Virus record (IMG/VR): IMGVR_UViG_3300017728_000097
Coordinates: 1-25,546 of that record
Source of the DNA: a virus
Lineage: Duplodnaviria > Caudoviricetes
Length of the DNA stretch: 25,546 nt
Direction: 5' to 3' (one strand)
Shown here: piece after piece, positions 1 through 25,546 of the stretch
Layout: the number at the start of each line of letters is the position of its first letter
Position numbering within the stretch: position 1 is the first letter of the stretch
The notes under the pieces: model-generated
What the model saw: only the letters and a program-made list of their open reading frames with translations
Database searches by the model: none
What the model was told of the DNA's origin: nothing
Program-made: the position numbers and the translations under genes

Positions 1-953
1 TTGGGATTTTTCTTAGATGGATTTTCTGGTTTGAATTTTTTTACTTTACCATCTTTACCTGAAAAGGTTTCATCAGCTTTACTTCCTGCCCACGCAAAGT
101 CTCTGTCAAAGTCAGACTTAAAGCCATCACCTTTGTCATAAAACTTACCTGCTTTACCTTTGGCAGACCATGCAGACATGCCGGCACCAATTGTACCTTG
201 TGCTACAGCACCTGTTGCACCTGTAATTAATGTTCTAGTTAAATTATAATCAGTCATTAATCCTGCATCTTTTTCAGCAGTTTGTCTAGCTAAGTCAGCG
301 GCTACGGCAACACTACCACCATACATAGCTTCTTTCTTACCTATTTCTAATGCAGCTTTTTTAGCTACTTGTTTTTGAAACTCAGCTTTACTTAAAGCAC
401 CTATTGCAGTTTTACTTGCTTCTCTTGCAACAATTTTACCTGCACCTAAACTAAATAAGTTAATTGGGTCAGCTATTAATGCAGGTACAAAATCTTTAGC
501 CCACTTGTAAAAACCAATTGTTTCACCACCAAAATAAGGTAAGTCAGCATACAACTGTGTAATCTCTGCCCAGTCACCTTTGTACTGGTCATCCTTAGCT
601 AATACTTGTCCAACATCATTAACAATACCTACTGTATTGTACTCACTCCAAATTCTGTCTTGATAAAATTTTTCTATTAATTCAGTTTTAGTGTAATCTT
701 TAATTGCTTTACCACCAGTAACAGCATTGTTTGCATCACTTAAACCACCTTCATAATATCTACGTAATACATTTTGAAAATCATCAGATTGTAGTTTGTC
801 TAGTGCAAGTTTTTGACGCTCAGCTTTTTGCATAGCATCATATTTTTTACGTTCTATTCTGTTTCTTCTATTCTTTTTATGAGAAGCCATACCCTTCTCT
901 GTGTTTGTTAGCGTATCATCTTCTGTAAAAGAAATTCCTAAATCTAATGCCAT
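1..953 (-). CDS. Internal virion (ejection) protein, T7 gp16-like; N-terminal part only, runs off the window
   Basis: Not in the ORF track. My translation from ATG at 953 (MALDLGISFTEDDTLTNTEKG...) is open to position 1. AGGA SD at 961-964. Follows the gp15-like gene and has Ala/Gly-rich segments. Confidence 0.75.
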   Translation of the reverse strand, partial: MALDLGISFTEDDTLTNTEKGMASHKKNRRNRIERKKYDAMQKAERQKLALDKLQSDDFQNVLRRYYEGGLSDANNAVTGGKAIKDYTKTELIEKFYQDRIWSEYNTVGIVNDVGQVLAKDDQYKGDWAEITQLYADLPYFGGETIGFYKWAKDFVPALIADPINLFSLGAGKIVAREASKTAIGALSKAEFQKQVAKKAALEIGKKEAMYGGSVAVAADLARQTAEKDAGLMTDYNLTRTLITGATGAVAQGTIGAGMSAWSAKGKAGKFYDKGDGFKSDFDRDFAWAGSKADETFSGKDGKVKKFKPENPSKKNP

Positions 954-967
954 TGTTTATTCCTATA

Positions 968-3085
968 TTATTTTAAATATTCACTAACCAATTCATCTAA
1001 TTGAACTGAACTAATGTTAAATGCTTTTGCTAAATTTAACTTAGCGTCTTCACTTAGAACTCTATTGTATAAATCTTTAGTTATTGGTCTTCCTGTAAGT
1101 TGCTCAAGTGTATCTACAAAGAAATTTTGTTGTGCTTCTACACTGTCACCTTTTTCAAATAAACCTAAAGGTGTGTATGTTTCAATCTGTGGAAGTTCAA
1201 ACGTTTGTATATTTTCATTTATATTATCTATTACTTGATTTATCTGGTCAGTATAGTCAGTATTCTCTATTTCTAAATCTTTAATTAATCTTTCTGCTAA
1301 TGACTGTTGTGCTACTTTATCAGTTTTAAAATTTTCAAATCCTTTTGTATTTAATAATCTTTGAAAATCTGCACTTTCCATCATTACTGTAACAGGTGAC
1401 AATAAACTAGCTTCTGCCTGTGAAGTAATCTGAGTTGCAAAAGGTTTAAAAGTTTCTACTGCACTTGCAACATTACTTTCATAATACTCAACTACTATAT
1501 CATCTAAGTCAATAGAAGAAGTTAAATCTATTCCTTCTTTGTTTATTCTATCTGCTAAACCATTTAACCATGTTTGATTAGAATATGTTTGTATTTTTTC
1601 ATTATATGTTTTAGTAAAGAACTCTTGTTGTTTTAAATTCCACGCATCTTTTTCACTAGCATCAGCTAATTTTAAAGGTCTAGGATGTTGTGACAACCAT
1701 TCCATATAATCTTTTTGCATTTCTTGTTGAATTAAATCTGACACATATTGATTTTTTTGTGAATTATATTTCTTATCTACAGCAGGAACTAAGTCTACAA
1801 TTATTTTATTAATTTTACCAACTGTATTTGTAAATGCTTTTTCTTGAAATGGTGGTGTGTATGCATTTGCTTCTCTTGTTTTTGCATCTACTAGCATCTT
1901 GTTTAATAACACCAATGTTTCTGGATTGTTTGATGCATCTCTATAAGCTTCTAATAAACCATTTTCATTATTATTATATAAACCATTCATTATATCTATT
2001 TGTATATTTGCAACTTTGTTTTGGTCTTCAAATAATTCTAAATTGTTTTTAGCAATACTGTTTAAAGTTATATTTAAAGATGGATGTGCTTTAACAGCAT
2101 CTTTAACTTGTGTTTGATATTCTAGTTCACCTTCAACTGTACTTCTATCTATGTTAAATATACTTTCTATTCTGTCATTTTTATCTTTTTCTTTAGCTCT
2201 AACAGATGCTGTGTATTCTGCATTAGCTAATGTTCTATTTTTATTTTCATAAGCTTCAATAACTTTTGCAATATCAGGATTGTTTTTAACACTTCTTAAT
2301 GAACCTAATTCGTTTCCACCTTCACCAATTCCTCTGTCCATGTTTATAATATCTTCTATTTTAGCTAAATCAGCAGTACTTGCAGCTCCATCAATAGCGT
2401 TGTTAAGAAATAAAAGTGCAGCATCATTAGCTTCTTTATTTGTATATAAATATCTTCTGACTGTGCCACCTTCTTCTGGTGGAAGAGGTGTGTGTAAACT
2501 GTTTACTTCTTTCCAAAAATCTTCTGGTTCTGTACGTGAAACTATTTTTGCACCTTCTTTTAATTTTTCTGTTTGTGCAAAATCACTTCTTACTTTTGCA
2601 TCTTTAATAGCATCTTTAGCTTTATAATTATTAAATACAGCTGCAAATCCTAAAGCATATGAACCATCTTTATCTGCAAAACTTGGTAAATATTCTTTGT
2701 AAAAAGCAGGTAGATTAGTTGTTTGAAAATCATATTTATCTTTATTGGCTTCTATCTGTGTAATAGCATCAATAGCTTGATGTCTTCCTGTGTGATATTG
2801 TACAGTTTTTTGTACATATTTATTATTTAAATTAGGATGTTTACCTTCTAGTATTTCTTTTTGAACTGTGTCAGCATCTCTTGTAGTTAACAATTGATTA
2901 ATTTCTTGTACAGCTTCATCTTTTTTGTTTTCAACATTTTTAACCATTATTCTGCTAATAGCAGGATTAACGTCTTTTTTTAAAATGTTAATTAAATCTG
3001 TTGCATCTGTTGCGGTGGCTGCGTTTACTCTACCTGCAAACGTAGAGCCCATGTATTTATTTGTTACTCTTGATTTATATGCCAT
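968..3085 (-). CDS. Internal virion protein, T7 gp15-like
   Basis: 705 aa helical-looking protein in the gp14-gp15-gp16 position. TAATG overlap with the upstream gene. Assigned by synteny and size. Confidence 0.65.
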   Translation of the reverse strand: MAYKSRVTNKYMGSTFAGRVNAATATDATDLINILKKDVNPAISRIMVKNVENKKDEAVQEINQLLTTRDADTVQKEILEGKHPNLNNKYVQKTVQYHTGRHQAIDAITQIEANKDKYDFQTTNLPAFYKEYLPSFADKDGSYALGFAAVFNNYKAKDAIKDAKVRSDFAQTEKLKEGAKIVSRTEPEDFWKEVNSLHTPLPPEEGGTVRRYLYTNKEANDAALLFLNNAIDGAASTADLAKIEDIINMDRGIGEGGNELGSLRSVKNNPDIAKVIEAYENKNRTLANAEYTASVRAKEKDKNDRIESIFNIDRSTVEGELEYQTQVKDAVKAHPSLNITLNSIAKNNLELFEDQNKVANIQIDIMNGLYNNNENGLLEAYRDASNNPETLVLLNKMLVDAKTREANAYTPPFQEKAFTNTVGKINKIIVDLVPAVDKKYNSQKNQYVSDLIQQEMQKDYMEWLSQHPRPLKLADASEKDAWNLKQQEFFTKTYNEKIQTYSNQTWLNGLADRINKEGIDLTSSIDLDDIVVEYYESNVASAVETFKPFATQITSQAEASLLSPVTVMMESADFQRLLNTKGFENFKTDKVAQQSLAERLIKDLEIENTDYTDQINQVIDNINENIQTFELPQIETYTPLGLFEKGDSVEAQQNFFVDTLEQLTGRPITKDLYNRVLSEDAKLNLAKAFNISSVQLDELVSEYLK

Positions 3086-3618
3086 TATGGTGCTACTACC
3101 TCTCCTGTATCTGGTTTAGTTAATGCTTTATTCATTGCGTACCCTTCAGCTCCAATTGTGCCTACTTGTAATAATAATCCTGTTTGACTAGGCATCACGA
3201 CAGGTTTAATACTATTATATCTTCTTTGTTGTGCAGCATATGCATCATCTTCTTGATACATTAATTTAATTACATCTGTTTCATAATCTCTTGCAACATC
3301 TAAAAACTGCATATCATATGTACCTGCAATGTCTTGTATAATTTTAGTGCCATTACCTGCGTTCTTATTTAATGCTTGTGCTTCTTTTTTAATATTTTCT
3401 TGAGATATTCTAAAATCTTCTGCTTTCTTTTCTCTACTTGCTGCCACTTTTTCTGCATCTATTTTAGCTAAATCATTTAAATATGCTTGGTCAGAATTTT
3501 TTCTTGTTATTGCGTTTGCTTGTTCTTGACTTTCTGCAACTACTTTTTTGCTTCTGTAATCTTGTACTGCTGTAGCTATCTTCAATCCGGCAGTTATTGC
3601 CGATACTGCATCACACAT
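3085..3618 (-). CDS. Internal virion protein, T7 gp14-like
   Basis: 177 aa with an MC- start, Ala-rich hydrophobic N-terminus and Gln/Ala-rich helix, directly after the gp13-like gene. Confidence 0.7.
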   Translation of the reverse strand: MCDAVSAITAGLKIATAVQDYRSKKVVAESQEQANAITRKNSDQAYLNDLAKIDAEKVAASREKKAEDFRISQENIKKEAQALNKNAGNGTKIIQDIAGTYDMQFLDVARDYETDVIKLMYQEDDAYAAQQRRYNSIKPVVMPSQTGLLLQVGTIGAEGYAMNKALTKPDTGEVVAP

Positions 3619-3620
3619 AG

Positions 3621-4100
3621 TTAATTGTTTATCTCCTTCATCATTAATAAAAATGGCATTTTACCAAAACCATAATCTCCTATTTCAGTTTTTGGTTCAA
3701 AGCCTAAATACTGAAGCCATTTAAGTGACTTCCAATTTCTTTTGTCTACAAAGTTATAAAGATATTTATAACCTTTACCCATCTCATCTATCCAATACGG
3801 ACATTCTTTTATAAATTGTTTTGTATGTTTGAATAGTGTTTCACTAGACAACATCCATGCTACGCCATAGTCAGGCTCAGCACATTTAGCAACACCAAAC
3901 ATACCTATAACACCTTCATCTGTTGTACCTATAATACTATAAACTTTACCATTAGGTTCCGTAAATGGAAACACTAACGCTTGTAAAGGTGAAGAGTTAT
4001 TAGATGCTCTAATCTCTGCACGGTCAGCTTGGCGTATTCTAGGTGCTAATTCTAAAGTATCTTTTAGTATAGCGGGTCGTACGTAGTTTTCTCTGGTCAT
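3621..4100 (-). CDS. T7 gp13-like protein (GNAT-like fold, DUF2833-like)
   Basis: 159 aa with R.AD..E, GVAWML and LYNFVDKRN...LKWLQYLGF motifs. Lies after tail tubular B. Confidence 0.8.
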   Translation of the reverse strand: MTRENYVRPAILKDTLELAPRIRQADRAEIRASNNSSPLQALVFPFTEPNGKVYSIIGTTDEGVIGMFGVAKCAEPDYGVAWMLSSETLFKHTKQFIKECPYWIDEMGKGYKYLYNFVDKRNWKSLKWLQYLGFEPKTEIGDYGFGKMPFLLMMKEINN

Positions 4101-6593
4101 TTAAATCCTTGTTGAACGATTATGATAATATCCTTCTACCTCTGCACTAGCAATATACATTGGCAGGTGTGAAGAACTTTTAATATCTAATGTAAAATCT
4201 GTGTTTCTACATGAAACGGGTACCTTAATAGTTCCTGAACTAATAGCAGGTACACCTACTTTACTTGTAGCTGTTCCAATAACATACCCATTCATAAATG
4301 AATAACTTGTGCTTCTACCGTTAGGTGTTACTTCAACTTGAAAGTAACCTGAAGTTTCATAGTTTAATGATATGTTTCTAATTTGATAACGTCCAGAAGT
4401 AATAGCAACTAATCCTCTGCCTGAATTTTCTCTAACATACTGAGGTGACATTCTATATTTACTTTCATATGGAATACCAATAATTAAATTTGTGTGGTTA
4501 CCTTCTATAGTGTAGGTAGAGCCTGTTGTATTTGTTACAGAATAATTATTTCCGTTAACGCCATCTACTGCTATTAAACCAGTTTTAACACCATACGGTG
4601 ATGTAAACGTAGTTAAGTTAGTATTAGCATCATACGTGCCTGTAACATTCTGTCTTAAATCTAAATAAATATTAAAACCTATAGTACCGTTTCTTAAATT
4701 TCTTAAATCAATTTTTATTAATTTAGTATCTGTTCCTTCTACTACTAACAAATAAACAAAACTTTCAAAAGACATACCACCTAATATTTTAGCATTATCA
4801 AATGTCCACTTAGACCATGCAGTTTGTACTTTTTCACCTTTATCAAAAAAGTATTTATAGATAAACATAGTACCACCATTAGTTGATGTAATGTCTGTAC
4901 CTGTAGTGTAAGGTGCCGTTTGTGTATCTGCTGTATCTGAAGCTAATGTAATTAAAGTATCTTCAGTTGTATTACTAATTAATTGATATGCATTACTTGG
5001 TATTAAGTTTTGTACTGATACTGTAATATCTAAACCATCATTAGTTAGTGTATCATCATCTGCATAGTATTCTCTAATTGCTGTATTATTATTTCTTGCT
5101 TGTGCAAAGTATGCATATTTACCTGCTGATACAGGTTTTACATTTGCATCAAATTCAAATGCTGATACTTCATTAAGAACAGCACTTGTAGGAGATATTG
5201 TTTCTCCAACACTTCCTAATTTATACTGTGCTTTTTCAGAAAACAATAATAAACTTTCATTAAATGCAACACTATCAAATAGTGTATTAACTTCAGAACC
5301 TGAAGCTGCAATATCAATTGGGTCTGTATCTAATACTTGTGTAACTGTTTTAGAAAAGAAATTAAAGAAACCTGCATTTTCAGATAAAATTAAATTATCT
5401 CTTGAAAGCATGCCTAATCTATTTTTATAAAACAATAAATTATTAATTTGGTTTCCTACAAAACTTGGATTAGAGTTTGTAATACCATCTCCTGCATTTC
5501 TATCATCCCAATCTATTTCTTGAAATGTAAATGTACCATCATTATTATTTATTAAAGCATGTGGTAATGTAGAGTTATCTAAACCAAGACTTACATCTTG
5601 ACCTATAGTTTCTTTCCAAACACCATCTGTTTCAAACTTTACATAATAATCAGATAATGTATCTCCATCTTCACCTGTAACTTTTATAATACTGTCAGTA
5701 CTTGCGTGATAAGGTAATTTTGTAAAGTCAGATATTTCATCTCTTATAGAATACATACCTGTATTACCAGAACCATCAGCTGTTAACACTGTGTAATTAC
5801 TATTGCCATCTGTTGAAATACCTCTAATAACACCCGGATATTGAGACATAGTAAAATAATTAGTTACTTCCGAAGATGTTCCTAATCCTTGAGTTGTGCT
5901 TAAAGTTGCACCTGTGTCTTCTCTAGTTAATTTAAAACTAGCATCTGAAGATGCATCAAAATAAGTACTAGACGTACCTCTAAATAAAATATCTGCAATA
6001 TGTGCTGTATCTCTAAACACAGCATCATGGTTTAAATTACTACCACTTGGCATTTGTAAAGAAGATTTAACAGCATAAGACATATTAGGATGTTGTACTG
6101 TTACAGCATATTCTCTACCATAATTAGATGTAACAACATTAATATAAAATTCTTCTATCTTTGCAGCACTTGTGTTTGTATCTGCTAAAACTGTAGTTTG
6201 TTTATTTGCAACAAAAGTGTAGTCTGCAATGTTAACTAATTTAAAATCTGCTTTAGGATTAGTTGAAGTTAAATAACTACCACCACTTGCTATTGTAACA
6301 GGTTTTTCATTACCATCTAAATCATAAACTTTTACACCACCATTATAGAATATAACAACAAATTGATTATCTTTATCTCTTTGTATAGACCAAAACTTTA
6401 CAGTGTTAGGAAATACATTGGTAGCATCTATAGTGTCTATATATTCAAAAGCAGGTCTTTTAGATAAACCATCTACAATATTGTTTTGTAAATTTACCTG
6501 TTCTTCTGCTTGGTTGATACCTCTCTGTGTTGGTGTTTGTTGTGAGATACCATTCAGAAAATTAGGAATACTCTGAGATACTACTCCACCCAT
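4101..6593 (-). CDS. Tail tubular protein B / nozzle (T7 gp12-like)
   Basis: 830 aa. N-terminal VSQSIPNFLNGISQQ and GLSKRP, plus NPSFVG, FYKNRLG, DPIDI and QTAWSKW, are typical of gp12. Confidence 0.93.
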   Translation of the reverse strand: MGGVVSQSIPNFLNGISQQTPTQRGINQAEEQVNLQNNIVDGLSKRPAFEYIDTIDATNVFPNTVKFWSIQRDKDNQFVVIFYNGGVKVYDLDGNEKPVTIASGGSYLTSTNPKADFKLVNIADYTFVANKQTTVLADTNTSAAKIEEFYINVVTSNYGREYAVTVQHPNMSYAVKSSLQMPSGSNLNHDAVFRDTAHIADILFRGTSSTYFDASSDASFKLTREDTGATLSTTQGLGTSSEVTNYFTMSQYPGVIRGISTDGNSNYTVLTADGSGNTGMYSIRDEISDFTKLPYHASTDSIIKVTGEDGDTLSDYYVKFETDGVWKETIGQDVSLGLDNSTLPHALINNNDGTFTFQEIDWDDRNAGDGITNSNPSFVGNQINNLLFYKNRLGMLSRDNLILSENAGFFNFFSKTVTQVLDTDPIDIAASGSEVNTLFDSVAFNESLLLFSEKAQYKLGSVGETISPTSAVLNEVSAFEFDANVKPVSAGKYAYFAQARNNNTAIREYYADDDTLTNDGLDITVSVQNLIPSNAYQLISNTTEDTLITLASDTADTQTAPYTTGTDITSTNGGTMFIYKYFFDKGEKVQTAWSKWTFDNAKILGGMSFESFVYLLVVEGTDTKLIKIDLRNLRNGTIGFNIYLDLRQNVTGTYDANTNLTTFTSPYGVKTGLIAVDGVNGNNYSVTNTTGSTYTIEGNHTNLIIGIPYESKYRMSPQYVRENSGRGLVAITSGRYQIRNISLNYETSGYFQVEVTPNGRSTSYSFMNGYVIGTATSKVGVPAISSGTIKVPVSCRNTDFTLDIKSSSHLPMYIASAEVEGYYHNRSTRI

Positions 6594-7198
6594 TAATAAG
6601 TCCTTCTAGTTGGTCTATTAATTATTGAGTAAGTATTACTATCACCTTCTAGCATATTCACATCAGTTTCTTGACTATCTGCTTGGTGAAATGCCATAAG
6701 TGCTTCATTTTCATCTTGTCCAATTAATTGCACAATTTGAGCATCACCTAAAAATCTTGAAGCAAATCTTCTTGATGCTTTTTGTGTAATGTATTGTCTT
6801 GCGTATTCTGGAAGTTGTTCAAATTGTTGTACTAAAACTAAATCTACTTCTGGTACTGTTGTAAAAACATCTGTATGTGTTTCTAAATTATATAGAAAAC
6901 CATTTCTTAATGTAACATTTATGTATCTAAAGTTTTTACTAGCGTCAGCTTTAACGCAGTTTGAAGGTAGGGGAATTTTGCTATCTTGGTCTAATGCCAA
7001 GTTTTTATAATTTTCATGTGTATTGAAATGCCATCCTTGAGATTGAACTGACATAGAAGTTTCATCTAAAAGATTTTTTGCTGTACTTACATCAACGGAT
7101 GTAGTGCCTGTAATTGAGTTAACTGGAGCTTCACCGATAACAGACAACATTATGTTTATCGCTTGTAGTTCCGTAGTTGGTGTAATCTGTGTAGTCAT
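6593..7198 (-). CDS. Tail tubular protein A / adaptor (T7 gp11-like)
   Basis: 201 aa with TELQAINIMLSVIGEAPVNS, QSQGWHFN and FEQLPEYARQYI. Directly after the capsid gene. Confidence 0.93.
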   Translation of the reverse strand: MTTQITPTTELQAINIMLSVIGEAPVNSITGTTSVDVSTAKNLLDETSMSVQSQGWHFNTHENYKNLALDQDSKIPLPSNCVKADASKNFRYINVTLRNGFLYNLETHTDVFTTVPEVDLVLVQQFEQLPEYARQYITQKASRRFASRFLGDAQIVQLIGQDENEALMAFHQADSQETDVNMLEGDSNTYSIINRPTRRTY

Positions 7199-7217
7199 AA
7201 TATCCTATTAGTTAATA

Positions 7218-7251
7218 TAGCGGCGGCTTCAGTCTCCCTCTACCGCCACTA
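7218..7251 (-). terminator. GC-rich hairpin after the capsid gene (T-phi-equivalent terminator or processing site)
   Basis: Minus-strand UAGUGGCGGU/GCCGCCGCUA 10-bp stem enclosing AGA-GG-GAGA-CU-GAA. Only a weak U tract (UAUUAACU) follows. Confidence 0.55.
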
Positions 7252-7271
7252 ATAATATTAAAGTTAAGCTA

Positions 7272-8249
7272 TTACGCTTCTTTAATTCCTACAGCTGCCT
7301 CGCCTCTTAGGACACCGTGTCCCATAGCGTACTTAGCAACCATTAGAGTACCTTGTCTTCTTATATCATATTCGCTTTCAACAGCTAAATCCATAAGTTT
7401 TACAGTACCTACAGCAGAAGGATGAGATACCAAACATACGTAGTTTGATAAGTCAACAGCTTGAGGGTTTGAACCACCCGCAGTTGCTGAACCTGCATCC
7501 GGAGCCGCAGTTACGTTAGACGCTACAAAGTGTGCAGTAGGTACTAATTCAATACCTGCTACTTTAACAACTTTACCTTCCGCAATTGAACCTTGACCTG
7601 AGAAGTCAACGTTAGTTACGTTAGTACCGTTTGCTAATTTGTAGTACTCTTCTAATTTGATAAATGCTTTTCTACCTTCTTTTGGAACGTAGTTTGCATC
7701 TAATTGTTTAGCCGCATCAAACAAACTATCAATCATTGCGTTCGCTGCTGTTGAAGCAGTAGCTGAAGCAATACCTGTGTTTGTAAGTACAGTTCCTGCT
7801 GCATAACCGCTGTCGGCTACGTTTGCAGAAGCTTGTGCTGCTTGACCAATTGTTTGTAAGATATGCTTATCTTTTTGGAAAGCTAACGCTCTACCAATTT
7901 CTGTAGAGTAAGCGCTTCTTACATCCCAATGGTTTTTTGCTTCCTCAATATTTGATAAAAATACTGAAGATAAAAGAAGGTCATTAATTGTAATAACTTT
8001 CTCGTTGTGGTTTACATCTGAACCAGTTATTTCAGCACCTGCTGTATGGTACGAAGCATCCACTCTACCCATTACTGGGAAAGTTGCAGATTTACCGTTA
8101 GAAATACTTCTAACCATTTCTGCACCTTGAGTTACTGAAGCTCTATCAAAAGAAGTAAGTACTTCTCCCGCAAAAACTTTCAGAAACAGAGCGTCTTCCG
8201 AACCACTTGCATTTACTCTTCCAACTGATACTGGACTTGCATTTGCCAT
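7272..8249 (-). CDS. Major capsid protein (T7 gp10-like)
   Basis: 325 aa with ALFLKVFAGEVLTSF, RSISNGKSATFPVMGR, ITINDLL and AKYAMGHGVLR. Strong AAGGAG SD. Confidence 0.96.
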   Translation of the reverse strand: MANASPVSVGRVNASGSEDALFLKVFAGEVLTSFDRASVTQGAEMVRSISNGKSATFPVMGRVDASYHTAGAEITGSDVNHNEKVITINDLLLSSVFLSNIEEAKNHWDVRSAYSTEIGRALAFQKDKHILQTIGQAAQASANVADSGYAAGTVLTNTGIASATASTAANAMIDSLFDAAKQLDANYVPKEGRKAFIKLEEYYKLANGTNVTNVDFSGQGSIAEGKVVKVAGIELVPTAHFVASNVTAAPDAGSATAGGSNPQAVDLSNYVCLVSHPSAVGTVKLMDLAVESEYDIRRQGTLMVAKYAMGHGVLRGEAAVGIKEA

Positions 8250-8284
8250 AGTGTTCTCCTTTGTTATGACGTTTATTTATAAAA

Positions 8285-8368
8285 GCCTCTACATATGTTT
8301 CAGTTTCACATTCAAGATTGTCACCCGCAGGTGGTCAAGTTATTACACTTTATTAAATATGTGTTGGC
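8285..8368 (-). ncRNA. Candidate structured cis-regulatory RNA in the capsid 5' leader
   Basis: CACC-UGCG-GGUG hairpin with a C(UNCG)G loop at 8322-8333, enclosed by a possible outer stem GCC-aac-ACAUAU/AUAUGU-aga-GGC. Confidence 0.4.
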
Positions 8369-8377
8369 AAGCTGCCC

Positions 8378-8395
8378 CCTAAAAAGGGTGCACAA
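8378..8395 (-). promoter_or_regulatory. Candidate phage RNAP promoter for the capsid gene (phi10 equivalent)
   Basis: TTGTGCACCCTTTTTAGG(GGG) shares CCCTTTTTAG with the 11851-11868 copy and is followed by a G run typical of T7-type start sites. Confidence 0.6.
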
Positions 8396-8641
8396 CTATC
8401 TACACTTCCATTTACGTAATGCTAGAGCTTTTCTTGTAGGTTTACCATTAGGTTTTTTCATTGCACCTTTTACTCCGGACATACGAGCACAGAAACTAGC
8501 TCTACGCTTAGCCGCTTTAGAACCACGTTTAACTTTTCCTGTGACTGGAGCTTTTAAATTAGCACCAGTTTTTCTTTTAAAATATTTTCTTCCGGCAGCA
8601 TTTAAACCGCCGGAAGGTGACTGATATTTTTTAGCCGGCAT
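8396..8641 (-). CDS. Small highly basic protein (resembles DUF6321)
   Basis: 81 aa with 26 K/R and no D/E. Motifs GGLNAAGR, NLKAPV, RRASFCARM and PTRKALALRKWKC. TAATG-coupled to the upstream ORF. Family name is from recall. Confidence 0.8.
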   Translation of the reverse strand: MPAKKYQSPSGGLNAAGRKYFKRKTGANLKAPVTGKVKRGSKAAKRRASFCARMSGVKGAMKKPNGKPTRKALALRKWKCR

Positions 8642-8790
8642 TACTTTTTCTTAGCTGTCTTTGCCGCTCTTTTAAATTGTTTTTTAGTAGGTGCACCTTT
8701 AGCTCCAACCTTACGCATTTTTTCACCAGAACCCGCAGCGATACGTTTACGCTTCGCATGGATGTTGGCGTACAGTCCTTTTTTAGCCAT
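8641..8790 (-). CDS. Basic microprotein, 49 aa
   Basis: Not in the track. MAKKGLYANIHAKRKRIAAGSGEKMRKVGAKGAPTKKQFKRAAKTAKKK, with TAATG overlaps at both ends. Confidence 0.85.
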   Translation of the reverse strand: MAKKGLYANIHAKRKRIAAGSGEKMRKVGAKGAPTKKQFKRAAKTAKKK

Positions 8791-8894
8791 TACTTCTTTT
8801 TAGCTTTCATAATTTTTTTCTGTAATGCAGCAGGTAGTTTTTTCTGTCCACCTTTTAACATTTTTTTACCTTTAGCTTTTTTCTTTCCGTACAT
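8790..8894 (-). CDS. Lysine-rich microprotein, 34 aa
   Basis: Not in the track. MYGKKKAKGKKMLKGGQKKLPAALQKKIMKAKKK. AAGGA SD upstream and stop overlaps the next ATG. Confidence 0.75.
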   Translation of the reverse strand: MYGKKKAKGKKMLKGGQKKLPAALQKKIMKAKKK

Positions 8895-9105
8895 TGTTTT
8901 TTCCTTTTGTTACGTTTTTAGTTATTTCATCAATTTCTGATATGGCATGTTTTGCATGTACTAATTTATCAAACTGTGATTTTATAGTTTTCATAAAATT
9001 ATCATGGTCTGCAACACCAACAGAATTTTTTAAAAATGTATCAATAACTGCTGTACTCTCCGCAACCTCTGCGTCATACAGCTTTTTTAATGCTATTAAC
9101 CACAT
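8872..9105 (-). CDS. Hypothetical protein, 77 aa (helical, VGVADH motif)
   Basis: Starts 1 nt after the scaffold stop. Resembles small conserved marine-phage proteins with a VG(I/V)x(E/D)H motif. Confidence 0.7.
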   Translation of the reverse strand: MWLIALKKLYDAEVAESTAVIDTFLKNSVGVADHDNFMKTIKSQFDKLVHAKHAISEIDEITKNVTKGKNNVRKEKS

Positions 9106-9106
9106 A

Positions 9107-9865
9107 TTATAAGTTACTGTTAGCTAATTTATTTTTAACTTCGTTTTGATATGCCATATCTTTAGCATATCTAGGGTCAGCCATAGCCTCTGTTACTTGA
9201 GCCCATGACAAGAAACCTTGTTCTTGACTTGGTTGTGCTTTACCTTCTACAAGTTTAGGCTCAACACCATTAGCTCTTTCAAATTGACCTTTAAGTGCAT
9301 TGACAGCTAGTTTAACTGTGTCCATGTCACCACTGTTTACAGCTTTGTTGTAAGCAGTTTTCTCACCTTCAGTCATATTTTTAGAAGCCCAGTCAACCAT
9401 CTCCTGATATGTGTCATCACCACCAACAGTAGATTTAATTTCATCTGCTTGTGTTTTAGCAATAGCTTCTTGACCTGCAATGTAACTATCCACATATTCT
9501 TTTGATATGCCTGCTTTTTCTAAAGCTTCATAAGACTTTGTATCTAACTCACCTTTTTCAGCATACTCTGCTTGTAAAGAAGACATATCTAAACCTGCAT
9601 CAGTAACAGCTTTCTCAGCTATTTCTAAATTATTATCAGACTTAGGTGTTGCTTTAGCAACTGGGTCTACTTCGTCTTTTGTTTCTTGAGATTGTCCACC
9701 AAGTTTCTTTTCTAACTCTGCATATGACTTTGCTAAATCTTCAACACTGTTGAATTTTTCAGGCAAGCCTTCAGGTTTACTTTGTGCCGACTGTGTCTCG
9801 TTTGTTTGTTCTACTGGTTGTTCAATACCAGTTTCTTCTTCCTGTATTTCTACTTTATCTACCAT
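9107..9865 (-). CDS. Capsid assembly scaffolding protein (T7 gp9-like)
   Basis: 252 aa acidic protein with PEKFNSVEDLAKSYAELEKKLG, VGG..Y..MVDWA and AMADPRY. Lies between portal and capsid. Confidence 0.92.
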   Translation of the reverse strand: MVDKVEIQEEETGIEQPVEQTNETQSAQSKPEGLPEKFNSVEDLAKSYAELEKKLGGQSQETKDEVDPVAKATPKSDNNLEIAEKAVTDAGLDMSSLQAEYAEKGELDTKSYEALEKAGISKEYVDSYIAGQEAIAKTQADEIKSTVGGDDTYQEMVDWASKNMTEGEKTAYNKAVNSGDMDTVKLAVNALKGQFERANGVEPKLVEGKAQPSQEQGFLSWAQVTEAMADPRYAKDMAYQNEVKNKLANSNL

Positions 9866-9869
9866 CTAA

Positions 9870-11432
9870 TTATCCTTCTTGTGATTGTTTCATAGCACCT
9901 TGTACTGCGGGTGCTATAGCCTTCTCTGCCATTTGCATCATCTGTTGATTTTGCATAGCATCTTCTTGAGCTGATTGTTCTTGTGCAAGTTCTTCATCAG
10001 ACTTAACAAGACCTTCCGTATCAATACCTAAACCAGTAGCAATACGTTTAATTAAATCCTGAGCATTTAAACTTTGTACTACAGCAGGATTTACTTGTGC
10101 TAAGTTTGCAATCTCAGCAACAAATTCTCTTAATTTTTGTAAATCATTTCCTCTACCTAAAGCTTCTACACCTGTAATAATTGTAGGCTTAACAGAATTT
10201 TTAGGTAATGAAGGTATCTCATTTGCTTGAGACATACGTTTCATTAATATGGTCACCAAAGGTAATTGAAACTCTTGTGATAGTAATGAATATATACCAC
10301 CCATAGCAGTTTCTAATTGTTGAGCCATGTATCTAATTTCTTGTGCTGTTACTCTTTCAGCATCTCTTTGTATAGCTGTGTTTAATAAGAAAGCATACGA
10401 TAATCTTTCTTCTAACTTAGCAATACTTCTCTCTACGACTTGTAAGTCATATTGTTTTTGTGCTTGCAATACTGCTACATCATCACCACTACCAGTAATT
10501 ATGTCACCGTTTCTAGTATTAGCTAAATCTTTTTTTCTAGTAACAGAATTAGGTCTTACCATAAATACTACTTTAGAAGATGCAGCTGCACTTTCTACAA
10601 GTGATTGAGATAATCCTTCTAATGATTTTAAATCACCTAAAAACTCTTCTACATAACCACGACCATAATCTTCATTATCTACTCTTACCATTCTTAATGC
10701 TTGGTATGGTAGACTGTCTACAGGGTATGTACCTTGTGAGCTTTCAATCTTAACACCTTTTACTTCTTGACAAGTGTAAAATTCTTTATCGTTTAATTTG
10801 TAAATGTGTGTGTAAAGTTCACACTCTTCATCTGGTTTGTAATCTTCAAACTGTGAAATTCTTTCTAATGTGTCACCATCTAAATATGTTGGATGAATAG
10901 TTTCTTCAATAACTATTTCTACAATGTTACCTGAAGCATCTCTTTTACATACAAAATTTGTTAAAGGAAATACTCTCATAGTTCCTTTTTTAGGTAAGTA
11001 AGTTAAGACATTACCTGCTACAATTAAATGTTTTAATGCTTCAAACACACTAACTCTTAATGCAAGTTGTTCTATTTTACTTGAGACTTCTCTTTCAATA
11101 GTTGCTAAAGATTTTTCTACTTCAGACTTAATTTCTTTTTGTTGGTCTAAATCTCTTTTAGCGTTACCTGATACTGATAATCTAAAAAATGGGGAATTGG
11201 GTGGAAGCAAAAGTAAAAGAAGTTTACTTGCTAAGTTGTTAACGCCTCTTGCGCCAACTGATTGAAATGGATTATATAAATCTGTAGAAGAATGAAAGCC
11301 ATCTGGTGGTAAAAGTGAAGGTATAGTTAATTCACTACACTCTTGTCCTCTATCTAAAAAGTGTTCTCTGTGTTGTCTTAATGTTTCGTATCGCTCTTTA
11401 GCGCTTTGTTGTAACATATTATTATAATGCAT
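9870..11432 (-). CDS. Portal / head-tail connector (T7 gp8-like)
   Basis: 520 aa with QSVGARGVNNLASKL, EDYGRGYVEE, RDAERVTAQEIR and GVEALGRGND. Confidence 0.96.
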   Translation of the reverse strand: MHYNNMLQQSAKERYETLRQHREHFLDRGQECSELTIPSLLPPDGFHSSTDLYNPFQSVGARGVNNLASKLLLLLLPPNSPFFRLSVSGNAKRDLDQQKEIKSEVEKSLATIEREVSSKIEQLALRVSVFEALKHLIVAGNVLTYLPKKGTMRVFPLTNFVCKRDASGNIVEIVIEETIHPTYLDGDTLERISQFEDYKPDEECELYTHIYKLNDKEFYTCQEVKGVKIESSQGTYPVDSLPYQALRMVRVDNEDYGRGYVEEFLGDLKSLEGLSQSLVESAAASSKVVFMVRPNSVTRKKDLANTRNGDIITGSGDDVAVLQAQKQYDLQVVERSIAKLEERLSYAFLLNTAIQRDAERVTAQEIRYMAQQLETAMGGIYSLLSQEFQLPLVTILMKRMSQANEIPSLPKNSVKPTIITGVEALGRGNDLQKLREFVAEIANLAQVNPAVVQSLNAQDLIKRIATGLGIDTEGLVKSDEELAQEQSAQEDAMQNQQMMQMAEKAIAPAVQGAMKQSQEG

Positions 11433-11436
11433 AATA

Positions 11437-11655
11437 TTAAGTTATATTTAAACCGGATGTAGTGGGTATGTTTAGACCAGAAGATGTTTGTAAAGCTGTA
11501 GTTCCAACTTTTTTCTTTTTCTTCAAATCTAAATCTTTGTCCATATCTACTGCTGTTTCTACTTTAGGCGCTTTATCTTCTTCAATAGGCGCTGAAGGTG
11601 GAATAGGTGCAGGAGCTTGCACAATTTGAGGTGCTTTAGGCTTTGATAAACACAT
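11437..11655 (-). CDS. Small virion protein, T7 gp6.7-like
   Basis: 72 aa. The MCLSKPKAP start resembles gp6.7 (MCFSPK). Pro-rich, with a Lys run, immediately before portal. Confidence 0.6.
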   Translation of the reverse strand: MCLSKPKAPQIVQAPAPIPPSAPIEEDKAPKVETAVDMDKDLDLKKKKKVGTTALQTSSGLNIPTTSGLNIT

Positions 11656-11657
11656 AA

Positions 11658-11840
11658 TTACTTCTCTGTCCTCTCTTTTAACATGTTAATAAACTTGACA
11701 ACATCACGTTGACCTGCTTCAAAGTATATTTTATTAGGATTATCTGTTAAAACAGCAGACTTTTCAGGATAAACTTTGTTTAAAAGTTTAACTAACTCGT
11801 CTACTGTTGCAGGTAAAACTAAATCTTCTTGGTCAATCAT
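11658..11840 (-). CDS. Conserved hypothetical protein (first late gene)
   Basis: 60 aa from ATG 11840, with YP...AGQRDVV motif. The track's GTG start at 11864 lies inside a promoter motif. Confidence 0.7.
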   Translation of the reverse strand: MIDQEDLVLPATVDELVKLLNKVYPEKSAVLTDNPNKIYFEAGQRDVVKFINMLKERTEK

Positions 11841-11850
11841 ATTGTTTTCT

Positions 11851-11868
11851 TCTAAAAAGGGCACTTTA
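11851..11868 (-). promoter_or_regulatory. Candidate phage RNAP promoter at the start of the structural module
   Basis: TAAAGTGCCCTTTTTAGA matches the 21546-21563 copy at 14 of 18 positions and overlaps the nrdB stop. Confidence 0.7.
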
Positions 11869-12816
11869 GTCCCACAAGTTTCCTGTTATAGTTCCTTTGT
11901 TATATTCTGTAGCTCTATTCTCAAAGAAATTAGCATGTTCTACACCATTTAATACCCAATCTAACCAACCTAATGGGTTATCTTTTACACCATAATTAGG
12001 TTTTAAAGACAATTGTAACAGTCTTCTGTCAGCAATGTATCTAATATATTGTTTAACTTCTTCTGCTTTTAATCCTCTGATACCACCCATAGCAAAAGCC
12101 AAATCAATAAACTTATCTTCTAAGTCTACCATATCTCTACATGTTTGATAGATACTTGCTTTAAATTTTTCTGTCCAAATATTTGGGTTTTCTTTTATTA
12201 ATTGATGAAACAATTTAATCATGCTTTCAACATGGTGTGTCTCATCTCTAATAGACCAAGTTACAATCTGACACATTCCCTTCATACGTCCATATCTTTG
12301 AAAGTTAAGAAGCATAACAAATGATGCAAACAACTGTAAGCCTTCACCAAATGCAGAGAAACAAGCTATCTCTCTAGCCATACCTTCTAGTCCTTTACCT
12401 TTAGATGTAAACAAGTATTCATGTTTATCAGCCATCTCTTTGTATTCTTGAAATGCTTTGTATTCTTTATCAGGCAAACCAATAGTATCATTTAATAATG
12501 AATAACTATGTGCATGATTAGCTTCACTTGTTGCTATAGAAGACAACATCATTCTAACTTCCGGTGCTTTAAATTTAGGTATGTATTTATCTAAATAAGC
12601 TTGTGCTATATCTACATCACCTTGAGTAAAGAACTTTAATATTTGTCCTATTAAGTTTTTTTCTTCTACTGTTAATCTTTCATTCCAGTCTCTCACATCC
12701 TCGTGTAATGGTACTTCGCTTGGAAGCCAGTGCATTTTTTGTTGCATGTCGTAAGCTTCAAAAGCCCACCCATAATCAAATGGTTTGTAGTAAGTTCGTT
12801 TGTCAAATAAACTCAT
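11866..12816 (-). CDS. nrdB: Ribonucleotide reductase class Ia beta subunit
   Basis: HWLPSEV, FFTQGD (first Asp ligand), EANHAHSY (radical Tyr), EGLQLF, RDETHH and C-terminal NFFENRATEY. Confidence 0.95.
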   Translation of the reverse strand: MSLFDKRTYYKPFDYGWAFEAYDMQQKMHWLPSEVPLHEDVRDWNERLTVEEKNLIGQILKFFTQGDVDIAQAYLDKYIPKFKAPEVRMMLSSIATSEANHAHSYSLLNDTIGLPDKEYKAFQEYKEMADKHEYLFTSKGKGLEGMAREIACFSAFGEGLQLFASFVMLLNFQRYGRMKGMCQIVTWSIRDETHHVESMIKLFHQLIKENPNIWTEKFKASIYQTCRDMVDLEDKFIDLAFAMGGIRGLKAEEVKQYIRYIADRRLLQLSLKPNYGVKDNPLGWLDWVLNGVEHANFFENRATEYNKGTITGNLWD

Positions 12817-12968
12817 ATCTTTTTTTCTAACTCCTTAATGTAATCTTCTTCTTCTTTTGGTAACTCTTCTTTAGTTTTATCTTTACCAAATATACTGTCC
12901 CAGTTTTTTTTATATTTTTCAGTTGGAATATGTTTTCCGTCTCTTATTTTATAACTATTGAAACCCAT
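12813..12968 (-). CDS. Hypothetical microprotein, 51 aa
   Basis: Not in the track. MGFNSYKIRDGKHIPTEKYKKNWDSIFGKDKTKEELPKEEEDYIKELEKKI. AAGGAG SD and ATGA overlap with nrdB. Confidence 0.75.
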   Translation of the reverse strand: MGFNSYKIRDGKHIPTEKYKKNWDSIFGKDKTKEELPKEEEDYIKELEKKI

Positions 12969-13134
12969 GATATAATTCTACTCCTTCTATAATAATTATG
13001 ATTAATAATTCTATGGCTAAGATAGTATGATATACTGTCCATAACACAGATTGTTTTTCTTTCTTTTTTTGTTTTCTCTTTTTCTTTTTTAATGGTTTAT
13101 AATTAACTCCATCAAATAAACTACTTTCTGTCAT
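12955..13134 (-). CDS. Small membrane protein, 59 aa (polybasic tract plus one TM helix)
   Basis: Not in the track. MTESSLFDGVNYKPLKKKKRKQKKKEKQSVLWTVYHTILAIELLIIIIIEGVELYHGFQ. TAATG overlap with the nrdA stop. Confidence 0.7.
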   Translation of the reverse strand: MTESSLFDGVNYKPLKKKKRKQKKKEKQSVLWTVYHTILAIELLIIIIIEGVELYHGFQ

Positions 13135-14888
13135 TATCCCTCACAAGCCAAACAATCTGCTTCAGGTATGATTGTTCTTTCTACTTTTTTTGATACTAAC
13201 TCAGCACGTTTAATTGCTTCTGAACGACAATAATACAAAGTCTTTAACTTTTTCTTCCAAGCCAACATATGCATGTCATGTAATTCTTTAATGTTTACAT
13301 CAGCAGGTACAAATACATTGACTGATTGTCCTTGACAAATATGTTTCTGTCTGTCTGCTGCATGCTCAACTATCCATTGTTGATTTATTTCTATTGCTGT
13401 TTTAAATATATCTTTTTCATTATCAGAAAGAGCATCTAAATGTAATACTGAACCTCTGTTTGCTAAAATAGAAGTCCATGTTTCTTCATTGTTAATACCT
13501 TTTTTATCTAATAATTTTTCTAAGTATTTATTCTTAACTAGAAAAGAACCTGACATTGTTTTTTGCACATAAGCATTAGCTCTGTATGGTTCTATTGATG
13601 GTGATGTTGTACCACAAATAATAGAACTAGAAGCATTAGGTGCAATAGCTAACAAGTGTGCATTACGCATACCGGTTCCTTCCATGTCTGGAGCTTCACC
13701 TCTTTTTACTGCTAGTCTTTTACTTTCTTCTACAGCTTGCTCTTTAATACTTTTAAATATTTTCATGTTTAATGATTTAGCAAGTGCACCTTCAAACGCT
13801 ATACCTCTTGATTGTAAGTATGCGTGAAAACCCATAGCACCTAAACCTAAACTTCTTTCACTGTTTGCACTAAACTTAGCTCTAAACAATTCATCAGGTG
13901 CTTTGTCAATAAAATACTGTAGCACATTATCTAAGAACCTAACTAAGTCAGGTATAAATAAACTGTTATTCTTCCACTCATCATACTTTTCTAAGTTAAC
14001 AGAAGACAAACAACAAACAGCTGTTCTGTTTTCATCAGTAGCTAGTGTTATCTCTGTACATAAATTAGAATGATTAACTTTTAATCCTAGTTTCTTTTGT
14101 GTTTCAGGCAGTGCATCATTTACTGTATCAATAAATGAAACATAAGGCTCACCAGTGGCAACTCTTGTCTCTAATATTTTTAACCACAAATCTCTAGCTG
14201 AAACAGTCCGTACTATTTTTTTAGTGTGCGGGTCAATTAAATTCCAAGTGTCATCAAACGTAGGTTCTTTAATGCAGTTATCTATTAAATGCATAAACTC
14301 ATCAGATATGTTTACACCATGATGTAAGTTAAGACATTTTCTATGTACGTCACCACCACTAGGTTTTCTCATTTCTAAAAATTCTATTATCTCTGGATGT
14401 GATATATCCATGTATGCTGCATAACTACCACGTCTTGTTTTACCTTGAGAGAACGCAAGTATCTCACTGTCAACTACGTGTAAAAAAGGTATTGAACCAG
14501 AAGACTGTGAACCACCAGAAGTTTGTGTACCATCACTTCGTACGTCACCCCAGTACCCACCGATACCGCCGCCAACAGAAGCAAGCCAAGCGTTCTCTGT
14601 GTAGTGTCCTGTCAATCCTTCTCTACTATCACCTACATAATTTAAGAAACATGAAATAGGCATGCCTCTTTTACTACCGGCATTAGACAAAACAGGCGTA
14701 GAATACATGAACCAAAGTTTAGATGCATAATCATATATACGCTGTGCCATCTCATCATTATCAGAAAAAGCTTTTGCTGCTCTCATAAAACCTTCTTGAG
14801 GTGATGTTTCTTCTGGTAATAAATACCTATCTTTTAATGTTGTCTTACCAAAATCAGTAAGTAAATTATCTCTTTCGTAATCTATCAT
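13134..14888 (-). CDS. nrdA: Ribonucleotide reductase class I alpha subunit (short, no ATP cone)
   Basis: ISCF, SNLCTEI (thiyl Cys), VCCLSS, AIAPNASSS, TLYY and C-terminal CLAC. Confidence 0.95.
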   Translation of the reverse strand: MIDYERDNLLTDFGKTTLKDRYLLPEETSPQEGFMRAAKAFSDNDEMAQRIYDYASKLWFMYSTPVLSNAGSKRGMPISCFLNYVGDSREGLTGHYTENAWLASVGGGIGGYWGDVRSDGTQTSGGSQSSGSIPFLHVVDSEILAFSQGKTRRGSYAAYMDISHPEIIEFLEMRKPSGGDVHRKCLNLHHGVNISDEFMHLIDNCIKEPTFDDTWNLIDPHTKKIVRTVSARDLWLKILETRVATGEPYVSFIDTVNDALPETQKKLGLKVNHSNLCTEITLATDENRTAVCCLSSVNLEKYDEWKNNSLFIPDLVRFLDNVLQYFIDKAPDELFRAKFSANSERSLGLGAMGFHAYLQSRGIAFEGALAKSLNMKIFKSIKEQAVEESKRLAVKRGEAPDMEGTGMRNAHLLAIAPNASSSIICGTTSPSIEPYRANAYVQKTMSGSFLVKNKYLEKLLDKKGINNEETWTSILANRGSVLHLDALSDNEKDIFKTAIEINQQWIVEHAADRQKHICQGQSVNVFVPADVNIKELHDMHMLAWKKKLKTLYYCRSEAIKRAELVSKKVERTIIPEADCLACEG

Positions 14889-15109
14889 TCTTTTGTTTCC
14901 GTTACTCTTGGTTGTCCTTCTTTTTCTATAATAAAATCAATATATTGTTTAGCTTTCTTTAAGTCTTCAATACCATGTCCCTTGTATCTCCACCTAGAAA
15001 TATACTTTACAACGTTGCCCTCACAATACGTAAGGTTATTTTGTATGATATAATCTATAGGTTCTATGCCACCTTTATTATAGTGTAACGGTTTTTTTAT
15101 ATTGTCCAT
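14885..15109 (-). CDS. DUF3310 protein (T7 gp1.7 nucleotide kinase-like)
   Basis: P.HY..GGIEPIDYI, GNVVKYISR and EDLKKA.QYI signature. Confidence 0.85.
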   Translation of the reverse strand: MDNIKKPLHYNKGGIEPIDYIIQNNLTYCEGNVVKYISRWRYKGHGIEDLKKAKQYIDFIIEKEGQPRVTETKE

Positions 15110-15846
15110 AATTTTACTTCTCCTGTTTTCTTATTGTAATCACCATGTCTTAGTATACGTGCAACCCTAGCTTGTTGAAGAGCTTCAGCCTCTGTATATC
15201 CTTTATCTACGTAAATCTTTTTGACTATCTTCCATAGGTCTAAAAGGGGAACGTTAGTATATTTCTTAATCAGCTTCTCAGCAGTCTTAATTCCAACACC
15301 TTCTATGCCGTCATACCCGTCAACTTTATCACCTGTCAAAGTCTGTATCATAAACCAATAGTCAGCCATTCGTTGTGGTATTTGTTCTACAGTCATAGCA
15401 TCTTGTGATAATTTACAAGGTACAGTTCGTAGGTCTTTGTCTATACTAACAACAATACGCTCTTCATCTGTAGGTTCGGTAGCCATAATACCCATAACAT
15501 CATCTGCTTCTAAGTTCTTCCATACAACTCCGTTATGTTTTTCTAATACATATTTTCTCAAAGCTTTTAATGTAATTGGTTTACGCTTGTCTTTTCTATT
15601 GCTTTTGTATGAAGGCAATACATCTTTTCTAAAATTGCTACTGTCTGTTAATGCAATAACATAGTCATCAGCTTGTAAACTAGCGCCTAAGTCATCTACA
15701 ACTGCATCTACGTCAGCTTTACACAAAGTTTCATCACAGTGTAGTGTCCATAAACCGTCACCCCAGTCTGTTTCTACTTCATTATTAAGTGCTATCTTAT
15801 ATAATAAAATATCACCATCAATTAAAAGTACTCTTTTTAGTTTCAT
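15097..15846 (-). CDS. 5'-3' exonuclease (T7 gp6-like)
   Basis: LIDGD, YKSNR, LEADD, SIDKD and GDKVDGYDGIEGVGIKTA. Start moved to ATG 15846, which has an AGGAG SD. Confidence 0.93.
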   Translation of the reverse strand: MKLKRVLLIDGDILLYKIALNNEVETDWGDGLWTLHCDETLCKADVDAVVDDLGASLQADDYVIALTDSSNFRKDVLPSYKSNRKDKRKPITLKALRKYVLEKHNGVVWKNLEADDVMGIMATEPTDEERIVVSIDKDLRTVPCKLSQDAMTVEQIPQRMADYWFMIQTLTGDKVDGYDGIEGVGIKTAEKLIKKYTNVPLLDLWKIVKKIYVDKGYTEAEALQQARVARILRHGDYNKKTGEVKLWTI

Positions 15847-15853
15847 GTTTCTC

Positions 15854-16222
15854 CTATATGTCAAATGTTAATAAATCTTCTTTAGGAATTATGTGTCCTT
15901 TACTTGTCCAGTTGTCACCACCCTTCTTAATAGGGTACTTAACCATAAGTTTTTTAAGGTGTGCTGTTGGTATTAAAACCCAAACTTGGTCAGTCCTGTC
16001 TTGTGTCCATAAACAAATAGCATAGTTTCTTGACTGTGTTGTATTAATACCAGAAGGTTTACCTCTACTTTCTGTTTCAATATAAACGTTACCTGTTTTC
16101 TGACACAGCCTATCAGTCTTACATTCTATCTTACCTTCTACTGCTTCTTGGAACTCATTCTCGTATTGTTGTCCAAACTTTAAATCTTTATCAAAGTGAG
16201 GTTGTGCTTTAGTGTGTTTCAC
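15854..16222 (-). CDS. Hypothetical protein, possible PD-(D/E)xK nuclease fold
   Basis: 122 aa with GTG start and AGGAG SD. IECKTD...TGNVYIE..SRGKPSGI motif. Confidence 0.6.
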   Translation of the reverse strand: MKHTKAQPHFDKDLKFGQQYENEFQEAVEGKIECKTDRLCQKTGNVYIETESRGKPSGINTTQSRNYAICLWTQDRTDQVWVLIPTAHLKKLMVKYPIKKGGDNWTSKGHIIPKEDLLTFDI

Positions 16223-17945
16223 TCCAGTTATCTCCTATCTTGTATTCACCAGTTAGCGGAAGTCTTAAATCAAAATACTTACCAGTGTCTTCTATTGCTT
16301 TTACGGCTAATTGCCCAACTTGCTCAGCATCTTTTTCAAGACACTCTACTTGTATTTCATCATGTACCCACACTACTTGATGTGCTTCAGGTATTTTCTT
16401 AATCACTTTATCAAACTCTACTAACCACTGCTTACACACTAAGGCTCCGGACGATTGAAGCAACGTGTTTAATGCAGCATGGCTTGAACGTACTTTAACA
16501 CGTCTCTTATCAAGACCTACTAAGTAACCACGTTCAGCTGCTTGCTGTACATTTTCAATTAGTTTGTTTAATGCAGGTAAGTTATTTAAGAAACGTTTCT
16601 TTATCTTAGATGCTTCTGCTACAGTTTTATTTGTAACTGCTGCAATCTTTTTAACACCACCACCGTAAAGAAAACAGTAGTAAAAACGCTTGGCTAAGTC
16701 TCTGCTATCTAACCCTGCTAATGTTTTTGTTTCAGAGTGTATATCACCATCTAAAACAACTTTAGCATAGTTGCCGTTATCGTACTTAGCCATGTAGTGA
16801 GCCAACATTCTCACCTCTAAACCTGAGACATCAATGCCTACAAGTTTTTTACCAGTTGGAACCGTGAATAATGCTCTACACTCTTTACCATATTGCACAC
16901 CAACACTTGGAATTTGTGCCATGTTTGGGTACGAGTGTGTTGCTCTTGCAGTTACTGTTGAATTAGTATTGCAAGTACCATGTATTTTATTATTCTTCTC
17001 ATGCTTTAACCAAGCTTGAGCGCCAGTAGCTAACTGACCAATTCTTTTATCTAATAGAAAATGCTCACATAATATTTTAGCTTCAGGGTATGGTAAACTT
17101 TCTAAAATAGTTTCATCTAACTTAGGCTTACCATCATCAGTATAAACTTTAGGTTTCCATCCATGTATTTTAATTAATCTATCTGCAATATGTTGTCTAC
17201 TAGATGGATTAAAGATAATAGTTTTTTCTTTGTAGAATACTTCACCCTTAACATATCCTCTAGCTTTGTTATTTACTTTAGGTATAAAAGGTATGTGTTC
17301 TTTTTCAGGTGGAAACATTACTTGTAACTTGTATTCTATTTCCATTCGTCTACCATTTAATTCTGAATAAAGTTTTCTAGCTTCTTCAGTACTAAAACTA
17401 AAACCATGAACTTCTTGATTATAAATTAATTGTGCTACAGAGTGCTCTAAATCCATAGCTTGCTGAGAATATTTCATATCTTTATGTATCATTTTGTGAA
17501 GATTATAAGTTACTTCTACATCTTGTTTACAATACTCTAGCATCTCAGGTGTAAAAGTTTGCCAGTCTGTATCAAACTGTGCTTTGTAATTTCCTATTCT
17601 GTTACCCCATGCTTTTAAACTGTGTCTTCCTATACAATCTTTTGGAAAATCTTTACGTTGAAAATCTTTTTCTTTTACATCTGGAAATAACAATCTTGTT
17701 GCTACAAGTGTGTCAAAAATTTTTGCCTCAGTTTTAAAGGTAGGATATAGTTTTTTTATTACAGGCAAATCAAATTTTATAATGTTGTGTCCTATAATTT
17801 CTTTTGCTTTAGATAATTTATCTAATGCTTCATCAACTGATAAAGACAAAAACTTATTAGTGTCTACATCTTTTAAAACTAAACAATGTATTTTAGTACA
17901 GACGTCAAGAAACCCATCAGTTTCTATATCAAATATGTATCTCAT
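16209..17945 (-). CDS. DNA polymerase family A (T7 gp5-like)
   Basis: Exonuclease motifs FDIETDG, GHNIIKFD and YCKQDV. Polymerase motifs DVSGLEVR, AKRFYYCFLYG and VHDE. Confidence 0.97.
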   Translation of the reverse strand: MRYIFDIETDGFLDVCTKIHCLVLKDVDTNKFLSLSVDEALDKLSKAKEIIGHNIIKFDLPVIKKLYPTFKTEAKIFDTLVATRLLFPDVKEKDFQRKDFPKDCIGRHSLKAWGNRIGNYKAQFDTDWQTFTPEMLEYCKQDVEVTYNLHKMIHKDMKYSQQAMDLEHSVAQLIYNQEVHGFSFSTEEARKLYSELNGRRMEIEYKLQVMFPPEKEHIPFIPKVNNKARGYVKGEVFYKEKTIIFNPSSRQHIADRLIKIHGWKPKVYTDDGKPKLDETILESLPYPEAKILCEHFLLDKRIGQLATGAQAWLKHEKNNKIHGTCNTNSTVTARATHSYPNMAQIPSVGVQYGKECRALFTVPTGKKLVGIDVSGLEVRMLAHYMAKYDNGNYAKVVLDGDIHSETKTLAGLDSRDLAKRFYYCFLYGGGVKKIAAVTNKTVAEASKIKKRFLNNLPALNKLIENVQQAAERGYLVGLDKRRVKVRSSHAALNTLLQSSGALVCKQWLVEFDKVIKKIPEAHQVVWVHDEIQVECLEKDAEQVGQLAVKAIEDTGKYFDLRLPLTGEYKIGDNWSETH

Positions 17946-18223
17946 ATTTTTAATACTTTCTTTTTAATAACATTAATAGTTGGTATAACAGTTACATTAC
18001 CAACGTCACCTAGTGTACCATCATCTTCAAAGTTTATGTCACCACATAAAATGTGTACATTCTTATCTTGTTTTATTAACCAACCAGTGCTCACACAAAT
18101 AGTTGGTGTACTTGTTTTTGCTTTTTCTAATGACATCCACGAGGCATCAGAGTTTATATCAAGCCAATGACATAAAACAAATTTAGCGTCTAATGTCTTT
18201 TTAGTTATTGTAGGTAGTTTCAT
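17942..18223 (-). CDS. Conserved hypothetical phage protein
   Basis: 93 aa from ATG 18223, just after the previous stop. WLDI.SD.SW, CVSTGWLI and VIP motifs. ATGA overlap with the polymerase gene. Confidence 0.7.
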   Translation of the reverse strand: MKLPTITKKTLDAKFVLCHWLDINSDASWMSLEKAKTSTPTICVSTGWLIKQDKNVHILCGDINFEDDGTLGDVGNVTVIPTINVIKKKVLKI

Positions 18224-18225
18224 AA

Positions 18226-18459
18226 TTAATGTATGTGTTTGTGTATTTTTATATCTACGTTCCATGCTGCATCTTCACCATTCATAGCAAGTGCCATCAA
18301 TGCATCTTGTAATAAGGATGCTGAGCTATCTTTAGCAACATGTAATACTACAGGTGTTGAACTTTCTTTTGCTTTTTTAACAGCAGATAAAACATAAAAT
18401 GTCCAAGACACAGTGTCTTGTTTTGCTTTTCTTTTTCTAACAGGTAATTTAGAAGTCAT
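18226..18459 (-). CDS. Hypothetical protein, 77 aa
   Basis: Overlaps the helicase 3' end, has a GGAG SD and fills the operon gap. Confidence 0.7.
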   Translation of the reverse strand: MTSKLPVRKRKAKQDTVSWTFYVLSAVKKAKESSTPVVLHVAKDSSASLLQDALMALAMNGEDAAWNVDIKIHKHIH

Positions 18460-20047
18460 TAACAGTCTCCGATTGTACTTCAGTTAAACAACCTGTGTCT
18501 AAATCATATCTTAAACTACAAGCTTTTCCAGTCTCACCACTAAATCTATTTTTTAAAACATTAACTTGTGCAATGTTATCTTCAGCTTGCAAGTCTCTGG
18601 ACAAGGCTAATACCATGTCACTTAACTGCGCAATACTTTGACTGCCTCTTAAACTATTCATAGATACTTGTACTCCATCTTCATAACCTTTGTTACCATC
18701 TTTAGTACGTGATAAATGTGAAACAAGTATTAAACCAATACCAGTTTCTTCTACTAGCGTTCTAAGTTTTGATACAAAATAATCTATAAGTTTACGTTCA
18801 TCATTTGTATTAGCATCACCTAATGCAGACAAAGCCATGTGTAAATGGTCTAGTATTACATAGTCTACATTACAGGCTTTAGCCATGTATCTTATTTTAG
18901 AGAGCAAGTTATCTGCAACTGTTGAACCAAAATGATTGTAAAGATAAAAGTTGCCACTGCCCACAGTATTGTTAAACGTCTTAAGTAAGTCTTCTTCACT
19001 GATACCCTCTCTTGTTAAGTGTAATGGTTTTTGTAATTCAACACCCATGATACCAAGTGCACTACGTTTAATACTTTCTTCTAATGCAATGTAACCTACG
19101 GTGTAATTATTTTTTAATAAGTTTAATGCTACGTGTCTACAAAAACTAGATTTACCAACACCACTTCCGGCAGTGATAGTAACAAGCTCACCTTTACGTA
19201 GTCCATGTGTTTTAACATTTAAACATTCAAATGGATATGGAACTGTTACATACTCATCTTCTTTTTGTATTTCATTCCATAATTCTTTTCCAACTACAAT
19301 ACCATCAGGTCTGTATGGTTTACTTGACCATATACAATCTGTTAACTCTCTTACTTTGTTTGCAAGTAACATTTCGTTTGCATCTTTTAATGGCATTGTA
19401 CAAATCTTAGCTTTGTTTGGTGTAAATAATTTTGCACATTCAATAGCAGCTTTCTCTCCGTGTTCGTCTTGGTCAAAACAAAGTACCACACTCTCAAATT
19501 TTTCAAGCCACTCTAATTCTTTTTGTATATCTTTTTTAGCGCCTTGTGCACCTGTCTTAATACTTACTACGGGAAATTTATTTTGATTAGTTCTGGAAAT
19601 TGATAAGGCATCTATCTCGCCTTCTGTAACAATACACATTCGTCCGCCTTCTCTCCATAAATGCTGTCCGAATAGTGTTGCTTTTTTTGCATCACCTAAC
19701 CACTGAAATGTTTTATCAGGGTATCTTAGTTTTTGTGCTACTAATTGTTTGTCTTTATCATAGTAGTTTGCAATCTGACAAGGTCTTCCAAACCATGCGC
19801 CAGTTTGATAATTAAATTTTTGTGCTGTATCAAAGTCAATGTTTCTTTTAGACAAAGCAGATACAGTACCTGTTATAAAATCTTTACATTTTTCTTTTAC
19901 GTTTGTTTGCATTTCTTTTTCTCCTTGTTTGTGTGTGTTACATGAAAAACAATAGGTATGTCCATCATCATATACCGAATTAGCATCTGAAGAACCACAC
20001 TCATCACATGCTGAATGATATAAAAACGTACTGTCAGTATTTTCCAT
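18449..20047 (-). CDS. Primase-helicase (T7 gp4-like)
   Basis: Zn ribbon CDEC...CFSC, TOPRIM EGEIDA and FDQD, Walker A AGSGVGKS, ILDH, LRGS and KNRFSGETG. Confidence 0.97.
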   Translation of the reverse strand: MENTDSTFLYHSACDECGSSDANSVYDDGHTYCFSCNTHKQGEKEMQTNVKEKCKDFITGTVSALSKRNIDFDTAQKFNYQTGAWFGRPCQIANYYDKDKQLVAQKLRYPDKTFQWLGDAKKATLFGQHLWREGGRMCIVTEGEIDALSISRTNQNKFPVVSIKTGAQGAKKDIQKELEWLEKFESVVLCFDQDEHGEKAAIECAKLFTPNKAKICTMPLKDANEMLLANKVRELTDCIWSSKPYRPDGIVVGKELWNEIQKEDEYVTVPYPFECLNVKTHGLRKGELVTITAGSGVGKSSFCRHVALNLLKNNYTVGYIALEESIKRSALGIMGVELQKPLHLTREGISEEDLLKTFNNTVGSGNFYLYNHFGSTVADNLLSKIRYMAKACNVDYVILDHLHMALSALGDANTNDERKLIDYFVSKLRTLVEETGIGLILVSHLSRTKDGNKGYEDGVQVSMNSLRGSQSIAQLSDMVLALSRDLQAEDNIAQVNVLKNRFSGETGKACSLRYDLDTGCLTEVQSETVNDF

Positions 20048-20074
20048 AAAATTTTTTGCCTTAATATTTGGGTT

Positions 20075-20109
20075 AATAAAAACCTACTGGATATTTCTAC
20101 CCAGTAGGC
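20075..20109 (-). terminator. Intrinsic terminator between the amidase and primase-helicase genes
   Basis: GCCUACUGGGUA-GAAA-UAUCCAGUAGGU 12-bp stem with a GNRA loop, followed by UUUUAUU. Confidence 0.8.
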
Positions 20110-20118
20110 ACAAACAAA

Positions 20119-20544
20119 CTATGTCAGCAATTCTTTTACATCAAATTGCGGACACGAGGAGCTAGTCACATCTCTATGACCAACAATCTCAACCTCACCA
20201 TAACTGTCTTTTAAAACATCTACCAGTTTAACTAAACTTTGGTATTGTTTGAAAGTAAAATTACAATCAGGTTGTCCATCAACATTTTGTCCGCCAATTA
20301 GACAAATGCCAATAGAATTTTTATTAGACAAGTTAACATCTGTTTCAATGTGTGCGCCTGCTATCATAATATCACGACCATCCTGAATAGAACCGTCTCT
20401 TTTGATTATTTTATGGAACGCACATGAGAATAAACCCTCTTTTCTATGTTGCTTGTCTAAATCTTTAACATCTAAATTTTGTTTTGGATTTGTATTACTT
20501 GAGTGAACAACAATGTACTTTGTTTCTTTTCTTATGTTACTCAT
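20119..20544 (-). CDS. N-acetylmuramoyl-L-alanine amidase (T7 gp3.5 lysozyme-like)
   Basis: IVVHSS, IKRDG, GAH, NSIGICLIGG, GHRD and CPQFDV. Start set at the ATGA overlap with the endonuclease stop, with a GGAG SD. Confidence 0.9.
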   Translation of the reverse strand: MSNIRKETKYIVVHSSNTNPKQNLDVKDLDKQHRKEGLFSCAFHKIIKRDGSIQDGRDIMIAGAHIETDVNLSNKNSIGICLIGGQNVDGQPDCNFTFKQYQSLVKLVDVLKDSYGEVEIVGHRDVTSSSCPQFDVKELLT

Positions 20545-20954
20545 AACCACTCCGTTGGAACATGTTTGTCTGCGTATTTAAATCCATACTTATCACACCA
20601 CATGCCATATGTTGTTTTTGATTTTTTACTTATTCTTGTTTTAGAATTAGAAAATATAAATCTAATATCTAACTGAGGATGCTGTTCTTTTATAAGACGC
20701 ATTTTCTGACGGTCTTGAGAAGTAAAATAACCTTTAGTCTCAATGTAAATGTCAGACCCAGTTAGATAAAAGTCAGGGGTATAAGTGTGAACTTTTTGCG
20801 GCTTTGTATAGTTAAGTTTAGATTGTTCAAACTCATACTTAACTTTTTTAGTGTCAAGCTCAGAAGCAATTGCTTCTTCTAAGCCTGACCTAAAGCCGTA
20901 TTTTAAACCAACTTGATTAGAAGTCAGCTTCTGCGGTTTCTTCTTGTACCACAT
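20541..20954 (-). CDS. Endonuclease I / Holliday junction resolvase (T7 gp3-like)
   Basis: FRSGLE, YTPDF, IETKG, DIRFIF and TTYGMWCDKYGF. Confidence 0.95.
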   Translation of the reverse strand: MWYKKKPQKLTSNQVGLKYGFRSGLEEAIASELDTKKVKYEFEQSKLNYTKPQKVHTYTPDFYLTGSDIYIETKGYFTSQDRQKMRLIKEQHPQLDIRFIFSNSKTRISKKSKTTYGMWCDKYGFKYADKHVPTEWL

Positions 20955-21531
20955 TGTTCACACTTTCTGTTGCTGTATAGCCACCTTCTACTTTATCAAA
21001 ACCGTAGCCTTCAGCATTGCCGGCACCACCTTCAACTAGCTTAGTTATTTGTACTGCTCTTAATCTCAGACTTACGCCTGCGCCTGCCATTGCAGTGAAC
21101 CAGTGTACTAACTCAGCACTAACTTTCATCTCACTTCCAGACCAAACGTTAGCATCAATTAAAGGTTTACCGGAGCTATCAAACAATGCTACTTTAAATG
21201 GAATGACTTTTCCATCAGCAGATATTATTTGTGCTTTTCTTTTAAACTTGAAAACAGTGTTGCCAGTTGGCTTACCTTCATCATCAAGTTGTTCTTCGTA
21301 CGGAGCGTTTGCTTGCTTTACAGCTTTGCCTTTGTTTTTTTCTTTGGCAATCTCTACGCTCTTTTTAATTTCTTCATCAATCTGTTTAATCAATGAAGAA
21401 GCCTTGTCAGTAGGCACTACAAGATTTACTTTGTAATGTCCGTCTTTGTCAAATTTAGTATCAGGTTTTGTCAACCATGCATACTGAGACACGCCTTCAG
21501 GACTTACAATCTTAACATAATTATTTTTCAT
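20917..21531 (-). CDS. Single-stranded DNA-binding protein (T7 gp2.5-like)
   Basis: YAWLTKPD, GVSLRLRAVQI and an acidic tail ending in Phe (EETAEADF). Confidence 0.93.
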   Translation of the reverse strand: MKNNYVKIVSPEGVSQYAWLTKPDTKFDKDGHYKVNLVVPTDKASSLIKQIDEEIKKSVEIAKEKNKGKAVKQANAPYEEQLDDEGKPTGNTVFKFKRKAQIISADGKVIPFKVALFDSSGKPLIDANVWSGSEMKVSAELVHWFTAMAGAGVSLRLRAVQITKLVEGGAGNAEGYGFDKVEGGYTATESVNNVVQEETAEADF

Positions 21532-21545
21532 ATGTGTTTCTCCAT

Positions 21546-21563
21546 TCTACTATGGGTACTTTA
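21546..21563 (-). promoter_or_regulatory. Candidate phage RNAP promoter for the replication genes
   Basis: TAAAGTACCCATAGTAGA in the RNAP-SSB gap, identical at 16 of 18 positions to 24057-24074. Confidence 0.75.
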
Positions 21564-21566
21564 ATG

Positions 21567-24014
21567 CTACGCAAAAAAGAACTCACTGTCCCGCAGTTGT
21601 TGAATATCTAAATTACCTTTGGCGGGAACTTCAGGTAATTTATCGTGTAGCTCTTCAGGCAATTGTTTAAGAACGTCATTCCTAAAATTATCAAGAATAT
21701 CATTCTCACTAAACATTTTAATAAATGCTTCTCTAATAGATTTATTAAGTGTTTCAACATCACCTGCTGTTGTGCCAAAACTATCATGTACGTTACAGAA
21801 ATTAGTAATGCCATTTTTATAAGCAATATTAACTGTACTCATCATAGCTGCACTGTCCACCGAGTGAACTACGTTAGGTGCTACTCCGTTACCCATTCGT
21901 AGTTTGTCAGTTAAGTCAGTCTCAGTATTTATACGAGGCTTAATAACTTCACCCATCAACATAGCCTTAACTCTTTTAGACTTCATTTCTGGATATGACT
22001 GATACACTGGAAAACCAACCGGCGTTACCCAATGCACTGGTAGTTGTTGTTTCGCAACTGTACGTGCGATTGTTTGTAGATAGTCCATTCCAGTCCTAGC
22101 AGATTTCAGATTATCACCGATACTGTCCCATATGACACTTGCTAAATAACTAGCCGGTCTGAATATCTCATCTTGAAATGGATGGTTCTCTCCCTTGTCT
22201 TTACGTTTTGTTAAATCTTCAATTACAAAGTCAGTGCATGAATATCTAGTTGAACCATAACAGATAGTCATAATACTTCTTTTAGTAGTTGAACGTTTAA
22301 CTCCGTAGTCTAACCACAACTGAGCATACGGTTTGTTTTCAGCTGCATGCTGTTTTAATTTATCATTAACTGCATCTGCAACTAATTGATAAATGTCTTG
22401 CGGTGTAGCACTAGGCAAACAATTAACAAGCTTGCCTGCTTTTTCGTCTCTTAACATTAAAGAATAAATTTGAAGACCGTTACAAGAACCGTCTACATTA
22501 ACAGGAATACTAGAAATAAAACCATATCCTTGTTCTTTAAATCTTTTCCACTCATCACAAAATGCTAAGAATTGAAATGGATTAGATGCATTTTCCCATT
22601 GTCTATGTAACATTGGGTCTGTAGCACAATCAATAATCCAACTCTCATTATCGTTAGTCCATTTTACTCTGTCAGCAAACGATATTTTATCTTCACCGTA
22701 TTGGTTAGCACCGTGTATAGCCAACCAATAATCACCTTTGTTTTCTTTTGTGATTGCTTTACCTTGTGAAAAAGACAACAAAGCTTTGGCACCACCAATA
22801 GATTGATAGTTTAAAAATGCCGGTACTGCATACGCTCTACCTCTAAAATCTAATTGAACTGGAAAATACAACGTTGCATAATCTTTAAACTTTTGTGCAA
22901 GGTGTATAATTTTAGCATACAATAAACGTTTAGAAAACATTCTAGCATTTTCAGTGTGAGCCATAACAGCTCTCTTCTTCCATTCTCTTCTACTGTCAAC
23001 ATTAGTTTCAATGTCATGCGGTTTGTTTGGAATATCAAAGTTAGTACTAGGCGGCATACCACCAACAGCTAACCCTTTGTCCCATGCTTCTTGCATAACT
23101 TTTAAGATAAAATTATTAATCTTAAATGGTGTTGCTTGCATTGTATTAACAGCGTCATACACTTCAGGCATGTCAAAGTTTTCAAGTTCCTTTTTGTATT
23201 TCTTGTTTTTTTGTTTAACAAGCTCAAGTTCAGGAAGCTCTTTAGTCCAATAACCGCCACCTACAACTGACGTCCATAATTTTGGCGGCATGACTGTAGG
23301 TAAGTATTCCGGATTTAACAGTTCATTAAAACTGTTTCTACTTTTAATCCACTCTCTAGTTTTATCAGTCTGTTTGATTATCTTTGCTTTTTTATGTTTA
23401 ACAGTTTCAGTACCTATCTCAATCATACCTGTTGCATAAATCATAAGCTCTACAAGTCTAAGACCTACGTGTAATTTAACAGGTGTTGTCCACTCTTCCC
23501 ATTTCATTACCTCGTCACGTTTAGCACTTTCTCTTAATTTTCTACGCTTGTAAGTATAATTAAAACTACGCTTGTCTAAGTCTTGTTTAACTGTTTGGTA
23601 CAAATCAGGGTTTAGATGTTTAAAGTTTTTAAGACTAATCTCAGTCTCAACTTTACCACCTAAACTTATGCACGTTGCTGTTAAAGGTTTGTATTGTGTG
23701 ATTGTATTTATGATGTGTTTACCAGTGATTAGTGCCAGTATCTCAGGCTCAACTTCACACATCTTTAAGAAGGCAATAGAAGGTTTGCCTATTGTCTTTT
23801 TAGATTGTTCTTGTGTCCATTCAGCAATAGCCATTGCTAAAGGTCTTATCGTGTTTGCTACCATTACTTTTCCATAACTGGTAACACTTTCCTCTTCTCT
23901 CTCAATGTGAGAATGAAGACGCTTATTAGTTCTGTTTGAACCTAAGTTTCTCATCTCTTTTTCGTGCTCTACTTCATCTTTATAAGTAGGCATACTCTCA
24001 ATCAGTCGTGCCAT
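21567..24014 (-). CDS. Single-subunit DNA-directed RNA polymerase (T7 gp1-like)
   Basis: 815 aa with DFRGR, DGSCNGLQ (motif A), RSTTKRSIMTICYG (motif B), PNVVHS.D and VHDSF (motif C). AGGAG SD. Confidence 0.98.
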   Translation of the reverse strand: MARLIESMPTYKDEVEHEKEMRNLGSNRTNKRLHSHIEREEESVTSYGKVMVANTIRPLAMAIAEWTQEQSKKTIGKPSIAFLKMCEVEPEILALITGKHIINTITQYKPLTATCISLGGKVETEISLKNFKHLNPDLYQTVKQDLDKRSFNYTYKRRKLRESAKRDEVMKWEEWTTPVKLHVGLRLVELMIYATGMIEIGTETVKHKKAKIIKQTDKTREWIKSRNSFNELLNPEYLPTVMPPKLWTSVVGGGYWTKELPELELVKQKNKKYKKELENFDMPEVYDAVNTMQATPFKINNFILKVMQEAWDKGLAVGGMPPSTNFDIPNKPHDIETNVDSRREWKKRAVMAHTENARMFSKRLLYAKIIHLAQKFKDYATLYFPVQLDFRGRAYAVPAFLNYQSIGGAKALLSFSQGKAITKENKGDYWLAIHGANQYGEDKISFADRVKWTNDNESWIIDCATDPMLHRQWENASNPFQFLAFCDEWKRFKEQGYGFISSIPVNVDGSCNGLQIYSLMLRDEKAGKLVNCLPSATPQDIYQLVADAVNDKLKQHAAENKPYAQLWLDYGVKRSTTKRSIMTICYGSTRYSCTDFVIEDLTKRKDKGENHPFQDEIFRPASYLASVIWDSIGDNLKSARTGMDYLQTIARTVAKQQLPVHWVTPVGFPVYQSYPEMKSKRVKAMLMGEVIKPRINTETDLTDKLRMGNGVAPNVVHSVDSAAMMSTVNIAYKNGITNFCNVHDSFGTTAGDVETLNKSIREAFIKMFSENDILDNFRNDVLKQLPEELHDKLPEVPAKGNLDIQQLRDSEFFFA

Positions 24015-24056
24015 GTGTCTAACTCCTATAATTATCAGTGGGTTATGTTTATAATA

Positions 24057-24074
24057 TCTACTATGGGAACCTTA
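24057..24074 (-). promoter_or_regulatory. Candidate phage RNAP promoter upstream of the RNAP gene
   Basis: TAAGGTTCCCATAGTAGA, a near-identical copy of the 21546-21563 motif. Confidence 0.7.
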
Positions 24075-24434
24075 GTCAGGCTCCCTAGTAGTAACTTGTA
24101 GCTCATTAGAAATAGCAAACTTTGGCGCTAGTTTAGATGTGAGTATATTCTCTATAAACTGCGCTGCTCTATGTGCTATTTGGTTTGGTGTCATTGCGTC
24201 ATACGCTTCAACAGATTGTGTTTTCTGTAAAAACAATATGATTTTCTTTTTAAGCTCCCAATCTATTTTGATATTTTTGTATTGGTTAAGCTCAGTGTTA
24301 CGCTCAAGTAAATCAGACTTAGCTTTTTTTAAATCAAAAAGCCAATCATTAGCTTTAGTTTTAAATGTAATAAGCTCAGCCTCTAATTTATTATTCTTAT
24401 CAATCAAATGTTGTATTTGTTCTTTATCTGTCAT
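24072..24434 (-). CDS. Early hypothetical protein with an N-terminal coiled coil, 120 aa
   Basis: AGGAG SD, heptad-like Leu pattern, overlaps the upstream ORF. Confidence 0.75.
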   Translation of the reverse strand: MTDKEQIQHLIDKNNKLEAELITFKTKANDWLFDLKKAKSDLLERNTELNQYKNIKIDWELKKKIILFLQKTQSVEAYDAMTPNQIAHRAAQFIENILTSKLAPKFAISNELQVTTREPD

Positions 24435-24606
24435 TGTGCTCCTGTAATGATTTGATTTGTTTATCTGTTAGTTGTGTTGTTTGTTCAAAAGGGTTAATGC
24501 TACGCTCCTTCTTAGGTGTTCGCATTGCATGTATTATACCGGCTATTATTGTACCTAGTATTAATACATGTCCTTCAAATGGTAGTCCTAGTATTAGTTC
24601 AATCAT
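24424..24606 (-). CDS. Early small membrane protein, 60 aa
   Basis: AAGGAG SD. Hydrophobic segment VLILGTIIAGIIHAM followed by basic residues. Confidence 0.75.
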   Translation of the reverse strand: MIELILGLPFEGHVLILGTIIAGIIHAMRTPKKERSINPFEQTTQLTDKQIKSLQEHNDR

Positions 24607-24630
24607 GGTTTAAGCTCCTTTGGTTAGATT

Positions 24631-24715
24631 GTAACAGACTAAAGCCGGATAGTACCGGCTCTAGTTTCGCCACGTGGTATTCACTCACCACGCATAATAG
24701 GCTCATCAGTGTTAC
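24631..24715 (-). ncRNA. Hammerhead ribozyme, type I
   Basis: GUAACA-CUGAUGA-GCC(UAUUAU GCGUGGU GAGUGAAU ACCACGU)GGC-GAAA-CUAGAGCCGG(UACUAU)CCGGCUUUAG-UC/UGUUAC. All core nucleotides and three stems are present. Predicted cut between 24637 and 24636. Confidence 0.93.
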
Positions 24716-24924
24716 TCGTAACTTCTTTGTTTTATAACGACACTAACTTCAATTTCAGTGCCGTCATGTGCTTCGTCAAGCTCAGCAACTAAAGGTATTA
24801 ATTTTTTAAAACGTATACCTTCATCACTGTTAAGACGTACTATTGTATATCCGCCTTCATATTTATCTTTTTTTTCATTCCATTTATCACCTATTACTTG
24901 TACATCATATTTACTTACATGCAT
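24712..24924 (-). CDS. Early hypothetical protein, 70 aa
   Basis: GAGG SD. Its UAA stop forms part of hammerhead stem I. Confidence 0.75.
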   Translation of the reverse strand: MHVSKYDVQVIGDKWNEKKDKYEGGYTIVRLNSDEGIRFKKLIPLVAELDEAHDGTEIEVSVVIKQRSYE

Positions 24925-24925
24925 A

Positions 24926-25231
24926 TTAATTACCTCTTATTGTTTGTTTTAGTTTTTGGAACTTTGCATCAGTCTCAGCTTGTTCAATCTCAGACTTAAA
25001 CTTGCTTAGCTCCGCTCGTTTATCAAGACCCGCAGGCTCATCAATTCTGAGACCTGCACTATTAAACCATTTACCAGTACTGGTTAGATAGTATTTTGAC
25101 TTGACTTTTTTTACCTTGCATGGGTCAACCTTGCCATCAGGTTTTAACAAGTATACTGACTTATTAAAATTCTGATACAACCGGTCAACCCAACGCTCAT
25201 TAATAAAGTTAGATACAACGATATTAGGCAT
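24926..25231 (-). CDS. Early hypothetical protein, 101 aa
   Basis: TAATG-coupled to the upstream 43-aa ORF. Basic, with no recognisable family. Confidence 0.75.
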   Translation of the reverse strand: MPNIVVSNFINERWVDRLYQNFNKSVYLLKPDGKVDPCKVKKVKSKYYLTSTGKWFNSAGLRIDEPAGLDKRAELSKFKSEIEQAETDAKFQKLKQTIRGN

Positions 25232-25362
25232 TAATGACCCGCCTTGCTGTAACCGTTGTTTAACTTCATTCTCACGGCTAATCTTTTATTTCTAAAAGCT
25301 TGCTCGTCAGCTAGCATTTTTTGATGCAAGTAATTGTATATTATTTTATATAGCATATTCAT
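25231..25362 (-). CDS. Early hypothetical microprotein, 43 aa
   Basis: Not in the track. MNMLYKIIYNYLHQKMLADEQAFRNKRLAVRMKLNNGYSKAGH. AGGAG SD and TAATG overlap with the next gene. Confidence 0.75.
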   Translation of the reverse strand: MNMLYKIIYNYLHQKMLADEQAFRNKRLAVRMKLNNGYSKAGH

Positions 25363-25398
25363 ATAGCTACGCTCCTATGTTGATTGTTTGAACTTACT

Positions 25399-25466
25399 GA
25401 GCTCATCAGTCATGGCTTAACCATGAGACAAAGCGCCGGACGTTACAACGGCGCAATGTTTCGCTC
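25399..25466 (-). ncRNA. Hammerhead ribozyme, type II
   Basis: GAGC-GAAA-CA-uu-GCGCCG(UUGUAACGUC)CGGCGC-uu-UG-UC/UCAUGG(UUAAG)CCAUGA-CUGAUGA-GCUC. Complete core and three stems. Predicted cut between 25427 and 25426. Confidence 0.92.
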
Positions 25467-25477
25467 TTTGTTTATTA

Positions 25478-25546
25478 TTAATAACCTAGCCAGTGATAAA
25501 CTTTTATAGCTGAATAGGTTTGTTTTTTACCTAAGTTTTTGTAAAA
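25478..25546 (-). CDS. 3' end of an upstream early ORF (partial)
   Basis: Open from the window edge (...FYKNLGKKQTYSAIKVYHWLGY) and ending in TAA TAA TAA just before the hammerhead. Confidence 0.5.
   Translation of the reverse strand, partial: FYKNLGKKQTYSAIKVYHWLGY

Follow-up and report, generated by a model that had tools for sequence, protein, structure and literature searches.

Hammerhead ribozymes between the early genes of a T7-like pelagiphage: a candidate self-cleaving array for segmenting early transcripts

It has been proposed that the clustered hammerhead ribozymes of prophages, which flank single genes or small groups of them, cut transcripts into mRNAs the length of a gene or an operon (Perreault et al. 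2011, PMC3088659). For three tandem prophage arrays, cleavage was reported in vitro, and for one in E. coli (PMC3088659). Both the hammerhead class and the idea of transcript processing are already known from that work. According to a 2026 paper, the roles of small genomic ribozymes are 'elusive' in most cases (PMC13725137). In phage T7, the early RNA is processed by RNase III, which cuts at five sites and yields mono- and dicistronic mRNAs (PMC4858673). After cleavage by the glmS ribozyme, the mRNA with the 5'-OH end is rapidly degraded by RNase J1 (PMC3997798). A literature search that covered only a minority of the subscription journals turned up no report of hammerheads in pelagiphages or in Autographiviridae. 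The word 'ribozyme' is absent from the main text of three pelagiphage studies (bioRxiv 410191, PMC12753301, PMC11066056). Moreover, neither 'Pelagibacter' nor four motif strings occur in the searched supplements of Perreault et al. (2011), in which PDF text may split sequences and Dataset S1 may hold marine copies (PMC3088659).

The two hammerheads described here lie in a stretch of viral DNA of 25,546 bases (the window), whose genes are located on the minus strand. The gene of the T7-like single-subunit RNA polymerase (815 aa; 24014-21567) encodes a protein with 99.1% identity to the RNA polymerase of HTVC142P and 95.6% identity to that of HTVC031P, and both phages are filed under Autographiviridae, Pelagivirus. 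Judged by these identities, the window is part of an HTVC031P/HTVC142P-like, T7-like pelagiphage, in agreement with the original prediction of a T7-like phage early region. HTVC031P has no integrase and has been called a putative obligate lytic phage (bioRxiv 410191).

Both hammerheads are placed among the small early genes directly upstream of the polymerase gene. The first of these genes is truncated by the contig end and only its 3' end is present in the window (25546-25478; TAA 25480-25478); the complete 53-aa ORF is found in a close relative (L003:5376-5537) and matches PHROG 25588 (E 4e-9). Three ORFs of 43 aa (25362-25231), 101 aa (25231-24926) and 70 aa (24924-24712), which together span 24712..25362, make up the 790-nt unit that is predicted to extend from one cut to the other (25426-24637). 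Two further ORFs of 60 aa (24606-24424) and 120 aa (24434-24072) follow downstream of the second cut (24072..24606). Ten early proteins were searched and none received a function from Pfam or PHROGs: the 43-, 101- and 70-aa proteins gave no Pfam match and a single weak PHROG match, for the 43-aa protein only, and the 60- and 120-aa proteins matched neither collection. The 43-aa protein resembles the end of an early protein of 120-140 aa in more distant relatives, which hints that a gene was split at the slot of the first hammerhead.

The first element is a type II hammerhead, in which stem II is open (25466-25399, minus strand), as judged from a descriptor parse, folding and the family alignment A2. 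It begins 11 nt past the TAA of the 53-aa gene. Stem II has four base pairs (25466-25463 with 25402-25399), stem III consists of 3 bp, a 2x2 U/U loop and six G-C pairs, and stem I is a hairpin of 7 bp. The conserved parts are GAAA at 25462-25459, the core CUGAUGA at 25409-25403 and the cleavage triplet GUC at 25429-25427. The predicted cut falls between 25427 and 25426, and the 3' product opens with the stem I hairpin and has a leader of 64 nt. The folding z-score is -2.7. By eye, no Watson-Crick loop I pseudoknot is evident in alignment A2, in which loop I varies, the tail is constant and a consistent complement is missing.

The second element is a type I hammerhead with open stem I and an extended stem II (24715-24631, minus strand), recognised by the same means with the family alignment A1. 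Stem I comprises 6 bp, stem II 3 bp followed by a bulge and an extension of 8 bp, and stem III 11 bp. CUGAUGA is located at 24709-24703, GAAA at 24668-24665 and GUC at 24639-24637. The cut is predicted between 24637 and 24636, the leader has 30 nt and the folding z-score is -4.3. In both elements, a CUGANGA core is present between stems I and II, GAAA lies between stems II and III, and the NUH triplet is accompanied by a paired A15.1-U16.1. By anatomy and conservation, both elements are complete sense-strand hammerheads.

Several details of the original prediction could thus be confirmed. The elements indeed differ in topology, their stem sequences are unrelated (the longest word common to both is 10 nt of core), an independent parse gives the same 5' ends, 25426 and 24636, and no other gap in the early part of the window is as large as these two, of 115 and 105 nt. 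An AGGAG Shine-Dalgarno sequence also stands ahead of the gene that follows each element (25376-25372 for the 43-aa gene, 24619-24615 for the 60-aa gene). However, the claim that each element sits right after a stop codon does not apply to the type I element, since the TAA of the 70-aa gene (24714-24712) falls within its stem I.

The elements were read on the minus strand and parsed with a custom hammerhead descriptor in a relaxed and a stricter version. The relaxed version gave 0.11 hits per shuffled window; the stricter one, whose threshold was set after parsing by eye and which both window elements pass, gave none in 100 shuffles. A third descriptor match in the DNA polymerase gene (17147-17063) was not found by the type I model and was dismissed as a chance match. 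The original prediction had also suggested a search with the Rfam hammerhead models, in which no match within the window reached the gathering score. In E-value mode, only the type I element was found, weakly, by the RAGATH-1 hammerhead model (RF03152; 26.5 bits versus a cut-off of 56.3), and the RAGATH-1 5' hairpin is unformed in this element. Hammerhead_3 (RF00008) matches four type III copies in relatives (E 2e-9 to 4e-8), independently of the descriptor selection; its gathering cut-off was reached by none of 26 records (best score 41.4 versus 48.5). Standard Rfam cut-offs thus overlook the Pelagivirus hammerheads, and in the genome records examined hammerheads are not annotated. The window elements are three-way junctions with helices of at most 11 bp, unlike a long RNase III-type hairpin.

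The alignments of type I (A1), type II (A2) and type III (A3) hammerheads contain 44, 18 and 21 distinct copies. Pairs that have changed on both sides number 16 of 20 in A1, 14 of 19 in A2 and 11 of 16 in the type III alignment. The cells are paired in 97-98.5% of cases versus 27-46% in slid controls, percentages that are partly circular because the rows had been picked by a descriptor that demands pairing. The core is invariant except for N7 in A1-A3, whose rows were selected for the core, and the stems turn over. The cleavage triplets of 95 distinct copies comprise 77 GUC, 17 GUA and one GUU, the descriptor admitting only U followed by A, C or U. Stem lengths are fixed, types II and III share an invariant U seven nt past the cut, and conserved As occur in loop II or in the 3' tail.

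Because the pairing-based selection of rows is partly circular, a test based on gene slots was run too. The 43-aa gene gave 39 matches, with a type II element directly upstream in 23; two were too near the contig end, and the other 14 read as partial matches within a longer ORF. For the 60-aa gene, a type I element is located directly upstream in 25 of 34 matches and one inserted gene further in four; four have none and one was too short. As regards a loss of cores in relatives, which the original prediction had raised, most relatives keep the cores, but four of the 33 loci with the 60-aa gene have no nearby hammerhead and one lineage carries a dead core, in which stems I and III are kept (L057:5944-6016). 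In the closest cultured relative, HTVC142P, the type II element is gone along with its flanking genes, and one of the early gaps of HTVC168P contains a plain hairpin. Two copies with altered cores were seen in other loci, one with an extra A after the core (L063:352-426) and one whose stem II has a U-U mismatch at its base (L064:5158-5240).

The early region continues past the contig end in two relatives, L002 and L003, which over 4 kb share 99.9% and 99.6% identity with the window. Both contain four hammerheads of types III, I, II and I at -2854, -2032, -1413 and -623 from the polymerase start. By this comparison, the window holds the last two members of a four-hammerhead array (III, I, II, I when read from where the early region begins), and the survey of relatives suggested at the outset has yielded both covarying stems and further copies. 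In 73 IMG/VR loci, the sequence upstream of the polymerase start (193,336 bases) contains 137 sense hits, versus 14 weak ones, all with a stem III of only 3 bp, in the 447,796 bases downstream; antisense hits number two. Many of these loci are near-duplicates, so that the counts show position and not independent events.

Three covariance models were built from A1-A3, and 21 whole phage records were searched. All 12 Pelagivirus records examined, which represent 12 of the 17 distinct phages listed with at least 64% polymerase identity, carry one to four hammerheads, all in the early region if copies at the right end of records starting at gp01 are included. HTVC031P has four copies, Eistla, HTVC168P, HTVC109P and MedDCM-S35-C6 three each, HTVC142P and HTVC019P two each, and HTVC022P, 021P, 304P, 201P and 121P one each. 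The type III copy of HTVC121P (661-777) has a long insertion in stem II and overlaps an annotated ORF. One locus with three hammerheads (L086, NZIV01000032.1) is filed in a Marinimicrobia genome bin; it resembles HTVC109P and is probably misbinned. Per locus, copy numbers range from one to five, and in single slots the hammerhead is missing or a plain hairpin has taken its place. The integrase-less clade has the largest arrays, with 3.6 copies on average (n=25) versus 1.5 in integrase-bearing loci (n=10); this link with integrase loss rests on one clade (99 SH-aLRT in a quick tree), and the descriptor undercounts the integrase-bearing group. In the integrase-less clade, the copies are spaced every 0.4-0.8 kb ahead of the gene for the phage RNA polymerase.

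In 17 other Autographiviridae (669,688 bases), a model-free scan, which covered records of more than 40 kb except for their middle stretches, gave four hits, of which one is convincing. T7, P-SSP7 and the other pelagiphage genera showed no hammerhead. The convincing hit is in the roseophage CRP-125 (38169-38226; L096:470-526), a phage of Roseobacter, in which a clean hammerhead of type III precedes the first early gene; four other CRP phages have no hammerhead of this type. BLAST searches with two hammerheads against phage records returned only Pelagivirus and CRP-125 itself, in addition to chance words of 21-22 nt. Rfam at E 0.1 detected no ribozyme in ten outgroup stretches, a search that is insensitive since it also missed the stretch with the CRP-125 hammerhead. 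Two further features were noticed in relatives, outside the window. An 11-nt motif (GACTAGACGGC) gives 68 hits in sense orientation, all of them upstream of the polymerase gene, and no antisense hit (for instance L012:5584, L076:6334, L078:1174 and L079:2337); GACTAGACGGC is often found just 3' of a hammerhead or in its stem III, and sometimes forms one arm of a hairpin. In HTVC011P, a tRNA match that is unannotated in the record (5592-5673, L088; Rfam, 57.7 bits) is located between the integrase and RNA polymerase genes and is probably tied to the attachment site.

The topologies follow a fixed order. Among 35 loci with at least 3.3 kb of upstream sequence, 22 have a type III copy, which comes first in all 22 and never after type I or II. 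Only two of 162 hits overlap an ORF by more than 25 nt, and the gene maps of relatives show units of one to three genes between cuts. The flanking genes are inconstant; for instance, genes of three different families are found downstream of the type I copy that follows the 70-aa gene. The leaders are A/C-rich and short, with median lengths of 41 nt in type I, 64 nt in type II and 65 nt in type III. Upstream of the cut, the last 45 nt have mean folding energies of -20.0 kcal/mol for type I, -15.0 for type II and -9.5 for type III, versus a background of -5.4, and thus the upstream unit would end in a strong hairpin after an internal cut.

At the new 5' end, the stem I hairpin is present in types II and III. 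In type I, a second partner for the 3' strand of stem I with five Watson-Crick pairs lies just downstream in 21 of 49 distinct 3' ends, versus a mean of 1.5 and a maximum of six in 1000 mononucleotide shuffles under the same strict matching, and 1% when the strand was swapped for that of a different stem variant. An earlier test with dinucleotide shuffles of 30-nt tails gave a weak signal (mean run 4.45 versus 3.81). The second partner follows four stem variants, whose copies are related. In many relatives, it forms a covarying hairpin of 5-6 bp, and the window copy has only 4 bp (24626-24623). For types II and III, the test was weak (strict matches in 0 of 16 and 3 of 16). The second partner would displace stem I after the cut, free the product and cap it.

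The gap preceding the RNA polymerase gene contains no hammerhead. Instead, a conserved 22-nt motif is located there (24076-24055), which recurs just after the gene (21565-21544); no copy is expected by chance. The sequence is conserved across the clade, and a look-alike was found at L003:3680. We had considered the hairpin in this gap as an RNase III site; however, relatives keep the sequence and not the pairing, and the motif recurs after the gene, which argues for reading it as a promoter. The motif is probably the promoter of the phage polymerase, and a copy upstream of the polymerase gene would mean positive feedback. Two RNA-library contigs begin 20-21 nt past the end of the motif core. 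Scans of L003 for sigma-70 promoters and terminators gave counts at chance level.

RNA evidence was available as assembled metatranscriptome contigs, which came from three RNA runs and from a fourth run that is flagged as probable DNA and were mapped on L002. The stretch from the first cut to the polymerase start contains 14 listed left ends, 5 of them 13-18 nt past a cut site (p about 1e-4, post hoc); when the doubtful run, which shares one start, is omitted, the numbers are 4 of 12 (p about 7e-4, post hoc). Such ends occur at three of the four sites, both sites of the window among them, and no listed contig starts near the fourth. One RNA-library contig corresponds to 25409 to 24715 of the window, which is the predicted unit less its structured ends. 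None of the listed pieces bridges a cut, which is not significant (p about 0.1). Depth is 2-7, 31 of the 38 pieces are listed, uncovered stretches are uninformative, and hairpins and strain variation also break contigs; the contig ends are thus a weak hint of cleavage. The published infection data for HTVC022P indicate, for six genes considered, that its early region is strongly expressed at 1 h, that gene-level expression shows no step over its one hammerhead (gp07 96,306 and gp08 74,812 TPM at 1 h) and that early transcripts drop several-fold from 1 to 9 h (PMC12753301).

We propose that the two window elements are active hammerhead ribozymes, which would act in cis and split a long early transcript; the resulting units would comprise one to three genes and have a 5'-OH start about 30-80 nt before a ribosome-binding site. 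Topology would follow position: type III would trim a non-coding leader and leave little structure on the upstream piece, and types I and II would cut between genes, so that their long GC-rich stem III would stay as a 3' hairpin of the upstream mRNA. The 5' hairpin of the downstream mRNA would be provided by stem I in types II and III and by the second downstream partner in many type I copies. In this way, the ribozyme array would do the job that T7 gives to host RNase III. Since the elements are conserved, covarying, on the sense strand and confined to early gaps, transcript processing is their best reading, as originally predicted; and because the array shares the place and about the same number of the T7 RNase III sites, segmentation is the best reading of that processing. 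As a whole, an active array that segments the early transcript appears to us the best explanation, held with moderate confidence. Cleavage in vivo is highly probable and segmentation is likely to be the selected function, and whether the net effect is a longer mRNA life we rather doubt, if only slightly.

Stabilisation by the 5'-OH end as such, as the original prediction had it, is not supported in view of the rapid decay of the glmS product. Any stabilisation probably needs the terminal hairpins, which may protect the products in a host that has RNase J. Indeed, HTCC1062 encodes RNase III (rnc, SAR11_1053), RNase E/G (rne, SAR11_0731) and RNase J (rnj, SAR11_0900) according to Table S5 of PMC12753301. 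Thus, processing without host enzymes, also part of the original prediction, is not forced by a lack in the host, and the idea that the ribozymes exist because the host lacks RNase III was rejected on account of the rnc entry in that supplement. It is a tentative and rather unlikely extension that Pelagivirus has replaced the RNase III punctuation of T7 with position-coded permutations (type III in the leader, types I and II between genes), with both ends hairpin-capped and products unable to re-join. If true, such an array would protect the early phage mRNA against the RNase E and RNase J of the host, perhaps during a breakdown of host RNA as proposed for ribosome-deprived cells infected by HTVC031P (PMC11066056).

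The same cuts could have the opposite outcome and serve as decay signals in the manner of glmS, in which the 5'-OH ends would give RNase J an entry and uncouple the units; the synthesis of early host-takeover proteins would thereby be limited to a short pulse or be graded in amount. The RNase J of HTCC1062, the degradation of the 5'-OH glmS product by RNase J1 (PMC3997798; bioRxiv 2023.03.12.532304), the fall of early HTVC022P transcripts and the weak 5' hairpin of the window type I product all fit this idea. However, a shut-off of transcription explains that fall equally well, and covarying hairpins at or near the new 5' end (types II and III and about half of type I) together with long 3' hairpins suit protection better, and we therefore regard decay as unlikely. 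The ribozymes may also be insulators, that is, natural counterparts of RiboJ, which would give each gene block a fixed leader, aid translation and let modules swap, with mRNA life being secondary. RiboJ provides a hairpin-capped fixed 5' end and increased mRNA roughly twofold and protein by a factor of two to ten (PMC6206723), and the persistence of a ribozyme while neighbouring genes change, as after the 70-aa gene, and the short A/C-rich leaders would agree with such a role. But the predicted accessibility of the ribosome-binding site is no higher after cutting (0.47 to 0.50 and 0.63 to 0.60), and most early genes have no ribozyme directly upstream. The insulator idea overlaps with segmentation, differs only in what is selected and seems quite unlikely as the main explanation.

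That the copies occur only before the phage RNA polymerase gene, at their close spacing in the integrase-less clade, and stop before the probable phage promoter would also be expected if the cut acted co-transcriptionally. In this case, upstream RNA would be dropped from the host polymerase and Rho loading sites or RNA-DNA hybrids would be removed, so that transcription runs through the early region. We consider this very unlikely, as it leaves the covarying second-partner hairpins and the fixed order of topologies unexplained and as T7 and other Autographiviridae do without hammerheads. Most improbable is that the elements are slow or uncut in vivo and function chiefly through their hairpins, as terminators, stabilisers or RNase III sites, or that they are neutral passengers. 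The dead core in L057, the plain hairpin of HTVC168P and the core variants L063 and L064 point in this direction, and a ribosome terminating at the stop codon in stem I would be expected to unfold the type I element. Against this stand core positions that are invariant while the stems turn over, the predominance of GUC and GUA in the cleavage triplets, and the three permutations of one core, which are hard to explain by a hairpin role alone.

Arrays occur in the cultured SAR11 phages HTVC031P, HTVC019P, HTVC022P and Eistla with exact predicted cut sites, and infection RNA-seq has been published for HTVC022P, so that end mapping is directly feasible. The predicted cuts fall after positions 296, 1333, 2148 and 40986 in HTVC031P and after 2353 in HTVC022P. 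Moreover, the SAR11 hosts are the ocean's commonest bacteria. What is new with respect to the prophage clusters is the occurrence in a T7-like genus with cultured members, the ordered layout of all three permutations and the covarying end hairpins. Like the clusters of Perreault et al. (2011), the pelagiphage arrays consist of several close copies with varying flanking genes and comprise types I, II and III (PMC3088659), but here the array is carried by a T7-like genus, is richest in the integrase-less clade and has a fixed order of topologies. While the majority of the type II hammerheads in that study, though not all, have a loop I pseudoknot (PMC3088659), the pelagiphage type II elements have no evident one. 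Among Rfam families, RAGATH-1 (RF03152) is the best match of the type I element and Hammerhead_3 (RF00008) that of the type III copies in relatives, all below the cut-offs.

The glmS ribozyme likewise cleaves itself upstream of a coding sequence and leaves a 5'-OH end in a cell that contains RNase J (PMC3997798); it belongs to a different ribozyme class, is triggered by a metabolite and leads to decay, and its product is not described as hairpin-capped in that source. RiboJ shares a hammerhead's position upstream of a ribosome-binding site as well as the fixed, hairpin-capped 5' end (PMC6206723), but it is synthetic and present as a single copy after a promoter, whereas the pelagiphage copies are natural, repeated between genes and of three permutations. 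A parallel in layout is T7, whose RNase III sites are also located between small early genes ahead of the single-subunit RNA polymerase, five in number compared with three to five hammerheads in the pelagiphage clade; the pelagiphage products, mono- to tricistronic, would be similar to the early mRNAs of T7. Unlike in T7, the cuts would be made by the RNA itself and not by a host enzyme, and the RNA polymerase gene is preceded by a probable phage promoter and no hammerhead. Hammerhead cleavage leaves 5'-OH and cyclic phosphate ends, and RNase III leaves 5'-phosphate ends. As both systems occupy the same region, they would allow a clean comparison of enzyme- and ribozyme-based punctuation within one phage family.

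What the first reader, a model, noticed from the sequence alone, without database searches (positions are those of the whole stretch)
24631..24715. Type I hammerhead with an extended bulged stem II, fused to the upstream stop codon
Seen: the 5' strand of stem I (GUAACA) contains the UAA stop of the 70-aa ORF. Stem II has a 6-nt UAUUAU bulge plus a 7-bp extension, and stem III is about 11 bp. Cleavage leaves a 30-nt leader (UGUUAC...AAGGAG) on the mRNA for the 60-aa and 120-aa proteins and RNAP. Inference: a terminating ribosome would cover stem I and the CUGAUGA core, so cleavage could depend on upstream translation and tune RNAP message. The bulge may supply the stem I-II tertiary contact, for example AUU with the AAU just 3' of stem I.
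Basis: partly seen in the sequence, partly recalled or inferred. Interest (0 to 1): 0.8.

Follow-up and report, generated by a model that had tools for sequence, protein, structure and literature searches.

The report
Hammerhead ribozymes splitting pelagiphage early mRNA
This is a real self-cutting RNA, one of several that sit between the first genes of a virus of the ocean bacterium SAR11 and probably cut its long early message into pieces; ribozyme clusters in phages are already known, and the unusual extra hairpin is optional.

Summary
The type I hammerhead is real: full core, three stems, fold z = -4.9, compensatory changes in relatives. The window is a T7-like Pelagibacter phage (RNA polymerase 99% identical to HTVC142P). 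A second, type II hammerhead lies 790 nt upstream, and 42 of 45 related loci with enough sequence carry 1-5 sense-strand hammerheads of types I, II and III before the polymerase gene. Best reading: they cut the early polycistronic mRNA into gene blocks, like T7's RNase III sites. Clustered phage hammerheads were published in 2011, and this scan noted such arrays before on other DNA. The bulged extension is a 21-nt insertion allele (14 of 30 orthologous sites; absent in HTVC142P), so it is dispensable. Stops abut the ribozyme family-wide (88 of 99 contexts), but type II copies do the same and the genome is compact. A promoter-like motif directly before the polymerase gene weakens the idea that the cut tunes polymerase mRNA. 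One new lead: other type I copies carry a covarying hairpin that competes with stem I (22 of 30; 2.6 expected). This site lacks it. No cleavage was measured.

The parts
24631..24715 (-). Type I hammerhead ribozyme (open stem I); predicted cut after GUC, between 24637 and 24636
   Evidence: covariation
24710..24715 (-). Stem I 5' strand; holds the UAA stop (24714-24712) of the 70-aa ORF. The two UGA of the core are in the same frame.
   Evidence: sequence
24694..24699 (-). 6-nt bulge in stem II, aligned with loop II of plain alleles
24672..24693 (-). 7-bp stem II extension with 8-nt loop; a 21-nt insertion relative to plain alleles
24639..24664 (-). Stem III, 10 bp with a 6-nt loop; stays at the 3' end of the upstream product
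24607..24636 (-). 30-nt leader of the downstream product, Shine-Dalgarno AAGGAG at 24620-24615
25399..25466 (-). Second hammerhead, type II (open stem II); predicted cut between 25427 and 25426, 64 nt before the 43-aa ORF
   Evidence: conserved in relatives
24712..24924 (-). 70-aa early ORF upstream of the ribozyme, no PHROG family; substitutions biased to third codon positions (74 third, 43 first, 28 second)
24424..24606 (-). 60-aa early ORF, first gene after the cut, no PHROG family
24072..24434 (-). 120-aa early ORF, no PHROG family
24926..25362 (-). 43-aa and 101-aa early ORFs, which lie with the 70-aa ORF between the two cuts
24057..24076 (-). Candidate phage-polymerase promoter directly before the RNA polymerase gene, inside a hairpin at about 24058-24091; second copy at 21546-21565
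   Evidence: function inferred, not tested
21567..24014 (-). T7-like RNA polymerase, 815 aa
   Evidence: phrog_414, E 2e-262; 99.1% identical to HTVC142P

Best explanation
A largely constitutive mRNA-processing ribozyme. The long early transcript of this SAR11 phage is cut at several hammerheads set between blocks of one to three small genes, the job that host RNase III does at five sites in T7. At this site the cut leaves stems II and III as a hairpin-capped 3' end on the message for the 43-, 101- and 70-aa proteins. It gives the message for the 60-aa protein, the 120-aa protein and (on read-through) the polymerase a 5'-OH end with a 30-nt leader and its own ribosome-binding site. Shown: structure, selection on pairing, array, placement, leader. 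Inferred: cleavage in vivo, a single host-made early transcript, and that the new ends set stability or translation. The stem II extension is an optional allele that lengthens the upstream 3' cap and keeps the old loop II as a bulge.
For: Fold and descriptor controls. A pattern that fixed only core and stem I words retrieved 79 unique ribozymes from 114 viral loci; stem II had 3 or more pairs in 79 of 79 and stem III 5 or more in 78 of 79, with several pair types per position. At 18 sites (this one, its orthologues and three that follow a 70-aa ORF in a sister clade) 99% of cells pair and 12 of 26 pairs change on both sides; slid registers pair 29-40%. 42 of 45 loci with at least 1.5 kb upstream of the polymerase carry hammerheads, 35 of them 3-5 copies, on the sense strand. 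A start codon with a ribosome-binding site follows 28-63 nt after 60 of 66 non-redundant type I cuts. The same downstream gene family can have a type I or a type III copy in front (28+2 and 2+1). Clustered phage hammerheads cleave 2-kb polycistronic RNAs in vitro and in E. coli (PMC3088659, passages). T7's early precursor has five RNase III signals (PMC3867540, passage).
Against: No cleavage or RNA end was measured. No clear host promoter was found upstream (14 sites against 15.5 by chance in L002), so one long transcript is assumed. The cultured phage HTVC168P lacks the ribozyme after the 70-aa homolog (20 of 21 homolog loci have it). 8 of 16 named phage early regions have none: five more distant pelagiphages plus HTVC011P, CRP-125 and T7. 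So cutting here is not essential. In nearest-neighbour models stem I is marginal once flanks are added (probability 0.0-0.96 at 20 C depending on flank length). Related sequences are not independent samples.
Confidence: 0.65

Rival explanations
1. Translation-gated cleavage. A ribosome ending on the stop inside stem I holds the ribozyme open, so the cut waits for gaps in upstream translation and downstream message follows host translation state.
For: Upstream stops end within -4 to +10 nt of the stem I start in 88 of 99 unique contexts from 23 ORF families, 37 using the UAA in stem I; random anchors give 7%. Stem I is only 6 bp and marginal in context. At other type I sites the 3' strand of stem I has a second Watson-Crick partner just downstream (22 of 30, 2.6 expected; foreign strands find one in 14 of 138 swaps), which lowers stem I probability (0.31 against 0.75 shuffled, 38 of 45) and could trap an off state.
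Against: This site has no such hairpin (3 of 14 short-leader sites, 1.2 expected; 0.85 against 0.75). The random-anchor null ignores compaction: 24 of 32 window junctions overlap or lie within 4 nt (hand count), and type II copies abut stops too (16 of 16). The ribozyme itself supplies in-frame stops, which explains the frame bias. The stop slides at this very site (+4, +1, -2) and lies 8-17 nt away in 8 of 99 contexts. Upstream sequence is no more inhibitory than shuffles (0.31 against 0.21). A promoter-like motif precedes the polymerase gene in 56 of 61 loci.
Confidence: 0.2
2. Mobile or recombining cassettes that are tolerated. The ribozyme modules spread among the hypervariable early genes and are kept folded mainly because they do no harm, or because they mark gene-swap boundaries, with little effect on expression.
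For: Alleles are mosaic: the extended form occurs with polymerases 91-100% identical, the plain form with 85-100%. Copy number runs from 0 to 5 and downstream genes are swapped behind the same cassette. HTVC168P lacks this site.
Against: Strict core conservation and compensatory changes show selection on the RNA fold. Strong hits are confined to the sense strand of the early region and sit between genes with fitted leaders.
Confidence: 0.1
3. The extended allele is inactive or much slower than the plain allele, because the insertion disturbs the loop II contact.
For: In the direct register the bulge lacks the two best-kept loop II letters (U at position 1 and A at position 3, each 32 of 33 plain pentaloops), and the fourth stem II pair becomes U-U or U-C. 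Small changes to stem length cut activity strongly in other natural hammerheads (PMC3088659, passage).
Against: The allele is common (14 of 30 orthologous sites, including cultured HTVC031P), with an intact core. Its variation falls in the loop and bulge, plus one G-U to A-U change that keeps the extension paired.
Confidence: 0.05

Closest known systems
Clustered hammerhead ribozymes flanking genes in prophages and phages (Perreault et al. 2011, PMC3088659)
   Same: Several co-oriented hammerheads of types I, II and III flank single genes or short blocks; processing into gene- or operon-length mRNAs was proposed there (passages and first part of the Discussion read).
   Different: Here the host is SAR11 and the phage is T7-like, with the array confined to the early region. 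Its 11 held supplements do not contain three short motifs of this family or the word Pelagibacter. In the parts read I saw nothing on stop-codon placement or on a hairpin competing with stem I.
RNase III processing signals of the T7 early transcript
   Same: Position (between early genes, before and around the polymerase gene) and number (five signals in T7, PMC3867540 passage; 3-5 ribozymes here).
   Different: No host enzyme is needed. Products carry 5'-OH and 2',3'-cyclic phosphate rather than 5'-phosphate and 3'-OH (established chemistry). T7's early region has no hammerhead.
Extended type I hammerheads (Schistosoma type)
   Same: Open stem I, same core, loop II placed against the distal end of stem I; tertiary contact between loop II and a stem I bulge is the general rule (PMC12192606, passages).
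   Different: Stem I ends after 6 bp at an almost invariant A/A mismatch, and in this allele the loop II element is a bulge followed by a further hairpin.
Rfam RAGATH-1-hammerhead (RF03152)
   Same: Best Rfam match, type I topology with a long stem III.
   Different: 26.5 bits against a gathering score of 56.3, and the 5' hairpin of the model does not pair here.

Membership tests
Hammerhead ribozyme, type I | Core CUGANGA, GAAA and NUH cleavage triplet | tested here: met
   CUGAUGA, GAAA, GUC at the expected places
Hammerhead ribozyme, type I | Three helices around the core, stem I open | tested here: met
   MFE and centroid fold, z -4.9
Hammerhead ribozyme, type I | Helices supported by compensatory change | tested here: met
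   Stems I, II base and III: 12 pairs changed on both sides; unbiased pattern set. The extension itself shows one compatible change only.
Hammerhead ribozyme, type I | Tertiary contact between stem I and stem II regions | tested here: inconclusive
   Loop II U1 with flanking A in 39 of 40 plain forms, and the one exception swaps both letters; a single event, and the bulged allele is untested
Hammerhead ribozyme, type I | Self-cleavage | not testable with these tools
   Needs a bench assay; only contigs were available
Clustered phage hammerheads (Perreault 2011) | Several hammerheads flanking single genes or short gene blocks in a phage genome | tested here: met
   Two in the window, 3-5 in 35 of 45 related loci
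Rfam RF03152 RAGATH-1-hammerhead | Score at or above the gathering threshold | tested here: not met
   26.5 against 56.3 bits
T7-type RNase III processing signal | Long hairpin cut by host RNase III | tested here: not met
   The element is a three-way junction with a ribozyme core; analogy of role only
Translation-controlled ribozyme switch | Ribosome footprint overlaps an essential helix | tested here: met
   Stop lies in stem I; footprint size is from general knowledge
Translation-controlled ribozyme switch | A selected alternative structure at this site | tested here: not met
   Neither flank beats shuffles here; met at other copies

The most novel reading that the evidence does not exclude
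The type I cassettes of these pelagiphages are ribosome-gated switches. The stop codon places a terminating ribosome on the 5' strand of stem I, and at most other copies a covarying downstream hairpin captures the freed 3' strand, so the phage sets the processing of its early message by host translation state without any protein or host nuclease. This site would be the ungated or weakly gated member that releases the message leading to the polymerase.
Probability: 0.2. Interest if true: 0.75.

Novelty: new member of a known kind. Interest (0 to 1): 0.38.

Why it matters
The purpose of phage hammerheads is still described as open (PMC6765202, passages). These arrays sit in cultured phages of a culturable, very abundant host, in the place where T7 uses RNase III, and they come with natural variants: extended and plain stem II, present and absent sites, copies with and without a competing hairpin. 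That makes the question testable by end-mapping and reporter operons.

Tried and rejected
Rfam at gathering level found nothing in the window. An E-value scan of 12 named early regions found only sub-threshold hammerheads and tRNA, and no other ribozyme class in phages lacking hammerheads. The third descriptor hit, 17063-17147 inside the DNA polymerase gene, has a 2-bp stem III and is taken as chance. My first test for a hairpin on the 3' product allowed G-U pairs and did not discriminate (4.9 against 4.5 pairs); the Watson-Crick version did. An apparent inhibition of stem I by upstream sequence vanished against shuffled flanks. RNA runs were contigs only: none of 3 RNA runs bridges the cut at 24637/24636, one RNA contig spans 25409-24715 between the two cuts, and a run of unrecorded kind bridges the site; depth was 2-7 and missing cover proves nothing. 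No joints suggesting circles were listed. The ribozyme pattern had 0 matches in prokaryote genomes. The polymerase found one locus there, a phage-like contig in a Marinimicrobia bin with two hammerheads, so I could not test whether SAR11 encodes RNase III (one search had no SAR11 control; the listing gave no answer). Sigma-70 scans were at chance level. A published prediction for the HTVC031P polymerase promoter differs from my motif (PMC11475235, passage), so mine stays a candidate. Look-ups of earlier notes by place and by sequence returned nothing.

Full report
Setting. The window's main gene chain lies on the minus strand and is a T7-like phage: RNA polymerase, gp2.5, endonuclease, amidase, primase-helicase, DNA polymerase, ribonucleotide reductase, head-tail adaptor, capsid and tail. 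The polymerase is 99.1% identical to that of Pelagibacter phage HTVC142P and 95.6% to HTVC031P. The finding lies among five small early ORFs with no PHROG family. HTVC031P has no integrase and is described as a putative obligate lytic phage (bioRxiv 10.1101/410191, passages; its supplements were not seen).

Observation. The isolated 85-mer folds this way with z -4.9. My descriptor scan found three hits in the window; 0 of 100 shuffles had a hit scoring 12 or more. Rfam misses all of them at gathering level.

It is one of an array. I scanned 73 IMG/VR loci and 4 isolates around the polymerase, counting hits of score 11 or more upstream of the polymerase. Of 45 loci with at least 1.5 kb upstream, 42 have a hammerhead and 35 have three to five; of 28 with at least 3 kb, 26 do. 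All three permutations occur on the sense strand, a few hundred bases apart. Type III copies usually come first, with no long frame upstream in 13 of 17. Among 16 named early regions, HTVC031P, 142P, Eistla, 168P, 109P, 022P, 019P and 021P have one to three; HTVC121P, 134P, 120P, 200P, 119P, 011P, CRP-125 and T7 have none. These loci are related and are not independent samples.

Selection on the fold. A pattern fixing only core and stem I words matched 114 viral loci, giving 79 unique ribozymes. Stem II had at least 3 pairs in 79 of 79 and stem III at least 5 in 78 of 79, with swaps such as C-G/G-C/A-U. On 18 aligned sites 99% of cells pair, 12 of 26 pairs change on both sides, and slid registers pair 29-40%. 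The extension shows only one compatible change (G-U to A-U) among 8 carriers.

The bulged extension. It is a 21-nt insertion at the 3' side of loop II. Among 30 short-leader type I sites, taken as orthologous, 14 have it and 16 do not, including HTVC142P and a locus with a 100% identical polymerase. It appears at no other site in 204 loci and makes up 8 of 79 unique ribozymes. Plain loops are mostly U-x-A-x-U pentaloops, stem I is flanked by A on both sides in 49 of 50 contexts, and the one exception (HTVC168P) has U flanks with an A-bounded loop. That hints at a loop-flank contact, from a single event. The specific AUU-AAU pairing fits 10 of 11 extended contexts (read by eye) but cannot form in most plain alleles at the same site, and three A/U pairs discriminate little.

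The stop codon. Using the descriptor hits and 80 of the 114 pattern loci, and dropping contexts with under 150 nt upstream, 99 unique contexts from 23 upstream ORF families remained. All stops end within -17 to +20 nt of the stem I start, 88 within -4 to +10, and 37 use the UAA in stem I. Random anchors give 7%. The placement is real, but compaction explains it: 24 of 32 junctions in the window overlap or lie within 4 nt (hand count, using mechanical starts), and 16 of 16 type II copies have a stop within -13 to +1. The 70-aa ORF looks like a real gene (third-position bias), so ribosomes should end on stem I. By inference that can delay a cut but not prevent it unless an alternative fold traps the RNA. 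Upstream sequence lowers stem I no more than shuffles (0.31 against 0.21 over 25 contexts), and the downstream flank here is neutral (0.85 against 0.75).

A lead at the other copies. At 22 of 30 other type I products the 3' strand of stem I has an exact five-base complement a few bases downstream (2.6 expected), and the complement changes with stem I; foreign strands find a partner in 14 of 138 swaps. It lowers stem I probability in 38 of 45 contexts. It could cap the new 5' end and release the product, or trap an off state when a ribosome sits on the stop. Only 3 of 14 short-leader products have it (1.2 expected), and the window's does not.

The polymerase message. A 20-nt motif at 24057-24076 recurs before gp2.5 at 21546-21565 (2 matches, 0 in 100 shuffles) and lies within 100 nt upstream of the polymerase in 56 of 61 loci, also where the overlapping hairpin is lost. 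Its likeness to T7 and SP6 promoters is recalled, not tested, and a published prediction for HTVC031P differs (PMC11475235, passage). RNA contigs from two studies stop at 24037 and 24036 while a run of unrecorded kind goes on, but a third RNA run also goes on: a weak hint. If it is a promoter, the hammerhead shapes only the first, host-made polymerase message.

Mechanism. Most likely (0.65) the ribozymes cut the early transcript soon after synthesis into blocks of one to three genes. For type I the hairpins stay on the upstream product and the downstream product starts with 5'-OH, an A/C-rich leader and a ribosome-binding site. That such ends resist decay enzymes is general knowledge, not tested here. 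Translation gating (0.2), tolerated mobile cassettes (0.1) and an inactive allele (0.05) are the rivals.

What is known. Perreault et al. 2011 described clustered type I, II and III hammerheads flanking prophage genes, showed cleavage of polycistronic RNAs and proposed mRNA processing (PMC3088659; passages, part 1 of the Discussion and a search of 11 supplements). A 2019 review calls the purpose unresolved (PMC6765202, passages). T7 uses five RNase III signals (PMC3867540, passage). Searches for hammerheads in pelagiphages or T7-like phages (listings only) showed no paper on these arrays, and two pelagiphage papers hold no mention of ribozymes in the main text; the library lacks most subscription journals. 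Earlier notes of this scan report similar arrays in other T7-like phages; they are unchecked and were seen after I had stated my reading.

Verdict. Real, selected, and a new member of a known kind. The extension is an optional allele and the coupling to translation is unproven and weakest at this site. The arrays in cultured SAR11 phages and the competing hairpin at sister copies make an open question testable. Interest 0.38.

Noticed in passing
window 25399-25466 (-): Second hammerhead, type II, in front of the 43-aa ORF; conserved with stem swaps in relatives.
   Followed up: yes
L001 2475-2560, L011 4033-4115, L022 2013-2095 and 2537-2615, L056 4150-4220, L077 488-570: At most other type I copies the 3' strand of stem I has a covarying complement just downstream: a 5'-terminal hairpin on the product, or a competitor of stem I (22 of 30, 2.6 expected).
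   Followed up: partly
window 24057-24076 and 21546-21565 (-); looser copies near 15259 and 11871: Candidate promoter for the phage RNA polymerase, upstream of the polymerase gene itself in 56 of 61 loci; differs from the published prediction for HTVC031P.
   Followed up: partly
window 24058-24091 (-): A hairpin of about 14 bp covers the stop of the 120-aa ORF and the promoter-like motif; strong in the close clade, weak or absent in more distant loci. Possible RNase III site or terminator.
   Followed up: partly
L011, L022, L034, L035, L039, L063, L076-L080, early regions: A 10-nt motif GACTWGACGG recurs with 76 of 76 hits on the sense strand, often in leaders just after ribozymes or in the 3' arm of hairpins; absent from this window's early region. 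Unexplained.
   Followed up: no
L077 (HTVC168P) 488-551: The only type I copy of 50 contexts with U on both sides of stem I also has an A-bounded loop II, suggesting loop-flank pairing.
   Followed up: partly
L001 1650-1705, L011 3440-3475: G+C-rich paired stretches lie just upstream of type III hammerheads, before the first early gene; not characterised.
   Followed up: no
L204 4198-4802: A phage-like contig with a polymerase 74% identical and two hammerheads sits in a Marinimicrobia bin; probably a mis-binned pelagiphage.
   Followed up: no
window 25231-25362; L022 140-aa ORF: The 43-aa ORF's C-terminus resembles the end of a 140-aa early protein that precedes a type I hammerhead in the sister clade (seen by eye).
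   Followed up: no
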